Source: Armatimonadota bacterium
GTDB lineage: Bacteria > Armatimonadota > Zipacnadia > Zipacnadales > JABUFB01
Length of the DNA: 64,000 bases
NCBI GenBank assembly: GCA_013314775.1
Contig: JABUFB010000019.1
Coordinates: 3,189 to 67,188 of the forward strand
Reading direction: 5' to 3'
Part shown: piece after piece, positions 1 to 64,000 of the stretch
How the letters are laid out: each line of letters starts with the position of its first letter
Position numbering within the stretch: the first letter of the stretch is position 1
Notes under the pieces: model-generated
Databases searched by the model: none
Seen by the model: only the letters and a program-made list of their open reading frames with translations
What the model was told of the DNA's origin: nothing
Program-made: the position numbers and the translations under genes

Positions 1-309
1 CGCTACGCCCTGCTGGTGCCGCACGATCTCAATGCTGCCATCCTTCACGAGATCCGACAGGGAGTCTTCCTTGATCACCGCGTGGGTGGCTCCGGCGTTC
101 TTGAGCAGCCGCAGGAGATCGGCGACGGGGAGCCCCGTCAGGCCCGATATCTCCTGGACGCGGTTGTAGTCAACTGCCAGCGCAACCGTTCGATTCTGAT
201 GTTCCGCCGACAGCCTGGGCTGCATGGCAATCAGCGCCGCGATCAGCCCCAGCGCCATGAGCGCTAGCAGTACCGCCTTCTGTGTAAGTGACATGCCGCT
301 AGTCTGCAT
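1..309 (-). CDS. hypothetical membrane-anchored/secreted protein, N-terminal fragment running off the window start
   Basis: Minus-strand ATG at 309-307 opens a frame with no stop before position 1. Translation begins MQTSGMSLTQKAVLLALMALGLIAALIAMQPRLSAEHQNRTVALAVDYNRVQEISGL..., a hydrophobic signal/TM-like N-terminus followed by a soluble region. It overlaps the stop of the downstream gene by 11 nt. Absent from the ORF track because it is incomplete. Confidence 0.35.
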   Translation of the reverse strand, partial: MQTSGMSLTQKAVLLALMALGLIAALIAMQPRLSAEHQNRTVALAVDYNRVQEISGLTGLPVADLLRLLKNAGATHAVIKEDSLSDLVKDGSIEIVRHQQGVA

Positions 310-883
310 TCGCTTTCCATTCCGCGGGAGGGCGGGGTTCAGCCCCGCTGACCGACCGCAGCGCACTGGCGAGCGATTCCGGGTCGGGTACGCCCACGAT
401 GTAGCTGCGCCCGCCGATCTTGAGTTCGACTCCCGTGTTCCCGGCGAGATTGTAGCATCTGCTGCCACGCGGACCGAGACGCCATCCCCACCCGCCGAAA
501 TCCATGAGGGCCCGGAACTTCACGACCCGGTACCACTCGATGTCCTGCAGTGGGAAAACCATCACGGGGTATGGCACGATTCCCCATTTGAGCACAACGG
601 CTTCGGGTGTCACCTGCACCCGCACGCGCCAGGCAAGGGCCATGGCGGGCAGGACGCAGACCACGAGAAGAACGGGGCCAACCCACGCATCGGGGCCGGT
701 CTCGCCCAGCACGATCGGGATGACGGCCCCGGCGACGGCTCCAGCGATAGAAAAAGCGATCAGGCCCTGCATCCAGGGCGCTATGTATGTCACTCGGTCA
801 TAGATCGGCGTACTTTCCAACTGCGTGCACACCCTTCCGGCATCAGTTGTGCGCAGTTTAGCATACACGACTTCCCGCGTCAC
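299..883 (-). CDS. membrane protein with bacterial PH-like (YdbS/YdbT, bPH_2-like) domain
   Basis: 194-aa ORF. Two hydrophobic helices (LIAFSIAGAVAGAVIPIVLG, VLLVVCVLPAMALAW) are followed by a beta-rich segment (VQVTPEAVVLKWGIVPYP...IEWYRVV) typical of membrane-tethered bacterial PH domains. Family assignment is from motif memory only. Confidence 0.45.
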   Translation of the reverse strand: MTREVVYAKLRTTDAGRVCTQLESTPIYDRVTYIAPWMQGLIAFSIAGAVAGAVIPIVLGETGPDAWVGPVLLVVCVLPAMALAWRVRVQVTPEAVVLKWGIVPYPVMVFPLQDIEWYRVVKFRALMDFGGWGWRLGPRGSRCYNLAGNTGVELKIGGRSYIVGVPDPESLASALRSVSGAEPRPPAEWKANAD

Positions 884-901
884 CCGGCGGGACTATGACC
901 G

Positions 902-1346
902 TCAGCGGGGCCGCTCGCCCGCAGCCAGTGTGTCGCGGATATGCTCCGCCGCCGTCGGGCATTCCGTGATGCCCTCCACCCCCGCGTGGGCTTCGGCTGC
1001 CTTCACCCTGCGATCAGCCCAGTCAAGCCGGTCCTTGAACTCGGCGTAGAGCGCCGAAAGGACTTCTTCCGTCGGCTCCGCACCCCCCGCAGCACGCCAT
1101 TCTCCGGGGATGCGGGGGGGCCAGCAGCGCCGTAATGTGGTCACGCCTGCGGGTGCCCATGGGACCGCGGGCTTCTTCAACGGAAATCTGCACACCGTGC
1201 CGCGCGAAAAGCGCCACGAAGGGCTTCGCCGGGGCCGGGCTGCCATAGTCAACCGTGGTCCCGGCGAGGTCGAAGATTACTGCGCTGATGCCGTCCGTGA
1301 GCGGTTCGCGGATCGGCATCCATCCAACTTCCTTCGCTGCTTCCAC
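902..1346 (-). pseudogene. phnX: phosphonoacetaldehyde hydrolase (PhnX, HAD family) remnant, frameshifted and C-terminally truncated
   Basis: Frame 1023..1346 encodes ISAVIFDLAGTTVDYGSPAPAKPFVALFARHGVQISVEEARGPMGTRRRDHITAL. This matches the PhnX N-terminus (IEAVIFDWAGTTVDYGCFAP...AEEARKPMG..DH..AL), including HAD motif I. The match continues in a different frame (902..1252: PRIPGEWRAAGGAEPTEEVLSALYAEFKDRL, compare PRIASEWNRVFRQLPTEADIQEMYEEFEEIL). The frame switch falls at a C6/G7 homopolymer pair (1083-1130). Total length is about 148 aa versus about 260 aa for PhnX. HAD motifs III and IV are absent. No phnW is nearby. Confidence 0.5.
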
Positions 1347-1355
1347 GCGCGATCC

Positions 1356-3617
1356 CTATGCCTCAGCCTTCAGGTGCCTGTCCAGAAAGGCGAATGTCCC
1401 CGCGCCGTTGATCGCGTGAGGGCCGTTGAAGACCTCCATCTCCGTGCGGTCGCCAATGCCGAGGATATCATACTGGAACCGGGTGCGGGCATACTCATAC
1501 GCGACCCACTCATCGGGCGCCACGCCGTCGAAATGCCCGCGCTCCACCATGAATGGCCGTGGGCAGATGAGCCAGCTCATTTCGGCGTAGTTGAAGGTAT
1601 TGCCCAGGTTGAACTCGGGCATCTCATACTCGCCGGTACGCAGGTAGGTGTAGCTGTGGCGGGTGGAGCAGTTCTTCCAGATCCATTCATCATAGTCTGC
1701 CGAACAGATGGACAAGCAGTAGTCGTCGAGCAGGGCCGGAACCCGCATGGCGGTCTTTCCGCCGTAGCTCAGACCGTAGAAGCCTATTCGCTGCGGATCC
1801 ACCCACGGCAGACTTTTCAGCCAGTCGAGAGTCTGCTGGTGCTGCCGGACGATGTACGAGAACAGCGAGAGCTTCAAGGGGTTCGCCTTGCGCTGAAGGA
1901 CCCGAAAGTCGTCATAGCCGATATAGGGGTTTTGCGGGGCGTAGGTGATGTACCCCTTGCTTGCGAGACGGCATGCGAACTGGCCGTAGGCGGGCACGTT
2001 ATTGCCCGGGTCTGCCACGTCTTGAGGCCGGCCCTCGAGACCGTGCTGGCACACAACCACCGGTCTACGCTCGCCTTCGCGCAGGTCGGACGGCAGAAGC
2101 AGAATGCCGTATGCGAAAACATCCTGATAAACGTCCAGCATGATCTCGTAGCCGGTGAAGTCTTCGGTCTCATAGACTTTGCGCGCCCGGGGGTTGGCCG
2201 GGAGTTCAGGCTCAGGCAGCTTGCCGATAACCTCCTCCCACAGGTACTTGCGGTACTGCCGGCACTGCCGCTCCCAGTCCTTCACGGTGGCGCCGGTGGC
2301 CTTTTTCCAGAAGTCCTTGCGTGCGAACTCCGCCTCGCGCAGGGCATGCTGTGTGTGCCCGAGCACCTGAAGGAACTGCCTGCGGTGGGTGACCTCGCTG
2401 TCCTCAAGTTCATGGGTGATCTCAGGCGCTTCTCCCGGTTCGGGTAGTGCGTCCGCAACTCCGAGGCCCTGCAGCAGGCTGGCCAGCGCCTTGTCCGAGC
2501 CCGGCCGCCCCGTCTTCGAGCGGACCAGACGGAAGTCGGTCTCCAATCCCTCGACCAGCGCCTTCGCACGGTCCAGTTCTCGCTGCACCGCCGCGAAAGA
2601 AGGCGTGCTCAGGGCTCCCGGCGCGGCTCCTGACCTACCTTCACGCGCCGGTGGCGGGCCGTTGACCTCGGGCACCGGGCAGTGCTCGACCACAAGCGGC
2701 CTCGGGGCGATGAGGGTCGCGAGTTCCGCATCCCCGAACTGCTCCAGCAGCGCCCATACATTTCGGTAGATCGGCTCTCTCCAGAGCTCCTCGCGCGGTC
2801 CGAAGTACCCGCTCACCAGGGCTGCGTCGATGCGCCGATCGACCGCCGCCGCATACAGCGCGATCAGCCCGCCTTCGCCGTACCCCGCAATTCCGATGGG
2901 GCGCCCGGAGCGCCCGGACTTAAGCCAGTCCAGCACCGCGAGGACCTTCTGCACCTCGTAACCGATGATGTGGCGCCCAAGCTCGAAGGCCGGGCGGTAG
3001 ATGAACTCCCGGTGCGGCTGGTTGGTGGCGAGGGTGAGTGCGGCGACGGAATCATCGTCCAGGCGGTTGATCAGCCACGGAACCAGCACCCGGCAGCCAG
3101 TCTCGGCAAGGCGCCGGGCGAACTGAGCGTCCGACGGCAGACCGTCTTCGATCCCGATGAGCATGCCGGGCGTCCAGTCGCAGTCGGGCAGAGCGATGAT
3201 GTCGGCGATGGGTTCGCCCCAGGGGTCCAGCACAAGACCCTCGGCCTCCACACCCGGCAGCACCGCCCAGCGGGCGCGCATCACCTGGTAGTCGTTCGCC
3301 ATGGCCACGGGCGCCTCGCAAAGCACATGCGGTCCGGTTTGCCCGACGAGTTCGAACCGCACCGGTTCGCGCTCATCAACGACGCCAATGATCCGGGCCA
3401 GCTCCTTCCGGTTCCGCGCCACCGACTTTGCGTACGCGGCGGGAGAACTCAGGTCCCGCTGCCAGTGGCGCTCACGCCTCCCGGCGATTTCGCGATTACG
3501 ACGGTCGAGGTCGCGGCTGATGCCGGCAACCATTGCCGCCGCGAGATCGCCTTTCGCGGTGAGCGGCGCGGCTCCCGGGATGCTGTCGACGCCCGTCTGT
3601 GAACGCTTCGCGGCCAT
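1356..3617 (-). CDS. alpha/beta-hydrolase fold protein with two tandem esterase-like domains (dienelactone hydrolase / acetyl-xylan-esterase-like)
   Basis: 753-aa ORF. The C-terminal domain has a canonical nucleophile elbow GFYGLSYGG and follows a HGLEGR motif. The N-terminal paralogous domain has IGIAGYGEGG at the equivalent position, with Gly replacing the nucleophile Ser. It is coding-dense and colinear. No signal peptide is evident. Confidence 0.6.
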   Translation of the reverse strand: MAAKRSQTGVDSIPGAAPLTAKGDLAAAMVAGISRDLDRRNREIAGRRERHWQRDLSSPAAYAKSVARNRKELARIIGVVDEREPVRFELVGQTGPHVLCEAPVAMANDYQVMRARWAVLPGVEAEGLVLDPWGEPIADIIALPDCDWTPGMLIGIEDGLPSDAQFARRLAETGCRVLVPWLINRLDDDSVAALTLATNQPHREFIYRPAFELGRHIIGYEVQKVLAVLDWLKSGRSGRPIGIAGYGEGGLIALYAAAVDRRIDAALVSGYFGPREELWREPIYRNVWALLEQFGDAELATLIAPRPLVVEHCPVPEVNGPPPAREGRSGAAPGALSTPSFAAVQRELDRAKALVEGLETDFRLVRSKTGRPGSDKALASLLQGLGVADALPEPGEAPEITHELEDSEVTHRRQFLQVLGHTQHALREAEFARKDFWKKATGATVKDWERQCRQYRKYLWEEVIGKLPEPELPANPRARKVYETEDFTGYEIMLDVYQDVFAYGILLLPSDLREGERRPVVVCQHGLEGRPQDVADPGNNVPAYGQFACRLASKGYITYAPQNPYIGYDDFRVLQRKANPLKLSLFSYIVRQHQQTLDWLKSLPWVDPQRIGFYGLSYGGKTAMRVPALLDDYCLSICSADYDEWIWKNCSTRHSYTYLRTGEYEMPEFNLGNTFNYAEMSWLICPRPFMVERGHFDGVAPDEWVAYEYARTRFQYDILGIGDRTEMEVFNGPHAINGAGTFAFLDRHLKAEA

Positions 3618-3689
3618 CTGTGGATCACCTCAGGGAAGTGCTGTGGTCGAACCTCGCGTAGACCGACCGTCCCGGTCGGCGGATGTCAA

Positions 3690-4046
3690 CCTTCGCGTCC
3701 GGCAGGACGCCCGGCCGCAGGCCTCTAGCCCCGGGTTTCAACCCGGGGCGTCTGCCGCCCCCTTCGGGGGCTCTTATAATCTCGAAGGAGGGGCCTGATT
3801 CCACCAGCTGACGCTGGTGGCAAGAGACTGCCGCCCCTTCGGGGCTGGACGGCAAGGGCCTGTCGAGCGGGACGCTCGACCTTTGCGTCCCTCAGGACGC
3901 CCGGCCGCAGGCCTCTAGCCCCGGGTTTCAACCCGGGGCGTCTGCCGCCCCCTTCGGGGGCTCTTATAATCTCGAAGGAGGGGCCTGATTCCACCAGCTG
4001 ACGCTGGTGGCAAGAGACTGCCGCCCCTTCGGGGCTGGACGGCAAC
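3690..4046. repeat. tandem direct repeat: two copies of a 190-bp unit containing a 100 percent identical 150-bp core with four GC-rich hairpins
   Basis: Read directly. aggacgcccggccgcaggcctctagccccgggtttcaacccggggcgtctgccgcccccttcgggggctcttataatctcgaaggaggggcctgattccaccagctgacgctggtggcaagagactgccgccccttcggggctggacggcaa occurs at about 3706-3856 and again at about 3896-4046. Hairpins are ccccggg/tttcaa/cccgggg, gcccc/ttcg/ggggc (UUCG-type loop), ccaccag/ctgacg/ctggtgg and gcccc/ttc/ggggc. Each copy carries TATAAT followed 7 nt later by AGGAGG. Confidence 0.85.
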
Positions 4047-4120
4047 GACAAACGGCGTTGGACGACAAACGGCAACGGCGAACGGCCTTGGACGGGAAAC
4101 GGCGTCGACCGTCCCCATCA

Positions 4121-4225
4121 ATCGCATAGGCCGACCGTCCCGGTCGGCGGAACCCGTCCTCACTCGCATAGGCCGACCGTCCCGGTCGGCAACAGCGATG
4201 TCGAGCGGGGACCCTCGACCTACGC
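4121..4225. repeat. cluster of short palindromic repeats (tcgcataggccgaccgtcccggtcggc x2, plus gtcgagcggg(g)acgctcgac-type palindrome)
   Basis: ggccgaccgtcccggtcggc occurs at about 4130 and about 4170, each preceded by tcgcatag. A near-copy gaccgaccgtcccggtcggc sits at about 3661, left of the 190-bp repeats. The palindrome tcgagcgggacgctcgacc (3867) recurs as tcgagcggggaccctcgacc (4201). A degenerate short tandem (g)acgacaaacggc motif lies at 4035-4100. Confidence 0.7.
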
Positions 4226-4254
4226 GGTCGGCAACAGCGACCACCTCGCTCTTG

Positions 4255-5034
4255 TCATCGCATCCACTTGCGCTTCGAATCTTCCGTCAGCAGATATAGC
4301 GGGTCATTGGCCAGCTTCTCCATACCCACCGAGTACGCATCCGCCGCGCGGAAAAGCCGCTGCTCGCTTTCACCGATGCGAGCGGTGCTCACCAGCCCGC
4401 GCTCCTCCAGTTCCCGCCCCAACGCCAGGAAGTCATTGGCTACTGTCTCCATCCGCGTGTACTCCCAGGCTTCCCCGCCCGGGTTCGCGACGCCGTCAAG
4501 GATGATCGTGGCGCGGCGGGACTCGATGAACCGGTAGGGCACTCTCGCTTCGGCTTCGAGCAGGTGGAACAGCGTGCAACTGTTGTAGGTCACGCCCATG
4601 AGCAGTACGCGGCCATCCATGTCCACGAGGGTCTTGAAGGGGCTGTCCGGGCCGAAGCCCGTCCTGTGGGGAGTACGGCAGATCAGATTGGCCGCGGGGC
4701 CGATTGCCGCCAGCGGATGCGCCGCGTGGCTGCTCCGAATCGCCCCGGGCCAGGTGCGCACGGTCTCCGAAATGATCCCCATCCGCGAGGGAGTGTTCTC
4801 CCGGTCCCAGACCGTCTCCCCGCCCTGGAGGTATTGGCTGAAGGTGGGCACCACCAGCGTCCCTTCCGGCCCCAGCACGCCAAGCAAAGCCTGCACCACG
4901 GTCGGCGCGCCACCTTCCACGCGCCCGAAACTGGACAGGCTGCTGTGGACGATTACCGTCTGCCCTGCGCCCAGACCCAGCGCCGACAGGCCCTCGCGGA
5001 TATCCTCGCCGGTTACGCCCGCATGTGAACTCAT
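4255..5034 (-). CDS. aminoglycoside 3-N-acetyltransferase family protein (AAC(3)/Antibiotic_NAT fold)
   Basis: 259-aa ORF. The N-terminal VIVHSSLSSFG...P.F motif is characteristic of AAC(3). Length fits the family. Resistance activity cannot be inferred from sequence alone. Confidence 0.7.
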   Translation of the reverse strand: MSSHAGVTGEDIREGLSALGLGAGQTVIVHSSLSSFGRVEGGAPTVVQALLGVLGPEGTLVVPTFSQYLQGGETVWDRENTPSRMGIISETVRTWPGAIRSSHAAHPLAAIGPAANLICRTPHRTGFGPDSPFKTLVDMDGRVLLMGVTYNSCTLFHLLEAEARVPYRFIESRRATIILDGVANPGGEAWEYTRMETVANDFLALGRELEERGLVSTARIGESEQRLFRAADAYSVGMEKLANDPLYLLTEDSKRKWMR

Positions 5035-5040
5035 GTTGCG

Positions 5041-7965
5041 TTACTCCTCGGGGCGAATCAGCCAGATCGTGCCCGATGAATCCGTGCCGCCGCTAGATGC
5101 GACCTCGGCCACGAGTTCGTACTTCGCATCCGCGCGGTATTCCGGCAGCCTGATTTCGTAGACGTTCCCGCTGCTGCCACTCCCCGCCCAGCCACGGTGG
5201 ATGTCCTCGGAGATCGCCTGCCCGTTCTCCAGAAGGCTGACCTTGCGGATCACCAGCCCGTGCGCGCCCCGGTCATACTGCCACTCAACCTGCCACGCGC
5301 CCCCCTGCTTGATGTGCGCGGTGACGTCTAGCGTGAGGGTCACGCCCTCCTCGCTCATCTGCGCCGGCTCCCAGCCCCCGGCTTTCGCATAAGTGCCTGA
5401 GAGCAGGCCGAACTTTGTACCCGGGGGAAGGGCAGCAGGCGTGTCAAGACTGTCCTTCAATGCCTCCAGTTCCCCCGCAAGAGCAGACAGTTGGTCAGCC
5501 TGGGTTTCGAGGCGAGTCGCGTCGCCGACGTAGGCTCCGCAGTTGTCGATGAAGTACTTATACTCCAGGGCCCTTGTCCTTGCCTCGTCCCCGAGAGCCC
5601 GCAGCCGGGCCACTATTTCCGCCAGCGTTGCCTGCCGCTGTGCAAGCTCACCCTCGCCCAGAGGCTTGCGCAGTGCGGCGTACTGGGAGGTGATGTCCCG
5701 GAAGGTGTTCACCTTCCGGCCCGCATACTCGGCCAGCGCGAAGCCCAGATCGGCAGCCCGCAGGGTCAGGTGATTTGTCCCGGCGAGTTCATTCAGCCGC
5801 CTCACCTTGCCCCGGGCCGCCTGCATGGCCTCGATGAGAGCGCCGGCACTGGCCGCCGCCACCGGGGTCTTCAGGCCGAACTCTCGCATGACGTCGCGCG
5901 GGGCCGTCCAGAGAATGTCCGTGGTGAGGCGCCAGTTGCGCCACATTCCTGCCGCCCCCGTGCGCGCCACCGGCTCGCGCAGGCCCTGAGCAACGAGGCC
6001 GGGAGCCTCCTGCGCGCTTGTTCCGAGCCACTGGTCCGCAAAGCGCCGGTCGAACTCGCCGGTACTGCTGCTGCGCGGGTTCCAGGAACAGTCTGCCGCG
6101 AACAGCAGGCCATACATGCTGTTCTCGATGAGCGCCCCGTGCATGAACTCCCAGGTTGTGCAATAAGCTCCGCCGCAACCCGCCTCGGCCCCTGCGCGGT
6201 AGAAGCCCCGGATGCCCCGTATCGTTGTCTCGTAGTCTGGCCAGATCACCGAGTAACTCACCACTGCCGGGCAGCAGTGCACATCCTTGAACCCCGCCTG
6301 CTGGTACTGCTTGAGAGTCGGGTATTCCGCCGGTCCGTGGTAGATCCACTCGGTGGGGATGCAGTCCTTTTCCATCTGGTCGCTGTACTTGAGGGTCATG
6401 TCGCTCAGTTCCGGTGTGGGGCCGTGGTGGGATGGCCAGAACATCATGGTCCGCCCGTGCTTCTTCACAAGCTGGTTTAACTTGTTCATATGCTCGGCGT
6501 ACAGGGCGCCCATGCCGCCCGCTTCCACTTTCGCCTTGCACCGCGGGCACTTGGCGAACCCGAACTCGAACTCGTCGGCGCCGGTGTGGATGAACTCGGT
6601 GGTCGGGAAGGCTTCCACAAGCTCGGCGAACACGGTGTCCAGGAACTTCCAGGTCTCGGGCTCGCTGGTGCAGAAGACCCAGGGGTCGCCGGCCTCCCGC
6701 ATCTTCTCCATCTCTGGGTGCCGCAGTACCGCCGACGCGTGCCCGAGGGCCTCGAACTGGGGAATCAACTGCATGTGGTACGGGCGGGCGTATTCCGTAA
6801 GCTCCCGGGCTTTGTCGTGGGTAAAAGTGCCCTCGCGTCCGAGGAATGGGAATGCCCTGAAGCGGAAGTCGTCCTCCATGTAGAAGAGCAGGCCATTGAT
6901 CTTGCACCTTGCAAGGGCGCGGATCATCCGCTTCACATACTCCACGTTCACGCTCTGTCCCCGGGCGATGTCGTACTGGATAATCCGGTATGGGAAAGCC
7001 GGCCAGTCTCGCACGCTGCAGCAGGCGACCCCCGGGCCCCCCTCAGTCTTCCGGGCCATCTGGCCGAGTGTGATCGCCCCGTACAGGATGCCCCGAGCGT
7101 CCCGGGCTCTGACCTGCGCGCCGTCGACGGATACCTCCAGCGCGTAGGCTTCAGGACTGTCCGAGGGCACGTTGGGATCTGCTTTCAGCAGCAAGAGAGA
7201 ATTGCGGGGCGCATCCCCCTTCTGCGGGTCCAGCGCACGCACGCCCAACTCCAGCCCGGTGCGCTCCTGGATCAACGCCTGCAGCTCCCGGGCAGCGAAG
7301 GCCGCGTCCTCATCGCCATCCGCGTGGCAGATAACGGTATCCGCCTCGAGCGCGAAGTCCCCGCCGGTCAAGTCAATCTGCTGCGGCAGGGGGATCAGCG
7401 ATACGCCGGCATCAGTCAGCGCCGCCGCGGCCTTCATCTGCCGGGTGGATTCCTCGTCCATCACTGTCGCCAGTGCGAACAGGTCCCTGCCCGTGCCGTA
7501 ACGGTAGGAGGTCCACCCGTCGCCGGCCACGGTCGCGCCGACGAAGATGTCGATGTATCCGCGCCGCCGGTCGTCGGCGGTGATTCTTTCAGTCAGGTCG
7601 ATAGGGGCCTGGTTGGTCCGGTTCCATTCGTCCCCGTCGGTGACAATGGGGCCCTCATAGATAAGCTCTCCATCGGCGCTATCTCGCCGCAGCAGCAACT
7701 GGTAGCTGGTGCCCTTCCCGCTGTAAGCGACAACTGCCCCGATGCGCAGCCAGTACCCGGCCGCCTCCTGTTCGGGCACAGGAAATCGCATTGGCACCCA
7801 GTTGCCGGACTCGATGAGCCCGAGGTGTCCTTCGCCCATCGGGGTTCGGGCCAAAGGGGCGAGACGCTTTGCGTATTCGCCGAACTCTGCCCAACGCTCC
7901 GACTGGCATTGTCCGACACTTGTCACCAGCAGTGCCACCATCAATAGGGACCCGCAAATCCGCAC
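5041..7965 (-). CDS. GH20 beta-N-acetylhexosaminidase family protein with C-terminal extra domain
   Basis: GH20b-like N-domain (YALEVSVDGAQVRARDARGILYGAITLGQM), then the catalytic TIM barrel (VRDWPAFPYRIIQYDIARG ... IHTGADEFE = H-x-G-x-D-E). A long C-terminal region follows. The track ORF extends to 8064. The likely start is GTG 7965 (MRICGSLLMVALLVTSVGQCQS signal peptide) or ATG 7941. Confidence 0.75.
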   Translation of the reverse strand: MRICGSLLMVALLVTSVGQCQSERWAEFGEYAKRLAPLARTPMGEGHLGLIESGNWVPMRFPVPEQEAAGYWLRIGAVVAYSGKGTSYQLLLRRDSADGELIYEGPIVTDGDEWNRTNQAPIDLTERITADDRRRGYIDIFVGATVAGDGWTSYRYGTGRDLFALATVMDEESTRQMKAAAALTDAGVSLIPLPQQIDLTGGDFALEADTVICHADGDEDAAFAARELQALIQERTGLELGVRALDPQKGDAPRNSLLLLKADPNVPSDSPEAYALEVSVDGAQVRARDARGILYGAITLGQMARKTEGGPGVACCSVRDWPAFPYRIIQYDIARGQSVNVEYVKRMIRALARCKINGLLFYMEDDFRFRAFPFLGREGTFTHDKARELTEYARPYHMQLIPQFEALGHASAVLRHPEMEKMREAGDPWVFCTSEPETWKFLDTVFAELVEAFPTTEFIHTGADEFEFGFAKCPRCKAKVEAGGMGALYAEHMNKLNQLVKKHGRTMMFWPSHHGPTPELSDMTLKYSDQMEKDCIPTEWIYHGPAEYPTLKQYQQAGFKDVHCCPAVVSYSVIWPDYETTIRGIRGFYRAGAEAGCGGAYCTTWEFMHGALIENSMYGLLFAADCSWNPRSSSTGEFDRRFADQWLGTSAQEAPGLVAQGLREPVARTGAAGMWRNWRLTTDILWTAPRDVMREFGLKTPVAAASAGALIEAMQAARGKVRRLNELAGTNHLTLRAADLGFALAEYAGRKVNTFRDITSQYAALRKPLGEGELAQRQATLAEIVARLRALGDEARTRALEYKYFIDNCGAYVGDATRLETQADQLSALAGELEALKDSLDTPAALPPGTKFGLLSGTYAKAGGWEPAQMSEEGVTLTLDVTAHIKQGGAWQVEWQYDRGAHGLVIRKVSLLENGQAISEDIHRGWAGSGSSGNVYEIRLPEYRADAKYELVAEVASSGGTDSSGTIWLIRPEE

Positions 7966-8057
7966 CTTTCGCCACTCCTTTCGGTCAAAGGGAACATGGA
8001 CACGGGTTCGCTCATTCCCGTGCCCTTCCCTTCTCGCATGGTCGGAGGTGACCCGGA

Positions 8058-9830
8058 ATGTCACGCAGTATCTTCGCCCCTACCGTCCTTCTGGTGGTGC
8101 TTTCCTCGCTTGCAGCCGCGTCCGGAGCGCTGCCCGCGTTCTACCCGTCGGGCCAGCCACTAAGGGTGGATGGCTTCGACAATTGGGCAGTCTGGCGCGC
8201 GCGGTTTGATGTGCGGGAGACCCCTACCACGCACCACACCCTCCTTGATCGCCACGCCGCGCTGCTCATGTGGCTCGGGGACATGCGGCAGCGACGCTTG
8301 CCGGTGAACGAGGCACTTCCGCCCGCCACGGTCAGCGTGGTTGCCGAGCTCATCAAGAAGGGCGACTACGTGGCGGCGTGTACCGCCCTGGACGATCTTT
8401 ACCGCAAGGCAGAGGCGTTCGCGGCGGAACATCACGAACCGAGCCGCAGGGGTTTTCTCTCCGGCAAAGTAATCGATGCCGCAGGCAACCCGGTCAAGGA
8501 CGCTCGGGTCACGGTCTTCGGCTCCCCGCTTGGTGCGTACTCGGACGCTGAGGGCAACTTCGTCATCTCCAATGTGCCTGTGTCGGCGCCACGTTACATC
8601 CTGCGCGCCTCCAGTCCGGGCTTCATCGACGGATTCGCCGGCGGCCTGACACCGACAGACCAGCCCTCGGGCGCATCGGTGCTGTTGCTTGCTCCGCAGG
8701 GCGAAGCGTCGTCCCGGCTCACCGGCACGCTCTCGGTGCGCGTCTGCAGGATGGTGGAACTGCGCGAGGTGCCTCCTCCCCCCAGCGCCTTCGACAGCGC
8801 GGTGGTGGATATGAAGATATACCCGCGCGAGGTCCTGACCTACCTGGAACCCAGCCCCCAAGTGGACAGCGACAATACGGCTGTTGTTGCGCGGGCCTCG
8901 GCGATCCTGGCTTCCGTCGCCGAACCCCACCGCCTGCGATCCGCCGCGCTGGTGCAGGCCACAGTGCAGTGGCTGGTCGCCAACATCGCTTACGACTCCG
9001 AACGCTCTTTCCCGGGAGACTCAACCTGCGGTAACTGGCAGCTCGCCCACGGCGCCTGGAGCCGCGATCCGGAGGACTGGCTGCAATTGCCCTCCCAGGT
9101 CCTCGAGACCCGGCGGGCCGGCTGCTCCGAGTACGAGCGCTTGGCCGTCGCCCTTCTGCGGGCCCTCAATGTCCCGGCCCGCACGGTGCTTGTCGATACC
9201 CACCCGGTGACCCAATGGTGGGTCCAGCTCTCCAGCGGGAACGGTTTCTGGGCAAATGTCGAGGCCTGGCGGGCCCGATATGATTACGAGCGCACCGGGG
9301 TCGTTCCCGCGCAATTGCCCTCGGTGTCCGACAGCCTCATCGGCTTCTTCTCGCCCAACCAGCACTCTCCGGCCGAGATGGTCTGGGACGCGGCAAACCC
9401 GTGCCTGTGGCTGGCCGACTACGGTCAGATCGCCCAGACCGCTCTCAATCCGGCGGGACTCAAAGTGATGCAGCGCTGGATGGAGCAGTTCAAGACCAAC
9501 GGCAGACTGCCCACCGGGGTGGACAGAGGAGTCATCCCGCCCTCGGGGCTTCGGCTGTACAAGTCATACCAGATATCCACCCGGGGCGCGGTGATCGATC
9601 TGTCGACCCTCGGGGCCCAACGCAAGCTGTCCGTGCGCTTCCCGGTCTATGTGGAGAACCAGTACCGCAAGACCATCGACATGCAGGCCTGGACGGATCA
9701 CCCGGAGTGGCTGAAGACGGTGCGACGGGAGAACGTGCAGGACCCCGTAACGCGGCAGAACCTGGACTGGTATGTGCTGGAGTTCGAGATCAGCCGGGCA
9801 GCAGCCGTCCAGCCCGCGCCTGCAGGTTAG
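8058..9830 (+). CDS. secreted transglutaminase-like cysteine protease domain protein with carboxypeptidase-regulatory-like beta-sandwich
   Basis: Signal peptide MSRSIFAPTVLLVVLSSLAAASG. CarboxypepD_reg-like segment GKVIDAAGNPVKDARVTVFGSPLGAYSDAEGNFVISNVPV. Transglutaminase core-like RRAGCSEYERLAVALLRALNVPARTVLV. Confidence 0.55.
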   Translation: MSRSIFAPTVLLVVLSSLAAASGALPAFYPSGQPLRVDGFDNWAVWRARFDVRETPTTHHTLLDRHAALLMWLGDMRQRRLPVNEALPPATVSVVAELIKKGDYVAACTALDDLYRKAEAFAAEHHEPSRRGFLSGKVIDAAGNPVKDARVTVFGSPLGAYSDAEGNFVISNVPVSAPRYILRASSPGFIDGFAGGLTPTDQPSGASVLLLAPQGEASSRLTGTLSVRVCRMVELREVPPPPSAFDSAVVDMKIYPREVLTYLEPSPQVDSDNTAVVARASAILASVAEPHRLRSAALVQATVQWLVANIAYDSERSFPGDSTCGNWQLAHGAWSRDPEDWLQLPSQVLETRRAGCSEYERLAVALLRALNVPARTVLVDTHPVTQWWVQLSSGNGFWANVEAWRARYDYERTGVVPAQLPSVSDSLIGFFSPNQHSPAEMVWDAANPCLWLADYGQIAQTALNPAGLKVMQRWMEQFKTNGRLPTGVDRGVIPPSGLRLYKSYQISTRGAVIDLSTLGAQRKLSVRFPVYVENQYRKTIDMQAWTDHPEWLKTVRRENVQDPVTRQNLDWYVLEFEISRAAAVQPAPAG

Positions 9831-9911
9831 GACTGCGAGTGTTCGGCGAAGGGATTGCCTGTGCGCCTGGGGAACATGGGGCGCACTGAGCCGGGGGGAG
9901 AGGGAGCCCAG

Positions 9912-11459
9912 ATGGGTCGCGCCCCTGTGAGCGCCGAGAGCCTGCCGTCCGGCCTGGCTCTCGTGATCCTGCTACTGCTCGTAGTGGTCTGCCAGCTGCT
10001 GGCCTTCGTGGTGACGGGACGTGATTCCGGCCCCGATTCCGACGAGGCGCTGTTCGCTTACATCGCCCATTTCTGGGCGAAGGGCGACCTCCTGCCATAC
10101 CGCGATGCCTTCGAGAACAAGCCGCCGGGCATCTTCCTCGCCTACCGGCTGTTCATGGGTGACGGCAGCCGAATTCTCGGGGGCACGCGCCTGGCGGCCG
10201 TCTGCGCGCAGCTTCTCGCGGCGGCACTGCTTGGCCTGCTCGTTTCCTCATTCCAAGGAAAGCGCGTAGGCCTGACAGCCGGTCTGCTCGTGGCCGGGTT
10301 CCTGCTAAGACGCGGGCTCCACGGGCACCTCGCCGACACCGAAGCTTTCATGGCGCCGTTCGTCTGTGCCGGCATGCTGGTTGCCTGGCAATCGGTGACG
10401 CGGCAACGCGTCGGCTTTGCGCTCCTTGGCGGCCTGTTCCTCGGCTGCGCGTTTCTGTTCAAACCCGTCGCTGCCGCGGAAACCGCGGCTCTCGCCATCA
10501 GCTTTGTGCTGTTGCGCCTGCCAATGGCCGCTCTGCTGGCTTTGGTCGGCGCGGCGACACCCATCGCGCTGAGCTTCGCTTGGGCCGCTTCCGCCGGGAT
10601 CCTGCGGGAGTACTGGCAGGTGGCCTTCGTCAGCCTCACTGCCCACGACACCCACCCCGCCGCTCTTGGAGACATCTGGCGGTCATTGGGCACATTCCTG
10701 ATGCCCTACCTGCGCACCGATGGTGTCGGGCTGATCGCCCTGGCGGCGCTGGGTCTCGCACCCGGCTGGAAAGCTCCGGCACCCGTGCGGCCTGTGCTCC
10801 TTCTGGCGCGCTGGTGGGCCCTGCTGAGCATTCTGGCCATGGCGGGATCCGGATGGTTCTACCCCCACCAATACAAGCCGGTCGTCCCCGCAGTGGTTCT
10901 GCTTGGGGCCTGCGCGGTGGGGCGCTTCCGGGACCTGGATCGCCAGTGGAGGAATGTAGTTGGCCTCGCTGCGGCTGCATTCCTCGCTCTGTTCCTGTGG
11001 GAGCCGGCGGACTCGATCATGGCCGCCCGCGCTGACAAGGGCGACTGGATCGGGGCACGCAAACCATTGGTGGAGTACATCCAGCGAGAGACGCCTGAGC
11101 GCGAGCCGGTGTACGTCGTGGGCCTGCGAAGCGAGGTCTACATTCTGAGCGACCGCGTTTCACCCAGCCGGTTCTTCAATGTGGTCTTCGTGCAGGGGCA
11201 TGTGGCGGAGCTCATGGACGATCTCACTCGAAATCCACCCGCGGTCATCGCGCTCGATGCCCTGGGTCGGCGCTGCATGCGCGGCGAGTTCGGGAACACG
11301 CTTGGTGGTTTCATTGCGTCGCGCTACACGCGGGCTACGGTGCCGGGCCTCGAGGGCTGGACAGTATACAGGCTGGCCCGTACGCCGCAGGCAGGAGGCG
11401 GTCGCCCCGCACCCATTGGTCCCTCGATGAATGCCATAGGCAGCCCGCAGGAAAAGTAG
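9912..11459 (+). CDS. polytopic membrane glycosyltransferase, ArnT/PMT-like (GT39/GT83-like)
   Basis: Multiple TM helices. DEALFAYIAHFW acidic motif in the first loop, as in ArnT/PMT-type GT-C enzymes. Large periplasmic C-terminal domain. Start chosen at the ATG with GGGGGGAGAGGGA upstream. The track ORF opens at 9855. Confidence 0.5.
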   Translation: MGRAPVSAESLPSGLALVILLLLVVVCQLLAFVVTGRDSGPDSDEALFAYIAHFWAKGDLLPYRDAFENKPPGIFLAYRLFMGDGSRILGGTRLAAVCAQLLAAALLGLLVSSFQGKRVGLTAGLLVAGFLLRRGLHGHLADTEAFMAPFVCAGMLVAWQSVTRQRVGFALLGGLFLGCAFLFKPVAAAETAALAISFVLLRLPMAALLALVGAATPIALSFAWAASAGILREYWQVAFVSLTAHDTHPAALGDIWRSLGTFLMPYLRTDGVGLIALAALGLAPGWKAPAPVRPVLLLARWWALLSILAMAGSGWFYPHQYKPVVPAVVLLGACAVGRFRDLDRQWRNVVGLAAAAFLALFLWEPADSIMAARADKGDWIGARKPLVEYIQRETPEREPVYVVGLRSEVYILSDRVSPSRFFNVVFVQGHVAELMDDLTRNPPAVIALDALGRRCMRGEFGNTLGGFIASRYTRATVPGLEGWTVYRLARTPQAGGGRPAPIGPSMNAIGSPQEK

Positions 11460-11472
11460 GGGAGAGGACAGC

Positions 11473-12660
11473 ATGGCGACCAGCGCCCCGGCACGCCCGC
11501 GGCTCTTCTTCGTCGACTATCTGCGCGGATGGGCAATCATCGGCATGGTTGCCGCCCACTTCTGGCACGTCTTCCTGCGCGAGGACGTGCTGGAGCGCGT
11601 CCACGGGGAATCCGTCTTCTTCGCTCTCACCTTCGCCGCAGGGCTGTTCTTCGGGGTGGTCGGAGTCTCGTGCGCGCTCTTCCTGGGGGAGGAGCGCCCG
11701 GCCGAACGGCGCGTGGAACTGGCCCGGCGCGGCTGGCTGGTGTTCCTCGCCGGTTTCCTGTGGACCCTCATGCTCCGGGATCTTGCGCAGTTCGACTTCC
11801 TGCACTGCATCGGCATCGCGATGGCGACGTGCGGTCTGCTGGCTGTGTCTGCACGGGGCTGGATGGCCGGGCTGGCGCTGATCCCGGTCTGCTGGGGTAT
11901 CGTTGCGTGGCAGCAGACTGCCCTGCCTGCCGGCCTCGAGCCCGCAGGCGGGGTCATTGGCTTCCTGATGAACTCGGTGCTCTTCACGGGGCACTTCCCG
12001 CTGCCGGGCTGGCTCCCGGTGGTATTCCTGGGCTATGCGCTGGGCGTGAGTCTCGTCCAGCAGGGAAACAGCCCCACGCGATTGCTTCGCGCCGTGGCTC
12101 TCGCGTTGGGCGCGGTTCTCACGGCGACGGCCTATCTCGCGGCCTTTCAGGGTTGGGGCCTTTCGAAGATCCCCATCAGCCTCGGGTACTCCATCCTGAC
12201 CTGCGGCGTGTTTGCGCTGTCCTGGGTTCTGTGTTCATCGCTGGAGGGAGTGTCGAAGTGGGTGCCCCTGGGGAACGTCACGGTGACCCTCGGCATGTTC
12301 GCCCTTCCGGCCACCGCGCTCCACTGGCTCATCGGGCGGTCGATCATGCCCCGCCTGCATCTCACGGGAGACATGGGGCTGCCCGGCTACCTGATTGCGA
12401 CGGCGGCCATTCTCGCCCTGATCGCTCTGGCATACAGGCCCTGGATGGCACTGGTCAATGCCTGGAACGACACGCGGCATGGGTGGCTGCGGTCACCATG
12501 GTTTCTTGCGGCGGTCGGGACCCTGAGCTACCTGACGGGCTACGTGGCCCTCGTCCTATGTGAGTTCAGGTTCCACGAGACCATCTCGTCGGTCATCGCC
12601 TGCGGCGGAATTCTCGTTCTGTGTCTGCCCCTGTATTCGCGCCGCGCAAGGAAGCGATGA
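11473..12660 (+). CDS. integral membrane acyltransferase-like protein (DUF1624 / HGSNAT-like)
   Basis: N-terminus RLFFVDYLRGWAIIGMVAAHFW matches the R..xDxLRG.A...M...H signature of DUF1624 acyltransferases. About 10 predicted TM helices. RBS GGGGAGAGGA upstream. Confidence 0.45.
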   Translation: MATSAPARPRLFFVDYLRGWAIIGMVAAHFWHVFLREDVLERVHGESVFFALTFAAGLFFGVVGVSCALFLGEERPAERRVELARRGWLVFLAGFLWTLMLRDLAQFDFLHCIGIAMATCGLLAVSARGWMAGLALIPVCWGIVAWQQTALPAGLEPAGGVIGFLMNSVLFTGHFPLPGWLPVVFLGYALGVSLVQQGNSPTRLLRAVALALGAVLTATAYLAAFQGWGLSKIPISLGYSILTCGVFALSWVLCSSLEGVSKWVPLGNVTVTLGMFALPATALHWLIGRSIMPRLHLTGDMGLPGYLIATAAILALIALAYRPWMALVNAWNDTRHGWLRSPWFLAAVGTLSYLTGYVALVLCEFRFHETISSVIACGGILVLCLPLYSRRARKR

Positions 12661-12685
12661 CCGGCAGACAGGCTCCGCAAGAACC

Positions 12686-12718
12686 AAAGCCCCCGGGTTG
12701 ATATCCACGGGGGCTTTC
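12686..12718 (+). terminator. rho-independent terminator-like hairpin after the membrane acyltransferase gene
   Basis: aaagcccccg-ggttgatatcca-cgggggcttt: a perfect 10-bp GC stem flanked by A/T runs, 26 nt after the stop. Confidence 0.6.
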
Positions 12719-13251
12719 CGATGAGCTGGTCCAGGGCCGGTGTCTGTGCCGGTACTCTCCTACGCTGCGCGGCGGGTTTTCTCGCGACGCTTCGCTGAGA
12801 CCAGATCCGCCGAATGGTGCATTCTCTCCAGCATCTCAGCTCGCTTGGCCCAGCGCTGTCCTGCCGGCTCGGGGTACAGGTAACGTCGGCCCGAGGTCTT
12901 CGGGCGCGCTGTTGTTCCAGCTGATCGCACCGCTCCCGCCGCGTGACTGTCATGCAGCAAGATCCGCAGGGCCGCGTATGCGACGATCATCAACCCGATA
13001 TGCAGACCATTGAGCGATGTGCTTCCCAGGGGGCAGATCCAGTCCATCGTCGTCAACTCCAGCACGTGCCGCGATGTGGTTATTCGAATAACAGTTCGAT
13101 ACTACTGCGAAACCAATCCGGTGTCAAGATGTAGAAGATTAAGATTTGACTCTATACAGCATTGGACAGATTTCGCGTGGAGTTGGTTCCGCGGCAGGCG
13201 AAGATTGCTACCGGGGGACCCGAACATCCATTCCGTGCGTGTCGGCTCAGC

Positions 13252-13281
13252 TTGACTTGTCGCCCAGACGCCGGGTAGAAT
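13252..13281 (+). promoter_or_regulatory. sigma70-like promoter (TTGACT-N18-TAGAAT) in an AT-rich island
   Basis: TTGACT at about 13252-13257 and TAGAAT at about 13276-13281, inside a roughly 270-bp low-GC stretch (13060-13330). That stretch also holds the perfect palindrome ttattcgaataa (about 13078). The promoter sits about 35 nt upstream of the small zinc-ribbon ORF. Confidence 0.4.
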
Positions 13282-13316
13282 CATCGTGCATACTAGTCAT
13301 TCCGAGGGATGTTCCA

Positions 13317-13451
13317 TTGACCTGCAAGCGCTGCCGTTCGGCCATGAAACAGACCCGCGGCACCCATCACCGTAAGCGCAAGTTCATCTGCCCGCAGTGC
13401 GGGCGCGTTGCCATGCAGGAGACCAACGCCAGGCGCAGAGCGCAGGCGTAG
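13317..13451 (+). CDS. small zinc-ribbon protein (C-x2-C-x17-C-x2-C), 44 aa
   Basis: TTG start preceded by GAGGGA. Translation MTCKRCRSAMKQTRGTHHRKRKFICPQCGRVAMQETNARRRAQA is basic and has two CxxC pairs. Downstream of the predicted promoter. No family recognised. Confidence 0.35.
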   Translation: MTCKRCRSAMKQTRGTHHRKRKFICPQCGRVAMQETNARRRAQA

Positions 13452-13499
13452 CGGGGTCGCGTCACAGACAGCCCCGACTGCGACAGGAAATCCGCTGAG

Positions 13500-13721
13500 A
13501 TGAATCCGGCCGCCAGCAATTGGGTACTCGCCATCGTTGCCGTTGTCGCGCTCGGACTGCTCTGGCAGCAGGTTTTCGCGATGACCGGCGTGCTTTGGTG
13601 GGATGCCCCCAGTGACGTCCAGAAGGTGCCCCGCCCTGCGCCGCCGGTGATCCAGCCACCAGACACGGACTGGGTGGACCTGAAGGCCTACCTGGGGACG
13701 CACCCCGTCTGGCGGCCGTGA
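13500..13721 (+). CDS. hypothetical small membrane protein (73 aa)
   Basis: ORF MNPAASNWVLAIVAVVALGLLWQQVFAMTGVLWW... has one clear TM helix. It lies between the zinc-ribbon ORF and trmFO. It overlaps a long antisense artefact ORF, and evidence is weak. Confidence 0.25.
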   Translation: MNPAASNWVLAIVAVVALGLLWQQVFAMTGVLWWDAPSDVQKVPRPAPPVIQPPDTDWVDLKAYLGTHPVWRP

Positions 13722-13752
13722 ACTCCCCGAACCAATCGAAGGAGATAGACCG

Positions 13753-15084
13753 ATGGCCGCTGATGGCGTTGTCACAATCATCGGCGCCGGCCTTGCCGGG
13801 GCCGAAGCTGCCTATCAGGCATCGCGCCTGGGCGCCAGGGTGGTTCTGTACGAGATGCGCCCCGGCACCATGACACCCGCCCACAAGACGGGCAAGTTCG
13901 CCGAACTTGTGTGCAGCAATTCGCTGAAGTCCAACAGCATGGATCGCGCCGGCGGGATCCTCAAGGAAGAACTCCGCCGCCTCGGGTCGCTGATCCTGCG
14001 CTGCGCCGACGCGACCGCAGTCCCGGCCGGCAGCGCTCTCGCGGTGGACCGCGAACGCTTCGCGGACATGGTCACCGCCACTATCGAGAGTGACCCGAAC
14101 ATCGAGATCCGCCGCGAGGAGGTCACTGCCGTGCCCTCCGAGGGCATGACCATTCTCGCCAGCGGTCCGCTCACATCCCAGCCCCTGGCCCGCTCTTTGT
14201 TCAGCATCACGGGGCAGAAGTATCTCTTCTTCTACGATGCAATCTCGCCCATTGTGGACGCTGATTCCATCGATCGGGACAAGGTTTTCCTGGCCTCCCG
14301 CTATGGTAAAGGCGAAGCGGCCTATATCAACTGCCCAATGTCTGAGGAGCAGTACAACGAGTTCTATGACGCTCTCATGGCCGCCGAGATCTCCCTGCAT
14401 GCCGACGTGGACCCCAATGAACTGTTCGAAGGGTGCCTGCCCGTGGAAGTCATCGCTTCTCGCGGCCATGAGGCCCTGCGCTTCGGCCCCATGAAACCCG
14501 TGGGCCTCATCGACCCTCGCACCGGTCACCAGCCCTTCGCCGTGGTCCAATTGCGCGCCGAGAATCAGGAGCTGACCATGTACAACCTGGTCGGTTTCCA
14601 GACATCCCTGAAATGGGGCGAGCAGGCCCGGGTCTTCCGCATGATTCCCGGCCTGGAGAACGCCGAGTTCCTGCGCTACGGCCAAGTCCACCGCAACACA
14701 TACGTCAACGCGCCCACGCTCCTGAAGCCCACCTTCCAGTTCCGCAGCCGCGATGACCTTTTCTGCGCCGGGCAGCTTACCGGCGTCGAGGGTTACATGG
14801 AGTCCACCGGCGCGGGGCTCATTTCGGGTATCAATGCCGCTCGCATGCTGTCCGGGCAGGAGCCCATCGCCTTGCCCCGCGAGACTGTCATGGGGGCCCT
14901 TGCCTATCACATCTGCAACGCCGACCCCGAGAGCTTCCAGCCGATGAATGCGAACTTCGGTGTGCTGCCGCCTGCCGACGGCCCGCGCAAGATGCGCAAG
15001 TCCCAGAAGAAGGAACTCCGCGGCAGGGCCTGCCTGGAAGCCCTTGACGAGTTCATCCGCCAGACGGGATTGCAGGTGGGCTGA
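13753..15084 (+). CDS. trmFO: methylenetetrahydrofolate--tRNA-(uracil-5-)-methyltransferase TrmFO (Gid)
   Basis: VTIIGAGLAGAEAA FAD-binding start, ELVCSNSLKSN and CAGQLTGVEGY motifs, 443 aa. Conserved position upstream of xerC-hslVU. Confidence 0.95.
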   Translation: MAADGVVTIIGAGLAGAEAAYQASRLGARVVLYEMRPGTMTPAHKTGKFAELVCSNSLKSNSMDRAGGILKEELRRLGSLILRCADATAVPAGSALAVDRERFADMVTATIESDPNIEIRREEVTAVPSEGMTILASGPLTSQPLARSLFSITGQKYLFFYDAISPIVDADSIDRDKVFLASRYGKGEAAYINCPMSEEQYNEFYDALMAAEISLHADVDPNELFEGCLPVEVIASRGHEALRFGPMKPVGLIDPRTGHQPFAVVQLRAENQELTMYNLVGFQTSLKWGEQARVFRMIPGLENAEFLRYGQVHRNTYVNAPTLLKPTFQFRSRDDLFCAGQLTGVEGYMESTGAGLISGINAARMLSGQEPIALPRETVMGALAYHICNADPESFQPMNANFGVLPPADGPRKMRKSQKKELRGRACLEALDEFIRQTGLQVG

Positions 15085-15120
15085 AAGGACTCGGGCAATA
15101 GGAGCTGAGGTGGAGGGAAA

Positions 15121-16065
15121 GTGACGGGACATCCCGGCGGCGTTGCTGCCTTGGACGGCTTCCTGGACTACCTCGTGCACGTCCGGCGCGTTTCCCCGAA
15201 TACCGCTGAGGCGTACGCGCGCGACCTCCTCGACTTCACCGAGTTCCTCGAGCACCTCTGGGGACCCGCCCGTGCCTGTGACTGGCCCGCCGTCGATTAC
15301 CCGGTGGTGCGCAGTTACCTGGCGCATCTGTCGCGCCGGGCCCTGGAAAAAACCACGGTCGCTCGGAAGCTAACTGCCCTGCGTGCGTTGTTCAGGTATC
15401 TTGTGGCTACCGGCGTTGTGCAGGCCAATCCGGCAGCCCTCGCGGCATCGCCCAAGAAAGCAGCGCATCTTCCGGAGATTCTGCACGACTACGAACTGGC
15501 GGCCCTGCTGGAGACGCCGGATACATCAACGCCGCTGGGCATGCGCGACCGGGCGATTCTCGAGCTTTTCTACGCGACCGGGGTCCGGCTGTCCGAACTC
15601 CATGCCCTGAACGTGGACGATCCAAGTTTCGAGAGCCGCTCCATCCGCGTCGTGGGCAAGCGCAACAAGGAGCGCGTGGTCTTCTTCGGCGAACCTGCGG
15701 CGGACGCATTGCGCGAGTATCTTGACTCAGCGCGTCCCGTCCTGTTGGCGGCGCGGGTGGGTACCGGGGAGGAGCCTGCCCTGTTCCTGAACCGTTTCGG
15801 CGGGCGCCTGTCGAAAGAGGGCATCGCCCGGCGCGTTCGCCGGCATGTGCTGGACGCGGCGGTGATTCACCGCGTGTCGCCCCATGCTCTGCGGCACACC
15901 TTCGCGACCCACCTGCTGGATAACGGCGCCGACCTGCGGGCCATCCAGGAACTTCTGGGTCACGTGAATCTCGCCACGACCGGCATCTACACGCATGTGA
16001 GCGCCGAGCGCCTGCGGCGAAGCTACGACCAGGCGCATCCGTTGTCGGATCGCCGGGAGCAGTGA
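15121..16065 (+). CDS. xerC: tyrosine recombinase XerC/XerD family
   Basis: GTG start. C-terminal catalytic region HALRHTFATHLLDNGADLRAIQELLGHVNLATTGIYTHV (R-H-R-Y tyrosine recombinase signature). Sits in the trmFO-xerC-hslVU arrangement (Bacillus gid-codV-clpQ-clpY). Confidence 0.85.
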   Translation: MTGHPGGVAALDGFLDYLVHVRRVSPNTAEAYARDLLDFTEFLEHLWGPARACDWPAVDYPVVRSYLAHLSRRALEKTTVARKLTALRALFRYLVATGVVQANPAALAASPKKAAHLPEILHDYELAALLETPDTSTPLGMRDRAILELFYATGVRLSELHALNVDDPSFESRSIRVVGKRNKERVVFFGEPAADALREYLDSARPVLLAARVGTGEEPALFLNRFGGRLSKEGIARRVRRHVLDAAVIHRVSPHALRHTFATHLLDNGADLRAIQELLGHVNLATTGIYTHVSAERLRRSYDQAHPLSDRREQ

Positions 16066-16107
16066 AAGACGGCCGGGCACCGGCCCGGCCAGGGGAGATA
16101 GACAATC

Positions 16108-16641
16108 ATGAAAGTTCGATCAACCACCGTCCTGGCAGTGCGGCGAGACGGTATCACTGCAATCGCTGGAGATGGACAGATCACCGTGGGTGACACGGTG
16201 CTGAAAAGCAACACGAGCAAGCTGCGAACCCTGCGAGGCGGCAAGATCGTGGTTGGGTATGCCGGCGCCGCCGCCGATGCCCTCGCCCTCTTCGAGCGCC
16301 TCGAAGCCAAGCTCGATGAGTACTCCGGCAATGTTCAGCGTGCCTGCGTTGAACTTGTGAAACAGTGGCGCATGGACAAGGCGCTGCGGCATTTGGACGC
16401 GATTCTCATCGTCGCCGATCGAGACAACCTTCTGCTTGTCTCGGGAACGGGAGATGTCGTGACGCCTGATGATGATGTCATCGGCATCGGTTCGGGCGGT
16501 CCTTTTGCCCAGGCAGCCGCCATCGCCATGCTTCGTCACACGAAGATGGGTGCGGAGAAGATCGCGCGCGAGGCCTTGGCCATCGCCGCGGATATCTGCA
16601 TCTATACCAATGACCACATCACCGTGGAGGTCCTGAAGTGA
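16108..16641 (+). CDS. hslV: ATP-dependent protease subunit HslV
   Basis: [51 protein letters not shown] aligns throughout with HslV. A 5-residue extension MKVRS precedes the catalytic Thr-Thr. Confidence 0.9.
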
Positions 16642-18047
16642 TTGAGGGCGAGCTGACACCCCGGCAGATCGTGGAAGAGCTGGACAAGTACATCATCGGC
16701 CAAGACCAGGCGAAGCGCGCTGTGGCCGTGGCTCTACGCAACCGTGCCCGCAGGCGGCAGGTTCCTGAAGACCTGCGCGACGAGATCATCCCCAAGAACA
16801 TCTTGATGATCGGACCCACCGGTGTGGGCAAGACCGAGATCGCCCGGCGCCTTGCGAACCTCGCCAATGCGCCGTTCATCAAGGTTGAGGCCACCAAGTT
16901 CACGGAAGTCGGCTATGTGGGTCGCGACGTGGAGTCCATCATCCGTGACCTTGTGGACACTGCATACCACATGGTGGAGGAAGAGTACTTCGAGGACGTC
17001 TGGGACGAAGCGGAACGTCGTGCCGAAGAGCGCCTCCTCGAGGCCCTCTGTGGGGCAGCTCGCGATCAGGAACCACGTGAGCCAGCCACGTTGTCCAGTG
17101 ACAGCATCACCGATCTCGCCACCCTCGAGGAGCAACACAGGCGCGCGGAGCAGTTGCGCGCCCAGCATGAGCGCGTCCGGCAGTTCACTGAACGCCGATT
17201 GCGCGACCAGGAACTCGAGGACGAGCAGGTGGACATCGAGGTCGAGGAGAGCAACTGGCAGACAATGCAGGTCTTCTCAGCCGCGGGGCTCGAGGAGATG
17301 GGCTTCAACATGCAAGATATGCTCGGCAGCATGTTCCCCGCGAAGAAGACCACCAAGCGCATGACTGTCGCGGAAGCCCGACGGGTTCTCACCTACCAGG
17401 AAGCCGAGAAGCTCGTGGATCAGCAGGAAGTTGCGCGCGAAGCCCTTGAGCGGGTGGAAGAGAGCGCCATCGTCTTTCTCGACGAGATCGACAAGATCGC
17501 CGGCCGCGAGACGGGTCATGGGCCGGAAGTCTCCCGCGAGGGCGTGCAGCGCGACATCCTGCCCATCATCGAGGGCTCCACGGTGATGACGAAGTACGGG
17601 CCGGTGGAGACCAGCCACATCCTGTTCATCGCTGCCGGGGCCTTCCACGTCTCCAAGCCTTCGGACCTCATCCCCGAACTCCAGGGGCGCTTCCCGATCC
17701 GCGTGGAGCTCAAGAGCCTCACCGAAGAGGACTTCTGCCGCATTCTCGTGGAGCCGGAGAACTCACTGGTGCGCCAGTACACCGCCCTGATGCGGACCGA
17801 AGGCGTGGAACTCGAGTTCACCGAGGACGCGCGCAATGAGATCGCCCGTCTGGCCCGCCAGGTCAACGAGTCCGCCGAGAATATCGGCGCGCGTCGACTG
17901 TATACCATGATGGAAAAGCTGCTGGAGGAACTGTCTTTCGCCGCGCCGGAGATCGGCGAGCAGCGCGTGGTTGTGGATTCCGCGTACGTCCGGGCCCAGC
18001 TCAAGGACGTAGTCGCCGATCAGGACCTGAGCCGCTATATGCTCTGA
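16638..18047 (+). CDS. hslU: ATP-dependent protease ATPase subunit HslU
   Basis: GTG start overlapping the hslV stop by 4 nt. [29 protein letters not shown] and [15 protein letters not shown] Walker A. 469 aa. Confidence 0.95.
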
Positions 18048-18048
18048 T

Positions 18049-18618
18049 GTGTCGCCTGCCCTGCGCCACCGGGGAACATCGACCATGGCAAGACAGGCAT
18101 CGAGGATTGCATTCAACCTGTTAGGCGCCGCGCTCGGGCTGCGCGACCGTTTCTTGCCGCCCGAGCGCGTGCTGCATGAAGCGGAGATCCGGTCAGGCAT
18201 GACGGTGATCGACTACGGCTGCGGCACGGGGTCCTTCATCCTGCCCGTTGCCGGACTCGTGGGAGAGACGGGCGCGGTCCTGGCTGTCGACGTGAATCCC
18301 CTCGCCGTCGAACGGGTCGCTCGCATTGCCGGTGCCAATGGATTGACGAATGTGCGGGCGCTCCGATCCGACTGCTCGATCGATCTGCCCGATGGGTCCG
18401 TGGATGTGGCTCTGCTGTACGACGTTCTCCATCACCTGCGGCCGCCCGAGCCCGTGCTATGCGAACTGCACCGGGTTCTCAAGGCCCACGGCAGGCTCTC
18501 GCTGAGCGACCACCATATGAACCCCAAAGCTATCGTGCACTGCGTCACGGCGACCGGGCAGTACCGTCTTGCGCGCCGTGATCGCTACACCCACACCTTC
18601 GTCCCGGTGCGTGACTGA
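18049..18618 (+). CDS. class I SAM-dependent methyltransferase
   Basis: Motif I VIDYGCGTGSF and acidic motif II LAVDVNP. The start could instead be ATG 18085 (MARQASRI). Confidence 0.6.
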   Translation: MSPALRHRGTSTMARQASRIAFNLLGAALGLRDRFLPPERVLHEAEIRSGMTVIDYGCGTGSFILPVAGLVGETGAVLAVDVNPLAVERVARIAGANGLTNVRALRSDCSIDLPDGSVDVALLYDVLHHLRPPEPVLCELHRVLKAHGRLSLSDHHMNPKAIVHCVTATGQYRLARRDRYTHTFVPVRD

Positions 18619-18630
18619 GCCTGATTCAGC

Positions 18631-20949
18631 TCACTCATACACCCGAACCTGGTAGACCCGGGCCCCGAAGCCTTCGCCGTTTGCCGCGACAATCCGCAGC
18701 CGCAGTCGCTCGGTGTCAACTGGCCCGAACCGGTGTTCCCGCACTCGTCGGTAGTTCCCGTCCACCCGCACCAGCGTCTGCCAGTCACCGTCGACCAGCG
18801 CCTCCAGGGCGTAATCACGCACGCACATTTCAGATACGCGCTTTCCCACGTGCCACGGGTATTCGGCACTCGTGCGGTGGAGTGTGTCGAACACCAAGGC
18901 CACCCGGGACACCCGCACCGGTGCCTCCCACGCCAGCACCAGGTCCTGTGGCAGGCCATCTTGCGGTCGGGACATCCACATGTTCGTCGGGCCCCTGCTG
19001 AACCGACGGTGGAAACCGTTGGCGACTTGCCGCGCTTCGCCCACCATCGGCGCCGGATGCAGCCGGAAGGCTCCCATGCACCCGACACGTTTCCACTGGG
19101 CTCCCTGATGGCTGTGCTCGATCATTTCCGCGATCTCGCAGTCTTCCTGCGCCACTGCCCAATAGACATCGGGGTTCTGACCCACGGTGATCAGCAGCTG
19201 GTCGTCATCAGACGCTGCGTCTTTCGCTGCGGTCTCCAGCCCATCCAGCGGTATTGATTGCCAACCCTCGTGCCCCGCGGGCACGGTTACGGACCCGAGC
19301 CAGATCGTCTTCAGCGCCTGGTCCCGCAGGTCCTCCCAGCCGTGCCGATGGAAGTCATCCAGACTCTTCCACCGCGGCTCACGCTTTGTTCTCAGGACCG
19401 TCACCGGCAGCGCCTGGTCCTTGCCTGATGCGTTACGCAGGTACATCTCAGCCGCTCGCGGTCGCTCCGGCCAGTCGAACAGCATGATCCCCGCCGGAGC
19501 AATCAGCGGGATCAGCTGCCCAGGCTCCTGCGCGTTGAAGGATATTTCGCTCGTGGCCGTGACTTGCGCCTTCCGTGCCAGGTCATTTCCTGGTTCGAGC
19601 GGAACGCACAGGATCGTGGCGTCCGCGTCGAGGATGGCCCGGCGCAGTCTGTCAATGTGCCTGCGACCGATCTCCCGGGGTGTGCAGGACAGCTCACAAC
19701 ACATGGCTGCCGCCTGCCCGATTGCCTGCCCGATCGCGGCCCCGCTGCCCATGATGCGCGTGCTTGAATGGGCCAGATGAGTTGCGCTGATGAGCCGGCC
19801 TCCCATGAGCAGGTTGTCGATATTCCGCGAGTAGCAGCACCGGTACGGGATCCCGTACTGCGGCGGGATGCTAATGCCGAAGATGTTGCTGCCTTCACCC
19901 AGCGGCTTGTGATCGTCCAGGTCATGGCCGCCGTAGGCGATGTCGTCCTCGAAACGCCTGCCTTCTTCCAGGTCGGTCTGGGTCAGCACATAGTCGCCCA
20001 GGAGTCGCCGGCTCTCGCGCTTGCCTGCCTTGGGGCTAACCCAGAGGATGTCCCAGTTCCGGGTTTCCTCACGGTGCGGCCCGTTTTTCAGATGATCCCA
20101 CTCGGCCCACAGCTGCTTCAGCAGCATCTCGTAGATCAGGGCGTCATCGCGCACCGTGTCCAGGTGCCCACCGGTCTCGGTCACGTACAGGAAGAAGATC
20201 CCGGATGGCCGATTGAACCACCCATCATGGTGGCGCACGAAGGAGGACAGCTGCCCGTGCCAGACCCGCGGGATGAACTCCGGGGTTCCCTCTGGCGGCA
20301 CAAATACCACCTCTTGCTCCGTACGGTGAGCGATGGCGACCAGGCTTGTGCCCTGCACCAGGTTGCTGCGCTCGGCCGGCGCGGACCGTTCGCCGTATTC
20401 GGACTGCGCCTCAGTGCCGAAGTCGTAATCCGCTCCGGCAAGCGCTCCGATTTCCCCATCCCCTGAAGCCTCGATGACGCAGTGGCGGACGCCAATGCGC
20501 ACCCTCCGAAACGCGCCCGTGTCCTGGCAGATCACCGCGCTGATCCGCGTTCCGTCCATCTCCGGCGCCACCGCGCAGTGGCGCTTCAGCACCCGCACTC
20601 CGGCCCGTTCAAGAGCAGCCTGCACGATGGCCTCAAACCGCCGCGAGATGTGATAGCCCATGCTCCCGCGCCCGGTCTTTGTGTACGCGTCCACCCAGCA
20701 CGCTTCTTCACGCAATTCCTGGATGATCCCGGTCTCCACGGCGTAAGGGTTGTAGCGTTCGGCGCCGGTGATGCCCACTCCCAGGTCCGGCCCGGAATTG
20801 CCGCCGAGCACCGCGTCCTTCTCGATCAGCACCGTGTCACAACCACACCGCCCGGCCTGTATCGCCGCGCAGTAGCCCGATGGACCGGACCCAATCACCA
20901 GCACATCGCAGTCGATGGTCGCTTCGGAGGGAATGTCATTGATCATCAT
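18631..20949 (-). CDS. FAD-dependent oxidoreductase (PF12831-like) with long C-terminal beta-rich domain
   Basis: N-terminal dinucleotide-binding motif DVLVIGSGPSGYCAAIQAGRCGCDTVLIEKDAVLGGN. 772 aa. Lies 100 bp downstream of the KaiC-like gene on the same strand. Confidence 0.6.
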   Translation of the reverse strand: MMINDIPSEATIDCDVLVIGSGPSGYCAAIQAGRCGCDTVLIEKDAVLGGNSGPDLGVGITGAERYNPYAVETGIIQELREEACWVDAYTKTGRGSMGYHISRRFEAIVQAALERAGVRVLKRHCAVAPEMDGTRISAVICQDTGAFRRVRIGVRHCVIEASGDGEIGALAGADYDFGTEAQSEYGERSAPAERSNLVQGTSLVAIAHRTEQEVVFVPPEGTPEFIPRVWHGQLSSFVRHHDGWFNRPSGIFFLYVTETGGHLDTVRDDALIYEMLLKQLWAEWDHLKNGPHREETRNWDILWVSPKAGKRESRRLLGDYVLTQTDLEEGRRFEDDIAYGGHDLDDHKPLGEGSNIFGISIPPQYGIPYRCCYSRNIDNLLMGGRLISATHLAHSSTRIMGSGAAIGQAIGQAAAMCCELSCTPREIGRRHIDRLRRAILDADATILCVPLEPGNDLARKAQVTATSEISFNAQEPGQLIPLIAPAGIMLFDWPERPRAAEMYLRNASGKDQALPVTVLRTKREPRWKSLDDFHRHGWEDLRDQALKTIWLGSVTVPAGHEGWQSIPLDGLETAAKDAASDDDQLLITVGQNPDVYWAVAQEDCEIAEMIEHSHQGAQWKRVGCMGAFRLHPAPMVGEARQVANGFHRRFSRGPTNMWMSRPQDGLPQDLVLAWEAPVRVSRVALVFDTLHRTSAEYPWHVGKRVSEMCVRDYALEALVDGDWQTLVRVDGNYRRVREHRFGPVDTERLRLRIVAANGEGFGARVYQVRVYE

Positions 20950-21049
20950 GGTACCTCGCTGAGTTCCTGCGTAGCGCTTCCGCGGTCACAGAAAAGCGCC
21001 CGCCTGTGACTGACGGGCGCTCAGTTCGCGCGCTTGCCCAACTTCTTGG

Positions 21050-23725
21050 CTATCTGCCCAGTGCCTCGTCGATGATATGGCGAATACTGGCCAACATCGC
21101 CTCAACTGCGGCCTCGGGCTCCGCATGGCCCTGGAGTACCGGGTATATGTGGCTCTGGATGGCGCGGCTTACCCTCTGATAGTCAGGGATGCGCTCTCGG
21201 GTTCTCGCGCTTGCGAGGATCTGCTTGAGCTCGCGGTAGTGGGGCTGGAAAGCCAGGATTTCCTGGTCGTCGTAGAGCGCCTTGAGAGTGGGCAGTGGTC
21301 CGCCACGCAGCGCCCGTTCCTTCTGGATCTCGTAGCTGCTCATGAATCTGATGAAGTCCCGCGCGGTGGAAGGCGCCAACGCGCCTCGCGGAACAGCGTA
21401 GTGCCACCCGCCCAGGAAACTGTGGCTCTCGGTGCCCGATGGTCCCACCGGCGCAGGTGCAATGCCGACCTTGCCGCGCACCGCAGAATCTGTCTGCATG
21501 GCGGGCTGCATGACGCTCGGGAGCATCCAGAGAAACACCGTGCGCCCGGCCAGGAAGTTTTCCTGGGGTTCCACGCCGTGCCCGGGCGCCGTGATTTCCC
21601 GCGGCGTAACTGCGTGAACGTGGATCAGGTCTCGCATGAACCGGACCACTTCCAGCGCCTTCCCCGCGTCTAACGTCATCTCTCGGGTTGCATCGTCAAT
21701 GACCTGCCCACCGTTGCTCCACAGGTTCACAAGGAACGAGCTGCTGAGCCCCTCGTAGGTGAAGGCTGGGAACTCAAAACCGATCAGGTTCTCGTTGCCG
21801 GGCGCTGAACAGATGGTTTTCGCCTGGTCCACGAGTTCGTCCCAAGTGGCAGGGGGCGCCGAGAAACCGTGCTCCTGCAAGATGTCTCTGCGATACAGCA
21901 GCACTCCGCACAAAGCGATGGCGGGGACCGCATAAACCTCGCCGTCCACGAGGGCGGGCTCCACGACTCCTTCCAGGTGCTCTTCCCAGTCTCCCGGAGG
22001 AAAGATGTCGTTGAGGCTGGAGAGGCGGTCCGGCTGTATTACCCCAGGCATCCAGTACATGCACAGCGGCACCACGCTAAGGCTGGTCTGGCGCGCCGCC
22101 ATGGCCTGGACCACCACATCCCGCGCCTCGTCGGGGTTGTAAGGAATGCTCAGCGGAACTGGCTTCACGCGCGGCTGGATCTGGGCGAACCGTTCCAGCA
22201 GTTCTTCATTGAGTTTCTCGTCGAACTCCGAGAAACTGCGCACGGCCAGCTCGATCGGCACTGCCCGGGCAGCTCCGGCCATGAGCCCCTCGGTGCCCTC
22301 GAAGCGCCCGTGGACGGTGAGGCCTTTGTTGCTGATGGTGAAGCGCCGGATGCCCTTGTCATGGTCGCTGCCACGCAGTTTCAGGACTGACAGGGCGCGC
22401 TGGATTTCGCTCTCCATCTCCACGTACTTCAGTAGAATGATGCAGTCTACGATAATGGAGATGTGTTCGCCCGTGACTTGCGTCTGCCCGAAAACTTCGG
22501 GCACCTCCGCGATCAGCAGGCTCGTGACGCCCCGATCTTCCAATGCGTCGCCCACCGCGTAGACAAGCTCTCGAAGGCCGTCCTCCTGGGTCGCGCCCAT
22601 CTGCAGGTCGGTGAGCGAGTCAATCACAACCCGCTTCGCCCCGAGTGTGTCCACCTGCTCCTTGAGGTCATGAATGAACTTCTCCGGGCGCGTATCCAAG
22701 GGCGAGCAGTACACCACCTGGATCAGGCCCTGATCCTGGTATTCCCGCAGGGGCAGGCCGTAGCTCTGCGCGATCTCCGTGAGCTTGACCGGCGACTCCT
22801 CGAAGCTTACATACAGGCTTTTCTCACCGAGGCCGGCCCCCTGGCTCACGAACTGCAGGCCCACAGTAGTCTTGCCCACGCCTGCGCTTCCGGCAACCAG
22901 CGTGGAGAAGCCGCAGATCAGCCCTCCGCCCAGCATCTCGTCGAGGCCGCGAATACCCGTAGGAGTTCGGCAAAGGCCTCGGGCCCAGGCAAGGCCCTCG
23001 CGCTTTGACGGCTGGTGCCTGGGATAGACCGCGGCGCCGCGGTCGGTCAGCTCAAGCATGTGCTTGCCGGGAACGTGCGGCGCGCCCCGGCTCTTGAGCA
23101 CTTCCACGTATCGCCGCCGCTGATTGTGGCTGAAGGTGTCGTATCGCAGCCGCACGACGCAGTCTGCAAGAAACTCTTCGAAGGGCACGCAATCGGTGTC
23201 GAAGCTCTCGAGTTCCTTGGTGATGACCGACGTGAGCCCCGCTCTGCGCAGCCCGTTCATCATCCCATAAACCGCAGCCCGCAGATGTCCCGGTTCGCGG
23301 CCCATCTGGCTGAAGTGCGAGACGCTGTCCATCAGCAGCCGCGTGGCGCCGATCTCGGCAACGGTCGCCTCCACGATTCCGCCCACATCCTGAAGCTGGT
23401 CCAGGAAAACCTCGGGGGACGTGCAGATGATTCGCAGTTTGCCCTCTGCCTCGAGTTGTGCCAGGTCCCACCCGAAGTTGAGTGTGTCCTGCTTGAGCTG
23501 GCGGGGGAACTCTTCGAAGGTGACGATGATGCCCGGGTTGCCGGACATCGCCGAGTGGTAAATGAACTGCAGCCCGACTGTGGTCTTTCCCGTGCCCGGG
23601 ACGCCCTCGAGCAGACTGCAGCTTCCCTCCCGAAAACCGCCGGAGAGCAGCTCATCCAGTCCCGGGACGCCCGTACTGATCGCTCTAGCTGTCACTTGCT
23701 GTCGCTCCTGGCTGTGGGGGGCCAT
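21050..23725 (-). CDS. tandem KaiC-like RecA-superfamily ATPase fused to a C-terminal ABC-type solute-binding-protein (SBP_bac_1, sugar-binding-like) domain
   Basis: Two KaiC modules. Module 1: GVPGLDELLSGGF..EGVPGTGKTT, IIVTFEEF, RLLMDSVS. Module 2: GIRGLDEMLGGGL..AGSAGVGKTT, LYVSFEES, RVVIDSLT. Then about 400 aa with SBP family-1 signatures (AVPAIALCGVLLYRRDILQEHGFSAPPATWDELVDQAK; FLGGWHYAVPRGALAPSTARDFIRFMSSYEIQ). No signal peptide, so the binding domain is predicted cytoplasmic. Confidence 0.7.
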   Translation of the reverse strand: MAPHSQERQQVTARAISTGVPGLDELLSGGFREGSCSLLEGVPGTGKTTVGLQFIYHSAMSGNPGIIVTFEEFPRQLKQDTLNFGWDLAQLEAEGKLRIICTSPEVFLDQLQDVGGIVEATVAEIGATRLLMDSVSHFSQMGREPGHLRAAVYGMMNGLRRAGLTSVITKELESFDTDCVPFEEFLADCVVRLRYDTFSHNQRRRYVEVLKSRGAPHVPGKHMLELTDRGAAVYPRHQPSKREGLAWARGLCRTPTGIRGLDEMLGGGLICGFSTLVAGSAGVGKTTVGLQFVSQGAGLGEKSLYVSFEESPVKLTEIAQSYGLPLREYQDQGLIQVVYCSPLDTRPEKFIHDLKEQVDTLGAKRVVIDSLTDLQMGATQEDGLRELVYAVGDALEDRGVTSLLIAEVPEVFGQTQVTGEHISIIVDCIILLKYVEMESEIQRALSVLKLRGSDHDKGIRRFTISNKGLTVHGRFEGTEGLMAGAARAVPIELAVRSFSEFDEKLNEELLERFAQIQPRVKPVPLSIPYNPDEARDVVVQAMAARQTSLSVVPLCMYWMPGVIQPDRLSSLNDIFPPGDWEEHLEGVVEPALVDGEVYAVPAIALCGVLLYRRDILQEHGFSAPPATWDELVDQAKTICSAPGNENLIGFEFPAFTYEGLSSSFLVNLWSNGGQVIDDATREMTLDAGKALEVVRFMRDLIHVHAVTPREITAPGHGVEPQENFLAGRTVFLWMLPSVMQPAMQTDSAVRGKVGIAPAPVGPSGTESHSFLGGWHYAVPRGALAPSTARDFIRFMSSYEIQKERALRGGPLPTLKALYDDQEILAFQPHYRELKQILASARTRERIPDYQRVSRAIQSHIYPVLQGHAEPEAAVEAMLASIRHIIDEALGR

Positions 23726-24167
23726 CCGCTTCGCCCCCGTGCCGATCCTCTTGCTGCTGGCGCACCAGCATCATCAGGATCTCTTTGCGCGCCTCCAGAT
23801 CGTCGTGGTAAGCGTCGCTCACCAGGCACAGGAGGTTCCAGACCCACGGCTCTCTGGCCAGTGCGTAACAGGTGTACTTGCCGTCCGCCCTCACGTGCAC
23901 CTCAAGTAGCTTGTGCGCGGCGAGCCGCTCCAGGGCAGGGCGGATCTCATCTATTCCGCGGTGTGTGCGCAGCGCGATGCCCGAACACGTATCGAAAGTG
24001 CTCGGGTTCGCCTGGTAGAACAGCGCCACATCCAGCCCCACCATGGTGCGCGCCACGTCCCGGATGAACTTTCGTACCCTGTCGTCCATCGCAATTCCTC
24101 TCGGCCCGCGACGGATGTTGCGCGCCCCGGCCCCAAATGGAGCCGCCCTTGCGGGTTTCTTCGCCAT
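23685..24167 (-). CDS. hypothetical small protein with winged-helix-like C-terminal segment
   Basis: 160-aa ORF immediately upstream of the KaiC-like gene and overlapping it by about 40 nt. IRPALERLAAHKLLEVHVRADGKYTCYALA resembles a wHTH recognition helix plus wing. The start may be the internal Met (MDDRVRKF). Confidence 0.3.
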   Translation of the reverse strand: MAKKPARAAPFGAGARNIRRGPRGIAMDDRVRKFIRDVARTMVGLDVALFYQANPSTFDTCSGIALRTHRGIDEIRPALERLAAHKLLEVHVRADGKYTCYALAREPWVWNLLCLVSDAYHDDLEARKEILMMLVRQQQEDRHGGEADGPPQPGATASDS

Positions 24168-24436
24168 CCGTGTCTCCTATTCCTGCAAGATGTGCAGACA
24201 GACTTTTCCGGCCTCTATGGCTCAGGCCGTTGCGATCGCAGTGCTGATCTTATTCACCGCCAGTTTGCAGTTTTGTTCCGACCAACTTGTGTTTTCTGCC
24301 AATGAATCGGGGGTGAGAGCCATTTCGCAGACAAACTGTGGGACTTTTCCGTAGTGGTATTGGCGGACAGGATCGGATACACTACAATAGAAGGGGGGGC
24401 GGCCCGCAAAGGTCACCGCGGACCGCCGGAAACCAC

Positions 24437-25723
24437 ATGGGCACATCGAGTTCACAACCGTCTCCCAGAAACGAACAGTGGCGTTATGTGCGGGACGCGT
24501 ACCGCGACGGCATCCGCGAACCGGCGGAGATTTCGCGGCGCATCGCTCTCGCGATCGGCACACCCGGCCGTCTTGCCATGGCGGACACGGGTCCCTCTAT
24601 GTGCCTGGACTCTCTCCTGCTCGGGGCTCGCAGGTATTCCGAAGACCCCCCGGCCCCCAGCTCCCCCCGGCCCCCGCTCCAGACCGTTGCCCGGCTGCGA
24701 TCTGACGCCGAATGGCGGCTGGCCCAGCAACACAGGGCTTCGCGATACACCGACATCGCACTCGATGCCCTGGGAGTGGCGGCCACCCGCGCGCTCGGGA
24801 TCGGGGAGGACCTTGACGCCCCCAATGCGAAATCACTCTCCCGTTACCTGGATGAAGAGCGCATGCACGAGCTGGCCGCGGAGTTCCTCGCGGCTGATAT
24901 CGACCGTTGCTTCCGATACTTCGTCGCCCGTGACATCAGCGAATTGGTGGGATCAGACTACCTGCCAACCGTTGGCCAGGCAGAGGAGTTTGCGCGCCAG
25001 GTCGCCCTTTTTTCCAGCCGTGCTACAGTCGGCGCGATATGTGCCGATGATGAGTCCAGGATCCAGGACGCTGTCAGGCGTTCCGGCGACCAGGAACGCC
25101 TCGCGGTCGTCGGCGAACTCCTGAAACAGGGCATCGACCGCAGCCTCGAGCGAATCTGTGTTGCGTCGGGGCGGGAGGGCACCGGCCGCAGTCATGCGCG
25201 CGGAAGTGCGGGTCCACCAGGCGATGATGACGACGCCGCACACACGCCGGCGCTCCGGCTCATAGACGATGACCAACGTGAGCCGGGGCGCGACTACCTG
25301 CCCGTGTACTCTCTGGAAGCGGCGGCGGGGTACTTCGGCGAAGGGCAGCCTGTTGAGAGCCTGGGGTACGTGCAAGCCCCGCCGGGGCTGCGCCTGTGTG
25401 ACGGGCTCTTTGTGGTGCGCATTCGGGGGCGCTCGATGGAACCCAGGATCCCCGATGGAAGCTATGCGGTCTTCCGCACACCTGTTGTGGGGTCCCGCCA
25501 GGGCAAGATCGTTCTCGCCCAGCGGCGCGGGTACCACGACCCGGACACCGGGGGAAGCTACACGGTGAAACGGTATGAAAGTGCCAAGACCGTAAGCGAA
25601 GACGAGTGGAGCCACACCATGATCCGCCTCGTGCCTGAGAACCCGGAGTATGAACCGATCGAGATCCGGGGAGACAGCGCGGACGAACTGGCGATTATCG
25701 CCGAGTTCGTGACCCTGCTGTAG
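24437..25723 (+). CDS. protein with about 260-aa N-terminal domain of unknown function, disordered acidic linker and C-terminal LexA/UmuD-like S24 peptidase domain
   Basis: C-terminus LPVYSLEAAAGYFGEG...RIRGRSMEP...GSYAVFR...GKIVLAQ...YTVKRY carries the S24 Ser (GRSME) and Lys (TVKRY) dyad motifs. The N-terminal region has no recognised family. Linker GSAGPPGDDDDAAH. The track ORF opens at 24338. ATG 24437 was chosen. Confidence 0.65.
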   Translation: MGTSSSQPSPRNEQWRYVRDAYRDGIREPAEISRRIALAIGTPGRLAMADTGPSMCLDSLLLGARRYSEDPPAPSSPRPPLQTVARLRSDAEWRLAQQHRASRYTDIALDALGVAATRALGIGEDLDAPNAKSLSRYLDEERMHELAAEFLAADIDRCFRYFVARDISELVGSDYLPTVGQAEEFARQVALFSSRATVGAICADDESRIQDAVRRSGDQERLAVVGELLKQGIDRSLERICVASGREGTGRSHARGSAGPPGDDDDAAHTPALRLIDDDQREPGRDYLPVYSLEAAAGYFGEGQPVESLGYVQAPPGLRLCDGLFVVRIRGRSMEPRIPDGSYAVFRTPVVGSRQGKIVLAQRRGYHDPDTGGSYTVKRYESAKTVSEDEWSHTMIRLVPENPEYEPIEIRGDSADELAIIAEFVTLL

Positions 25724-25858
25724 GAGTAAGGGCGCCGTCACTTTCCTTCCGCATGGCCACGCGGGTACCTGCGCGGGACGGGGACGGGGCTCGCCGCAAG
25801 CCACCATACATACGGGGGACCCAGTGCGAGCTGGGACTCTGCCCGGGGGGACAATCGG

Positions 25859-27214
25859 TTGCCTGACAGGTTCGTCGTCGCGCACAGTGCCCAGGGGGGC
25901 AGTGGCAAGTGCGCGCCGGGGGGCAACGAGACACTTGTTCTTGACTGGACCTCGGCCCGGCGCAACGCTATCTGTGACCCGTCGATGTTGCTGGGAGCCT
26001 GCGGCGGAAGGCTGACTGCTCCGCTGCAGGACCTGCTCGACATCGCAACCGCCATCTATCTTGCCGATGTGGCGGCATTTCGCGGTGCCCACGAGGAATG
26101 GGTGCGCCACTTGCACCTGACCATACCCGTCCTCGAGCCCACCTTCTGGCAAGCGCAGACCCCCGATCTGCAGCACCTTCTGTACAGTCTGACCCGGGAC
26201 TCCTTTACATTCCACTTCCTGCAAGCGGACCGGGATCGTTCCGAGGACTGCCGGCAGCACGCCCTGCCCGGCCATCCGGATTGCGTATCACTTCTGTCAG
26301 GGGGTCTGGATTCTCTGGCTGGCGCGGTTTCGCTTCTTCGGGCGGGACGCAGGCCCCTGCTCGTGAGCCACCAGTCTGCGAACCCCGTTGTGCAAACCGC
26401 GCAGCGGCGGCTTGTGGCAACGCTGGAAACCCACTGGCCCGGTGGAGCACAGTGGGCAGGGGTTCGGGTGACGCCCGGGAGCTACGGCGTCGAGGCCCGG
26501 CCCTTCCCTCCGCCCGAGGAGCGCGAGCCGTCTCGCCGGGCCCGACCTGTGCTCTTCCTGACACTCGGCGCCATCGCCTCACACTGCCTGGGCACCTCCG
26601 AGGTCTACATGTGTGAAAACGGGGTGCTCACCGCGGCCTTGCCCCTCACTCCGGCGCGCATTGGCGGCATGTCCACCCGGAGCACCCATCCCGTGACTAT
26701 CAAGCTCTTCTCGGAACTCCTCCAGAAAGCCGGGGTGTGCACAAGCTATCTGAACCCCTTCATGTTCCAGACCAAGGGTGAAGTGGTGCGCACATTCCTC
26801 AAGCCCGTGCTTGCGCCGCAGGAGATCGCACAGTCCGTCTCCTGCTGGATGGCGGGGAGGTTCGTGCGCCCATGTGGGGGATGCGTGCCGTGTCTATTGA
26901 GACGCATTGCGCTGCTCGCGGCTGGTTTGCCTGACGAGGCCTGCATCAACGACGTCTTGCGCGATCCCGAGCAGTACCGGGGCACAGATGCCTTCGGCAA
27001 TCTCGCGGACCTGCTCACCCAGGCTGCAACATTCCTGGGCAAGACCGACCTGGAACTCCTCCTGGAGTACCCGCAGTTCGCGGACCTCATCTCCGCCGAC
27101 GTGCCGGTCCAGGATGTCCTGCGCACCATGAAAAGACACGCGGCCGAGGTCCTGAACGTCTGTGACGCTCACTTCCCGGCGGCAGCGAGGATGCTCCACA
27201 CCACGGTTTTCTGA
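25859..27214 (+). CDS. QueC-like PP-loop ATPase (7-cyano-7-deazaguanine synthase superfamily) with about 130-aa N-terminal extension
   Basis: SLLSGGLDSLAG PP-loop (QueC SGGQDST). PVLFLTLGAIAS (QueC NILFLTLAAIYA). C-terminal zinc knuckle SCW...RPCGGCVPCLLRR (QueC TCY..GCGHCAACNLR). TTG start. Possible alternative start at M 25985. Confidence 0.7.
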   Translation: MPDRFVVAHSAQGGSGKCAPGGNETLVLDWTSARRNAICDPSMLLGACGGRLTAPLQDLLDIATAIYLADVAAFRGAHEEWVRHLHLTIPVLEPTFWQAQTPDLQHLLYSLTRDSFTFHFLQADRDRSEDCRQHALPGHPDCVSLLSGGLDSLAGAVSLLRAGRRPLLVSHQSANPVVQTAQRRLVATLETHWPGGAQWAGVRVTPGSYGVEARPFPPPEEREPSRRARPVLFLTLGAIASHCLGTSEVYMCENGVLTAALPLTPARIGGMSTRSTHPVTIKLFSELLQKAGVCTSYLNPFMFQTKGEVVRTFLKPVLAPQEIAQSVSCWMAGRFVRPCGGCVPCLLRRIALLAAGLPDEACINDVLRDPEQYRGTDAFGNLADLLTQAATFLGKTDLELLLEYPQFADLISADVPVQDVLRTMKRHAAEVLNVCDAHFPAAARMLHTTVF

Positions 27215-27221
27215 TCAGTGC

Positions 27222-27692
27222 TTACAGCTTCATCGCGTACATCACGTACTCGATGAGAGGCTCGAACCCCGCCTTCTCGTAGACGGCCCTTGCAGCGGCA
27301 TGCCCCTCGTTCAGTCCGGTACCCACCGCCGCCACTTCCATCCCGGCTTCCCGGAACCTGTTCAGCGCGAACTCCACCTGCTGCGTCCCGATGCCCCGGC
27401 CGCGGAAAGCCGGTGAAACGCCATTGTAATGGATCGTTCCGACCTTCCGGGCCGAACTCATGGCGAAGCTCACGAACCCCGCCACCTGGCCTGCCACCTC
27501 GGTCACGTAGACATTGTCCATCTCATCCCACAGGCGGCTCATGACCTTGGGTAGCAGCCAGCGATCCCAGCGCTCGTCCCCGATGGCACCATACTTTTCC
27601 TCGAGGCCGAAGTCCGAACCGATTGCCCAGATCTCCTGCACGATCTCCTGAATGCGCGGCATGTCTTGCAATGTCGCCTTGCGAATGTTCAT
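27222..27692 (-). CDS. GNAT family N-acetyltransferase
   Basis: Start MNIRKATLQDMP. Acetyl-CoA binding motif VSPAFRGRGIGTQQVE. The track ORF extends further upstream. Confidence 0.7.
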   Translation of the reverse strand: MNIRKATLQDMPRIQEIVQEIWAIGSDFGLEEKYGAIGDERWDRWLLPKVMSRLWDEMDNVYVTEVAGQVAGFVSFAMSSARKVGTIHYNGVSPAFRGRGIGTQQVEFALNRFREAGMEVAAVGTGLNEGHAAARAVYEKAGFEPLIEYVMYAMKL

Positions 27693-27729
27693 GTCTGGGT
27701 CTCCTGTGATGTCCACGCGCTCTTGCTCC

Positions 27730-29004
27730 TCAGATGCTCGCCAGTTCCCGTCGCAGAGCCTCAACCAGCATCTCTCCGGAGCCCGGGGCCAGCTTGCTCG
27801 TCCGCTTGAGTTCCAGTTCGTAACCGCCTTCGTCGTAGTGGTGCCGGTAGCCCACATACCCGAGATGCCCGTTGGCCAGTCCGCAGAATGCCACCGGCCC
27901 GAAGCCTTCCTTCACATCAAGCCCCAGTTGGCAGAAGGGCTGGACCGATGCAGCGCCGACGCGCAGGTCTCCGATGCGCAGGGCCTGAAGCTCGCACGGA
28001 ATGCTCGTCTGCTGCCTTGTGACCTCATGCAAAAGCACCAGTTCCCGGGCGTACACGTGCTCCACGGTCTTCTCCCGCCCCCTTTGCCACAGCTCTCGCG
28101 CCTCCTGCAACTGAGGCGCGGATGGCCCTCGCAAGGGAAGCTCCAGTGTCTTGGACTTCGCTGCGGTCACAGGTTCGTACTGGTCGTCCGCGCTTTCCAG
28201 CGCCGCCAGCGCAGTACTCGCAATCGCCTGTCCTGCACGTCTTGCGGCCTCGGGGCCGAACGCGTCCTCGCGCCTGCCATTCACGAAATCACACTGGTTC
28301 ACATCGCCGATTGCCCCGGGCAGGTAGACGGTGGGCACACCCAGTGCCTGCTCGATCCAGGCCGGGTAGTCGCCCGAGTACCCATCTCCCGTCATGAACG
28401 TGGTGTGGCACGTGAAGTTAGCAATGCACCCAAAGAGCGTCCCGGACTGGTCGTACACCCCGAGCGCCGCCACCGCCGGGTCAGCCGGGCCGAGAACGTG
28501 GTCGATGTCCGGGTTCCCGTAGCCCGGATTGGTCTTCACCGAACCATTCTTCATCCGGAAACGGCGGTTGAATGCCACCCCGTGAAGTTCGCCGCATCCC
28601 ACCCGGATATGGGCCGGCCTGGCAATCCGTGACGCGACATCCACCGCACCGCAGATGGCCCTCGCGACCCGGTGCAGGTAGTCCGGGTCCGCCTCGGACA
28701 TGAGCACCTCGCCGGTCGGCCCTCCGGTGTGGGTGTGGGTCGCCGCAATGAGCATCGGCACCGGATAGCCGATAGACTCCTCCACAAGTCTGCGGGCTTC
28801 CGCAATGCTGGACGCTTCCAGGAAAACGCAGTCCACCGACACCAGCGCCAGGGCTTCGCTGCCATCGCTGAACCACGCGGCTCGGGCATAGAGCGGGTCA
28901 TGGGCGCCTGTGGCGTAGTGTTTGAAGAACCCGCCCGGCATCTCGCTGCCTGCCGCGGGAGTGATGTCGGCGCTCGCAAATCCTGCCCGGAATGCGCCCA
29001 TCAT
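27730..29004 (-). CDS. neutral/alkaline ceramidase-like hydrolase
   Basis: 424 aa. N-terminus GFASADITPAAG and the length resemble the bacterial neutral ceramidase fold. The 4-nt ATGA overlap with the upstream DUF4438 gene suggests an operon. Confidence 0.45.
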   Translation of the reverse strand: MMGAFRAGFASADITPAAGSEMPGGFFKHYATGAHDPLYARAAWFSDGSEALALVSVDCVFLEASSIAEARRLVEESIGYPVPMLIAATHTHTGGPTGEVLMSEADPDYLHRVARAICGAVDVASRIARPAHIRVGCGELHGVAFNRRFRMKNGSVKTNPGYGNPDIDHVLGPADPAVAALGVYDQSGTLFGCIANFTCHTTFMTGDGYSGDYPAWIEQALGVPTVYLPGAIGDVNQCDFVNGRREDAFGPEAARRAGQAIASTALAALESADDQYEPVTAAKSKTLELPLRGPSAPQLQEARELWQRGREKTVEHVYARELVLLHEVTRQQTSIPCELQALRIGDLRVGAASVQPFCQLGLDVKEGFGPVAFCGLANGHLGYVGYRHHYDEGGYELELKRTSKLAPGSGEMLVEALRRELASI

Positions 29005-29870
29005 GGCAGTTCCCGCAGGCCAAGTATCGTCGCGATATTCGCTTTCGCGTCCGTGGTGACGTCGATGGCCCCCGCGGCTGATGTGAAAAGCGTGGTAACC
29101 CCGGGACCATGTCCCGCCGTCACACAGCCGCCATGCACGACGATCCCCACGGTGACCGCGCCCGTCTTGTAAATGCGCCCGTAGGTATTGTCGGCATCCA
29201 GGATCGCGACGATATCCCCCAGGCGCAGATCAGCCAGGCCGTACTCGGCTACCACCGCGGGGTCGGAAAGCTGGACATCATAATCGCCGCGGGCCACGTT
29301 GTCGCGTCCGAGGCCGCTACCCATGATGCAGGCGGGGATAGACTTGGCCACCTTCACCTGCAACCTGCCGTCCTTGACCTTGACCTTCATCTTCTTCAGC
29401 ATGCGCGGGTCTAGATTGTTGACGCTGACTTCGGGCGCGTCCAGCAGCTTCAGGCCCATCCCGCGGCTCCATATCTGGATCTTGTTCCCATAGCGCAGCT
29501 TGCGCAGCACGGCCTCGGGGAAGTCGACGAAGACGTGCTCAATCCCGCCGTGCTTTCCGGTGACCACGCCCTTTTCGCCCTCGGCCGGACCGTCAAGCAC
29601 CACGGCCTCGTTGCCCACGCAGGCGTAGAGGTTGAGCCCGTTGTTCTTGTTGGCATCGGGGTTCTTCAGGCTGACTGCGGGCTCCAGGTGATCACACTCG
29701 AAGCCCAGAACGGGATCGCCAACTCGTACGTTGGTGCAGATTCCGCCCGTGCCGGGGAGCATCACCGGCTCGCCGTTCGGCGTGACCCTCCAAGTGCCCG
29801 GCGAAGTGGGATGACTCGGCTCGCCAACAACGGCGACTTCAACCAGCCTGTCCTCATTGGTGCGCAGCAT
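29001..29870 (-). CDS. DUF4438-like conserved hypothetical protein
   Basis: 290 aa from ATG 29870 ([12 protein letters not shown]...). The track ORF (to 30302) extends upstream across the selB promoter region and antisense into selB, so the shorter start was chosen. Family call is from memory of DUF4438 composition. Confidence 0.4.
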
Positions 29871-29990
29871 ATCTGGCCCTCCTTCATGGACAGCACCCCG
29901 GCCACCGGGGACGCATCTCCTGTTCGCCCTGAACTCCGCTTTACCTCCACGCGGGCAGGACTGCCGGGCTCCGCGGCGAACCGACTCCCC

Positions 29991-31928
29991 ATGACCAGTG
30001 AGCAGTCGAGACAGAGCATTATAATCGGCACCGCAGGGCATGTGGACCACGGCAAGACTGCCCTGATCCAGCGCCTCACGGGTATCAACGCCGACCGTCT
30101 CAAGGAAGAGCAGGAACGAGGCCTCACCATCGACCTCGGCTTCGCGTGGTTCGACCTGCCCTCCGGGGTGCATGCTGGGATCGTGGATGTCCCCGGCCAT
30201 GAGCGCTTCGTGAAGAATATGCTGGCAGGCGCGACGGGCATCGACCTGTTCCTGCTGGTGGTCGCCGCGGATGAGGGCGTCATGCCCCAGACCCGCGAGC
30301 ACCTCACGATTCTCGACACCCTGGAGATCGAGGCGGGCATTGTCGTCCTCACCAAGTCCGACCTGGTCGACGCCGAGATGTTGGAATTGGTGCAGGAGGA
30401 CATCGCGGAGGCGTTGGAAGGCACCGCCTTCGCCAACGCGCCGATGGTGGCGACTTCAGCCCGCACCGGCGCGGGCCTCGACGAACTCATCGGGCTCATC
30501 GAGCAGGTGGCTCTCGGGGTCTCCCCGCGTGACATTGCCGGGCCCACCCGGGTACAGGTGGACCGCGTCTTCACCATGAAGGGCTTCGGCACCGTTATCA
30601 CCGGGTCGCTCATCCGCGGCAGGCTCCGTGTGGGGCAGGAGCTGGTGGTGCTGCCTGCCGGCAGAGCCACCCGGGTCCGCAGCATTGAAGTCCACGGCAA
30701 CCATCTCGAGGAGTGCATTGCTCCGGCCCGGGTCGGAGTGAACTTGGCCGGGCTGTCCACCGACGAAGTTGAGCGCGGCGACCAGCTTGTGGCTCCTGGA
30801 AGCATGAAGCCCTCGTGGATGCTTGACGTGCGCCTGAGGTTATCGGCTGACGCGGACAGGCCGCTGGCATACCGCGAGCGCGTCCGGATTCACCACGGGG
30901 CGGCCGAGGTTCTGGGCCGTGTGGTCCTGCTGGACAGCGACTTTCTCGCGCCCGGCGACAGCGGCCTCGCACAGTTGCGCCTGGAAGCCCCGGTGGCGGC
31001 AGCTGCCGGCGACCATTTCGTGATTCGCCGCTACTCGCCCGCCCAGACCATCGGCGGCGGCGTGGTGCTCGATCCCGCGCCTGCCCGGCATCGGAGACGG
31101 CAGGTGGATGTCCTGCAGCGACTCCAGGCGCTCGAATCCGGCGCTGAGCGAGAGCGCGCCCGGGACTGGTTTGCGTCTCGCGGGGCTCAGGCAGCCTCCT
31201 CGGAAGACCTGGCCCGGGGGCTGCAGATGGACGACGACCAGGCTGAGGCCCTCGTGGATGGCCTGCTCGAGTCCGGGCAGCTTCTCCCGCTTGCTTCCGG
31301 CAGGTATCTGGACGCGGGGGTTGCCGAGCGCACCCTTGCCTCCGTAATCGGCGCCCTGGAAGCCTACCATCGAGCCAATCCGCTTCGACCCTGCATGCCT
31401 GTGCCCCGGCTCCAGACAACCCTGGGCAATCCGCCGCCCGAGACGCTGCAGTGGGCGGTTTCTGAACTGTCGGCGAAGGGCACAGTCGTCGCGGAGTCGG
31501 GCGGCGTCAGGCTTGCAAGCCACACGGCCGCAATGGGCCCGGAGCAGGAGAGTGCACTGGAGGCTCTGTACCGGTTGGCGGAAGAAGCTGCTCTGTCGCC
31601 GCCGTCCAGGGAGGAAGCCTTCGCCCTTCTGGCTCCCGCGGGAGATGCTCGATCGCTGCTGGAACTCGCCCTCAAGTCGGGCAGGCTTGTGGATGTGGGC
31701 GAGTACATCATCGCCGCCTCCGCGCTCGAACAGGCGGCCAACGCCCTGGTAGCTCTGCATGCCGAGAAGGGGCCCTTCGCCGTGGCCGATGCCCGGGATG
31801 TCTGGGGATCCAGCCGCAAGTACGTCGTACCCCTGCTCGAATACCTCGACGGGACCGGTTTTACGCGCCGCTCGGGCAACATGCGGACAGTCACGCGCTC
31901 TCCGGGGCCCCGTGAGGGCGTCCGGTAA
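29991..31928 (+). CDS. selB: selenocysteine-specific translation elongation factor SelB
   Basis: [21 protein letters not shown]...[15 protein letters not shown]...[10 protein letters not shown]-domain lacking the EF-Tu aa-tRNA region. Long C-terminal winged-helix extension (about 645 aa total), as expected for bacterial SelB. Confidence 0.85.
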
Positions 31929-31933
31929 CCGCC

Positions 31934-32590
31934 TTGACAGCGGACCGCAGGTCGGACAACCTTCCTGCAGGTGATACCGTGTTTTCATGGCTCAGACGAA
32001 GGCAAGCCGATCAGCCCCGCGGGGAGGGTCTCCCCGGGGGCTTGCTGCGGTGTCCGTCCTGCGGACAGACCTACAATCCGCGGTACATGCAGTACTGCGC
32101 CCGATGCGGTGAAGCAGTACCGGATGAGCGAGGCAAACTGCCCCGGCCCGGCCCAATGGACGGAATGGGCGCGCGAGGCGGTGCCCCGGCCGGGCTTCCG
32201 CCGGTCCAGTGGCCGGGCGCTGAGGTCGCTGCGGAGGCAGCCGCCGAACACGAGGACTGGCGACCGTCCCAGGCTGTTGAGGACATGGTGCAGGAATACC
32301 GGAACCGGCTGAACGAGACCCCCGAAGACCACAGCGCCCGGTTCGCGCTTGCCCTGGCGTACGTCTTCGCCCGGCGCTGGGAGCAGGCTGCGCGGGAGTT
32401 GGAGCTGGTCATTGAAGCCCTGCCCGAGTACGCGGACGCCCGCTATCGGCTTGCGCTTTGCCGGGCGCAATTGGGGCAGCGTGATGCGGCTGTGGAGGCC
32501 GCACGAGCCGCCATTCGTCTCGAACCACGCCAGAAGCGCTACCAGAAGCTATTGGAGTCGTTGGAGCACGAACCACGCGATGACACCTGA
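31934..32590 (+). CDS. zinc-ribbon plus TPR-repeat protein
   Basis: LLRCPSCGQTYNPRYMQYCARCGE zinc ribbon, then TPR-like helices (ARFALALAYVFARRWEQAARELELVIEALPEYADARYRLALCRAQLGQRDAAVEAARAAIRL). Confidence 0.5.
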   Translation: MTADRRSDNLPAGDTVFSWLRRRQADQPRGEGLPGGLLRCPSCGQTYNPRYMQYCARCGEAVPDERGKLPRPGPMDGMGARGGAPAGLPPVQWPGAEVAAEAAAEHEDWRPSQAVEDMVQEYRNRLNETPEDHSARFALALAYVFARRWEQAARELELVIEALPEYADARYRLALCRAQLGQRDAAVEAARAAIRLEPRQKRYQKLLESLEHEPRDDT

Positions 32591-34190
32591 CGCCCCACCG
32601 CACAAGCTCTACCGACTGCTGACTCTGCCGGCCGCCGGCACTTTTCTCGCGCTGATCTCGGTGCGCCTGGGGGTGCGTGAGTTCTGGACCGACGAGATCA
32701 TCACCGCCGGGCATGTGCGAACCTTCGCGGCAACCGTCGACGCCTTCCACCCGCGCGGTTTCTACGTGCTCCTGTACGGCTGGAAGCAGATTTTCGGCGA
32801 CAGTGACCTCGCTCTGCGCGCTTTCTCTGTGCCGTGGGCGATTCTGGCGTTCCTGTTGTCCTGGGCCATTTCCTCGCGGCTGCTGAGGCCCGGCCAGACT
32901 GCGCTCGCGCTGTGGCTCATCTGCCTCTCGCCATTCCTCGTTCTGTACTTCCGTATGGCCCGGTTCTACTCGCTTGTCACGGCGCTGGTCCTGCTGGTGG
33001 CCTACTGTGCGGTGCTCGTGGCGCAGGCCGGCAAGCGTCGTCACTGGGCCGCACTTGCCCTGGTGAGTCCGTCTCTGGTATACACCAACTACCTGGCAGC
33101 GCTGCTGCTTGGACCGCTCTTCCTGTGGCTGGGCTGGATATCCTGGCGCCGGGGTCAGGTGTGGCGAGTGCTGCTTGCTATGGTGCCGACCGCCGTAGCC
33201 GCCCTGTTCGTGGGTGCCTGGGTGCTGCGCGTCGCTGACAACATCAGGGCCATCGAGTCCGGCGCAGCCCATGCATCGCTGTCGCATCTCCTGCTTCGCC
33301 TGGTGTTGCCGCCATACATTCTGGCCGTGGGGGAAACCACCGACCCCTGGCGGATCTGGATAACCGTCCCCGCCTTCGCGGCGGCGGCTGGGTTTTTCTT
33401 TCTGGGCCTGGTCTCAAGCCCCAAAGAAGCCGCCTGGGCGCCTCTGCGCTGGTCATGGCTGCTTCTGGTCGTGGTCGGGGCCGTGGTGCTGACAACTATC
33501 GCCCGCGGGGAACCCCTCTCAGCTGCCGCGCGCTCTACTGTCTTCGCCGCGCCCCTTGCATACATCCTCATGGCCGTCGGAGCAACGCGCATTCGGAGCA
33601 AGTCGCAGCGCGCCTTTGCCCTTGCGGTGGTGCTGGTGGCCGATGTCTACGGGCTGCGCAACTACTTCGCCGGAGCCCAGTTTCTCAATCCCGGGTATGC
33701 GGTGCCGTGGCGAGAGATCGTGACCTTCATCCAGCAGAGAGAGCAGCCTGGGGACCTGGTGCTCGCGTTCTTCGAGTCCACGCCGGGGCGTTACGGGGAG
33801 TTTGGGAGGTTCATCACAGGCCGGCCTGACTACGCGCCGCACGAACTGGAGCCCGTGGAGCACTGGCCCCAGGGAGGCTTCCGTCTGTGGCTCATCGGAA
33901 GGGACCGTGGCTCCGCGGAGGCCCGCCGTCTGCAGGAGACCACAGTGAAACACCTCACCCCGCGTGCTGCGCGGGTCGAGATCACGCGCTTCATGCTTTA
34001 TTCACCCGTGGACCGCAAGTTCCGCAGCTTCTTCCTGCGGCGGCCCGTGCCCGAATCCCATATCACGGTCTACCTGTTCATTCCCCCGGACAAGCCCCGC
34101 GCGCCGGAGGATGCGCCGAAGTTCCTCACCGGCGGACGCGCACCGTCTGACCAGACGCCGCCGACTCATCCAGAGCAAGACACACTCTGA
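32580..34190 (+). CDS. polytopic membrane glycosyltransferase, ArnT/PMT-like (second copy in window)
   Basis: Start MTPDAPPHKLY overlaps the upstream stop. DEIITAGHV acidic loop motif, about 12 TM helices, soluble C-terminal domain. Overlaps the convergent Gfo gene by about 65 nt. Confidence 0.5.
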   Translation: MTPDAPPHKLYRLLTLPAAGTFLALISVRLGVREFWTDEIITAGHVRTFAATVDAFHPRGFYVLLYGWKQIFGDSDLALRAFSVPWAILAFLLSWAISSRLLRPGQTALALWLICLSPFLVLYFRMARFYSLVTALVLLVAYCAVLVAQAGKRRHWAALALVSPSLVYTNYLAALLLGPLFLWLGWISWRRGQVWRVLLAMVPTAVAALFVGAWVLRVADNIRAIESGAAHASLSHLLLRLVLPPYILAVGETTDPWRIWITVPAFAAAAGFFFLGLVSSPKEAAWAPLRWSWLLLVVVGAVVLTTIARGEPLSAAARSTVFAAPLAYILMAVGATRIRSKSQRAFALAVVLVADVYGLRNYFAGAQFLNPGYAVPWREIVTFIQQREQPGDLVLAFFESTPGRYGEFGRFITGRPDYAPHELEPVEHWPQGGFRLWLIGRDRGSAEARRLQETTVKHLTPRAARVEITRFMLYSPVDRKFRSFFLRRPVPESHITVYLFIPPDKPRAPEDAPKFLTGGRAPSDQTPPTHPEQDTL

Positions 34191-35142
34191 CCGTCCGCAG
34201 ACCGTCCGCGATATTCGGCTCGCAGTCGCGGCCTGACAGCGCGCAGTCCACGAAGTGGTCCACCTCCTGCTGGAATGGGTGATGAGCCACGTCACCGCTG
34301 TTGGGCAGGACGCAGGGGATTTCTATGAAGTCCGACTGTTTGGGCGCCAGCTTCCTGGACCAGATCCGGTTGTCCCGGACGGTGCCGCCAGTGCCCAGTA
34401 GCTCGATGTTGAACTGGTAGGGCCCCACAATCTCCAGGGAGGCCGATACCCGCCCCACCGCGCCGTTCTCGAAACGCAGGATGCCGGTCTCGGTCATGTC
34501 GAACTCGAACGTGTCCAGGCCCTTGCGGGCGAAGGCGGCCACTTCCACGACTTCGCTGCCCACCAGGAACCGAATCATGTCTACCGCGTGGCTGCCTCCG
34601 GCGAGCATGGCGCTGCCCGTGAACTGCCGCTTCGCGATCCATCGATCCGGGCTGATGACTCGCCCGGCGCCGTGCCAGTAGTCGGTTTGGGCGAAGATGA
34701 TGTCACCCAGCGCCCCTTGCTCCTGCAGGGCCCGGATATTGGTGACCAGCGGATTCCAGCGCAGCACGAAGCCGACCACGCTGGTGATCCCCGCCTCCTG
34801 AACCGCCGACTGGAGCGCATCGCACTCATCCTGCGTGATTGCCGGCGGCTTCTCCAGGATGATATGCTTGCCCGCCTTGCACGCCGCGATGGCGTCCGAA
34901 GCATGCAGGTAGTTGGGGGTGGTGATCGCCACTGCATCCACACGACTGTCGGCGAGGAGCGCCTCGTAGTTCGGGAACACAGTGCAGTCCAGGCCCAATT
35001 CGGCCACGAACCGCCGCGCATTGTCCGGGTTGCGGCTGGTGATGCCCACGAGTTGGGCCCGGGGGTTGCGGGTGATGGCCTTCGCGTACTCGACGGACAC
35101 CCATCCGCTGGCATTGATCGCTATTCCGAGACGGTCGGGCAT
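34126..35142 (-). CDS. Gfo/Idh/MocA family oxidoreductase
   Basis: Rossmann N-terminus GIAINASGWVSVEYAKAI, EKP motif HIILEKPPAIT, 338 aa. Confidence 0.75.
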   Translation of the reverse strand: MPDRLGIAINASGWVSVEYAKAITRNPRAQLVGITSRNPDNARRFVAELGLDCTVFPNYEALLADSRVDAVAITTPNYLHASDAIAACKAGKHIILEKPPAITQDECDALQSAVQEAGITSVVGFVLRWNPLVTNIRALQEQGALGDIIFAQTDYWHGAGRVISPDRWIAKRQFTGSAMLAGGSHAVDMIRFLVGSEVVEVAAFARKGLDTFEFDMTETGILRFENGAVGRVSASLEIVGPYQFNIELLGTGGTVRDNRIWSRKLAPKQSDFIEIPCVLPNSGDVAHHPFQQEVDHFVDCALSGRDCEPNIADGLRTVRVCLALDESAASGQTVRVRR

Positions 35143-35172
35143 GTTGACGCCTCCTGCAGTTGCGCGTTGAGC

Positions 35173-36198
35173 CTACCAGATGAGCACACCGTGGAGATCA
35201 GTGGACCAGTCAAACACCCGCGCATTTGCCTGCATAAGCGCCTGGCGCACTGCATAGTCGCGATTGGGCGCGCAATGGAAGAGCATGGCCCCACCACCTC
35301 CGGCCCCACAGACGCGCCCTCCAGTGGCTCCGGCTTTACAGGCCACGTCGAAGAGCTCCTCGATTCGGTCGTTGGTAACGTCCGGGTGCAGGCGCTTATG
35401 CAGCTCCCAGACTTCGGTGAGCATGTCGCCGAGAGCGTGCAGGCGCCCCTGAAGCAGCGCGAGTTTGATGTCTTCGGCGCAGCGACTCATGGCCTGCAGT
35501 GCCCCGATCACCACAGGGTCTTTGCGCTCGAATCCGCTGGCCACCGCGTCCAGGATAGTCTTGGCCGGCCGCGAGATGCCCGAGTAACAGACCACCAGGG
35601 ACTTCTCGAGCTCCGCGATGGCGGGTGCTCCCAGGGGGAGCCTGTCCACCTCGACATGCCAGCCGACCTGGTCGGGCCAGTAACACATGTACTTGAACCC
35701 GCCGCCGGTCACGGGCGAGTACTGGTCCTGCCAGCCATACGTGGTCCGCAGCGCAACCATCTCGCATTCCCGGGCCAGTTCGGCCATCTGATGAGCGGTG
35801 AGCTTGTACCCGGTCAAGGCGTCCAGCGCGGCGATGATGCAGGTGGCGATGGTTGAGGATGAGCCCAGACCGGCTCCCGCCGGCATCTCGGAGTACGTGG
35901 TGAGCTCGACTCCGTGCTTCAGCTGGAACCTCCGGACGATCTCCTGCGCCAGCCCGAGTTCCCCGTCGGGCGACAGCGCGTCCCTGCTTTCCACGACGAC
36001 ATGCCGATCTCCCTGGTCCGGGGCGTGGAAGACGATCAGGTCGTCGTAGCGCTCGACGCACGTGGCATAGATGTACTTGTTGATGGTAGCATTGACGATG
36101 CTCCCACCGAACTCGCGGCAGGCAGGCACATAGTCGGTCATGCCCACGAAGTCGATGCGCAAAGGTGAACGAGCCTGCACAACCCTGGCAGCGGCCAT
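35173..36198 (-). CDS. GHMP family sugar kinase (HddA/fucokinase-like)
   Basis: RSPLRIDFVGMTD N-terminus, PAGAGLGSSS ATP-binding motif, 341 aa. Confidence 0.7.
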   Translation of the reverse strand: MAAARVVQARSPLRIDFVGMTDYVPACREFGGSIVNATINKYIYATCVERYDDLIVFHAPDQGDRHVVVESRDALSPDGELGLAQEIVRRFQLKHGVELTTYSEMPAGAGLGSSSTIATCIIAALDALTGYKLTAHQMAELARECEMVALRTTYGWQDQYSPVTGGGFKYMCYWPDQVGWHVEVDRLPLGAPAIAELEKSLVVCYSGISRPAKTILDAVASGFERKDPVVIGALQAMSRCAEDIKLALLQGRLHALGDMLTEVWELHKRLHPDVTNDRIEELFDVACKAGATGGRVCGAGGGGAMLFHCAPNRDYAVRQALMQANARVFDWSTDLHGVLIW

Positions 36199-36649
36199 TC
36201 TAGAACACCTCGGAGAACTTCATTGCGGTGGTGCGGGCAGGGCGGTGTCCCCACCCGACATGCGGGCTTCGGAGCGCCCGCAGAGCCTGTTCCAGCACCG
36301 AGGGACGAATCCCTCCTGTGGCTGGGGATGGTTCCGCGGGAAGGCCATAACCGTCACCAGAACGGAGCTTCAGTTTCGCCGGTGCTTCCACGTGGTCTGA
36401 TCGCTGGTCGGAGCGTATCCGGCTTTGACCAGCAGGAGTGCGGTCCCATTGCCCGCAGAGCGGGCGAGAGCCCATAGCCTGGGGCGGAAGCCTCCGGATC
36501 CACTTCCGCCGGGGGCCGCAGGCGGACGGCTCCTGCCGGAGCCTGACCGCGGCCCGGCTCCAGCACCAAGGGTACCGGGGCGCCGGCCACACACGAGGCC
36601 GGCACGCCTCTGGCCAAACCGCTGCGCCTGCGCGCCTGCGCGAAAAAGT

Positions 36650-36678
36650 TTGCCTTTACACGCCGGATCGTGTATAGT
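36650..36678 (+). promoter_or_regulatory. sigma70-like promoter (TTGCCT-N17-TATAGT) driving the cold-shock gene, with about 140-nt 5-prime UTR
   Basis: ttgcctttacacgccggatcgtgtatagt read directly. A long leader is typical of csp mRNAs. AGGAGG lies 10 nt before the ATG. Confidence 0.5.
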
Positions 36679-36818
36679 AAGCGAGTTCCTGTCGGCGATA
36701 GCGGGCAGGGACTCTCAAAGGCTAGGGTGCTATTGACCGACTGGACAAGACGCTTCTCCTCCAGTAGGGGCTGCAAGTGCGTCACTAGTCAACACTGGTA
36801 GGAGGTGCGTTTGTCAAA

Positions 36819-37022
36819 ATGGCAACAGGCACCGTCAAATGGTTCAACGACGATAAGGGTTTCGGTTTCATCGAGACGGAGGGGCACGCAGACGTCTTCG
36901 TGCACTTCTCTGCTATCACCGGCGAGGGCTACCGCAGCCTGAACGAGGGCGCGAAGGTCGAGTTCGACATCGTCCCTGACGCCAAGGGCCCCCGGGCAGC
37001 CAACGTCACCGTTATCGGCTAA
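36819..37022 (+). CDS. cspA: cold shock protein, CspA family
   Basis: [33 protein letters not shown]: RNP1/RNP2 motifs. 67 aa. Confidence 0.9.
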
Positions 37023-37045
37023 GAATCCGGAAAAGCAGTCAGGAA

Positions 37046-37080
37046 ACAGCCCCACCGAACACCACGGTGGGGCTGTTTTG
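37046..37080 (+). terminator. rho-independent terminator after csp
   Basis: acagccccacc-gaacacca-cggtggggctgtttt: GC stem plus T-run, 24 nt after the stop. Confidence 0.55.
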
Positions 37081-37219
37081 TACGCGCGGGCGTCTGGTTT
37101 CCCGCGCCCCGTCCCTTTGGGCGCGGCCCCTTGCCGCTGCCTGCGCCGGTGTCTATAATGGCTCAAACCCATGTTCGCGGCTCCCTCGGGGAGCCGTGTT
37201 CTTGCTAGCGGAGACGGTA

Positions 37220-37828
37220 ATGATTGCTCTCATCGACTATGGAATGGGGAATCTCGGCAGCGTCCACAAGGCGCTCCTGAGGGTGGGCTGCGAGGCGGAG
37301 ATCACCGACGATCCCGACAAGATATCCCGCGCGAAAGCCGTGGTTCTGCCCGGCGTGGGCGCCTTCGACGACTGTGTGAAGAACCTCGTGGATCGCGGCC
37401 TTGATGTGGCGGTGAAGGAGGCCGTCAACGCCGGCAAGCCATTCCTCGGGATCTGTCTGGGCTTGCAGATGCTTTTCGACAGCAGCGAGGAAGGCGGCAA
37501 GTACCCCGGTCTGGGCATCGTGCCGGGGAAGGTCGTCCGGTTCACCCACGACTTGAAAATCCCTCAGATTGGCTGGAATCAGATCTCCATCCGCAAGCAA
37601 GCGCCACATTTTGCAGGTGTGCCGGACGGTTCGTGGGTCTACTTCGTACACTCCTACTACGTGGTTCCGGAAGACGAGTCGGTGGTGGCGACGGTGACTA
37701 ACTACGGCTACGACTTCGTCAGCGCGATCTGGCAAGATAACGTCTTTGCGACCCAGTTCCATCCCGAGAAGAGCCAGGCCGTGGGGCTTCGGATTCTGGA
37801 GAACTTTGCGAATGTGGTCAACGGTTAG
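37220..37828 (+). CDS. hisH: imidazole glycerol phosphate synthase glutaminase subunit HisH
   Basis: MIALIDYGMGNLGSV, GICLGLQ catalytic Cys, HPEKS. Confidence 0.9.
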   Translation: MIALIDYGMGNLGSVHKALLRVGCEAEITDDPDKISRAKAVVLPGVGAFDDCVKNLVDRGLDVAVKEAVNAGKPFLGICLGLQMLFDSSEEGGKYPGLGIVPGKVVRFTHDLKIPQIGWNQISIRKQAPHFAGVPDGSWVYFVHSYYVVPEDESVVATVTNYGYDFVSAIWQDNVFATQFHPEKSQAVGLRILENFANVVNG

Positions 37829-37898
37829 CCGGGCCGTGGGACGTTCCCGACAAGGGAGCGCCTGCCTGAACAACCGGACCCGGTAAGGGGGTAACAGC

Positions 37899-38627
37899 TT
37901 GCTCGTCATTCCAGCAATCGATATTTCGCAAGGCCAGTGTGTTCGCCTGCAGCAGGGCGACATGAACCGAAAGACCGTGTTTGGCAACGATCCTGCCGAA
38001 GTCGCAAAGAGGTGGGCAGATTGCGGAGCCGAGGTCATTCACGTGGTTGATCTTGACGGTGCGGTGGGGGGGAGCTCCGCCAATCTCGAAGCCGTCAAGG
38101 CTATCGTCGAGCGCGCCGGAGTGCCCGTGGAACTCGGCGGAGGATTGCGGACGCTCGAGGATGTCGGCCGCGTCCTGGACATGGGGGTCCAGTGGGCGAT
38201 CATGGGCACCGCCGCGCTGGAGAACCGAGACGAGTTGGCGGCATGTCTCGACCAGTTTCCCGACCGGATCATCGTCGGCATCGACGCGCGGGACGGCCGG
38301 GTGGCGGTGAAGGGGTGGGTAGAGACCAGCGGAGTCAGCGCCATCGATTTGGCCCGAGATGTGGCAGAGATGGGCGTGAAGCGCGTGATCTTCACCGACA
38401 TCGCCACCGACGGCATGCTGGCCGGACCGAACCTCACCAGCACCCGGGCCATTGCGGAAGCCGCGCCACTCGAGGTCATCGCCTCCGGCGGCGTCACCAC
38501 CCTCGACGATATCCGCGCGGTTCGCATGCTCGAACCCTCCGGGGTTGTGGGTTGCATTGTGGGCCGGGCTCTATACAGCGGCACCATTGACTTGACCGAA
38601 GCGATCGCGCTTGCGACAGAGTTCTGA
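37899..38627 (+). CDS. hisA: ProFAR isomerase HisA
   Basis: TTG start. IPAIDISQGQCVRL, VVDLDGA, FTDIATDGM, ASGGV motifs. Confidence 0.9.
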   Translation: MLVIPAIDISQGQCVRLQQGDMNRKTVFGNDPAEVAKRWADCGAEVIHVVDLDGAVGGSSANLEAVKAIVERAGVPVELGGGLRTLEDVGRVLDMGVQWAIMGTAALENRDELAACLDQFPDRIIVGIDARDGRVAVKGWVETSGVSAIDLARDVAEMGVKRVIFTDIATDGMLAGPNLTSTRAIAEAAPLEVIASGGVTTLDDIRAVRMLEPSGVVGCIVGRALYSGTIDLTEAIALATEF

Positions 38628-38686
38628 CCGAGTTCTTCCGGCACCAGCGGGTTACCGCCAGCAGCCAAAGCGGCCAGATACACCTG

Positions 38687-40000
38687 ATGGAGGACAAACG
38701 AATGACCATTGTCAAAGTCGAGCGGCTGTCCGACCTCACCCCCGAACGCCGGCAGGCAATCCTGAGCCGCTCCATGGAGGAGATTGGGGACGTCTTCGAC
38801 AACGTGCGCCAGATCTGCGAGGACATCCGCAAGCGCGGAGATCAGGTCTCTCTGGAGCATTACAAGAAGCTCAAGGAAGATATCGTGCCGGCCGATCTGA
38901 AGGTGACCCGCGCTGAGATCGATGCCGCTTACGCACAGGTTGGCGACAAGGTCGTCGAGCAACTCAGGTTCGTGGCCGCAAACATCGAGAAGTTCCACCG
39001 CGCCCAGTTCGAGCGAGACATGTGGTCTGTGGAGATTGCTCCGGGCATACTGGCCGGGCGCATCACCCGGCCCATGGACAGTGCGGGCTGCTACATCCCG
39101 GGGCGCCAGGCGAACTACCCCTCCAGCGTTCTCATGACCATCATCCCGGCCAAGGTGGCGGGGGTGCAGCAGATCGTGGCCTGCACTCCGCCCGACACCG
39201 GTATGGTCGCCAACAACACCTCACTGGTTGCCGCGGACATCGCCGGTTGTGCCGATATCTTCAAGATCGGCGGCCCGTGGGCAGTTGCGAGTATGGCCTA
39301 TGGTACCGATCTGGTACCCAAGGTGGACAAGATTGTGGGACCGGGCAACAAATATGTGACTGCTGCGAAAATGGCGGTCTTCGGCTCCGTTGCCATCGAC
39401 TCCCCAGCGGGCCCCAGCGAGATCTTGATTTTGGCCGACGACACCGCTAACCCCGAGTGGATTGCGATGGATTTCTACTCGCAGGTCGAGCATGACCAGG
39501 ACGCCGCCGCGGTTCTCGTCACCCCGGACGCCGGTCTTGCACAGGCTGTTGCTGACGCGATCAATGACAAGTTCAAGACCATCGCCCGGCGCGAGATACT
39601 CGCCCCGGCGCTGGAGCACAATTCGGCGATTCTCGTGGCAGACACCATGGATGACGCTATCGATTTCACCAATGAGTACGCCACCGAGCATCTCGAGGTG
39701 GTCACCCGCGACCCCATGCTCATGCTCCCGCGCATCAAGCACGCGGGCTCCATCTTCCTGGGGCCATACGCCCCGGTACCGGTAGGCGACTACGCCTCCG
39801 GCACCAACCACGTCCTGCCTACCGGCCAGTGCGCGCGGATGTTCAGTGGCCTGTCTACCGATGATTTCATCAAGAAGCCGACCTGGCAATTCCTGTCCAG
39901 GGATGGCCTGAAGCACCTGTCCGAGGCCGTTCTAGTTCTTTCCGAGGCCGAGGGCCTGCCGTTGCACGGCGAGACCGTGCGGGTGCGGCTGGAGGAGTAG
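38687..40000 (+). CDS. hisD: histidinol dehydrogenase HisD
   Basis: 437 aa. IVGPGNKYVTAAK, DSPAGPSEIL, SQVEHD, HLE motifs. Confidence 0.9.
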   Translation: MEDKRMTIVKVERLSDLTPERRQAILSRSMEEIGDVFDNVRQICEDIRKRGDQVSLEHYKKLKEDIVPADLKVTRAEIDAAYAQVGDKVVEQLRFVAANIEKFHRAQFERDMWSVEIAPGILAGRITRPMDSAGCYIPGRQANYPSSVLMTIIPAKVAGVQQIVACTPPDTGMVANNTSLVAADIAGCADIFKIGGPWAVASMAYGTDLVPKVDKIVGPGNKYVTAAKMAVFGSVAIDSPAGPSEILILADDTANPEWIAMDFYSQVEHDQDAAAVLVTPDAGLAQAVADAINDKFKTIARREILAPALEHNSAILVADTMDDAIDFTNEYATEHLEVVTRDPMLMLPRIKHAGSIFLGPYAPVPVGDYASGTNHVLPTGQCARMFSGLSTDDFIKKPTWQFLSRDGLKHLSEAVLVLSEAEGLPLHGETVRVRLEE

Positions 40001-40041
40001 GAGGGACGGCTGGCGCCCCAATAACTGTGAGGTGACTGCGC

Positions 40042-41184
40042 GTGATTACCCGCATCTACATCGACAACTACAAGTGCTTCAGCAACTTCGAGTACCGCCC
40101 GGCTGCGAATGAGCTGTTGCTAGGGAGAAATGGTGTCGGCAAATCATCCGTGTTCGACGTTCTGAGGATGCTGCGTGGCCTAGTGTACGATGGCACCTCC
40201 ATAGCAGACTCTGACTGCCTGGGCTTGGGCACGCGCACCATCTGGGACACACGCGAAAATCAGTTGTTCGAGCTCGAGGTCGCCGGGAATGGCGGAGCCT
40301 ATCACTATTCGCTCAGCATCGAGTATGATGAGGAGAAAACACGGTCCCGGATAGGCGTCGAGGAGCTGAAGTTCAGCCCGAGGGACTCCGCAGAACTGCG
40401 CCTGTTCCGGCGTGAGCGCGACGAAGGTTGGCTGTTTCGCGACAACGGGAGCGACGGACCGGAGGTGAGGTTGGATTGGAATCGATCCGGTCTCTTCTCG
40501 ATCCAGCCACGACACGACAACACACGGCTGACTTGGTTCAAGGAACGCTTGGGCCAGACACACTGCATTCGCGTTGTACCCGCCCAGATGTCCGGATGGA
40601 CTGAACGCGAAGACGACGCACCAGACTCAACACTCTCAAACCTGTCTTCGTGGTATCGACACCTCAACCAGGAGGAGCCTCGTGTTCGAGACGCCCTCCA
40701 CCGCTCGCTGCAGGCCGTGATAGACGGATTCTCAACTTTCTCGTTGAGGCGCGTCACTGAGGAAGGCAGGCGCCTAGTCGTGGAACTGGAGTCGGAGGGC
40801 AGCCCGCACACCTACGACCTAAGCCAGCTTTCGGACGGGCAACGTGCCCTTATTGGGCTCTATACGCTCAGCGCATACGCGTCACAGTACCCTTCGAGCG
40901 CAGCCAAGTCGGTAACGCTGTGTGTGGACGAACCCGAGAACTTCGTGGCGCTCTCAGAACTCCAGCCCTGGATCCACGAGATGGAGGACTGCGTGGATGG
41001 CGAGCGAGTCCAATTGCTGCTTGCCTCCCACCATCCGGAGTTCATCAACCACTATGCGCATACAAGCGCGGTGCTTCTGTACCGCGTGAGAGGGGGGCCA
41101 ACCCGGGTAAGGGCTTTCGATGGGGCCAACCCAGACGGCTTGGCACCTGCCGAGATTGTGGCACGGGGGTGGGAAGATGAGTAG
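40042..41184 (+). CDS. AAA_21/AAA_15-type ABC ATPase (OLD/AbiL/PARIS-AriA-like)
   Basis: GTG start. MITRIYIDNYKCFSNFEYRP...GRNGVGKSS (Walker A), LSDGQRALI (signature-like), LCVDEPENFV (Walker B), ASHHPEF (H-loop). 380 aa. 41 nt after hisD. Confidence 0.7.
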   Translation: MITRIYIDNYKCFSNFEYRPAANELLLGRNGVGKSSVFDVLRMLRGLVYDGTSIADSDCLGLGTRTIWDTRENQLFELEVAGNGGAYHYSLSIEYDEEKTRSRIGVEELKFSPRDSAELRLFRRERDEGWLFRDNGSDGPEVRLDWNRSGLFSIQPRHDNTRLTWFKERLGQTHCIRVVPAQMSGWTEREDDAPDSTLSNLSSWYRHLNQEEPRVRDALHRSLQAVIDGFSTFSLRRVTEEGRRLVVELESEGSPHTYDLSQLSDGQRALIGLYTLSAYASQYPSSAAKSVTLCVDEPENFVALSELQPWIHEMEDCVDGERVQLLLASHHPEFINHYAHTSAVLLYRVRGGPTRVRAFDGANPDGLAPAEIVARGWEDE

Positions 41185-41710
41185 GGGGGCGGAAGTGGTT
41201 CTGCTGTGTGAGGACAAGCAGCACGATTGCTTCTTTCGTCGATTGCTCAAGCTACTAGGGTACGGGCGCATCCGAGTCAGGGAAGACTATCCTAAGGGGG
41301 GAGGAGAGGCCGGCGAGGGTTTCGTGCGTCGGGAGTTCGCGGCGGAAGCCAAATGGCAGCGGCGCAGAGCGTCCAGAATGAAGTGCGGCCTGTTGGTGGT
41401 CATTGACGCAGACTCTCGCAGCGTAGACCAGCGGCGCAACGATGTGCTGGGTCCGCTCGATCCACCCCGCGCCGCCAACGAGAATATAGCCATCTTCGTG
41501 CCGAAGCGTAACATCGAGACCTGGATCGCCTACCTGAAGGACGGCGTCGCGGTGGATGAAGTCTCGCCGTACCGGAGGTACCCTGGCTGCGAGAGCAAAT
41601 GTCATCCCGCTGTTGATCGCTTTCTCGAAATTGCCCGGACGGGGGTCCCCTCCGACTGCCCGGACTCGCTTTGCAGAACCATTCGAGAAGAGTACCCGCG
41701 TCTGCCCTGA
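41174..41710 (+). CDS. small TOPRIM-like protein (DUF4276/RloB-like) partner of the ABC ATPase
   Basis: ATG overlaps the ATPase gene by 11 nt (translational coupling). Translation MSRGAEVVLLCEDKQHD... fits the hhhhxEGxxD TOPRIM start. LLVVIDADSR supplies a DxD. 178 aa. Followed by about 250 bp of lower-GC, ORF-free DNA. Confidence 0.5.
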   Translation, partial: KMSRGAEVVLLCEDKQHDCFFRRLLKLLGYGRIRVREDYPKGGGEAGEGFVRREFAAEAKWQRRRASRMKCGLLVVIDADSRSVDQRRNDVLGPLDPPRAANENIAIFVPKRNIETWIAYLKDGVAVDEVSPYRRYPGCESKCHPAVDRFLEIARTGVPSDCPDSLCRTIREEYPRLP

Positions 41711-41957
41711 TCACCGACGGGACTGCCCGATTCCACGGCGCTTGCTTGAGTTCGGCATTCCGAACCGAGATTGAGGAAAGCAATATTCCGCTCATTTGGT
41801 CGTCACGGCCGAGGACGTTGGAAGCCCTACCGCAAGAAGCTTGAGCTGTCACGGAAGCGTACTTCGACGCCCAATGCGGGCGGCTCTCTGCGTCACCGGA
41901 GAACACTGGCGTCTGAGCTATGTGGAACATCCAGCGCCTGCCATCTGACGAACCGTG

Positions 41958-43115
41958 CTATTCCTCTTCCTGACGTGACCGCGCCTGGACCATGCGCGCG
42001 ATGGCCTGATGGTCCCACCAGATGTCCTGGAGGATCTGGCCGGCGATCTGCTGGGCACTTGGCAACGTTTGTGCGGACAGCCACGGCTCGATGTTTGGAC
42101 GGGTGATTGAAGCCCGGAATACCATGACATCCTGCTCTCGGCCGCTGTCGTCGGGAACGCGGGCAAGAGCGCGAACAATGAGGGTACCCAGTCCCTGTTC
42201 GGTGCGCATGGCATTGACACCGGCATAGAATGCGGCGATGAGCAACTCGTTCTCAAGTCGTCCGAGGTCGGAGGTGGGCGGCATTGAGATGGTCAGGATG
42301 CCGAGCCCGGCGTACTCGTCGAAGGCCATCGCGGTGGCTTTCGCGGACAGGCCGCCTGCCCCCGCGCGTTCGAGATGGAGCTGTGACATGATCCGCCGGT
42401 CTACATCGCTGGCCACGGCGGACGACGCCCGCTGCACTCGCTGTCCCTGAGGGCGCTGAACGGGTGGATTCGCGCTTGAGCCGCCCACCGGACTGCGATA
42501 TTGCGGCCCGCTTGCGGTGGGCACGGCAGCCGAGCCAAGAGGGGGCCGCGTTGTGTCCGGCAGCGGGCCCGCCGGCCCCGGAGCCACGGGCGCGGATACA
42601 CCTTCCGCCTGCGTGGCGACCTCCGCATCCGTGGCGGTCGGCGTATATTCCAGCTCCTGGGCGCCGCCACCATTCGCGGCCCTGACGAGAAGGAGACCGA
42701 GAATCGGTATCATCAGGATGCCCAGTATGACCGCGACGATCACCCACGTGGGAGTCCAAGCCTTGCGGGCAGGGGCTGGAGCTACGATCGGGGGGGACAC
42801 CACTGGGGCCTCATCACCGCGGATTGCATGACGCCGCGCTGCGGCAAGGCGCTCCATGACGGCTCGGTCGAAGTTCAGGTCCAGCGCGCGCTCATAGAAA
42901 TCCACCGCTTTCGGCCAGTCGCCGGTTCCCGCGTACGCGTCACCCAGCACCGCCCACGCGGCGCCGCTCTCCGGGTAGCGTTCGACAATACTCTCACACA
43001 GGCCAACGGCGGAGTCGAACTGGCTGGCACGTATGAAGGTCTGCGCCTGAGCGATCTCTTGCTCCAATGTAGCGTGCGACCGGGTCTCTTCGGACAAGTA
43101 CCACACCTCCGCCAA
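41958..43115 (-). CDS. TPR-repeat membrane-anchored protein
   Basis: N-terminal TPR helices (AWAVLGDAYAGTGDWPKAVDFYERALDL). Single TM (WVIVAVILGILMIPILGLLLV). Pro-rich linker and C-terminal globular domain. Confidence 0.5.
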   Translation of the reverse strand: MAEVWYLSEETRSHATLEQEIAQAQTFIRASQFDSAVGLCESIVERYPESGAAWAVLGDAYAGTGDWPKAVDFYERALDLNFDRAVMERLAAARRHAIRGDEAPVVSPPIVAPAPARKAWTPTWVIVAVILGILMIPILGLLLVRAANGGGAQELEYTPTATDAEVATQAEGVSAPVAPGPAGPLPDTTRPPLGSAAVPTASGPQYRSPVGGSSANPPVQRPQGQRVQRASSAVASDVDRRIMSQLHLERAGAGGLSAKATAMAFDEYAGLGILTISMPPTSDLGRLENELLIAAFYAGVNAMRTEQGLGTLIVRALARVPDDSGREQDVMVFRASITRPNIEPWLSAQTLPSAQQIAGQILQDIWWDHQAIARMVQARSRQEEE

Positions 43116-43169
43116 TCGCGTTGCGGTTGCCGGCCGACCGACATTGGGGCCGCAGTCAGGTCGGTCCTT

Positions 43170-43694
43170 TCAGTCCTCGAGCGACCCCAAATGCTCCACC
43201 TCCGCGGGCCATTCGCCTTTTGTGTCGCCCACCCTTGGTTGGATATCCTTCTCCATCCGGACTCGGGCGATGCGGTAGCCGCAGTGCTTGTAGAGCGCCA
43301 CTGCTGACTCGTTGCAGCAACTGGCATCAAGGCTAAGGCGTTCCACGCCTCTTTGAAGGCACCAGGTCTCGGCGAAACCCAGGAGCATCTTGCCGTAGCC
43401 CTGCCCACGGATGTCCGGCGCGACGTATATATTCTTGATGTATCCAATGCACGGATCGACCATTGTGGCGATCAGTGACAGCCACAGGAAACCGAGGGTG
43501 CGCCGCCCGTCTTCCAGGACAAAGAGACCTTCTGTGGCGTCGTTACGGTACGATCGCCGTAGTTGCTCGCCGTAGTCCCGAAGGAACTGGGCATCAGCAA
43601 CAAAGCCCGGGAAGTTGGTTTCGTAGATTTCGCGCTGGAACTCGACCACCGCCCGGCCATGCCTGCGCCAGTCAAACGGCCTGATTTGAACCAT
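43170..43694 (-). CDS. GNAT family N-acetyltransferase
   Basis: 174 aa from MVQIRPFDW. Acetyl-CoA motif IRGQGYGKMLL. The longer track ORF upstream is not supported. Confidence 0.7.
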   Translation of the reverse strand: MVQIRPFDWRRHGRAVVEFQREIYETNFPGFVADAQFLRDYGEQLRRSYRNDATEGLFVLEDGRRTLGFLWLSLIATMVDPCIGYIKNIYVAPDIRGQGYGKMLLGFAETWCLQRGVERLSLDASCCNESAVALYKHCGYRIARVRMEKDIQPRVGDTKGEWPAEVEHLGSLED

Positions 43695-43929
43695 GGTGTG
43701 ACTCCCGTGCTCTGGCTCGAAGTTACCCCCCGCCGGGGCCCCCTCAAACCACAACCGCCATCCTCTACACACATATTCGCGATCCCCTCCCATGTTCCTT
43801 GCGGACGCGACAAGACGGAAGGGAAAACGGGGTAGCGTGACGAACCAACGCCGCGCACAGGGGCAAAGTGGGTGCGCTCCGGCGCATGTTGAGCCCATAT
43901 AACGGCCCCGGAGAAAGGAAATCGCAGTC

Positions 43930-44934
43930 ATGGAACAACTGGGAATCGCCATCATCGGCCTGCGCATGGGATACGGGCATTTCCGTAATGCCCAGACCTT
44001 GCCGGGCACGAAACTTGTCGCCGTCTGCGATCTGGACCAGGATCTGCTCGCCCAGACCCAACGCGAGTTCGACGTTCCCTTCGCCACCACCGAGTTCGAG
44101 GCCGTGCTGGAGCGCGATGACGTGCATATCGTCTCCATCACCACCCCGGACCCCCTGCACCACCCGCAGACCCTTGCGGCCCTGGAAGCTGGTAAGCATG
44201 TGCTTGTGGAGAAGCCCATGGCCCTGAATGTGCAGGAATGCGAGGACATGGTCAACGCCGCCCGCGAACGCAATCTCAAGCTGATGGTGGCCCATGTCTG
44301 CCGCTTCTACAGCTTTTTCGAGCAGGTGAAGACCTGGTCGGAGGACGGAACCCTGGGCAAGCCGTACTACGTGGAGACCAGCTACATCCACAACTACGAG
44401 GACATCCCGGGCGTGGGCGACTGGCGCTGGGACCCGGAGAAGCGCCATCCTTTCGTGGGCGGGGCTTGTCACGCGGTTGATCTCGCGCGCTGGCTGGGCG
44501 GGGACATAGAGGAAGTCCACGCCTACGGCAACCACTTCAATATCCCGCAACAGAAGTGGGAAGACCATATAATCGCCAACGTGAAGTTCAAGAGCGGCGC
44601 GGTGGGCCGCATCATGAACTCCTCGGGCTGCCCGCGTCCGTACAATATCGAGTGCGAGGTCTGGGGAACCGAGGGGACTATCTGCGGGGACAATACCCGG
44701 GACGTGGCGCAACTGGCCCTGCGCACCACAGGCTACAAGAAGTGGCTGACGTACCCGAAGGAGACCATGGCCAAGGCCATCGCCAACGAGATCGGGCATT
44801 TCGTGGATTGCGTACGCAATGACAAGACGCCGCTGATCGACGGCGTTGACGGTGCGAAGACCATCGCGACCTGCTGGGCGGTCATCGAATCCATCGCCAG
44901 CGGCCAGCCGGTCAAGGTAAGGAATGAGTTCTGA
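43930..44934 (+). CDS. Gfo/Idh/MocA family oxidoreductase
   Basis: LGIAIIGLRMGYGHF Rossmann, VLVEKPMAL EKP motif, 334 aa. Confidence 0.75.
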   Translation: MEQLGIAIIGLRMGYGHFRNAQTLPGTKLVAVCDLDQDLLAQTQREFDVPFATTEFEAVLERDDVHIVSITTPDPLHHPQTLAALEAGKHVLVEKPMALNVQECEDMVNAARERNLKLMVAHVCRFYSFFEQVKTWSEDGTLGKPYYVETSYIHNYEDIPGVGDWRWDPEKRHPFVGGACHAVDLARWLGGDIEEVHAYGNHFNIPQQKWEDHIIANVKFKSGAVGRIMNSSGCPRPYNIECEVWGTEGTICGDNTRDVAQLALRTTGYKKWLTYPKETMAKAIANEIGHFVDCVRNDKTPLIDGVDGAKTIATCWAVIESIASGQPVKVRNEF

Positions 44935-45331
44935 AGGTACGGGCCGCTCTGATCTGGGGTATGTCAAGGGCCCGGCGGAAGTGTACAGCCGCATCTCGAC
45001 CGTAGCCCCCGCAGGGCGCCAGCCATTTGCCAGAAGGCTCAGCTGGTGGGATCAGGCTCTGCGACCGCGGATGAGCCCCGAAGAGGTGCTAGAGATTCTC
45101 TGGGTCTGCCGCCCCTTCGGGGCTCTCCATTTCCATGTGCGCCGATCCCACGGGTTCCGTTGCGCTTCGCCTCCACCCGTGGCTATCAGCTGCCACCCGC
45201 TATGCGGGCTGTGAGGCAACGCCCATGCTGACTCTCGGTTGCTGATCGGGCGCCGCACGGTCCTCGGCCGCCTGTCTCCCCTTTGGGGCTTTCCCGCGAT
45301 GGAGAGGCGGCAGGGTTGCTGCCGTGGTCCC

Positions 45332-47116
45332 TCACTCCGGCCATTTCTCCGGCCGGTACTTCATGATGACCTCGTTGGTCGTCGGGATGATCCCATACAG
45401 TTCCGGCCGGCGGCGGGAGAAGATCATCTCGCGCCAGCCCGGCTTCTGCTCCGGCATATCCTCGGTGAAATAGCTGGGGATGTCCCACTCGCCGCGTTTC
45501 GGCTGGTCCGCGCGCAGGCCCTCGTAGTACACCCGGCTTGCGCTGAAGTCGATGTCGTAGCTGATGACCCCCTCCTGCTGGAAGCCCGAGGACGCCATGA
45601 CCTGCCCGTACGGGTCGATGATCACGCTGCGCAGGCTGGCGTCCGAGGAGTTCCAGTGTGAGCAGGCCACCCAGAATGCATTGTCCGCGGCCCGAGCGCG
45701 CAGGAGCGTCTCATTCACACGGCCATTGGGTCCCCACATCTGGCTTGGGTCCAGCAGCAGCTCCACACCGTTCAGGGCAAGCGTCCGGTCCAGGAAGGGA
45801 GCATACAGGTCGCCGCAGGTGTGGGTGCTGATGCGCGCGAAGTCCGTGTCGATCCAGGTCAGTTCGGGGAACCCGCTGGGCCAGTAGATGGGTTGCCCGA
45901 ACACCTCCCTGCCTTGCCGGTCCCACAGGCGCGCGATGCTGATGAAGTCTTTGTCGCCCAGGCCGCCGATGAGGATATAGCAGCCGTATTCGCGGGCCTT
46001 CTCGGCGATGACCGCGAAGGCCTGCTGAGTGACCGGGTCCTCCGCCTTCGCCGCCTGCTCGGACGCCAGAATGATGTCCGGTTTGAGTTCCGCGGCTTTG
46101 TCGATGAGTTCGAACAGCCGCTGGGGAAGCTCCCCATCGCGCCAGATATTCTCGGAGTTCATGGCGATCACGGCCAGGCGCGCGGTGCGTTTCTCATACC
46201 GGGGAAGCTCCGGCGGTGACCACGGTTCGGCCACCGGGTGGAATGCTTTCCGGTCGCCGAGGACGTTTACGTAGAAGCAGTTCTCGTCCTTCTTCCAGCC
46301 TTTGTAAGGGTCCACCTTGCGCTTGTCCAGGTTCACGGTAGCGGTGGCCACGCCGTCCTCGAAGCCGGTGTCGGCGATTGGCACCCCAACGCGGTTCACG
46401 ATCATGCTCCGTCCCCAGGCAGCGCCCTGCATGCCGTAGTTGTAGCGGTTGCTGATATACGGGCGCGGGTCGGAATAGTGCGCGGCGATGAGGTGCGCGT
46501 GGCTGTCGACGGCCCGCGCGGTAAGGAGCGGCTCCCAGGTGCTGTGGTCCCGGAAGCGTTCGGGGAAATGCTGCCACAAGAGGATCTCCGCGCCCTTCAT
46601 GCGCAGGACCTCGTAGATCTCCGGAAAATAGAAGTCGGTGCCGATGGTTGCGCCGATGACGCCGAAATCGGTGGTGAACACCTCGAGATCGTCGCCGAGG
46701 GACAGGTCGTCGTCGGGCAGGGCGTGGGTCTTGCGGGACTTGAACGCCACCTTGCCTCCGCGGTCGAGAAGCACCGAGGTGGCATAGACCCGCTCCCCAT
46801 CGTCCTCAATCATCGCCAGGGCGAGGTAGGTGCGGTTGGCCGCGGCGAGCGTTCGGAAGGCAGAAAGGTCCTGTGCCTCGTGCCCCGTGCGGAAGGTGAG
46901 GAACGGCGTGTAGGGCAGCACCACGAGATCGCTGCCCGGTATTGCGCAGGCGCGTTCGGCCATCTGCAGGACGTACTCCGGGTTCTGGAACTCCTTGCCC
47001 TCCAGCAGGCACACGGAAGACAGGACGACGACACGGTCGGCGGCGTTGGCGGCCAAGATAGACCCTCCCAGCATGGCGATCAGAAGCAACCCTCGAATGG
47101 TTTGCATCGGTACCAC
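45332..47116 (-). CDS. secreted protein with two tandem carbon-nitrogen hydrolase (nitrilase-superfamily) domains
   Basis: Signal peptide MVPMQTIRGLLLIAMLGGSILAANA. First domain has IGATIGTDFYFPE (Cys position substituted). Second domain has ISTHTCGDLYAPF with a retained Cys. Confidence 0.55.
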   Translation of the reverse strand: MVPMQTIRGLLLIAMLGGSILAANAADRVVVLSSVCLLEGKEFQNPEYVLQMAERACAIPGSDLVVLPYTPFLTFRTGHEAQDLSAFRTLAAANRTYLALAMIEDDGERVYATSVLLDRGGKVAFKSRKTHALPDDDLSLGDDLEVFTTDFGVIGATIGTDFYFPEIYEVLRMKGAEILLWQHFPERFRDHSTWEPLLTARAVDSHAHLIAAHYSDPRPYISNRYNYGMQGAAWGRSMIVNRVGVPIADTGFEDGVATATVNLDKRKVDPYKGWKKDENCFYVNVLGDRKAFHPVAEPWSPPELPRYEKRTARLAVIAMNSENIWRDGELPQRLFELIDKAAELKPDIILASEQAAKAEDPVTQQAFAVIAEKAREYGCYILIGGLGDKDFISIARLWDRQGREVFGQPIYWPSGFPELTWIDTDFARISTHTCGDLYAPFLDRTLALNGVELLLDPSQMWGPNGRVNETLLRARAADNAFWVACSHWNSSDASLRSVIIDPYGQVMASSGFQQEGVISYDIDFSASRVYYEGLRADQPKRGEWDIPSYFTEDMPEQKPGWREMIFSRRRPELYGIIPTTNEVIMKYRPEKWPE

Positions 47117-47139
47117 CCTCGTTCTTATTCAAAGGCCGA

Positions 47140-49239
47140 CTACACTCCCCACGCTCTGCGAAGCGCCCAGTCCAGACCCAGCAGTCCGGCTAGGATGCAC
47201 AGCACCCAGCCCTCACGCAGGGGATTGCGGCGCGTCTCGCGCGAGACCTCCTGCACGGGTGCCTGCAGGGCCCCGGCCAGCGTCTCTTCCTGACCTGGTG
47301 AAGCCACGACGCCCCCGGTCTGCTTCGCGAGAGCCTCCAGCAGGGCCCGGTTGGGCTGCGAGACCGCAAGTTCAATCTCCGAGGGCACAAAGCGGGTCCG
47401 TGCGCTGTCTGTGCCCAGATCGCGCCCGGAGAGAACAGCTGACACGGACGCGGTGATCTCGCCGGGAATTGGGCCTGGAATGAACGCCTGGTAGCGTCCC
47501 GGGAATTGCGGGTCGGGTGCGCAGGTGAAGCGACCTTTCTCGCCTGCCAATTGGGTTCGCGCGATCACCTCGGCGCCATCCACCGGGAGCCCGGTGGAAT
47601 CGCTCACCTGGACCAGCAGGCGGGCGTGTTCGCCCAAAGGGTAAGCCGCGCGGTCGAACTCGGCCACCACCGGTCGGTCGTCTCGCACTTCGGTGAGCCA
47701 GTCCAGAAGCCCTTCCCACAGTTGCGCGAAGGCCTTCTCGCCCGCATCGGAGTTTCCCGCGGAAAGCACCCAGCGGTGGGTGGAGTTCGTCGAAAGAACA
47801 GCTGCTCTTCCCCGGCCCACGGTGCCCGTGACCAGAAGCGGTGACCCGCCGACAGAGAGCGCCACGGTCGCACCCCTGCGCGGCGAACCCAGGGCATTGC
47901 GTCCGCGCAGGGCGGGCAGGCCGGCGAAATTACCGGCTTCCAGGCCCAGGCTGTCCAAGCCGGAGCCAGCAGCCACGTCAAAGACCTCATCCAGGTATGA
48001 ACCCTGAAACTGTGCCGGAAGCAGTGTGCCCAGCGCCCCAGAAATGGGGGAGCGCGCGCTCAAGGGACCTCCGAGGATCGCGACTCCAGCCCCCGACCCA
48101 ACCAGTTCCGCGATCCTGCCCGCGACAGGCGCAAGAGCGGGCCCGGGCACGTCCTGCAGGATCACCGCGTCGGGGCGCGGGCTTAGTGATGAGACGAGAG
48201 ATGCTTTGCGGAGCGCAGAATCATCGCGCCACCAGTCACTGTCGGCCTTGCGCACCAGGCAGGTGACCTTCAGGTCGCGATCGGCGAGCAGAAGCCGCTT
48301 GATCGCTGCGTACTCGGGGTTCGGCGCGCCCGCAATGAGAAGGATGCGGGTGCGGTCGGGCAGCACCGTCACCAGCGCTGCGCGACTGTTGTTCGCCCCT
48401 GTCACCTCGCCGTCGACCGCCGGCACCCGGAGTTCGTAACGGTACCTCCCCGGCGCGCCGGCCTTCAGGGAGACTTCCACCGCGCCCGGCCTGCCGGTTG
48501 GCACTTGCCGGGTAGCGATCGTGCGGTCTTCGCGGATCACATCCACGGTCAACCGGTCCTCACCGACTCCTTGTGAGCGGACGGTGCCTTTGAGCTCGAA
48601 ACTCGCGCCCTCACGCACCTGTCGGGGCGCCTGTATCGAGGTGACCGCAACGTCGCGCACTGGCCACGGTTTCCCGACCGCCAGGAAATTGAGGGTCAGA
48701 CCCGCGGCCCGAGCGATCCGTGCAACCTCGAGCACACGCGCGGATTCCGTGTCCGCGCCATCGGTGGCGATGAGCACCCGTGCGCCGGGAGCCTCCGCCG
48801 CGATGAAACCCACGGAGGCGGCCAGGTCGGTCCGGTTGCCACTGGCAGAGGCATCGGCCAGGTTGCGAACAGGCCGGATCGACGAAGAGAAGCTATACAG
48901 TGTCGGGGCACTCGGATTCTCGGTCTTGGCGACGCGGCGGAGGACGTCTTCCAGGGAGGTGCGGGCAACGTCCAGCCGAGACGGCCCCTGTCTGTCCGCA
49001 GGCAGGCCCATGCTTGCCGACGTGTCGATCAGTACACGCAGTTCACCAGGCACCCGGACTGTATTGCCTGTGATGACCACCGGATTCCACAGCATCGCCA
49101 GCAGCAGCAGGAGCGAGAGCCCGCGCAGGACGGTGAGGATGACCCGTCGCGACGCGGGCTCGCAAGCCAGTCGGCGCAAGGAGACGACGAGCGCCGCCAG
49201 GACCAGCAGGCCGGCAATTCCGGCGGCAATCCAGTGCAT
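47140..49239 (-). CDS. vWA-domain membrane protein (BatA/BatB-like)
   Basis: N-terminal TM pair. MIDAS motif VLIDTSASMG. Long extracytoplasmic region. C-terminal TM (VLCILAGLLGL). Confidence 0.6.
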   Translation of the reverse strand: MHWIAAGIAGLLVLAALVVSLRRLACEPASRRVILTVLRGLSLLLLLAMLWNPVVITGNTVRVPGELRVLIDTSASMGLPADRQGPSRLDVARTSLEDVLRRVAKTENPSAPTLYSFSSSIRPVRNLADASASGNRTDLAASVGFIAAEAPGARVLIATDGADTESARVLEVARIARAAGLTLNFLAVGKPWPVRDVAVTSIQAPRQVREGASFELKGTVRSQGVGEDRLTVDVIREDRTIATRQVPTGRPGAVEVSLKAGAPGRYRYELRVPAVDGEVTGANNSRAALVTVLPDRTRILLIAGAPNPEYAAIKRLLLADRDLKVTCLVRKADSDWWRDDSALRKASLVSSLSPRPDAVILQDVPGPALAPVAGRIAELVGSGAGVAILGGPLSARSPISGALGTLLPAQFQGSYLDEVFDVAAGSGLDSLGLEAGNFAGLPALRGRNALGSPRRGATVALSVGGSPLLVTGTVGRGRAAVLSTNSTHRWVLSAGNSDAGEKAFAQLWEGLLDWLTEVRDDRPVVAEFDRAAYPLGEHARLLVQVSDSTGLPVDGAEVIARTQLAGEKGRFTCAPDPQFPGRYQAFIPGPIPGEITASVSAVLSGRDLGTDSARTRFVPSEIELAVSQPNRALLEALAKQTGGVVASPGQEETLAGALQAPVQEVSRETRRNPLREGWVLCILAGLLGLDWALRRAWGV

Positions 49240-49294
49240 GTTCAGTCCGACGATTCCTCACGTTTCAGACTTGTCTGCCCTCGTTCGCCGGCGG

Positions 49295-50605
49295 TCACTT
49301 GCCCGGAACCGCGAGGTCAGCCAGGAAGTCGGGCGTGATCTTCTTCCCGACCAGGAAGAACTTTCGGTCCGGATGCCACAGCACGTGGTTCCCGCGGCGG
49401 TGGGTCATGCTGGGGTAGACCCCGATATCGGTGCGCTTCAGCGGCCCGATGCCCTGACCGTCGTTGTCCATGAGCTGCTTCGAGCGGCTGAACCAGATGG
49501 GCTGGTCAGCGTCGGGGCGGAACTCGCCGCGCGCGATGAAGGCAGGGCGGCGGTTCTTGCTGGTATCCTCAGGTTGGCAGCCCTGGAAGCGCCCGCTGTT
49601 GTTGTGGTGCAGAAGCACGTACTCGCCGGTAGCGATCTCATAGATCGGGCAGCAGCAAAGCGGTTCAAGGATCGGCGTGCCGTGATCCTTGCGCAGGAGC
49701 GGCCTGGGGTTACACCAGGTCATCCCGTCATCGCTCGACAGGCTGTACCAGATGTACCCGGACATGGTGCGCATCACACAAAAGAGCCGCCCGTCCGGCA
49801 GGCGCACGAGACTGGGCTCCTGGGCGACGCTCAACATGGGGTCGGCATAATGCGGGACCCGTAGGGCTTCGTCGCCCCAGCCGGAGTAACTGATCTGGAT
49901 TTCGCCCGGCTCGGGATCGTCGTCGATGTTCTCGAAGCGCATGAACTCGACCACGGTCTCCCACGAGGTCCACGAATTGCTGTGCATGGGCCATCGCACG
50001 GCCCTGCTCACCCAGCGGCTGAACCCGGTGAACCATCGTCCGCGCAGGTCGCGAATGGGCTTCTGCCAGACGATCCAGTTCGAGGGCACCGAGGTGTCCG
50101 GGTGGTCGTGGGGGCTGCGTTTCAGGGGTATATCGGCCGGCTGCGACCATGTCCTTCCCATGTCGTCGCTATAGCAACCTTCCATGGTCCCCGTGTGCTG
50201 GTGGATAACATCATCGATGCCCTGGTACTGATTCCAGATGGCGTAGATGCGGCCGGATCCCGAAATCAGCGGGAAGCCCCAGCTCGCCATGAAGCCGTCT
50301 CCGGGGCGCTTCGGACCCGCCACGTGGGTGGGTTCGGCCCAGGTCACGCCGTCGTCTTCGGATCTGCTGAACATGATGCGGTGGTCGCCGGCCCCTTCGT
50401 AGCTGCTCTGGGTCCACAGGCACATGAGGGACCCGTCGGGGCCTTCGAACACCAGAAAATGTTCGTTGCCGGTGTCGAAGGTGGATCCATCGACGCTCTT
50501 GGGCACGTAGACCACGTAATCGGGTTCGGTGCGCTGCAGTTCGCGTTGCAGGATATCCTGTGTCGAATCCATGGTTCTCCCCGTGTGGATGGCGTCTCGC
50601 GCCAA
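49295..50605 (-). CDS. BNR/Asp-box repeat sialidase-like glycoside hydrolase (GH33-like)
   Basis: Three Asp-box motifs S-x-D-x-G-x-T-W (SEDDGVTW, SDDMGRTW, SSDDGMTW). 436 aa. Confidence 0.65.
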   Translation of the reverse strand: MARDAIHTGRTMDSTQDILQRELQRTEPDYVVYVPKSVDGSTFDTGNEHFLVFEGPDGSLMCLWTQSSYEGAGDHRIMFSRSEDDGVTWAEPTHVAGPKRPGDGFMASWGFPLISGSGRIYAIWNQYQGIDDVIHQHTGTMEGCYSDDMGRTWSQPADIPLKRSPHDHPDTSVPSNWIVWQKPIRDLRGRWFTGFSRWVSRAVRWPMHSNSWTSWETVVEFMRFENIDDDPEPGEIQISYSGWGDEALRVPHYADPMLSVAQEPSLVRLPDGRLFCVMRTMSGYIWYSLSSDDGMTWCNPRPLLRKDHGTPILEPLCCCPIYEIATGEYVLLHHNNSGRFQGCQPEDTSKNRRPAFIARGEFRPDADQPIWFSRSKQLMDNDGQGIGPLKRTDIGVYPSMTHRRGNHVLWHPDRKFFLVGKKITPDFLADLAVPGK

Positions 50606-50658
50606 CTCGCCCTGCGCTCAAGCACAGGGCGGGCCTTGCGTCGGTCCTGCGGCGTGCC

Positions 50659-52113
50659 CTAACTCAAGGTTACTGTCGCCGCCGACATGGGCGGCAGTTC
50701 CACCGTGATTTCCTCCGCACACCGGACAGCGCCCCCATCCACGACCCGGACAGCATCGGGCTTGTCGGCGGAATTGACGGCATCGGGCTGGGTGGCGGTG
50801 AGCAGGCGCATCGACCCGCTCGTGGCTTCGCCGGCATGCAGGTACACCGTGACTTCGGCGGATGCATCCAGGCTCAGGTTTGTGACGGAAAGCACCACTC
50901 CGCCGGAACCGTTGTTCCGGCTGGCAGAGGCGCTCACCAGCGCGACGCTCTGCCGCTGGTTGTCCAATGTGAACTCATGCCGGTCCACTTCCACGTCGGT
51001 GCGCACCGCAACGTTGCCCATGTGCGGCTTGTACAGGTCATAGATGTGGTACGTTGGGGTGAGCCACATGGCAGCGCCGTCGGTCTGAATCAGGCATTGC
51101 AGGACGTTGATGAGCTGGGCGATATTGGCCATGGTCACGTATTCGGCGTTGCGGTGGAACACGTCGAAGACCAAGGCGGCTGCGAGTGCATCGCGCAATG
51201 TGTTGGGCTGGTACAGGCCCACGTCGGCCTCGGGGTGCCAGACGCCCCACTCGTCCACCGCGATCCCGATCTGCCGCCCGCGCTCGAAGTGCCCGAGCAA
51301 CTGGGCCAGCCGCCGTATTTGCCCTTCCATGACCAGCGCGGCCGGAAACAGCCCGTAGTACTGCTCTTCGCTGAATCCGGTTCCCGGGCCGCACTTGTAG
51401 TAATGGTGTATGGAGTGGTGGTCGACGAGATCGATGCGCTTCAGGGTGTTGAAGAACGCCAGGTCCCATTCGGCGTTGAAGCCGCAGGAGATGAGCTGGA
51501 TTTCGGGGTCGATGCGCCGCAGATAGCTGGCGAACCGGCGGTACTCCCGGGCGTAATGGTCCGCGTCATAGTGCCCGCCGCAGCCCCAGTTTTCATTGCC
51601 GATGCCCCAGTATTTCACCTTGTAGGGCGCCGGGTGCCCATTGGCGGCGCGCTCCTGCGCCAGAGTGGTCGTGCCCTCGTAGTTGCAGTATTCCAGCCAC
51701 TGCATCATCTCGCGCGGGTTGCCGGAGCCCACGTTCCCGCAGATGTAGGGCTCGGCGCCAATCGCCCGACAAAAGCGAATGAACTCGTCGGTGCCGAATT
51801 GGTTGTCCTCTTCGCGGTTCCACCAGACATTGATTCGCCGGGGCCTTTGATCGCGCGGCCCGATTCCGTCGCGCCAGTCGTAAGCGTCGGCGAAGCAGCC
51901 TCCAGGCCAACGCACCACCGGCGGCTGGAGGGGCTTGAGCGCCTCAACGACGTCCTTGCGGATCCCTCGGTCGTTGGGGATCGCGCTCGTCTCGCCGACC
52001 CACGTGCCCTCGTCGATGCAGCGGCCGAGGTGCTCGGCGAAATGCCCATACACGTTGGGGTTGATGCGGCCCAGGGGTTCATCCAGACGGACGGTGACCG
52101 TGGCGGTGAGCAT
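50659..52113 (-). CDS. abfA: alpha-L-arabinofuranosidase, GH51
   Basis: NPNVYGHFAEHLGRCIDEG, RWPGGCFADAYDW, WGIGNENWGCGG (catalytic acid region), DEWGVWH (nucleophile region). 484 aa. Confidence 0.8.
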   Translation of the reverse strand: MLTATVTVRLDEPLGRINPNVYGHFAEHLGRCIDEGTWVGETSAIPNDRGIRKDVVEALKPLQPPVVRWPGGCFADAYDWRDGIGPRDQRPRRINVWWNREEDNQFGTDEFIRFCRAIGAEPYICGNVGSGNPREMMQWLEYCNYEGTTTLAQERAANGHPAPYKVKYWGIGNENWGCGGHYDADHYAREYRRFASYLRRIDPEIQLISCGFNAEWDLAFFNTLKRIDLVDHHSIHHYYKCGPGTGFSEEQYYGLFPAALVMEGQIRRLAQLLGHFERGRQIGIAVDEWGVWHPEADVGLYQPNTLRDALAAALVFDVFHRNAEYVTMANIAQLINVLQCLIQTDGAAMWLTPTYHIYDLYKPHMGNVAVRTDVEVDRHEFTLDNQRQSVALVSASASRNNGSGGVVLSVTNLSLDASAEVTVYLHAGEATSGSMRLLTATQPDAVNSADKPDAVRVVDGGAVRCAEEITVELPPMSAATVTLS

Positions 52114-52299
52114 GGCGGTTCAGACTCCCTCGGTAGAGGTTCTCGGCCCATGACAATTCACCCTCAAGAAACCGCGGACCTTCATGAAGGAATTCTCAAG
52201 ATCAGCAGGAAATGTTCAGCGTGAACCCCCGACGGACGCCGCCGTGGGGCGCCCCGGGAGGGAACCCATTCTCATTACGAAGAAGGAGGACCAGATCCA

Positions 52300-52931
52300 T
52301 GCGACGTGGCTTCACCCTGATTGAGCTGCTCGTTGTGATTGCGATTATCGCGATTCTAGCAGCGATTCTATTCCCGGTGTTCGCCAGAGCCCGTGAGAAG
52401 GCCCGGCAGGCAAGCTGTTCGAGCAACCTGAAACAGATTGGTCTTGCGGCGCTGATGTACGTGCAGGACTACGACGAGCGGACGCCCTGGATGCGTCTCA
52501 CCAACCCGCCTGCCGATATGTGCCCGTACGCTCCGAACAACGGCTCGCCCTGCTACACCTGCTGGTCCGAGCACATCACGCCCTATGTAAAGAACGACCA
52601 GCTCTTCAACTGTCCTTCGAGCAACCGTTACCGCGCCCCGAATACTCGCGGTTCCATCTGTATGTCCTACGGCTGGAGCTGCCACATTGACAACATGAAG
52701 CTCGGATCCATCTACAGACCCGCAGAAACCCTTATGGCAATCGATGCGGACTGCCACTGGGTCAACGGCGACTGCAGCAGTCATGCGCGCGGTGAGCTTC
52801 ACGGTAAGAACGAGCTGTATCGCACTGCTCCGCTGCACAATGATGGTTCCAACATCGCCTTCGCCGACGGCCATGTGAAGTGGATGGGCGCCACCGCCAT
52901 CATGCCCGCCATGTGGCACAACACGCCCTAG
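52300..52931 (+). CDS. prepilin-type N-terminal cleavage/methylation domain protein with H-X9-DG-like C-terminus (DUF1559-like)
   Basis: [37 protein letters not shown] class III signal peptide/pseudopilin N-terminus. C-terminal [26 protein letters not shown]. Confidence 0.8.
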
Positions 52932-53013
52932 GAGAACAATTCGCGGACAGCCACTCCGGGCGCCTCGTGGAGACCAATCCGCGGGGCGCTCTTCGTCACT
53001 GGAGGCCGGGAAC

Positions 53014-54807
53014 ATGTTGCGACAGACAAGACTGTTTGCATTGTTCGCGGCAATTATCACCACGACAGGCTGCGTCGAGCCGGCCTGCGAGGTGCTGCTC
53101 GTGCGCAGCGAAGACTCTTCGGCGTCCAACTGGGGCGCTCTGCCGGGGTTCATGTCCCGGACCGCCCGCGTGGAGATGCGCGAGGACGGCCGCCTGCCCG
53201 AAGGCGACCTGCACCAGTACAGGCTTATCGCGCTGAGCACCAATCTCAACGTCTACCGGGAGGACCGGCGGCGGCTGTGGGAGTTCGCCAATCGCGGCGG
53301 CATCCTGGTCACCTGGTTCGCTGATGACGTGCGCAGCGAGGCCACCTTCTGGCCGTACCGGCTGGTGCTTGGTGATCGTGACCCCGATCAGGTGACCTTC
53401 CGCGATGATCCCCACCCACTCCTGGACGGACTGCGCGGGAAGGCTTTCAGTGGCCAGATGTGCGGGGGCGATGTGGTGCGTGACTGGGATCGCGAGCACT
53501 GGCGAGTACTGGCAGAGAGCCCCGACGGGCCGGCGCTCCTGGTTGCTGCATACGGCGCGGGACATCTCGTCGCCGCACAGTTCCACGCACCACTCTCCGC
53601 GCGGGAGGAACTGGCGCGTCCGCTTGCCGACAATCTTCTGAAATGGGCGGGCGTGAAGCAGGTGGCGGCGGAGGACCTGGCTGCTCGCGCGGACCTGGAG
53701 GTTCTCACAGCACTGGCCCGCCGGCAGATAAGGGAGTTGGGGGCCGGCGAGTGGAAGCGCGGTTCGTGGGATGATGTGAGCAAGTCCCGCCCGGTACGGG
53801 GCATCTCGTGGTCTTACCCGCGGGGCGTCACGCTCTACGGGCTGCTGAAGCTGAGCGAATCGGGTGGGGGAGAGGAGTGGGGGCAGTTCGTGCTGCGCCA
53901 CAACGAACTGGTGGCGAAACAGTGGGACTGGCTCACGTGGCAGATGGAGACATTCGGCCGCCGCACACCGGCCCAGGGCATCGAGGAACTCATGCGCCTG
54001 AGCAGCCTGGACGACTGCGGATCAATGGGGAGCCAGGTGCTCGAGGGGCTTCTCGCGCACGGGGCCACTGCGTCCCCCGAGATGACCCGGATGCTGCAGC
54101 GCATTGCCGACTACATTCACACGCGACAGTCACGCCTGCCGGATGGGACTCTCTGCCGCGGCCGCACGCTGTGGATCGACGACCTGTATATGAGCGTCCC
54201 CTTCCTGGCGCGCTGGGGCACTTACTCGGGCAAGCCCGAGTACTGGGATGACGCCGCGCAGCAGATCATCAAGTTCGCCTCGCGCCTGCAGGACGAGGAT
54301 GGGCTGTGGTATCACGGGTGGTTCGACCGCGAGCAGCGGCATTCGCGGTACAAGTGGGGCAGAGGAAACGGTTGGGCGGTGCTGGCGCAGGTGGAACTGC
54401 TGGGTCAATTACCGGCAGATCACCCGGCCCGCAAGAAGCTGCTAAGTATCCTGGAAAGGCACCTGAAGGGTATCGCGCAGCACCAGGCGCAATCGGGGAT
54501 GTGGCGGCAGATCGTGGACATGCCCGAACTGTGGGAAGAGACCTCCTGCACTGGGATGTTCGCATACGCTCTGGGGCGGTCGAGGCGGGAAGGGTGGATC
54601 GATTGGGACGGCAAGGCCGTTGCGCGGAAGGCCTTCGATGCGCTCAAGACAAAGGTGCTATGGGACGGTTCGGTTACGGACACATGTGTGGGAACCGGGG
54701 TCAACAACAGCCTGGACTACTACAGGGAGCGCCCCCGGACGCTGAATGATCCGCATGGCCCCGGGCCGGTGCTGCTTGCGGGGGCAGAACTGCTTCGGGA
54801 GGAGTGA
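53014..54807 (+). CDS. lipoprotein: N-terminal ThuA/class-I-glutamine-amidotransferase-like domain fused to GH105 unsaturated rhamnogalacturonyl hydrolase-like domain
   Basis: Lipobox LFALFAAIITTTGC. C-terminal DDLYMSVPFLARWG ... WGRGNGWAVLA matches GH105/GH88 (alpha/alpha)6 hydrolases. Confidence 0.6.
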   Translation: MLRQTRLFALFAAIITTTGCVEPACEVLLVRSEDSSASNWGALPGFMSRTARVEMREDGRLPEGDLHQYRLIALSTNLNVYREDRRRLWEFANRGGILVTWFADDVRSEATFWPYRLVLGDRDPDQVTFRDDPHPLLDGLRGKAFSGQMCGGDVVRDWDREHWRVLAESPDGPALLVAAYGAGHLVAAQFHAPLSAREELARPLADNLLKWAGVKQVAAEDLAARADLEVLTALARRQIRELGAGEWKRGSWDDVSKSRPVRGISWSYPRGVTLYGLLKLSESGGGEEWGQFVLRHNELVAKQWDWLTWQMETFGRRTPAQGIEELMRLSSLDDCGSMGSQVLEGLLAHGATASPEMTRMLQRIADYIHTRQSRLPDGTLCRGRTLWIDDLYMSVPFLARWGTYSGKPEYWDDAAQQIIKFASRLQDEDGLWYHGWFDREQRHSRYKWGRGNGWAVLAQVELLGQLPADHPARKKLLSILERHLKGIAQHQAQSGMWRQIVDMPELWEETSCTGMFAYALGRSRREGWIDWDGKAVARKAFDALKTKVLWDGSVTDTCVGTGVNNSLDYYRERPRTLNDPHGPGPVLLAGAELLREE

Positions 54808-55006
54808 TGGGCTGCTCTGTCGCCCCTTGCGGGGGCTCAGAGGGCAGCCCGGGGCCGATCCCAGGGGTTCCGGTCCGCTTCGCGGCCTCCACCCCCTGGC
54901 TATAGGCGGACGGCCCCTCCGGGGCCTTACGACAAGATGCGGTGCTGACTTGTCCCCTACGGGGCCTTACGATAGAGACGGGGCAGCGTCGACCGGGCCT
55001 GCGCGG

Positions 55007-56788
55007 CTATTCGCTCTCCCCGTCACTCAGCGGCAAGATGAACCCGAACCTCGCGCCGCCTTCGGGCCGGTTTTCGGCGAAAACGCTGCCACCATGGGCA
55101 GCAATGATCTCCCGCGCAATCGCCAGACCAAGCCCGGCGCCGGTGTCCGCAGGTCCCCGCGACTTGTCCACCTTGTGGAAACGCTCCCAGATGTGCGCAA
55201 GATGCTCCGGGGGCACGCCGGGGCCATCGTCTTCCACCAGTACGCGGACCTGCGCCGGTGAGGGTCTACCCAACTGTTCTACCGAGACCCGCACTTTGCC
55301 GGCCGGGGGGGAATGTCGTATCGCGTTGTCCACGAGATTGATGACCACCCGCACCAGGCGGTCGCCGTCGGCTCGCACAGTAAGCGGGTCCGGCCGCTGG
55401 TAGTCGAGTTCGACGGAAGCTGCACTCGCGACGGGAGCCAGTGCGTCCACCGCTGCGCTGACCACTCCGCCGATGTCCAGATCGTCTGGTTCGAAGGTCA
55501 CGACCCCGGCCTGCAGGCGGGACAGGTCCAACAGCTGATCCACCAGCTTCCGCATGAGGTCGGCCTGGTCCGAGGCCACGCGTACACAGCGCTGTCGCTC
55601 CTCTTCGGTCTCGGCGGTACCGTCAGCCAGGGCTCCCAGGTAGCCGCGGATTGAGGTCAGCGGTGCCCGCAGTTCGTGGGATGCATTGGCCACGAACTCA
55701 CGCCGCAGTCGCTCGAGGCGCTCGGTCTCGGTGATGTCGGTGATGACCACCACTGCACCGCCAGCGGCCGCACTGATCCTGGCGCCGCGCAGGCGCAGGA
55801 TGCGTTCCCCTCGCTCCATGTCCCGTGCGAAGCTCTCGCTTTCGCCCTCGAGCAGCAGTTCCACGTCCGCCAGCACGTCTTCAGGCAGGTCCAGGTCAGC
55901 AAGGGCGGCCTCGTCCGGAAGCTCGGGCAGCTCAAGCAGCTTTCGGGCGCCATCATTGAGCATGACGAGTGATCCGTCGGAAGACAGGCCGACCACGCCC
56001 TCGTGCATGCTGGCAAGGATGTCCGCGAGCTGCTCGCGCTCCCGGGACAGGTCAGCAAAGGCCGTTGCGAGCGCGTCGGTCATGTGGTTCAGGCTGGCTG
56101 CCACGGTGCGCAGTTCTATTGGCCCCTGCCGGCGAACGCGGGTTGTGAAGTCTCCCTCTGCGAGGTCCGAGGCGGCGCGAGCCACTTCAGCGAGGGGACG
56201 AGCGATGGAACGGCTGGCCATTGCAGCCAGCACGAGGGCGAGGATGGCCGCAGCTGCGCCGGATGCGGCAAAAAGGCCCGTTGCGGTGCGAAGGGTGGTT
56301 TCGACTTCCCGCAGGGGCCGACGGAGAATCAGGGATCCACGAACGGTGTTTTCGCCGGGGCTACGGATAGGCGCTGTAACGGAGATAACCGGTCCGGGGT
56401 AGCAGTAACTGCGGGTACGGTCAATACTGGAGCACGTGCCGGCTGCGTAGAGAAGCTCGTCCATGTCTGGTCCCGAGCCGGCGCCGGGCTTCAGGTCGCT
56501 GCTGGCGATGAGGCCCTCGCGCTCCTGGTCGAACACGCAGACTCGACCGCCCAGGGTGAGGCTTGCGGTGCGGGCGATCATGCCGATCTGCTCGCTTCGG
56601 TCCGGGTCGTCCATGAGACGCGCGATGTCCGCCGCCATGTCATCGGCCGCCGCGGCCAGGGCCTCGCGCGTCTGCGTCACGTAATAGTGGCGGAACAGGC
56701 GCGTGGATAGGAGGCCGACCAGGGACAGGGCGACCACGGCCACCAGAAGGTGGGTGGTGAGCAGCCGGGAGTAGAGGCTACTGAACAT
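55007..56788 (-). CDS. sensor histidine kinase (TM-HAMP-HisKA-HATPase)
   Basis: N-terminal TM helix, HAMP region, H-box ASHELRAPLTSIRGY, ATP-lid GAGLGLAIAREI. Confidence 0.8.
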   Translation of the reverse strand: MFSSLYSRLLTTHLLVAVVALSLVGLLSTRLFRHYYVTQTREALAAAADDMAADIARLMDDPDRSEQIGMIARTASLTLGGRVCVFDQEREGLIASSDLKPGAGSGPDMDELLYAAGTCSSIDRTRSYCYPGPVISVTAPIRSPGENTVRGSLILRRPLREVETTLRTATGLFAASGAAAAILALVLAAMASRSIARPLAEVARAASDLAEGDFTTRVRRQGPIELRTVAASLNHMTDALATAFADLSREREQLADILASMHEGVVGLSSDGSLVMLNDGARKLLELPELPDEAALADLDLPEDVLADVELLLEGESESFARDMERGERILRLRGARISAAAGGAVVVITDITETERLERLRREFVANASHELRAPLTSIRGYLGALADGTAETEEERQRCVRVASDQADLMRKLVDQLLDLSRLQAGVVTFEPDDLDIGGVVSAAVDALAPVASAASVELDYQRPDPLTVRADGDRLVRVVINLVDNAIRHSPPAGKVRVSVEQLGRPSPAQVRVLVEDDGPGVPPEHLAHIWERFHKVDKSRGPADTGAGLGLAIAREIIAAHGGSVFAENRPEGGARFGFILPLSDGESE

Positions 56789-56821
56789 GCGCGGGGCTGG
56801 ATCGGGCGAGCCCGTCCCGGC

Positions 56822-57532
56822 TCACTCAGCCTCCTCTTCCCCCTCGGACTGGCACAGGAAGCGATACCCGGTGCCCCAGACTGTCTCGATCACGCAGCGG
56901 GTCATGCCGGCATCCTTGAGTTTCTGCCGCGCGCGCTTGATGTGGGTGTCTACGGTGCGGTAGTCGCCGTAGTCCGCATCATATCCCCAGACCTCCTGCA
57001 TGATCTTCTGGCGAGAGAAAACAATGCGGGGCCTGCGCGCGATGAGCAGCACGATATCGAACTCGTGGGGAGTCAATGCCACTTCCACACCGTTGACCCG
57101 TACCTCTCGCGTGGCGGGGTCGATCTCGAAATCACCCATACGCACGGCTTCGGTGGTCTGCTGGGGCGTGGGTCTGGAGCGCCGGAGCACCGCTTCCACC
57201 CGGGCGACCACTTCCCGCGGATTGAAAGGCTTGGTGATGTAGTCATCCGCGCCCATTTGCAGGCCGATGATGGGGTCCACTTCGTCATCGCGGGCAGACA
57301 CGAAGATGATCGGCACATTGTGCCTCTGGCGCACCGCCTGGCAGACCTCGTACCCGTCCATACCGGGCAGCATGATGTCCAGCAGGACGAGATCGGGCTT
57401 GCGCTTGTCCAGCGCCTCGAGACAGGCCGGACCTGTATCCGCGGTGCGGACGGTGTACTGGGCCTTCTCCAGGTACATTTTCAGCAGATCAACAACACCC
57501 GGATCGTCGTCGACGATAAGGACTTCCGGCAT
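56822..57532 (-). CDS. OmpR-family response regulator
   Basis: Start MPEVLIVDDDP, phospho-acceptor LVLLDIMLPGMDG, C-terminal winged helix TVWGTGYRF. Immediately upstream of the kinase gene on the same strand. Confidence 0.85.
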   Translation of the reverse strand: MPEVLIVDDDPGVVDLLKMYLEKAQYTVRTADTGPACLEALDKRKPDLVLLDIMLPGMDGYEVCQAVRQRHNVPIIFVSARDDEVDPIIGLQMGADDYITKPFNPREVVARVEAVLRRSRPTPQQTTEAVRMGDFEIDPATREVRVNGVEVALTPHEFDIVLLIARRPRIVFSRQKIMQEVWGYDADYGDYRTVDTHIKRARQKLKDAGMTRCVIETVWGTGYRFLCQSEGEEEAE

Positions 57533-57643
57533 GTATGTATCACCCCGTATCACTAACGCCGGGTGCAGGGCCGTTTGCTCCCGGCAGGATAACACACCTC
57601 TGCCCGGGAACGTTACCCGAAACCGACACCCGGAGGCAAAAAG

Positions 57644-60600
57644 ATGAAGCTCCTGGTACACGCGATTCTTGCACTGCTCCTGTGCAGCATTCCGGCTCTG
57701 GCACAGGATGCGGATGGCGACGGCATACCAGACGTGGTTGAGGCTGACCTAGGCTCCTCCGTCCAGCGCGCACAGGAGTTCACTCGGCTCGCCTATGACG
57801 GAAGCGCAGAAGCCGGCGACCGGTCCCTCAGCAGCAGTTTTGCGAACGCGCCGGACTTCCTCGAGATCGGCCTGGCGAACATCGCGGCAGACCGCTGGCT
57901 GTTCCGGGTGACTTTCGCCGGAGATTATGTGCATGACGGGAACACGTTCATTCTGTACCTGGACGTGGATCGCGACCTCACCACCGGCCGCCAGGACGTG
58001 AAGGCGAACCAAGGCACGGACATTATGTACGTGCAGCAAAACGGGAAGTTCACGACCGCCGAGCACACCAAAGGTCTCCAGCGTGGCCCGGCGCGCCTGG
58101 CGGTTGTGGGCAATGCGTTGTACATCAGCACCGACGCGGCAATCGGCGAGGGCAATGCGGACGGTAAGCTGCGGTTCAAAGCACTGTCCCATGTCTCGCC
58201 GCCGAAAGCAAATGATTCGGACAACATGGACTGGGTGGTGGTTGACCTTCCCCCAGTCGTCGGCGCGGTAAAGCCCCGAGTTGGCCCGCCGCTGCCGGAG
58301 CCACCGCTGTCCGGCCTCGTCACCGACCAGCCCGACGCAGACCGCGACGGTATCCCCGATGGGGTGGAACTGGCTCTGGGGAGCAACGTGGAGATCGCCG
58401 AGCCGATGTATCTCGTGCTGGATGACGGTGTATGCGGCGTGGATGACAAGACGGTGCGGCAGGGCCGGAAATCAGCGCCGGATGTGAGCCGGGTGCATTT
58501 CGGGAACGTGGGACAGGATCGGTACATCTGGAAGCTGGAGTTCGCCGAAGATTTCGTGGCCCCCGGCACGGTACTGATTCTCTACCTCGACGCCGACAAT
58601 CGCACGGACACCGGACGGCAGGATTTCGCTCTCGGCGTGGACGTGATGCTCACCTGCGTGGACGGCGGCTTCGCGCCGACCATCATCAACGCAGGCGTGG
58701 CCGGAATGGACCGGCGGCTGCGCGGTATCATCGATGGCAAGTCGGTGTGGATGAGCATGGATCTGCGCATGAACCACACCGAAGATGGGCACACTGAAAC
58801 CCGCGCCCATGTCCTGTGTCATCGCCGCCCCGAGACCCAGGATGCTGACTTCACCGAGTGGTTCGTGCATTACGGGCCGGGTGAGTCCGACCGGCCCAAG
58901 CCCCGAGCAGGCAGCGTATCGGAGTTCCGTTCCGAGAACCTCAACGTGGAGATGCCCTGGCTGGGCTGGCGCGATGACCTGCGCAAGCTGCAAGTCATCG
59001 ATCTGCCGGCGGCGGAGGCGCAGCTGGACGGCATGCGCCTGTTCGACCGCGCGGTGGTGCCAGAGAGCCCCGGAGCCACCGCAACTTTCGCCTCGCCGGC
59101 GGAAGGCCGCTTCCACCTGTGCTTTGTGGTGCAGGACAGCGCCGTCGGGGACGAGACGCTGACGGTTGACGTTGCAGGGACGCCGGTTGCCCGCGCGGTG
59201 GCTGCGGAGAATGACGGCCTGTTCCACCTGTACACCACCCGCGAACCCGTGGAGCTGGCGAAAGGCCAGCCGATCCGCTTCACCGCACAGGAGCCCGCCC
59301 AGGACTTCCAGGTATCCGAGGTGTTTCTGTCGCCGAGCGTTCCCAGGCCGCGTGACCTGGAAATCAGGCACCTGTCTGCCTATTGCGCTCCGGACCAGTC
59401 GGGCGACCTGGTGGATGTGGACATCTGCTGGCTCACCAACTACCCCGACGGCGCCGCAGTGATATGGGGGCCGGGAGATCAGCCAACGCGCAGGCAGGAA
59501 TCCCCGATCCAGGGCGGCTACAGCCACAAGGTCACCCTTACCGGCCTGCAGCGCGGCGAGGCCTACTGTGCGCGAGTGGAGACGGCCGGGGGACGCCTGC
59601 GCTCTGAGCTTCTGCGCTTCGTGGCCGAACCGTTGAGCCTGGCGAGCGGAACTGCTCGACGCGAGAGGGTCCGGCTTCATGTCAGCGCCTCGGAAGGCGC
59701 GGAGATAGATGGCTGGCCGGTTGAGGGCGGGGTCCCGCTGCCCGCAGGCGCGCTGTCCTCTGTTGGGCACTGCCGGGTGATCAGTAATGCGGGTGAGGTG
59801 GTCCCGGCCAGCTTCAGGGCTCTCGGCTGGTGGCCCGACGGGAGCATCAAGTGGGTGCTGGTGAGTCTGCCCGACGGGGAAGGCGGACCCTTTGAGCTGG
59901 AGTACGGGGAGGAGGTGCAGGCCGACAGCCCGCAGCTGGTCACCGTTGCGGAGGACGAGGCAGGGCTGACTGTGTCCAATGGCATCCTCCGGGCGCGCAT
60001 CAGCCGCAACGGCTTCGCCCCGCCCGGCGAAGTGCGCCTGGACCTCAACGGCGACGGGCAGTTCGCGGACAATGAAGTGGTTGCTCCCGCCGACCAGCCA
60101 GGAATCGCTCTCACCGACAGCGCCGGCAAGCGCTATACCAGCAAGACGGGTCCGGTGAACTTGCGGTTGGAGGAAATCGGGCCGACTCGCGCGGTGCTGC
60201 TGGCAGAGGGCCCTCTGCAGGCTGAGGATGGCGGCAGGCTCATGCGCTACCGCTGCCGGATGACCTTCCATGCGGGCTTTGCGGGTATTCCCACCGTCTT
60301 CACCCTCGTCAACGGTGAGGGTACGTCGGCCATGCCCCCCACAATGACTGCGGTGAAGAGCCTGTCCCTGACGATGGATACCGGCCAAGGCAATCAGGCG
60401 CCCGTACGGGTGCTGCAGGACTACGACAGCCATACCGTGACCACCGAAGGCGGTACCCGGACGGAATCTGAAGGTCGTCCGCTGGGCGTCGTGAGCGCAC
60501 AGGACGAGAAGGCTCGGGCGACCCTCTGCCTGCGAGACTTCTGGCAACTATACCCAAAGGCCACCAGTCGCTCCGCCGGTGGAGAACTGTCCGTGGAGCT

Positions 60601-62863
60601 CCTGCCGGAGCTGCCCTCCGACCAGTACGCCCAGCACACCGATCCGAAGCTGAAGACCCAGCATTATTACTGGTTCAGAGATGGTGCGTACCAGGTCCCA
60701 TGCGGCGTGGCACTGAGCCATGACATTCTGTTCCACTTCGCTTCGCCGGGACAGAGTCCCGATACGGTGGCGGCTCAGTGGCAGGCGACACGGCTTCTGA
60801 CAGCGGAGCCTGGGCACTACTGCGCTTCCGGGGCCCTGATGGACATTGCGCCCGAAAAGGTGGGAGTGTTCGGCTCCTTCCAAGACTACGTGCGGCGTGG
60901 TCTGGCCCGTATCAACGACGCGCGGGAGCGAGTGCGCGAATACAGCTACATGAACTTCGGTGACTGGTACGGCGAGCGTGGCGTGAACTGGGGTAACCTG
61001 GAATATGACCTGCAATGGGGGCTGCTCCTGCAGTTTGCCCGCAGCGGAGACCTGGCGTTTTTCGACCGGGCGGAAGAAGCCGCGCGACACATGGCTGCCA
61101 TCGATATCATCAACGCTTCGCCCCAGGCAAGTCAGGTCGGGCGCGTCCACGTTCACGGTCTCGGGCACACGGGCGGGTTCGGGATGGAGAGGGTGCCGGG
61201 CGCTGAGTACTGGTTCGACAGCGGCGGGCACGATATCGGCCATACCTGGACCCAGGGCACTTACGCGACCTATTGCCTCACCGGGGACAGACGGTACCTG
61301 GAGAGCGCCGACCTGGTTGCGGACTGGATGGCCACCGCGTACACCCAGAGCCTGCAGGACCAGATCCATCGAAACTACGGCTGGGCGACCCTCGCTGTGC
61401 TGGGCGGGTATGCGGTGAAGCCCGATCCGCACTTGCTCAATGCCGCTCGGCTCTTCTGCGACCATATGGTTGCGCGTCAGGATCCGGGAACGGGCGTCTG
61501 GGCCCATGCCATCGGCGAGTGCGAACACAAGCCGCAACACATGGGCGGGAAGGTCTTCATGAGCGGCGTGGATATGACGGCGCTGCGCACGCTGGACATA
61601 ATCGAGCCTCGGGACGATCTCAAGCACGCCATCGCGCGGAACTGCGACTGGATGTACACGCGCATGTGGCAACCGGGCGACAACAACTTCCAGTATGCCC
61701 AATGCACCCAGTTCGACAAGAGCTCAACCCACGCCGGCACCTGGATGGCTTGCGAGGGGCTGGCGTACGCATACGAACTGACCGGGGATGACCGGTACCG
61801 GGAGATGCTGTTGCGATCCCTGGGCGACAGCATGCAGCGCGGGCCGGGAGGTGATGGGAAGACGTACGCCATGCAGATTCGCATGGTGCCGTATGCCCTG
61901 GCAATTCTAGAGCGCCTGGGGATGGACGAGCTTCCCCTGCCCCCTCCTCCGGCGCCCGATGTGACCTGGGATCGCGGCCTGTACCTGTCGCCTGAGGGCG
62001 GCCGAGTCGCGCTGTATGTCAACAACCGGGCGGCAACGCCTGTGGCGGCTCGCGTGAGAGTGGTCTCGGTGCCGGAAGGACTGGTCGCGGCCAGTGAGAC
62101 GGTAGAATGGAACGCTGCTTCGGGAAGGACCGCAGGACCGGCGCTCGGCTTCACCGGAAAGGCACAGGATGCCGCGAAGGTGGTGCTGGAGTACGAGGTC
62201 GGGCAGGTGCGCGGAAAGGCGGAGATCCCCGTGCGCAATGCGGCGGCGGTGGAGGTCGGGCAGGGAGCGGGTTACATCGGCGCGCCGCCCGACCCGCTGG
62301 GGCTTGCGTTGCAGAAGCTGGGCATCTCCCTGCCCCCCCTTGAGCAGCTGGACAGCGCCACGCTGGCTAAGTGCGGTGGCTTGATTATCGGCGCTGAAGC
62401 TCACTCCAAGGATTTCGCGGGCTTGAAGCAGAATCCGTACGCGCTCGCGGACTTCATCCTCTCCGGCGGGCGCGTCGCTATCCTGCAGCTTCAAGATTCC
62501 GACTACGAGACGGGTTATCTGCCCTTCGATATCCAGGTACACGAGGACGCTTCGAGCCTGGGCAGGATCACATTGCCCGGCCATCCGCTGTTCACGCGGC
62601 CCAATCGAGTGGAGTCGCTTTCGGGGGCGATTGAGTACGACCGGCTCACGGGCGCGGGGCCCGGATGGCAGGTGCTGGCGGTGGACGCAGGTGGCGCTCC
62701 GGCGATCATCCACGCGAAGGCGGGCAAAGGTGAGGTCGTGGTGGTGCAGGCATCGGTGGATCGTTACATCACCGGCGAGGTCAGCCCGACCGGGACGCTG
62801 CGGGTCGAGGACTGCGAAGCCTTCCTGCGCAATCTGGTGGAGTGGGTGAAGGGGCGCGGATAG
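57644..62863 (+). CDS. giant secreted multidomain protein (1739 aa): duplicated N-terminal Ca-binding-like domains, FN3-like domain, central (alpha/alpha)-toroid hydrolase/lyase-like region, C-terminal ThuA/GATase1-like domain
   Basis: Signal peptide MKLLVHAILALLLCSIPALA. Internal duplication (DADGDGIPDVVEADLGS...ILYLDVDRDLTTGRQD vs DADRDGIPDGVELALGS...ILYLDADNRTDTGRQD). FN3-like YSHKVTLTGLQRGEAYCARVE. Toroid-like DWYGERGVNWGNLEYDLQWGLLLQFAR. C-terminal GGLIIGAEAHS...VAILQLQD. Confidence 0.6.
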   Translation: MKLLVHAILALLLCSIPALAQDADGDGIPDVVEADLGSSVQRAQEFTRLAYDGSAEAGDRSLSSSFANAPDFLEIGLANIAADRWLFRVTFAGDYVHDGNTFILYLDVDRDLTTGRQDVKANQGTDIMYVQQNGKFTTAEHTKGLQRGPARLAVVGNALYISTDAAIGEGNADGKLRFKALSHVSPPKANDSDNMDWVVVDLPPVVGAVKPRVGPPLPEPPLSGLVTDQPDADRDGIPDGVELALGSNVEIAEPMYLVLDDGVCGVDDKTVRQGRKSAPDVSRVHFGNVGQDRYIWKLEFAEDFVAPGTVLILYLDADNRTDTGRQDFALGVDVMLTCVDGGFAPTIINAGVAGMDRRLRGIIDGKSVWMSMDLRMNHTEDGHTETRAHVLCHRRPETQDADFTEWFVHYGPGESDRPKPRAGSVSEFRSENLNVEMPWLGWRDDLRKLQVIDLPAAEAQLDGMRLFDRAVVPESPGATATFASPAEGRFHLCFVVQDSAVGDETLTVDVAGTPVARAVAAENDGLFHLYTTREPVELAKGQPIRFTAQEPAQDFQVSEVFLSPSVPRPRDLEIRHLSAYCAPDQSGDLVDVDICWLTNYPDGAAVIWGPGDQPTRRQESPIQGGYSHKVTLTGLQRGEAYCARVETAGGRLRSELLRFVAEPLSLASGTARRERVRLHVSASEGAEIDGWPVEGGVPLPAGALSSVGHCRVISNAGEVVPASFRALGWWPDGSIKWVLVSLPDGEGGPFELEYGEEVQADSPQLVTVAEDEAGLTVSNGILRARISRNGFAPPGEVRLDLNGDGQFADNEVVAPADQPGIALTDSAGKRYTSKTGPVNLRLEEIGPTRAVLLAEGPLQAEDGGRLMRYRCRMTFHAGFAGIPTVFTLVNGEGTSAMPPTMTAVKSLSLTMDTGQGNQAPVRVLQDYDSHTVTTEGGTRTESEGRPLGVVSAQDEKARATLCLRDFWQLYPKATSRSAGGELSVELLPELPSDQYAQHTDPKLKTQHYYWFRDGAYQVPCGVALSHDILFHFASPGQSPDTVAAQWQATRLLTAEPGHYCASGALMDIAPEKVGVFGSFQDYVRRGLARINDARERVREYSYMNFGDWYGERGVNWGNLEYDLQWGLLLQFARSGDLAFFDRAEEAARHMAAIDIINASPQASQVGRVHVHGLGHTGGFGMERVPGAEYWFDSGGHDIGHTWTQGTYATYCLTGDRRYLESADLVADWMATAYTQSLQDQIHRNYGWATLAVLGGYAVKPDPHLLNAARLFCDHMVARQDPGTGVWAHAIGECEHKPQHMGGKVFMSGVDMTALRTLDIIEPRDDLKHAIARNCDWMYTRMWQPGDNNFQYAQCTQFDKSSTHAGTWMACEGLAYAYELTGDDRYREMLLRSLGDSMQRGPGGDGKTYAMQIRMVPYALAILERLGMDELPLPPPPAPDVTWDRGLYLSPEGGRVALYVNNRAATPVAARVRVVSVPEGLVAASETVEWNAASGRTAGPALGFTGKAQDAAKVVLEYEVGQVRGKAEIPVRNAAAVEVGQGAGYIGAPPDPLGLALQKLGISLPPLEQLDSATLAKCGGLIIGAEAHSKDFAGLKQNPYALADFILSGGRVAILQLQDSDYETGYLPFDIQVHEDASSLGRITLPGHPLFTRPNRVESLSGAIEYDRLTGAGPGWQVLAVDAGGAPAIIHAKAGKGEVVVVQASVDRYITGEVSPTGTLRVEDCEAFLRNLVEWVKGRG

Positions 62864-62900
62864 CGGGTGCAAATTCCGTGTTAGGGAGCTTCGGGACGCC

Positions 62901-62928
62901 TTGACATCTCGGCTCAGACGGTCATAAT
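62901..62928 (+). promoter_or_regulatory. strong sigma70-like promoter (TTGACA-N16-CATAAT) upstream of the second prepilin-type gene
   Basis: ttgacatctcggctcagacggtcataat read directly. GGAGG RBS lies 13 nt before ATG 62974. Confidence 0.55.
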
Positions 62929-62973
62929 GCGCGTCTGTCCGAGCCGTCTCAACCCCAAACGGAGGCGTCCGTC

Positions 62974-63606
62974 ATGACACGTCGTGGTTTTACATTGATC
63001 GAGTTGTTGGTCGTTATCGCGATCATCGCGATCCTTGCCGCAATTCTCTTTCCGGTCTTCGCCCGGGCGCGGGAGAAGGCCCGTCAGACCAGTTGCCTGA
63101 GCAATATCAAGCAGTTGTCCACGGGCTTCGCCATGTATGTGCAGGACTACGATGAGCGTCTGGGCCGTTACTGCTCCTGGCTCGTGGCCAGTTCCTGGAA
63201 CACTCCCAATGACAAGACGAACCTGAACAAGGGCGTGGAGCCCTATGTCAAGAATACCCAGGTCTTCCTGTGCCCGAGTTTCTCCGGCGGCTACCGGTAC
63301 GGCCCGAACGGCGCCTGGACCCCGTGCGGCTCCTACGGCTGGAGCATCAATGCCACCCGGGACTTCCCGTCACTGGCGCAGTTCAAGGAAGTCGCGCAGA
63401 CCATCATCCTCGCCGACAGCAGCAGCGGCGGTTGCTGGATGGGCTACTACAACAACCAGATGTACTACACCACGGGTGTGCACAATGAGGGCGCCAACGT
63501 GGGGTTCCTGGACGGGCATGCGAAGTGGATGAAGAAGGACAACCTGGAAGATACAGCGGCCATCAACGGCATGTGGCGCGGCGCAATGTGCCCGGGAGGG
63601 TACTGA
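62974..63606 (+). CDS. prepilin-type N-terminal cleavage/methylation domain protein (paralog of 52300..52931)
   Basis: [39 protein letters not shown]-terminal [11 protein letters not shown]. Confidence 0.8.
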
Positions 63607-63793
63607 GCGGCGCTCTCCCCGACGCGAAGACTGCAGATGACCGCGGAACCGCCCGGCACGGAACCACGTGCCGGGCGGTGTCTCAAGCGCGGCCGGCGAA
63701 GCCTTTCTTTCCTGATACCCACAAGGACTTCCCCTCCTCGCGGCGAACTGCCCGCGGACGTCTGACGCTCCGAACTTGAAAGGACCACCGAAC

Positions 63794-64000
63794 ATGGCCG
63801 AGTACCGCTCTCTCCTGCTGGGCTGCGGGGGCCGGGGTACCGCTCACGCCCGAGCATACGCGCAACTGCCGAACATGCATCTCGTCGCCGTCTGCGACGC
63901 CATTGAGGAACGCTGCGACCGCTATCGGGAGACCTACGGCGTGCCCGAGGCGTACTCCGACTTCGAGCAGGCGCTGGATGCTGTCCGCCCCGACATCGTT
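63794..64000 (+). CDS. Gfo/Idh/MocA family oxidoreductase, N-terminal fragment (runs off window end)
   Basis: MAEYRSLLLGCGGRGTAHARAYAQLPNMHLVAVCD Rossmann N-terminus. No stop before position 64000. Confidence 0.55.
   Translation, partial: MAEYRSLLLGCGGRGTAHARAYAQLPNMHLVAVCDAIEERCDRYRETYGVPEAYSDFEQALDAVRPDIV

Follow-up and report, generated by a model that had tools for sequence, protein, structure and literature searches.

The gap between the AAC(3) and hydrolase genes

The window analysed here is a 64-kb stretch of DNA from an Armatimonadota bacterium. We examined a gap that lies 3' of an AAC(3) gene and 5' of a hydrolase gene, both on the minus strand, where a preliminary description had noticed a dense array of repeats. 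The GC content is 64% in the window and 68% in the gap, to be set against the figure of 66+ percent given earlier. A scan of the three ORFs flanking the gap returned the hydrolase, the AAC(3) and a GH20 enzyme, and no tRNA or tmRNA was found in the 64-kb window. The genes and main repeats are as follows.

1356..3617, minus strand: hydrolase gene (753 aa), one boundary of the gap
3618..4254: whole gap from AAC(3) stop to hydrolase start, a BIME-like mosaic of hairpin repeats
4255..5034, minus strand: AAC(3) gene, the other boundary
3663..3679, plus strand: hairpin G (CCGACCG-TCC-CGGTCGG), copy nearest the hydrolase start
3686-3855: tandem copy A, 170 nt, 98% identical to copy B
3863..3879: palindrome P (TCGAGCGGGACGCTCGA), between the tandem copies; a second one at 4201-4218
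3876-4045: tandem copy B, 170 nt, period 190
4039..4103: 30-nt tandem repeat, 2.2 copies, between copy B and the hairpin-G array
4118..4240, plus strand: hairpin-G array, three 42-nt tandem copies, with G at 4131-4147 and 4173-4189 and degenerate at ~4216-4231

The core of the gap is a tandem repeat with a period of 190 nt (TRF score 693, 98% matches). The longest identical run at this offset measures 153 nt (3703-3855 = 3893-4045), which bears out the two identical copies of ~150 bp, 190 bp apart, described initially. The copies differ at their 5' ends, their join is unique sequence with palindrome P, and ~20 nt of differing sequence follow each 170-nt repeat. All features previously noted within a copy are present, and the inventory of hairpins was short by one, which heads the following list (positions in copy A; the other six recur 190 nt further on).

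3695-3710: hairpin GCGTCC-NNNN-GGACGC, one per repeat unit
3728-3749: GCCCCGGGTTTCAACCCGGGGC
3752-3772: CTGCCGCCCCCTTCGGGGGCT
3775-3780: TATAAT
3786-3791: AGGAGG
3801-3820: CCACCAGCTGACGCTGGTGG
3828-3846: CTGCCGCCCCTTCGGGGCT

The flanking repeats were also described correctly. Three exact copies of CCGACCGTCCCGGTCGG start at 3663, 4131 and 4173, with a degenerate one at ~4216, compared to a chance expectation of 0.77 matches when three mismatches are allowed, and the two TCGAGCGGG..CGCTCGA palindromes are the P sites at 3863-3879 and 4201-4218. The foot of hairpin G reads GTAG in one copy and ATAG in two.

A three-hairpin unit present in the window and in many genomes

Each tandem copy contains a complete member of a family of units of ~89-95 nt, built from three GC-rich hairpins in the order H2a, spacer, H1, linker, H2b. 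H2a consists of a CTGYCG foot, a 5-bp stem and a TTC loop and is followed by CT, H2b has the same form, and H1 has an 8-bp stem with a CTNACG loop context and is followed by CTA; among the unpaired positions, CTGYCG, CT and CTA are the conserved ones. The spacer is variable (~25-28 nt). The edges of the unit are sharp, and neither a target-site duplication nor a target motif was found beyond a preference for TT 5' of the unit. A covariance model of the unit, R1, was built from 20 units, all from other genomes. It gave at least eight matches at four sites of the 64-kb window, all outside long ORFs and apparently non-coding.

3752..3846, plus strand: complete unit A, 95 nt, full-length R1 match (67.1 bits, E 1e-14), with H2a 3752-3772, spacer 3773-3800, H1 3801-3820, linker 3821-3827, H2b 3828-3846
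3942..4036, plus strand: complete unit B, identical to unit A
3707..3792, minus strand: degenerate inverted unit of copy A (R1 21.4 bits, E 1e-3 in the window, 1e-5 locally)
3897..3982, minus strand: degenerate inverted unit of copy B (R1 match)
36450..36528, minus strand: weak unit (R1 21.3 bits, E 1e-3)
45004..45210: head-to-head dimer, unit(-) 45004-45092 and unit(+) 45106-45210 (R1 26.5 and 45.7 bits)
54817..54926, plus strand: unit with a long H1 variant (R1 33.8 bits, E 1e-6)

In the degenerate inverted unit of copy A, minus-strand positions 3749..3728 form a hairpin of the H1 type whose loop is GUUGAAAC, and CTAG follows; this unit makes up the left member of a head-to-head dimer that has been truncated. 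The recent duplication proposed earlier is a reasonable reading of 153 identical nucleotides, and the thing duplicated would be a pre-existing dimer of a mobile element. The H2-like form of hairpin G at 3663 (GCCG foot, 5-bp stem, TCC loop) aligns weakly with the H2 positions of R1. TATAAT and AGGAGG fall in the variable spacer; the closest related copy, from a metagenomic locus (L168), carries CAGGTT and ACGGGG there, with an identical H1 and a nearly identical linker and H2b. An exact 26-mer of the window's spacer had no match in JGI metagenomes.

Elsewhere in the window, the dimer sits between convergent ORFs, and the unit at 54817 starts 10 nt past the stop of an ORF on the plus strand (53014..54807), with a convergent ORF on the minus strand (55007..56788) beyond it. 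The hairpin core reported at about 45100 between convergent genes was recovered as a 19-mer at 45106, one of four matches in the window with at most three mismatches versus 0.07 expected.

The exact H2 19-mer was found in more than 120 stretches of species-representative genomes among the matches listed, whose record titles name Planctomycetota, Acidobacteriota, Armatimonadota, Verrucomicrobiota, Prevotella, Thermodesulfobacteriota, Hydrogenedentota and others. Scanning 693 kb of loci from other genomes with R1 yielded 187 units with E<1e-3; most of these loci were fetched by the exact H2 19-mer, so that conservation of one H2 per unit is by construction. Among the best 150 of the 187 units, 49 of the 56 close neighbour pairs are (-)(+), that is head-to-head, with a modal gap of 23 nt and a span of 190-220 nt. 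The 20-mer of the window's H1 retrieved 33 metagenomic loci, mostly unrelated coding sequence or terminators, and only L168 was closely related to the window's unit; in four others (L141, L144, L145 and L166) the H1 hairpin lies beside distant Y1-like ORFs. The motif is therefore not unique, its copies being found elsewhere in the window and in many genomes.

The unit flanks genes for a Y1 transposase

A small gene (~150 aa) for an IS200-like Y1 (HUH) transposase has the unit directly at its side in 11 loci. Unbiased clustering of the ORFs in the loci brought out a gene with the Pfam domain Y1_Tnp (E 5e-28) in four loci, with units adjoining, and this was the only recurrent specific neighbour. 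Six of the 11 loci were chosen by protein similarity only, and in every one of them (P0060, P0116, P0034, P0070, P0262 and P0237) R1 units lie at 2-75 nt from the Y1 gene. Inverted units surround the gene in L062 (protein P0001) and L099 (reverse-complement unit, ATG...stop, unit); L174 (protein P0237) reads unit(-) 1087-1179, Y1 gene 1201-1650, unit(+) 1653-1748, and in L168 the closest relative of the window's unit forms the left side of a unit(-)/Y1/unit(+) arrangement. At some Y1 genes, units are found on just one side. As the Y1 gene occupies in several loci the exact place of the central spacer of the dimer, dimers look like gene-less derivatives or trans-substrates of the Y1 enzyme. The recurrence of the unit, its inverted dimers and its position beside a Y1 gene elsewhere all agree with the early suggestion of a dispersed REP/BIME-like repeat.

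The protein is of the IS200 type (76 bits with NF033573, cut-off 55; 34 bits with the RAYT model NF047646, cut-off 80) and carries the motif Y---Q--HH, not YxxxNP. Most of the Y1 protein clusters are found on a single contig each. The observed genes lie on Acidobacteriota-like and Planctomycetota-like contigs, the window's organism belongs to the Armatimonadota, and no Y1 gene was detected by tblastn within the 64-kb window. Other recurrent ORF clusters near units were, as judged by eye from their sequences, ABC-transporter ATPase-like (Walker A/B, LSGGQ-type), histidine-kinase-like or a large exported protein family. These are common families which hold no fixed position relative to the units, and we discarded them as partners.

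The same gap in a relative

A relative whose AAC(3) is 87% identical (run SRR17386484) keeps the gene order GH20, AAC(3), hydrolase; a closer relative, at 96%, is represented by run SRR16606022. Its gap is 183 bp long and has no R1 match; it contains a solo H2-like hairpin G, with an ACAG foot, and a P-like palindrome. The 3663 copy of hairpin G is the only part of the array kept in position in the relative, ~45 nt upstream of the hydrolase start. The two gaps have otherwise diverged, and they provide a single presence/absence comparison without exact junctions. The truncated dimer would have arrived in the window's lineage and then been tandemly duplicated at a period of 190, and hairpin G may have multiplied by slippage or by recombination between hairpins. 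We infer the mobility of the element from its distribution and from this one presence/absence comparison between genomes whose neighbouring protein is ~87% identical.

Comparison with known systems

The family resembles REP, BIME and REPIN sequences (Di Nocera 2013, PMC3733652; Quentin 2018, PMC6006769) in being made of short GC-rich extragenic palindromes in many copies, predominantly arranged as inverted dimers, which form clusters or mosaics in intergenic DNA and are placed after genes and between convergent genes. The single-copy Y1 HUH gene between inverted repeats likewise recalls the layout of a REPtron. However, the window's family lacks the GTAG/GTGG head at the 5' foot, and its unit comprises three hairpins over ~89 nt where a REP is one hairpin of 20-40 nt. 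The partner also differs, being of the IS200 type with Y---Q--HH instead of a RAYT (class 2 TnpA-REP, YxxxNP). The TIRYT proteins of Di Nocera 2013 (Koribacter aba1552 and others) were rejected as partners, as they have the class 2 NPV motif.

The Y1 proteins beside the units match TnpA-Y1 subclass 1.2 (PMC6006769) in their Y---Q--HH motif, in the shortness of their core and in a conserved extension at the C-terminus; this assignment was made by published motif only. The low copy number per genome of that subclass is compatible with most clusters occurring on a single contig and is not established by it. What differs from subclass 1.2 as published is that its relatives here, on Acidobacteriota-like and Planctomycetota-like contigs, have a defined hairpin unit at their flanks. 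Class 3 TnpA-Y1 is REPtron-like, occurs in Planctomycetes and Acidobacteria and is associated with high-copy atypical hairpins (PMC6006769), but its NHVH, W[TA] and YV..EQ motifs and its CnGA foot do not fit. No matching hairpin sequence was found in the supplementary tables of Quentin 2018.

The family was also compared with miniature elements derived from IS200/IS605, known as palindrome-associated transposable elements. The dimer resembles the unit(-)/Y1/unit(+) arrangement of L062, L099, L168 and L174 minus the gene, and its ends match those of the Y1-carrying element, which is how a miniature element classically relates to its parent. IS200/IS605 ends, as in IS608 and ISDra2, are asymmetric hairpins on one strand, whereas here the ends are inverted copies, and the Y1 clusters were mostly observed on one contig and not as multi-copy insertion sequences.

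The other likeness is to Acido-Lenti-1 (RF01687; Weinberg et al. 2010, PMC2864571), a motif catalogued as a probable sRNA with no function assigned. Rfam RF01687 aligns at 3801-3846 and 3991-4036 over model positions 1-46 of 46, with all pairs standard in both stems. H1, a linker of 12 nt and H2b together cover the whole 46-nt model, which has GGCUA where the window has GGCAA. [quoted passage not shown] The RF01687 seed itself contains tandem copies with periods of 74-200 nt, from members such as Koribacter, Lentisphaera, Rhodopirellula and Geobacter, and the GUUGAAAC loop type of the inverted unit occurs both in this seed and beside the Y1 gene of L127. Our literature search returned no paper linking Acido-Lenti-1 to an inverted-dimer DNA element or to Y1 genes. 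Other Rfam families (Pab19, ncS037 and others) scored far below threshold in 3400-4500, with E>0.4.

DNA palindrome, transcript signal or small RNA

Could the hairpins be cis-acting signals instead of mobile DNA, acting as a terminator, insulator or stabiliser after AAC(3), as operators of the hydrolase promoter, or both? The units of the window lie just after stop codons or between convergent genes, the usual place of 3' stabilisers, hairpin G is maintained in the relative where an operator might be, and REPs of E. coli have been reported to affect mRNA stability and termination (PMC6006769). However, a scan of 3400-4500 detected no intrinsic terminator (GC-rich hairpin and U-tract) on either strand, and the multi-terminator array envisaged in the preliminary description finds no support in hairpins devoid of U-tracts. 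The promoter array proposed alongside it fares no better: a consensus scan of the same interval for -35/-10 pairs with 16-18 nt spacing gave no sigma-70-like site, and TATAAT stands in the variable spacer without a -35 partner and is not kept in L168. Moreover, the complete units of the gap are antisense to both flanking genes, an 89-nt unit with sharp edges adjoins unrelated genes in many phyla, it flanks Y1 genes, and the relative has no unit at this locus. We consider a purely cis-acting origin unlikely; such a role can hold as a secondary effect, which does not explain the origin and distribution of the unit.

Less probable still is that each 190-nt copy encodes a trans-acting sRNA, a duplicated Acido-Lenti-1 read on the plus strand from TATAAT to H2b. 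Rfam types the family as sRNA and its model matches at full length (33.2 bits, E 1.7e-5 on 1.1 kb and 1e-3 over the whole window), but this score is under the gathering threshold of 37, so that the Rfam scan suggested at the outset has given a full-length alignment below the cut-off. TATAAT ends 20 nt ahead of the motif, with no -35 partner, sigma-70-like site or U-tract terminator to accompany it, and is replaced in L168. The unit folds well on the plus strand (z = -4.7), but it does so equally on the minus strand (z = -4.7). Covariation is informative in this respect. Across the family, 97.7% of stem cells are paired and both-sided changes are seen in 16 of 18 pairs (269 cells); none of 500 shuffles reached the observed pairing or covariation values, and slid controls collapsed. 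G-U pairs make up only ~11 of 2540 cells (about 0.4%), and their near-absence is expected of a DNA palindrome read on both strands, not of an RNA-only fold. Covariation with almost no G-U thus points to selection on a DNA palindrome. Together with the prevalence of inverted dimers without preferred orientation, and with the fact that the motif covers just a portion of a longer unit associated with a transposase gene, this argues against the duplicated small RNA that had been proposed. A function at the RNA level is compatible with these data, since the hairpins may form on transcripts of either strand.

We also considered that the duplication might have been created by the assembly, or might be a merely local doubling of unique sequence with no wider significance, as the copies are 100% identical over 153 nt. 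In the Logan assembly of run SRR6186653, the flanking genes are on separate contigs that end at ~3717 and ~4114, inside the repeats. Such breaks are expected of a real repeat in a short-read assembly and do not fix the copy number. The two copies have different 5' ends, unique sequence with palindrome P connects them, the unit is present elsewhere in the window and in many genomes, and Lentisphaera tandem arrays with periods of ~192-200 nt are part of the RF01687 seed, all of which renders this explanation highly improbable. Finally, the succession of a 170-nt repeat and ~20 nt of differing sequence, and the regular periods of 74-115 nt in some RF01687 seed arrays, might evoke a CRISPR-like or guide-RNA array of structured repeats and short variable spacers, a reading to which we give almost no weight, given two copies only, units that are mostly inverted and not direct elsewhere, no recurrent Cas, TnpB or IscB-like neighbour in the ORF clustering of the loci, and a gap bordered by hydrolase, AAC(3) and GH20 genes.

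Proposed nature of the element

On this basis, the gap is most probably a BIME-like cluster of a REP/REPIN-type non-autonomous element, which a Y1 enzyme probably moves in trans. If the enzyme works like IS608 TnpA and E. coli TnpA-REP, it would bind the hairpins where the DNA is single-stranded at the replication fork, then cut and rejoin at the conserved feet, thereby moving or copying units. Secondary effects on the AAC(3) and hydrolase transcripts are possible, with RNA hairpins serving as 3'-end stabilisers or insulators. This reading explains the structured 640-bp gap as repeat DNA, selfish or domesticated; an annotation that calls it a gene for an sRNA, a promoter or an array of terminators is unwarranted, and its perfect repeats are a hazard for assembly.

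With somewhat less confidence, we favour a broader proposal: that the Acido-Lenti-1 'sRNA' is no RNA gene but belongs to a REPIN-like DNA element of ~89 nt with three hairpins, which would be the missing DNA partner of orphan subclass 1.2 Y1 proteins, the window representing a cluster after a recent tandem duplication. This would link two loose ends, an Rfam motif without known function and a subclass of Y1 HUH proteins without known substrate, and it offers a concrete candidate pair of enzyme and substrate, a 150-aa protein and an 89-nt unit (feet CTGYCG, CT and CTA), from phyla that have received little study (Planctomycetota, Acidobacteriota, Armatimonadota and Verrucomicrobiota). If true, the unit-Y1 pair spans at least eight phyla with a near-invariant 19-nt hairpin-plus-foot, which would imply either a tightly conserved protein-ssDNA recognition code or frequent horizontal transfer. 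Were the enzyme confirmed, the pair could be used as a compact ssDNA nickase/ligase system specific for both sequence and structure, and as a marker that helps to type strains and to spot contig breaks within metagenome bins.

The gap holds a tandem repeat of hairpins

The gap at 3618-4254 is bounded on both sides by minus-strand genes, so that it follows the AAC(3)-family gene on its 3' side and precedes the hydrolase gene on its 5' side.

Genes bounding the gap
1356..3617, minus strand: alpha/beta hydrolase, 753 aa
4255..5034, minus strand: AAC(3)-family acetyltransferase, 259 aa (Pfam Antibiotic_NAT, E 2e-59)

The duplicated identical block claimed in the preliminary description was recovered as two copies (A, 3686-3855; B, 3876-4045) with a period of 190 nt, 170 nt at 98% identity and a run of 153 nt without mismatch (3703-3855 = 3893-4045). 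The hairpins, the TATAAT and the AGGAGG reported within it are all in place, as are three exact copies of the flanking hairpin G, CCGACCG-TCC-CGGTCGG (3663, 4131 and 4173, the last two belonging to a 42-nt tandem array) and two of the palindrome P (3863-3879 and 4201-4218). A 30-nt tandem repeat (ACGGCAACGACAAACGGCGTTGGACGACAA, 4039-4103, 2.2 copies, 85% matches) sits between copy B and the hairpin-G array; neither a hairpin nor a match to the unit model R1 described below was found in it. In an independent short-read assembly (Logan, SRR6186653) the AAC(3) and hydrolase genes fall on different contigs, one ending ~31 nt into the repeat and the other inside the hairpin-G array, which is exactly the pattern produced by a genuine repeat.

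The repeat contains a dispersed three-hairpin unit

The preliminary description had noticed that the hairpin core recurs near 45100, between convergent genes, and the 19-mer CTGCCGCCCCTTCGGGGCT (H2) indeed has a further occurrence at 45106. When one genome per species was scanned, this exact 19-mer turned up in at least 120 stretches; the titles of the matches listed mention Planctomycetota, Acidobacteriota, Armatimonadota, Verrucomicrobiota, Prevotella, Thermodesulfobacteriota, Hydrogenedentota and others. Two modules recur in the flanks of the matches, H2 (foot CTGYCG, 5-bp stem, TTC loop, then CT) and H1 (8-bp stem, CTNACG loop context, then CTA), in the constant order H2a, ~25 nt, H1, ~10 nt, H2b. 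The covariance model R1 (89 positions, three hairpins) was built on 20 such units, all taken from genomes other than the window's, and matched the window as follows.

R1 units in the window
3707-3792, minus strand: 21.4 bits
3752-3846, plus strand: 67.1 bits, E 1e-14, full length
3897-3982, minus strand: 21.4 bits
3942-4036, plus strand: 67.1 bits, E 1e-14, full length
36450-36528, minus strand: 21.3 bits
45004-45092, minus strand: 26.5 bits
45106-45210, plus strand: 45.7 bits
54817-54926, plus strand: 33.8 bits

Each 190-nt repeat comprises one complete plus-strand unit with a degenerate inverted unit on its left. Matches at several sites (about one per 15 kb of the window) indicate that the unit is dispersed in the source genome; those outside the gap are located between convergent ORFs or directly past a stop codon. 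A degenerate H2 (CTGTCTCCCCTTTGGGGCT) lies at 45272-45290 (+), with the minus-strand ORF 45332..47116 ending ~40 nt away, so that the intergenic stretch near 45100 holds a dimer plus a solo H2. Near the weak unit at 36450-36528, the cspA thermoregulator family of Rfam also gave a weak match (36644-37079, +; 29.5 bits versus a gathering score of 78, E 9e-4).

The gap units are also near-threshold members of the Rfam family Acido-Lenti-1 (RF01687), which aligned over its full 46-nt model on the plus strand at 3801-3846 and 3991-4036 with 33.2 bits, below the gathering score of 37 (E 1.7e-5). The original description of Acido-Lenti-1, from Acidobacteria and Lentisphaerae, treated it as a probable non-coding RNA whose function was unknown (Weinberg et al. 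2010, PMC2864571), and its seed alignment holds tandem copies with periods of 74, 110, 115 and ~192-200 nt.

Units form head-to-head dimers and are probably constrained at the DNA level

R1 detected 187 units at E<1e-3 across 693 kb of loci taken from other genomes. Among the best 150 of these 187, 49 of the 56 close neighbour pairs are head-to-head (-)(+) dimers, with a modal gap of 23 nt and a span of 190-220 nt that agrees with the 190-nt period of the window; the pair 45004/45106 is likewise such a dimer. Sequence conservation falls off sharply at the unit boundaries. Most loci were retrieved by the exact H2 19-mer, so the conservation of one H2 per unit is built in, while H1, the second H2 and the linkers are free of this bias.

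Covariation is strong in the three stems: 97.7% of cells are paired, with double changes in 16 of 18 pairs (269 cells). None of 500 shuffles scored as high, and slid controls dropped to covariation scores of 0.013-0.046. G-U pairs occupy only about 11 of 2540 stem cells. Since a fold needed only in RNA tolerates G-U and a palindrome read on both DNA strands does not, this scarcity points to selection at the DNA level, and the stems were probably selected as a DNA palindrome.

One Isosphaeraceae MAG, MFD05705.bin.2.126, alone gave many matches (L014, L017, L018, L029, L047, L058, L059, L061 and L075). Its dimers have extra common sequence past the unit edge (…CGGATAGCCTCT), suggesting a longer subfamily that was amplified locally. 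Two head-to-head dimers (5358-5550 and 12912-13147) lie on IMGVR_UViG_3300005529_000118 (L004), a contig filed as viral that could represent a prophage or a misfiled piece of chromosome.

TATAAT and AGGAGG lie in the least conserved part of the unit

Both motifs lie in the H2a-H1 spacer, the least conserved part of the unit, and the metagenomic locus L168 has CAGGTT and ACGGGG at these positions. The small RNA reading of the gap was not borne out, nor was that of a promoter or terminator array: neither a -35 partner, a sigma-70-like site nor an intrinsic terminator was detected in 3400-4500. We regard TATAAT and AGGAGG as chance features in the spacer of one subfamily.

A related locus lacks the units

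In a relative represented by three Logan assemblies (P0123; AAC(3) 87% identical), the order GH20, AAC(3), 753-aa hydrolase is kept and the gap measures 183 bp, without any R1 match. Only hairpin G and a P-like palindrome are common to both gaps, G lying at the same distance of ~45 nt upstream from the hydrolase start. The units were thus gained in the window lineage or lost in the other, beside a pre-existing H2-like hairpin; the gaps are otherwise too diverged for exact junctions. On the gene strand G reads GCCGACCGGGACGGTCGGC (window 3663-3679; L133 ~5901-5919). It may be an operator, or else an old solitary H2-like hairpin from which the cluster started. In a 96%-identical strain the first 141 nt past AAC(3) are the same as in the window, and the contig stops at the same point.

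The units flank a Y1 transposase gene in other genomes

All-against-all clustering of the ORFs of the loci gave a single specific recurrent neighbour, a protein of ~150 aa (Pfam Y1_Tnp, E 5e-28 and 3e-22), whose gene occurs in four loci and is directly flanked by units every time. The layout is reverse-complement unit, ATG...stop, unit in L062 and L099, and hairpin units lie on the downstream side only in L069 and L100. In the reverse test, homologues were picked on protein similarity alone (P0060, P0116, P0034, P0070, P0262 and P0237; 57-77% identity to the queries), and 6/6 had R1 units within 2-75 nt of the gene. L174 exhibits the textbook layout: unit (-) 1087-1179, Y1 gene 1201-1650, unit (+) 1653-1748. 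Scanning metagenomes with the H1 20-mer of the window found L168, whose unit is the nearest relative of the window's (H1 identical, linker and H2b almost identical) and forms the left arm of a further such layout: unit (-) 1301-1395, Y1 gene ~1402-1853, unit (+) 1862-1956. No Y1 gene was found in the 64-kb window.

By profile score the protein is of IS200 type (76 bits with NF033573; cut-off 55) rather than a RAYT (34 bits with NF047646; cut-off 80). Its motifs (HUH, WQxGY, Y---Q--HH and a conserved C-terminal extension) are the published signature of subclass 1.2, which is described as low in copy number, unlike insertion sequences and as a rule lacking terminal hairpins (Quentin et al. 2018, PMC6006769). 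In the assemblies sampled the protein clusters mostly comprise one, often short, contig each (contig counts, not per-genome copy number), which is compatible with a low-copy gene between assembly-breaking repeats.

The L168 gene is frameshifted near its N-terminus (~1402-1470; two tblastn pieces in different frames), either because the copy is decaying or through a sequencing error. The unit-flanked gene of L099 (810-1262, -) encodes Asp in place of the catalytic Tyr (…DIDNQKEHH versus …YIQTQQEHH) and may be an inactive copy. In L100, from a low-GC genome, an array of H2-only hairpins past the Y1 gene (4970-5190, ~25-nt spacing; …CTGTCACCCCTTCGGTGACT / CTATCGCCCCTCGGGGCT…) is followed by inverted H2 copies; this family can occur without H1. 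In L141, L144, L145 and L166 an exact copy of the 20-nt hairpin CCACCAGCTGACGCTGGTGG is also present within ~100 nt of more distant Y1-like ORFs, whose products are 26-36% identical to the unit-linked proteins, and several Y1 lineages may have such hairpins in common.

Discussion

Hairpin repeats of a dispersed, dimer-forming family make up the gap as a mosaic. In other genomes this family shows physical linkage to a Y1 HUH gene, and it appears constrained as a DNA palindrome. Of the interpretations first proposed, that of a REP/BIME-like dispersed repeat is supported by the other units in the window and in many genomes, the dimers and the Y1 link; those of a small RNA, promoter or terminator array are not supported. 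We likened the element to REP, BIME and REPIN sequences with a REPtron-type gene (a Y1 gene flanked by REP-like repeats). However, canonical REPs have a GTAG head, which is missing here, and a class 2 RAYT partner, which this Y1 protein is not. The element also resembles an IS200-like miniature derivative, but its two ends are inverted copies of each other, and its Y1 gene was not seen as a multi-copy insertion sequence in the assemblies sampled. In the literature searched, which did not cover all journals, we found no paper tying the Acido-Lenti-1 motif or Y1 subclass 1.2 to such an element.

Taking IS608 TnpA and E. coli TnpA-REP as analogues (PMC6006769), we propose that the Y1 enzyme would recognise the hairpins on single-stranded DNA, cut at the conserved feet and move or copy units in trans. 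Slippage or recombination between hairpins would have produced the 190-nt tandem and the 42-nt array of hairpin G. Taken as part of the window, the gap is an unexceptional object, a cluster of repeats; the repeat family offers a testable enzyme-substrate pairing between the Y1 protein and the unit.

Follow-up and report, generated by a model that had tools for sequence, protein, structure and literature searches.

The window, that is, the whole stretch of 64,000 nucleotides analysed here, carries on its reverse strand two overlapping genes. The product of the large one consists of two KaiC domains with intact catalytic motifs and, behind them and without an intervening membrane segment, a complete CUT1-type solute-binding protein (SBP) domain; the small one encodes a protein of winged-helix fold. 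The pair is a conserved module of Armatimonadota that probably couples a carbohydrate signal to the control of genes. Our preferred reading, to which a probability of about 0.5 was assigned, is a two-gene signalling module in which a cytoplasmic carbohydrate sensor and a KaiC-type ATPase control a winged-helix regulator. The range 21050-24167, given in the initial annotation for the KaiC-SBP fusion, spans both KaiC-SBP and its small partner.

Domain organization and family of KaiC-SBP

The KaiC-SBP gene occupies positions 21050-23725 of the reverse strand as a maximal ORF of 891 amino acids (stop codon at 21050-21052). Its true start is probably the GTG at 23695, which is preceded by AGGAG at a distance of 9 nt and gives a protein of 881 amino acids (NCBI NSW58437.1); residues 1-11 of the 891-aa ORF are unconserved and have a pLDDT of <50 in the AlphaFold2 model. 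A Pfam scan of the 891-aa ORF, suggested initially as a check on the domain assignments, found all the expected domains, namely, KaiC (PF06745) twice (residues 16-236 and ~253-472, E 1.5e-102), and SBP_bac_8 and SBP_bac_1 (residues 532-823, E ~1e-18). The full-length AlphaFold2 model had a pLDDT of 89.4, and its KaiC half matched KaiC crystal structures with TM scores of 0.81-0.87. The PADLOC defence-protein models yielded nothing beyond a weak match of the P-loop to mad8 (E 2e-8, residues 31-170).

The CI-type RecA/ATPase domain (residues 16-236, positions 23018-23680, reverse strand) and the CII-type domain (residues 253-473, positions 22307-22969, reverse strand) were delimited using Pfam, the alignment with KaiC, and the family alignment. 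CI contains Walker A GVPGTGKT at residue 41 (K47/T48), FEE at 70-72 (E71-E72), Walker B RLLMDS (D133/S134), and the Arg finger KSRG at 211 (R213). The corresponding motifs of CII are GSAGVGKT at 279 (K285/T286), FEE at 308-310 (E309-E310), RVVIDS (D369/S370), and KLRG at 449 (R451). Two KaiC modules with Walker A, FEE, and Walker B, as first read from the 891-aa ORF, were thus borne out by both Pfam and motif reading. K47, T48, E71, D133, and R213 of CI are invariant among 44 family members, and E72 is replaced by Gln in 29 of them.

Ser423 of CII (codon 22457-22459, reverse strand), the equivalent of S431 of S. elongatus KaiC, is kept in all 44 members, and T418, the equivalent of T426, is Thr or Ser in 42. 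The protein of the window retains both Glu pairs together with the equivalents of S431 and T426. All 44 members carry Ile or Val at position 424, the equivalent of T432, and the adjacent Ser-Thr phosphorylation pair is absent; an ordered two-site phosphorylation cycle is therefore impossible. The NCBIfam KaiC equivalogs scored below their cut-offs (PRK09302, 337.8 bits vs. 408; TIGR02655, 260.6 vs. 546.25), and no kaiA was found near the gene. A tblastn search with a KaiB query validated against the PDB returned no KaiB-like sequence from the 64-kb window or 33 related loci, in agreement with the initial observation that no KaiB is adjacent. In the preferred reading, KaiC-SBP is not a circadian KaiC orthologue. 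The autokinase activity raised in the initial annotation is uncertain, only the serine of the phosphosite pair being kept; KaiC-SBP is possibly a single-site autokinase at Ser423. LbKaiC2, a cyanobacterial homologue with one Ser and one CI Glu, calls for caution, as no autophosphorylation of it was detected in vitro (PMC11680916).

The CII-SBP junction (residues 474-490, RFEGTEGLMAGAARAVP, positions 22256-22306, reverse strand), defined by alignment and family conservation, is conserved more strongly than any other part of the protein, with a mean pairwise identity of 0.62 compared with 0.54 for CI and CII, 0.53 for the SBP domain, and 0.14 for the CI-CII linker. All 44 members have F475, E476, G477, G480, and G484, and 40 of them have R474. 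The segment aligns with 'FRNFERIISGSPTR' of KaiC, and by this alignment, we take it to lie at the A-loop position.

The remainder of the protein (residues 491-891, positions 21053-22255, reverse strand) is a complete CUT1-type (SBP_bac_1/8) carbohydrate SBP domain, identified by phmmer against the PDB and by Pfam and predicted to be cytoplasmic. Residues 482-891 matched solved sugar SBPs end to end. The best match was T. maritima MalE3 (6dtq; E 2.5e-56, query residues 26-403 of 410 against 20-391 of the 400-residue chain), and the others were the trehalose/maltose-binding protein 1eu8 (E 7.7e-47), 6j9w, and SmoF (7nbz). The ligands of these nearest solved SBPs are trehalose, maltose, alpha-glycosides, or sulfoquinovosyl glycerol. 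The domain is full length and is conserved in both lobes equally and as strongly as the KaiC domains, and it shares family-invariant residues at YWMP, YEG, LWSNGG, GGWHY, and R843 with solved sugar SBPs. With Pfam scores above cut-off, the 6dtq match, and a confident AlphaFold2 model, the original assignment of the C-terminal ~400 residues to an SBP holds.

The N-terminus of KaiC-SBP is a KaiC domain, and the protein shows neither a signal peptide nor a lipobox nor a membrane helix, which agrees with the intracellular location proposed at the outset. The sole hydropathy peak (KD19 1.77 at residue 592) corresponds to conserved beta-strands of the SBP core and not to a membrane helix. ABC permease or importer ATPase genes were absent from the called-gene lists of three related loci (L001, L003, and L004), and no ABC importer genes were seen among the neighbouring ORFs in the window. 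In the preferred reading, KaiC-SBP is not a transport SBP. Sensing rather than transport, as suggested initially, is the most economical reading, and it is backed indirectly by the winged-helix partner, the divergent GH2 glycosidase, and the KaiC-SBP-AraC relatives described below.

At least 84 protein clusters of 44-75% identity, nearly all from Armatimonadota, share the same ~875-aa architecture, which also occurs as a continuous ORF in 27 GTDB genomes. As the SBP domain is conserved like the KaiC domains across these clusters and the junction is conserved most, selection appears to act on the whole fusion. The automatic names of the family are 'extracellular solute-binding protein' or 'circadian clock protein KaiC', the former being a systematic database misannotation that is corrected here. 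The initial annotation was aware of no characterised KaiC-SBP protein; no literature on such a fusion was found (Makarova, Galperin and Koonin 2017 may list a similar one). The architecture itself is not unique to the window.

Three uncharacterised one-component relatives (P0167, 704 aa; P0165, 740 aa; P0270, 955 aa) have the order KaiC-SBP-AraC, with an AraC HTH at the C-terminus. In BLASTP, they are collinear with KaiC-SBP over KaiC(CII)-junction-SBP (26-29% identity, 635-831 aa, E 6e-92 and 5e-87), and their junctions are homologous to that of KaiC-SBP. The number of KaiC-type domains is one in P0165 and P0167 and two in P0270. The two examined, P0167 and P0270, have lost the catalytic Glu pairs as well as the equivalent of Ser423, and phosphorylation therefore cannot be the mechanism common to the wider group. 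Their neighbourhoods are of a carbohydrate type (sulfatase, GH57, SBP, and pseudopilin genes). In contrast, the KaiC-SBP of the window has no fused AraC HTH and ends with the SBP domain according to Pfam, and a separate winged-helix gene is present instead.

The winged-helix partner and its neighbourhood

The partner gene (positions 23685-24089, reverse strand; stop TAG at 23685-23687) encodes 134 amino acids with the topology a1-a2-b1-a3-a4-b2-b3-a5-a6, which is that of the winged-helix (MarR/ArsR-like) fold. Its start is most likely the ATG at 24089. Up to its stop, the partner gene shares 11 nt with a KaiC-SBP gene that starts at GTG 23695, or 41 nt with one that starts at ATG 23725, and the two genes are predicted to be translationally coupled. 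When the partner was used as a probe, the KaiC-SBP gene directly followed it in 27 of the 28 genomes retrieved. The overlap and the winged-helix C-terminus described initially for this small ORF are thus right, but its start is most likely not at 24167, and the ORF is the one near-universal partner gene.

Pfam MarR, MarR_2, HTH_27, HTH_5, and similar models did not match the partner protein of the window. Across 35 partner members, only sub-threshold matches were obtained, all to winged-helix families (HVO_A0114 in 18, DnaD_N in 16, and MarR_2 in 4). As no Pfam threshold was reached and the recognition helix starts with acidic residues (D47 and E48), DNA binding by the partner is not assured. 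PADLOC gave no defence-model match for the partner.

The region between the partner gene and a divergent S24-peptidase-like gene (24090-24337), defined by position only, is presumed to be the promoter/operator of the two-gene operon. A promoter consensus scan found no site inside it, and the single match of the scan (+ strand, 24360-24388) was no more than shuffled sequences give (mean 0.7). The equivalent ~250-nt region of GH2-type relatives contains conserved boxes; searches for a shared palindrome by regular expression and alignment yielded nothing consistent.

A divergent GH2 glycosidase gene is a recurrent neighbour of the pair (20 of 32 loci). Its orthologues are 49-71% identical and also stand beside the pair in loci otherwise without synteny, and part of this linkage may come from common descent in a single subclade. 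The window has no GH2 neighbour, and its divergent neighbours are the S24-peptidase-like gene and a QatC-like gene. The PF12831 FAD oxidoreductase noted initially at 100 bp downstream of the KaiC-SBP gene on the same strand was confirmed by the ORF list and Pfam. It is common to only one related locus (L009), and a functional operon over 24167-18631, the unit that the initial annotation had considered, is therefore unsupported by conservation.

Proposed mechanism and alternative explanations

From the sequence, we infer the following function for KaiC-SBP. The large protein would form a KaiC-like double-ring hexamer that turns over ATP, with six sugar-type SBP (Venus-flytrap) domains hanging on the CII ring through the short conserved junction, which would stand where KaiC has its A-loop and KaiA-binding tail. 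An intracellular carbohydrate or related small metabolite, the putative ligand, would bind and close the SBP domain, and closure would act through the junction to alter the nucleotide/ATPase state of CII, possibly with autophosphorylation of Ser423. This state would be read by the MarR/ArsR-like winged-helix partner, which, as a candidate DNA-binding protein, would alter the transcription of carbohydrate-utilization genes, the presumed target in most relatives being the divergent GH2 glycosidase. In a more specific version, which we regard as unlikely, the SBP domain would be an in-cis ligand-operated substitute for KaiA; its closure would pull the A-loop-equivalent junction and toggle the CII autokinase/autophosphatase at Ser423, and a slow phospho-switch would provide a delay or memory (hourglass) for glycan-utilization genes via the winged-helix partner.

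The full-length likeness to clock KaiC (E 1e-75 to 1e-82, TM 0.81-0.87), both Glu pairs with the S431 and T426 equivalents, and the placement of the SBP domain where KaiA acts on KaiC would also suit a KaiA/KaiB-independent phospho-oscillator or hourglass, with the sugar setting its phase or reset and timekeeping or delay as the main role. Such a timer is unlikely, given the missing T432 equivalent, the lack of KaiB in the window and 33 loci, the equivalog scores under cut-off, the change of E72 to Gln in most relatives (29/44), and carriers that are non-photosynthetic and derive from sediment and digester samples. GvpD, a KaiC-family ATPase, acts on the activator GvpE. The KaiC ATPase may likewise sequester or remodel its winged-helix protein when ATP/ADP or some other input changes, with the SBP domain as a structural or protein-binding module that senses no small molecule. 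The linkage to the partner fits this arrangement, sugar binding by the SBP domain is a prediction, and KaiC-family proteins are described as signalling hubs using protein-protein contacts in PMC5847659 (citing Makarova 2017). However, the domain is full length with equally conserved lobes, it shares family-invariant residues with solved sugar SBPs, and the same SBP type is the putative sensor of proteins in which it is fused to a kinase, NACHT, or AraC module, all of which make a mere protein-binding role improbable.

A post-translational regulator, which would sense sugar but leave transcription alone and act on enzymes or transporters through the winged-helix protein as its adaptor, is given a low probability; it accords with the variable neighbouring genes, the putative status of DNA binding by the partner, and the fact that winged-helix domains also make protein contacts. 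The automatic NCBI name and the strong SBP homology point to an ordinary exported binding protein of an ABC transporter. This explanation is effectively refuted by the 480-aa ATP-dependent KaiC module ahead of the SBP domain and by the lack of an export signal, a membrane helix, and importer genes, the last in three related loci and the neighbouring ORFs of the window. An assembly or frameshift artefact fusing two genes is refuted by the conservation of the fusion. One ENA contig (54,509 bp) from the same 90% cluster encodes the protein as 299-aa and 583-aa pieces, but this copy breaks inside CII and not at the KaiC/SBP border, the continuous ORF recurs in independent assemblies (the ≥84 clusters and the 27 GTDB genomes), and the junction is the best-conserved segment. 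The initial concern that the ORF might be two genes separated by a frameshift or stop is thereby settled.

Comparison with known systems

The circadian KaiC of S. elongatus (1tf7, 2gbl, and 7s65) shares with KaiC-SBP the CI and CII domains, Walker A and B, Glu pairs, Arg fingers, and S431/T426 equivalents, at 30-34% identity over ~480 aa and TM scores of 0.81-0.87. KaiC-SBP differs in having no T432 equivalent, a CI loop region shorter by two 3-residue gaps, and no free A-loop/KaiA-binding tail, with the 400-aa SBP directly after CII and no kaiB or kaiA nearby.

In Rhodobacter sphaeroides KaiC, a C-terminal extension replaces KaiA control. This extension forms a coiled coil, and the R. sphaeroides system includes a KaiB partner, whereas the extension of KaiC-SBP is a predicted ligand-binding domain and no KaiB was seen; the R. 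sphaeroides protein is a non-cyanobacterial two-domain KaiC (8dba and 8fwi; match E ~1e-48). MalT, a sugar-responsive NTPase regulator of the STAND type, is a nucleotide-dependent oligomeric switch gated by a sugar. MalT/STAND and GvpD-GvpE are functional analogies to KaiC-SBP; its NTPase module is not homologous to STAND, and no membership is claimed. LbKaiC2 of Leptolyngbya boryana resembles most KaiC-SBP family members in its single phosphosite Ser and one CI catalytic Glu; it also has no KaiA-binding tail, and a signalling gene lies directly next to its own. Unlike KaiC-SBP, it has no SBP domain, and its measured ATPase activity was low (PMC11680916).

Archaeal KaiC-like signalling ATPases, including KaiC-REC and KaiC-HalOD1, appear in PMC5847659 (citing Makarova, Galperin and Koonin 2017) as fusions with a narrow, lineage-specific distribution. 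As described there, they combine a KaiC-family ATPase with sensor/output domains and small regulators, as does KaiC-SBP, which differs in being bacterial, in its SBP_bac_1-type sensor, and in its intact two-domain KaiC (single or inactivated in the archaeal proteins). CUT1 SBPs (T. maritima MalE3 6dtq, T. litoralis TMBP 1eu8, Thermus alpha-glycoside-binding protein 6j9w, and SmoF 7nbz) show full-length homology (E 2.5e-56 to 5.7e-36) and shared motifs, whereas KaiC-SBP has no export signal or cognate ABC permeases and carries the domain fused behind an ATPase.

Nearly all knowledge of KaiC concerns its role in the clock, and the inputs of its many non-clock bacterial and archaeal homologues are largely obscure. 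KaiC-SBP ties a predicted small-molecule-binding domain directly to the KaiC region on which KaiA exerts its control of the clock in cyanobacteria, and together with its dedicated winged-helix partner, it offers a tractable system for ligand gating of a KaiC ring. SBP_bac_1-type domains are described in reviews as extracytosolic (PMC8050422), and the fusion bears on whether they can be cytoplasmic sensors, as well as on glycan-use regulation in the poorly studied Armatimonadota. More speculatively, the module may serve as a scaffold for sugar-responsive switches. A KaiC-cupin fusion (P0091) was also found in the same phylum, and the same SBP type is also fused to BTAD-NACHT (P0267) and Ser/Thr kinase modules.

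The KaiC–SBP protein and its family

The gene for the KaiC–SBP fusion protein, in which two KaiC domains (CI and CII) precede a CUT1-type sugar solute-binding-protein (SBP) domain, was located at 21050..23725 (minus strand) as a maximal ORF of 891 aa, as described in the initial annotation. Its composition of two KaiC modules and an SBP_bac-type domain was confirmed by a Pfam scan: above the curated cut-offs, the KaiC family matched twice (aa 16-236 and ~253-472; whole-protein E-value of 1.5e-102), and aa 532-823 matched SBP_bac_8 and SBP_bac_1. The true start is likely GTG 23695, because it is preceded by AGGAG at a distance of 9 nt and gives an 881-aa product equal to NCBI NSW58437.1, and because residues 1-11 of the longer ORF were unconserved and modelled with low confidence. 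Residue numbers here follow the 891-aa ORF.

In phmmer searches against PDB chains, aa 1-498 matched full-length KaiC (8zn5, E 1.3e-82; S. elongatus 1u9i, 7.1e-75), and aa 482-891 aligned nearly end to end with sugar-binding proteins of solved structure. The best match of this half was T. maritima MalE3 (6dtq, E 2.5e-56; query 26-403 against residues 20-391 of the 400-residue chain), and it also matched the T. litoralis trehalose/maltose-binding protein (1eu8, E 7.7e-47), a Thermus 'ABC transporter, periplasmic substrate-binding protein' (6j9w), which we take to be the alpha-glycoside-binding protein, and the sulfoquinovosyl-glycerol protein SmoF (7nbz). An AlphaFold2 model built from a 44-sequence family alignment had a mean pLDDT of 89.4 and a pTM of 0.70, and its N-terminal half superposed on KaiC crystal structures with target-normalised TM scores of 0.81-0.87. 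The structure matches and the confident model therefore removed the concern that the C-terminal region might lack an SBP fold. The motifs of both KaiC halves were intact, comprising Walker A motifs (GVPGTGKT at 41 and GSAGVGKT at 279), Glu pairs (E71-E72 in CI and E309-E310 in CII), Walker B aspartates (D133 and D369), and arginine fingers (R213 and R451).

At least 84 KaiC–SBP clusters (P0001-P0084) were retrieved from 5.8 billion clustered proteins; their full-length members are 868-892 aa long, show 44-75% identity to the window protein, and have KaiC as well as SBP Pfam domains. Ranking after these clusters were KaiC-only proteins covering about half of the query. The available source names read 'MAG: extracellular solute-binding protein [Armatimonadota]' or 'circadian clock protein KaiC'.

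Two rival explanations, an artefactual fusion and an exported SBP, were weighed against these data. In the P0001 cluster, one ENA contig of 54,509 bp carries the gene as two pieces, P0320 (299 aa) and P0322 (583 aa), which probably reflects a frameshift, a sequencing error, or pseudogenisation in that assembly. Misassembly as the origin of the fusion was excluded because this single split falls inside CII, away from the domain border, and the ORF is intact in every other assembly. The suspicion that the ORF might be two genes separated by an unnoticed frameshift or stop was likewise not borne out, as the ORF was continuous across the other family assemblies. Regarding export, the protein begins with an ATPase domain, no export features were evident, and no part of it looks exported, in agreement with the earlier statement that it lacks a signal peptide. 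A membrane helix at the sole hydropathy peak (KD19 of 1.77 at residue 592) was rejected because the peak lies on conserved beta-strands of the SBP core.

Within the alignment of 44 members, the SBP domain was as conserved as the ATPase domains (mean pairwise identity of 0.53 vs. 0.54 for CI and CII). The CI-CII linker varied freely (0.14), and the 17-residue CII-SBP junction (aa 474-490) showed the highest conservation of any segment (0.62), with F475, E476, G477, G480, and G484 invariant and R474 kept in 40 of the 44. The Glu pair of CII was essentially invariant. The second Glu of CI (E72, codon 23510-23512) is replaced by Gln in 29 of the 44 members, while the window protein keeps EE; judging from this substitution, CI of most relatives may bind ATP yet hardly hydrolyse it.

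When the SBP domain alone was searched against 1.8 billion representatives using HMMER, ordinary SBPs of ~420 aa and longer multidomain proteins were retrieved. Pfam assigned a KaiC-SBP-AraC HTH architecture to P0167 (704 aa) and P0165 (740 aa) and a 2xKaiC-SBP-AraC architecture to P0270 (955 aa); several further representatives of ~730-755 aa with the SBP at the same position probably share the KaiC-SBP-AraC arrangement. The window protein aligned by BLASTP with P0167 (29% over 635 aa, E 6e-92) and P0270 (26% over 831 aa, E 5e-87), in both cases collinearly across CII, the junction, and the SBP domain. On these alignments, the junction is homologous with that of the AraC-fused relatives, and the fusion has a single origin. 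Both P0167 and P0270 have degenerate catalytic Glu pairs and a degenerate Ser423 equivalent, features that are intact in the window protein. The genes next to those of the AraC-fused relatives encode sulfatase, GH57, SBP, and pseudopilin-like proteins. An SBP of the same type was also found by Pfam in P0267 (BTAD-NACHT/AAA_16-SBP), P0206 (Ser/Thr kinase-SBP), and P0221 (LRR-SBP), and a KaiC-cupin fusion (P0091) from Armatimonadota points to modular C-terminal sensors on KaiC. Together, these four fusions suggest that MalE-like SBP domains and KaiC are used more widely as interchangeable signalling modules.

The winged-helix partner and the divergent glycosidase

A small ORF with a winged-helix-like (wHTH) C-terminus had been noted as overlapping the start of the KaiC–SBP gene. 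The overlap was upheld, and the full 160-aa length of this ORF was not: it aligned with the same-position ORFs of three related loci (L001, L003, and L004; 55-58% identity) from its Met27, its upstream ATG was absent from a 96%-identical relative (L006), and GAGAGGA precedes ATG 24089. The partner gene was thus placed at 23685..24089 (minus strand; 134 aa; MarR/ArsR-type winged-helix fold). Its TAG overlaps the KaiC–SBP start by 11 nt, or by 41 nt if the ATG start is used, an arrangement that indicates translational coupling of the two genes. The partner family comprised 35 clusters of ~130 aa, in which no Pfam domain was found.

The partner was used as an independent probe against one genome per GTDB species, which yielded 28 loci, all in MAGs labelled Armatimonadota, Armatimonadia, 'Ca. 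Zipacnadia', WS1, or unclassified 'uncultured bacterium'. The KaiC–SBP gene starts -40 to +170 nt from the partner on the same strand in 27 of them; the small upstream ORF is a real partner of KaiC–SBP. The only exception among the 28 genomes was an orphan copy (L020, 2392-2805), which is followed by membrane-protein genes.

When the non-overlapping ORFs of 32 loci were clustered, 20 loci proved to have a GH2-family glycosidase gene directly upstream in divergent orientation, with a product of ~900-950 aa. Its identity was confirmed by the Pfam domains Glyco_hydro_2_N, Glyco_hydro_2, and Glyco_hydro_2_C, and the orthologues share 49-71% identity. Because the gene is kept in four loci without any other common neighbour (L014, L029, L015, and L033), the association points to a functional link more than to synteny alone, although common descent may contribute in part. 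The enzymes are probably cytoplasmic, as the N-terminus of the orthologue inspected (L019) has no obvious signal peptide. Further recurrent genes in this GH2 subclade encode GH123-like, pseudopilin-like (N_methyl/SBP_bac_10), Gfo/Idh/MocA oxidoreductase, and OYE-type flavoprotein products. A tblastn search of the 64-kb window found no GH2 match.

No consistent palindrome or shared operator was found in 19 intergenic regions by regular expression (GTYRA-N6-12-TYRAC) or MAFFT alignment. The GH2-wHTH intergenic regions contain a GGAGGAT(T) box ~110 nt before the wHTH ATG and a CCTCC box, which on the opposite strand is the GH2 ribosome-binding site; a subset also has a GTYAAAGT-N5-6-TGAC/TTAAG element. 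These elements, found ~40-200 nt upstream of the partner gene in L003, L010, L013, L016, L019, L021, L026, L028, L030, L032, and others, may be promoter, operator, or leader elements.

Relation to clock KaiC and proposed mechanism

KaiC–SBP is KaiC-like and not a clock orthologue, because both NCBIfam equivalog scores were under the cut-off (337.8 vs. 408 and 260.6 vs. 546.25), the phosphosite differs, Gln is common at the second Glu position of CI, the CI loop region is shorter (two 3-residue gaps relative to clock KaiC), and KaiB was not detected in the loci searched. The phosphosite region reads QVTGEHISIIVD in the window protein and SITDSHISTITD in KaiC. Ser423, equivalent to S431 of S. 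elongatus KaiC, was invariant among the 44 members and the T426 equivalent is T or S in 42, whereas the T432 position of clock KaiC is always Ile or Val in the family. No KaiB-like sequence was detectable in the 64-kb window or in 33 loci using a query validated against PDB 4kso, which extends the earlier observation that no KaiB homologue is adjacent. Low ATPase activity and undetectable autophosphorylation were reported for LbKaiC2, a KaiC homologue with a single Ser and a single CI Glu (PMC11680916); hence, autokinase activity of KaiC–SBP is put forward only as a hypothesis.

We consider it roughly an even bet (probability of about 0.5) that KaiC–SBP is a cytoplasmic SBP sensor coupled through the junction to KaiC, controlling the winged-helix partner and transcription. 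This reading draws on a cytoplasmic, full-length, sugar-type SBP joined by a strongly constrained junction to a KaiC that looks catalytically competent, a translationally coupled winged-helix partner, a divergent glycosidase gene in most relatives, and an AraC output domain in the polypeptide of homologues. The protein would assemble as a KaiC-type hexamer whose CII face carries six SBP domains, and ligand-induced closure of the SBP would be passed on as movement through the junction. In the alignment, the junction falls where KaiC has its A-loop, which KaiA uses to switch KaiC into autokinase mode. Its movement would alter the nucleotide or phosphorylation state of CII, whereby the winged-helix protein would be bound or released to control transcription. 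Three further rivals are considered much less likely: the module may act as a timer or hourglass, the SBP domain may not bind ligand, or the output may be post-translational.

The LacI and LysR families are the classical case of PBP-fold domains sensing in the cytoplasm. In archaea, the idea that KaiC-family ATPases serve as signalling hubs, fused to sensor or output domains, is already established (Makarova et al. 2017, as cited in PMC5847659). SBPs are described as extracytosolic in the main review of their signalling roles, which does not mention KaiC (PMC8050422). Full-text searches, incomplete in coverage, for KaiC with solute-binding protein, Armatimonadetes, AraC, and SBP_bac_1 returned no description of the KaiC–SBP architecture. 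What is new is the combination of a catalytically intact two-domain KaiC, a cytoplasmic SBP_bac_1-type domain, and a dedicated winged-helix partner within one bacterial phylum. With the functions that we infer for it, KaiC–SBP would offer a clean case, occurring in nature and open to testing, in which a ligand-binding domain is attached at KaiC's regulatory end.

Other genes around the module

The window belongs to a separate subclade with L001, L006, L007, and L009. In all five, a pair of genes divergent from the wHTH/KaiC–SBP operon occupies the same position; in the window, these encode a protein with a C-terminal S24 (LexA-like) peptidase domain (24338..25723, plus strand) and a QatC-like protein of the QueC family (25859..27214, plus strand; PADLOC QatC E 1.2e-63). 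As no QatA, QatB, or QatD gene was seen beside the latter, the two genes may together form a defence-like or regulatory unit. The KaiC–SBP module itself was rejected as a defence system.

The PF12831 FAD oxidoreductase (18631..20949, minus strand; 772 aa) does lie 100 bp downstream of KaiC–SBP, as annotated initially; it was rejected as a functional partner and falls outside the module by conservation, because an orthologue is found downstream only in L009 (63% identity) and the downstream genes differ in the others. It carries a C-terminal extension of ~330 aa (aa ~440-772), for which Pfam returned nothing when the last 289 aa were scanned alone and nothing beyond aa 436 in the whole protein. 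A neutral-ceramidase-like protein is encoded at 27730-29004 (minus strand; weak Ceramidase_alk match, E 8e-7, below the Pfam cut-off), and genes of this kind recur no more than a few kb from the module in four loci (the window, L007, L015, and L025). An HslU-like ORF (16638-18047, plus strand), judged from its translated sequence, is directly followed by a Pfam-confirmed class I SAM methyltransferase gene (18049-18618, plus strand); both converge on the FAD oxidoreductase gene and appear to be ordinary housekeeping context.

Follow-up and report, generated by a model that had tools for sequence, protein, structure and literature searches.

The two-gene module described here occupies positions 24168-27214 of a 64,000-nucleotide (nt) stretch of contig JABUFB010000019.1 from an Armatimonadota bacterium (hereafter, the window). 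Two co-oriented open reading frames (ORFs) lie where the preliminary description of this DNA had placed them, and their features are as follows.

24360..24388, + strand: sigma-70-like promoter match, TTGGCG-17-TACAAT (sequence match)
24437..25723, + strand: gene 1, QatB-like protein with a C-terminal S24 peptidase, 428 amino acids (aa) (ORF)
24437..24472, + strand: N-terminal tail of gene 1, MGTSSSQPSPRN (then EQW): MGTS with Gly2, then Pro10 and Trp15
24473..25186, + strand: QatB-like all-helical domain, aa 13-250 (AlphaFold2 model, Foldseek)
25187..25300, + strand: acidic low-complexity linker, aa 251-288 (sequence)
25301..25720, + strand: S24 peptidase domain of LexA/UmuD/CI type, aa 289-428 (Pfam PF00717)
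25319-25330, + strand: AAAG cleavage-type site, aa 295-298 (sequence)
25433-25435, + strand: Ser333, in GRSMEP (GRSME, aa 331-335)
25568-25570, + strand: Lys378, in TVKRY (aa 376-380)
25859..27214, + strand: gene 2, QatC-family, QueC-like PP-loop enzyme, 451 aa, TTG start (ORF)
25859..26263, + strand: QatC-type N-terminal extension, aa 1-135 (aligned to QatC models and structures)
26297..26314, + strand: PP-loop SGGLDS, aa 147-152 (sequence, alignment)
26672..26692, + strand: STRSTHP loop, aa 272-278 (alignment to solved QatC)
26843..26905, + strand: four-Cys zinc site, C329-x9-C339-GG-C342-xx-C345-LL-RR (sequence, alignment)
26945..27211, + strand: C-terminal extension, aa 363-451 (conserved within the clade)

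We place the start of gene 1 at the ATG at 24437 rather than at the upstream GTG at 24338; the resulting MGTS N-terminus is kept in orthologues and homologues. A gap of 135 nt, following the added S24 domain, separates the two genes. The neighbours, taken from close orthologue loci and scanned ORFs of the window, are a KaiC-solute-binding-protein fusion, a small protein without known function, a GNAT acetyltransferase, a ceramidase-like protein, DUF4438 and SelB. As had been observed before, queD, queE, queF and tgt are all missing from these neighbours, which likewise include no CD-NTase or TGT.

Gene 2 matches the PADLOC model of QatC (E 1.2e-63 over aa 57-360) and solved QatC structures (9vlk_A, E 2.9e-39; 9zee_B, E 1.5e-34), in agreement with the earlier proposal of a QueC-family enzyme of the anti-phage rather than the biosynthetic type. 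It is 30-36% identical to canonical QatC, falls in a separate Armatimonadota clade and scores 232.4 bits against the NCBIfam QatC model NF041925, under the 280-bit equivalog cut-off; judged by sequence, it is best classed as a divergent QatC subfamily and not as an NF041925 equivalog. The three previously noted hallmarks, SGGLDS, LFLTLGAIA (aa 232-240) and CGGCVPC (aa 339-345), are all present. From the list of QatC motifs in PMC13329287, which covers the N-terminal extension, gene 2 has the PP-loop, RxRxxxF, ENG (ExG), HP, PxxxxTK, the N-terminal D...R...WxR and the four cysteines, with two variations: R-x5-WxR in place of x7, and C-x9-C in place of the C-x19-C of the canonical zinc site (C-x19-CGxCxxC; PMC13329287), a loop shorter by 10 residues. 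The STRSTHP loop is the QatC-specific substitute for the Tyr/Asp nucleobase-binding residues of QueC, and T273, S275 and T276 do not vary within the clade of gene 2. The positions of the P. aeruginosa QatC threonines T278 and T280, whose role is known from PMC13279940, are Thr273 and Ser275 here, so that, unlike canonical QatC, gene 2 has Ser for Thr280. The C-terminal extension lies outside the QatC hidden Markov model (HMM) and PDB alignments; in QatC the C-terminal region is the QatB-binding base (PMC13279940). The N-terminal region of about 130 aa, once considered extra, is the normal QatC extension: it aligns from position 13 of the QatC model and residue 63 of solved QatC, begins with an MP.R..V shared by homologues and carries the motifs D58, D70-x4-R75-x5-W81-x-R83 and D114-x-F-x3-F, in which the clade shows no variation at D58, D70, R75, R83 and D114.

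Canonical QatB is thought of as the protein on which QatC acts; it binds QatC 1:1 with its N-terminus in the active site and is itself needed for defence, and its crystal structure shows a globular fold of about ten helices. The N-terminal 260 aa of gene 1, previously described as unrecognised, are a QatB-type partner, as indicated by the MGTS start, the location upstream of QatC, the helical fold and PDB matches. In the AlphaFold2 model, the first approximately 250 aa are all-helical (11 helices, pLDDT 91.3) with a free N-tail, residues 1-12 being without secondary structure; pLDDT drops to 57-65 in the linker, where the modelled region ends. The best two of 350,542 PDB chains in a Foldseek search with this model are both QatB (9y01_A and 9y02_A, probability 0.98-0.99). 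Profile similarity is weak: hhalign of the N-domain against canonical QatB gives P of about 6e-4, and after trimming of the first 25 residues P <= 0.01 is reached by 7 of 21 canonical QatB proteins versus 10 of 420 shuffled controls. The QatB models of PADLOC and NCBIfam match neither gene 1 nor 45 homologues, even at E <= 1, and phmmer of gene 1 against the PDB did not find QatB. The N-terminal signature of QatB (MGTS with Gly2, then Pro and Trp in a flexible tail) is found in gene 1 as MGTSSSQPSPRNEQW. The M/V/L-GTS start, S9, P10 and W15 are common to all 59 Armatimonadota homologues listed, a few of which use an alternative start codon, and invariant in a 20-row paired alignment; 21 canonical QatB proteins likewise start with MGTS. 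The MGTS motif is essential in QatB (PMC13279940), and QatB and QatC, the minimal defence unit of QatABCD (PMC13279940), suffice for defence, with G2 and the tail essential (PMC13279940, PMC13376578).

The S24 domain follows the linker, whose acidic nature had been pointed out before, as had the peptidase itself; the acidic runs are GDDDDA (aa 262-267) and DDDQRE (aa 277-282). The S24 domain is the sole Pfam match of gene 1 (PF00717 Peptidase_S24, aa 289-424, E 6.9e-13, 48.8 bits versus a curated cut-off of 23.3). The AAAG site, Ser333 and Lys378 agree with the consensus of the 120 closest S24 domains, in which they are at least 90% conserved. In sequence the domain resembles LexA or UmuD themselves only marginally; the nearest relatives (50-57% identical) are C-terminal modules of nucleases and helicases, for example RE_endonuc-S24, DUF2075-S24 and HNH-S24. 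These share the consensus LPxYSLxAAAGYFG...GRSMEP...TVKRY with gene 1, and in 115 of the 120 the domain sits at the extreme C-terminus. None of them has a QatB-like domain; their N-domains, unlike that of gene 1, are nucleases or helicases. We found no paper on this nuclease/helicase clade. The domain layout of gene 1 recurs in orthologues 85% and 50% identical to it. Between the two sublineages that carry the fusion, the S24 domain is 69% identical and the QatB-like part 45%, hence the S24 domain is under purifying selection. The closest orthologue reads AAVG, with Val at P1, and cleavage competence is therefore not assured. The layout is that of LexA, UmuD and lambda CI, with a Ser-Lys dyad and an Ala-Gly site past a linker, after an N-domain that cleavage would release; unlike in those proteins, the N-domain is QatB-type, neither DNA-binding nor a polymerase subunit. 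Gene 1 does not fit a LexA/CI repressor: a Pfam scan of gene 1 gave no HTH, winged-helix or other DNA-binding match, its N-domain is QatB-like, and the upstream repeat described below is unsupported.

The pairing, rather than the fusion, is conserved. Stand-alone QatB-like homologues of about 250 aa, starting MGTS or with an alternative start codon followed by GTS, lie directly upstream of the QatC-like gene in about 50 Armatimonadota species genomes, where the two genes mostly abut or overlap. This co-occurrence, from which S24 is mostly absent, bears out the suggestion that the genes are a functional pair. The C-terminal S24 domain occurs on the QatB-like protein only in the two sublineages of the window's lineage. 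The conserved module is the QatB-like and QatC-like genes, with S24 a lineage-specific addition outside the core. One relative is a fusion to an ECF sigma factor, and has lost the MGTS start.

QatABCD (PDB 9y01/9y02, 9vlk, 9zee; PMC13279940, PMC13376578, PMC13639016), with its QatB-QatC core, is the closest known system. Gene 2 shares with QatC the N- and C-terminal extensions, the PP-loop, the zinc site and the STR(T/S)THP loop; gene 1 shares with QatB the helical domain of about 250 aa, the position directly upstream and the free MGTS tail followed by Pro and Trp. Unlike canonical QatB, gene 1 is beyond the reach of QatB HMMs, has a much shorter tail and bears the peptidase. The locus, unlike QatABCD, lacks both the KAP NTPase QatA and the TatD nuclease QatD and sits among housekeeping genes. 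Across the Armatimonadota loci the pair is never joined by a QatA homologue, the cluster of canonical QatA is without members from this phylum, and no KAP NTPase or TatD gene was called in the annotated Armatimonadota loci; a QatA-like gene lies upstream in 20 of 23 canonical loci, and QatA/QatD-type neighbours occur at just about 34% of QatC-cluster genes (PMC13329287). In type IV CBASS, the QueC-family enzyme Cap9 acts on the Gly2 amine of its partner's N-terminal MGGS tail, which reaches into the active site, in a protein deazaguanylation (bioRxiv 10.1101/2025.04.06.647259) that offers an analogy for an enzyme working on a partner tail with Gly2. Cap9, at about 185 aa, is a minimal enzyme with the catalytic motifs of QueC retained, and its system includes a CD-NTase partner, Cap10 and CBASS effectors, none of which is at this locus; with no CD-NTase or TGT among the neighbours and an enzyme of 451 aa, the pair does not match type IV CBASS.

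The analysis shows which domains are present, that the two genes are kept together, that their motifs are intact and that the fusion is narrowly distributed. The pair is a stripped-down, divergent QatABCD consisting of the QatB-QatC core only, and we consider the identity of the parts (a QatC-family gene 2; a QatB-type gene 1 with S24) highly probable. We favour, with moderate confidence, the whole reading in which the locus is a QatBC-type two-gene module whose QatB-type partner has acquired an S24 domain and whose modification activity is gated by self-cleavage. Against it stand the missing QatB model match, the score of gene 2 below the NCBIfam cut-off, the lack of QatA, the housekeeping flanks, the absence of viral-contig occurrences and the AAVG of the closest orthologue. 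Of the system proposed earlier as undescribed, the pairing itself proves to be QatBC-type, whereas for an S24 fusion in a Qat/QueC-like setting the literature searched contains no describing paper.

For the mechanism, Gly2 modification gated by S24 self-cleavage, we see about even chances. By analogy with published QatBC and Cap9, Met1 would be taken off the gene 1 protein and its MGTS tail would enter the active site of the QatC-like enzyme, which, with ATP, would activate a carboxylate substrate (7-deazaguanine-like) and join it to the Gly2 amine. A role in nucleobase conjugation, as suggested earlier, or in protein conjugation is the best reading. The S24 domain may keep the QatB-like part dimeric or otherwise constrained. 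Once triggered, most likely by the RecA-ssDNA filaments that would arise in DNA damage or phage replication, it would cut itself at Ala297-Gly298; the RecA dependence is presumed from knowledge of the family. The cut would free the QatB-like part and thereby, we propose, gate the output.

Of the alternatives, the most probable, though still unlikely, is that the pair has no part in phage defence: the phylum would inherit it vertically, for modifying protein N-termini or for regulation, and S24 would link it to the cell's own DNA-damage response. The pairs fall in a single clade restricted to Armatimonadota, WS1 and 'Zipacnadia' genomes, flanked by housekeeping genes (purD/E/F, dnaB, YebC, SelB, hslVU) and not by defence islands; the same highly conserved GNAT gene adjoins 28 of 58 loci, and the Armatimonadota-type pair was not found on viral contigs. 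The absence of QatA and QatD and the fusion to a sigma factor also fit, although that fusion lacks the MGTS start. The sole experimentally studied relatives, QatBC and Cap9, serve phage defence (PMC13279940, bioRxiv 10.1101/2025.04.06.647259), however, and the S24 domain is drawn from a nuclease- and helicase-attached pool of which two inspected contexts are defence-island-like, with methyltransferases, toxin-antitoxin and other defence genes.

Less probable again is a switch of the opposite sign, in which self-cleavage inactivates the QatB-like protein, for example through an ...EAAA end seen by ClpXP-like proteases, and so avoids self-damage during SOS. LexA offers a precedent: its cleavage exposes a latent ClpX signal ending Val-Ala-Ala, by which the N-terminal fragment is then recognised. 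Here the cut would leave a C-terminal Ala-Ala-Ala (clade consensus LKAAA|G), and the sister S24 fusions are restriction-type nucleases beside methyltransferases, for which a shut-off upon DNA damage (restriction alleviation) would be sensible. As most homologues work without S24, either direction, on or off, is possible.

We regard it as highly improbable that the system is entirely undescribed and pairs a LexA-like S24 fusion, perhaps a repressor autoregulating at an upstream operator, with a QueC-like enzyme. The S24 domain is real, its fusion lacks a describing paper in the literature searched, and the letters of the proposed operator are there: GTAGTGGTAT at 24352-24361 and ATACACTAC at 24378-24386. 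As an inverted repeat they are weak, with 6 perfect base pairs and an indel; automated repeat detection reported no inverted repeat at 24352-24386, the right arm is lost in 85%-identical orthologues (where it reads ATGCGCTAA), and the repeat overlaps the promoter match, the sole promoter-like site in 24100-27400, whose -10-like element is roughly retained in orthologues. Moreover, gene 2 is QatC-family and matches QatC in the PADLOC check (which gave no QatB match for gene 1), the QatB-type N-domain has no DNA-binding match, and what is conserved beside the QatC-like gene is that N-domain, not S24. That gene 2 is the housekeeping QueC of queuosine synthesis has a close to negligible chance: its Pfam QueC match is weak and confined to the C-terminal part (E 5.9e-06), against which stand 17.3 bits for TIGR00364 QueC (cut-off 150.3), the QatC-type STRSTHP loop in place of the QueC Tyr/Asp, the failure of QatC to complement an E. 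coli queC deletion (PMC13329287) and the lack of adjacent que genes.

QatBC structures exist, and the questions before the Qat field are what QatC adds to QatB and by what means QatB, once modified, halts phage (PMC13279940). The QatB-QatC core is already known, and the QatB-S24 fusion is new to the literature searched. A natural clade with only QatBC shows that neither QatA nor QatD is required for the core to be maintained, and in so divergent a pair the invariant MGTS, P10, W15, PP-loop and STRSTHP loop mark what matters. The relatives of the S24 domain bring to light a sizeable group of nucleases and helicases that share the C-terminal module and seem not to have been described. The fusion puts a well-understood, easily assayed self-cleavage switch on QatB, hinting at how the system may be switched and suggesting that QatB release or a change of its oligomeric state belongs to the mechanism. 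More speculatively, and with rather low confidence, QueC-family N-terminal conjugation may here be wired to a LexA-type switch in a chromosomally stable signalling or modification module that is not just mobile defence, its QatB-like output being released or destroyed when RecA filaments form. If this bolder reading is true, it would be the first natural link of Qat-type chemistry to DNA-damage sensing, and would suggest that the response is set off when QatB changes physically, by release or by a shift in its oligomeric state.

The second gene of the locus encodes a QatC-family protein, and the N-terminal domain of the first is very probably of the QatB type. What the preliminary description took for a candidate undescribed two-gene system is instead a divergent variant of the known QatBC pair: minimal, and carrying a lineage-specific QatB–S24 fusion. 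The two genes and two altered loops of the second are as follows.

24437–25723 (+), gene 1, 428 aa, QatB-like protein with a C-terminal S24 domain
25859–27214 (+), gene 2, 451 aa, QatC-like protein, co-oriented with gene 1
26672–26692, STRSTHP loop of gene 2, with Ser at the position of the essential Thr280 of P. aeruginosa; invariant in the clade
26843–26905, zinc loop of gene 2, C-x9-C, shortened from C-x19-C; invariant in the clade

Gene 2 matches the PADLOC QatC model over residues 57–360 (E = 1.2e-63) and the solved QatC structures 9vlk_A (E = 2.9e-39) and 9zee_B (E = 1.5e-34), its residue 58 onward aligning to these from residue 63; its NCBIfam QatC score, 232 bits, falls short of the equivalog cut-off (280). 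Compared with the motif list of PMC13329287, the QatC motifs are retained with small changes; one has R-x5-WxR in place of x7, invariant in the clade. The three QueC hallmarks noticed earlier are indeed present (SGGLDS 147–152, LFLTLGAIA 232–240 and CGGCVPC 339–345); TIGR00364 excludes a canonical QueC, scoring 17 bits where the cut-off is 150. The N-terminal 134 residues match QatC by themselves (E = 4.3e-12), so the region once regarded as extra is the usual QatC extension reported in PMC13279940. The source is a MAG from the Armatimonadota; the closest genome match, JAGPGE010000230.1, is 94% identical across the QatC-like gene.

In published work, a 1:1 complex of QatB with QatC is enough to protect against some phages. 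QatB itself is helical and has a disordered N-terminal tail that occupies the QatC active site; its conserved MGTS start with Gly2 is essential, as are Pro and Trp residues close by (PMC13279940, PMC13376578). Gene 1 begins MGTSSSQPSPRNEQW, and all 59 listed ORFs directly upstream of QatC-like genes open with MGTS, or with GTS after a different start codon, and continue with SP and W; in canonical QatB, encoded upstream of canonical QatC, the start is MGTSxSSxGxxxxVPMVPPW. The 50%-identical ortholog is annotated from a later start, and MGTSTSQQSPATAEW nevertheless lies within its ORF. Its public gene call (L001:5831–7000, in another genome) begins 47 codons downstream of the true start and so lacks MGTS, the same kind of error as the QatB start misannotation noted in PMC13279940.

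The N-domain has only 64 relatives at E ≤ 0.001 (HMMER, 1.84 billion representative proteins), most of them stand-alone proteins of about 250 aa. AlphaFold2, given 46 sequences, yields a confident model of it (pLDDT 91.3, pTM 0.87) that comprises 11 helices, with residues 1–12 free. Searched by Foldseek against 350,542 PDB chains, the model retrieves QatB at ranks 1 and 2 (9y01_A and 9y02_A; probability 0.98–0.99, with E values of just 0.06–0.15 and TM of 0.33–0.51), and every other match has a probability of at most 0.35. Profile comparison by hhalign of the gene 1 N-domain family with the canonical QatB family gives P ~6e-4, and an Armatimonadota HMM stripped of the first 25 residues matches 7 of 21 canonical QatB proteins at P ≤ 0.01, against 10 of 420 shuffled controls. 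Neither gene 1 nor 45 homologues matched QatB among the PADLOC and NCBIfam models; the assignment to QatB therefore relies on the motif, the gene order, the fold and weak profile signals. A phmmer search of PDB sequences with gene 1 returned only LexA, marginally. Taken together, this makes the N-domain very probably a diverged homologue of QatB, or at a minimum its functional equivalent.

A scan with 26 aligned QatC-like proteins as query, in which one genome stood for each species, yielded 57 Armatimonadota, WS1 and 'Zipacnadia' loci (34–94% identity) and 23 canonical QatC loci (30–36%). At nearly every Armatimonadota locus with upstream sequence, a homologue of gene 1 residues 1–270 lies directly upstream of the QatC-like gene. 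The conserved module is the QatB-like and QatC-like genes, and S24 is an add-on. A neighbour-joining QatC tree unites the Armatimonadota proteins in a single clade, set off by a long branch. A QatA homologue is absent from all Armatimonadota loci; in the annotated ones, neither a KAP NTPase nor a TatD gene was called. On viral contigs the Armatimonadota-type QatC was not found; the only three relatives there are of canonical type. Housekeeping genes, different from lineage to lineage, flank the pair, and its neighbours include a KaiC–solute-binding-protein fusion, a small unknown protein, a GNAT acetyltransferase, a ceramidase-like protein, DUF4438 and SelB; as first observed, no queuosine gene is among the genes called around the pair. 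Given this housekeeping setting, the clade may or may not defend against phage. Three neighbours in the window are listed here.

21050–23725 (−), KaiC–solute-binding-protein fusion, 891 aa, double KaiC ATPase plus periplasmic-type solute-binding domain
23685–24092 (−), adjoining 134-aa protein, no family match
27222–27692 (−), GNAT acetyltransferase, 156 aa, weak RimI-like match

The KaiC fusion has an unusual architecture. It and the 134-aa gene are taken as synteny rather than as parts of the module: they accompany the pair in only nine loci and at L086, a locus in another genome, and are divergent from it in the window and nine related loci. In 28 of 58 Armatimonadota loci the GNAT gene is convergent with the QatC-like gene and sits directly 3′ of it, although the genes further out differ, and it is better conserved than the pair; its adjacency could be plain synteny or a tie to N-terminal amine chemistry. 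At another locus (L090:1924–8124), one protein joins a QatB-like N-domain to an ECF sigma factor (Sigma70_r2 and r4_2; protein P0275, 1924–3252); after it come genes for a 747-aa TPR/PDZ protein, a Big_7 protein and a 534-aa QueC-like protein. This fusion begins MHMFGPHRSP in place of MGTS, and may therefore have ceased to be a substrate.

In the LexA/CI/UmuD family, RecA filaments stimulate cleavage at an Ala–Gly bond, parting the N-domain from a dimerising C-domain. Peptidase_S24 is the sole Pfam match of gene 1 (aa 289–424, E = 6.9e-13); the reported motifs GRSME (331–335) and TVKRY (376–380) and acidic runs (262–267 and 277–282) are confirmed, and an AAAG cleavage-type site lies at 295–298. 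Only the window's lineage and a second one at 50% identity (L001–L007) carry S24 on the partner; every other QatB-like partner stops at about 250 aa. In the QatC tree, the loci with S24 group in one small subclade within which the S24-less L008 is nested; this may reflect one gain and one loss, or poor tree resolution. The two lineages share 69% identity in the S24 domain and 45% in the QatB-like domain, which argues that S24 is under selection. In the closest ortholog (P0001, L002:10001–11290) the predicted cleavage site is AAVG rather than AAAG, with Val at P1, and self-cleavage may be lowered or altered in that lineage.

The suggestion that an inverted repeat upstream of gene 1 is an operator is rejected: the repeat has six perfect base pairs and an indel, its right arm is changed without compensation in the closest orthologs, it overlaps a promoter-like TTGGCG-17-TACAAT (24360–24388), an inverted-repeat search of the upstream region reported none, and no DNA-binding domain was found in gene 1.

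More than 1,200 proteins match gene 1 at E ≤ 0.001 and, except for three orthologs, the matches cover S24 only, at 50–57% identity. Among the best 120, S24 lies at the extreme C-terminus in 115. The preceding N-domains are unrelated (RE_endonuc, T1R_D3-like, MZB with DUF559, HNH_4, TnsA-like, DUF2075/SLFN helicase, HTH), and the clade consensus, LPLYSLKAAAGYFG...GRSMEP...TVKRY, is retained in gene 1. The clade is large: proteins P0004–P0120, retrieved as relatives, carry this strongly conserved module behind unrelated nuclease or helicase domains. Two such contexts were inspected.

L091:6001–7047, S24-effector gene
L092:6001–7908, S24-effector gene

They lie among DruA, ParDE, DNA methyltransferases, a type I/IIG R-M gene, an SLFN-like helicase and ResIII. 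Literature searches found no paper on the nuclease/helicase–S24 clade and nothing relevant on S24 fused to effectors; the module appears to be a self-cleavage switch, not described before, on restriction or defence effectors.

For the pair itself, we propose that Met1 of the gene 1 protein would be removed and the tail bound by the QatC-like enzyme, which would use ATP to join an activated carboxylate to the Gly2 amine; S24 self-cleavage at A297–G298 would then free the QatB-like part. The AAA C-terminal end that this would leave is similar to the latent ClpX signal in LexA after its cleavage, and cleavage may either activate the QatB-like protein or remove it.
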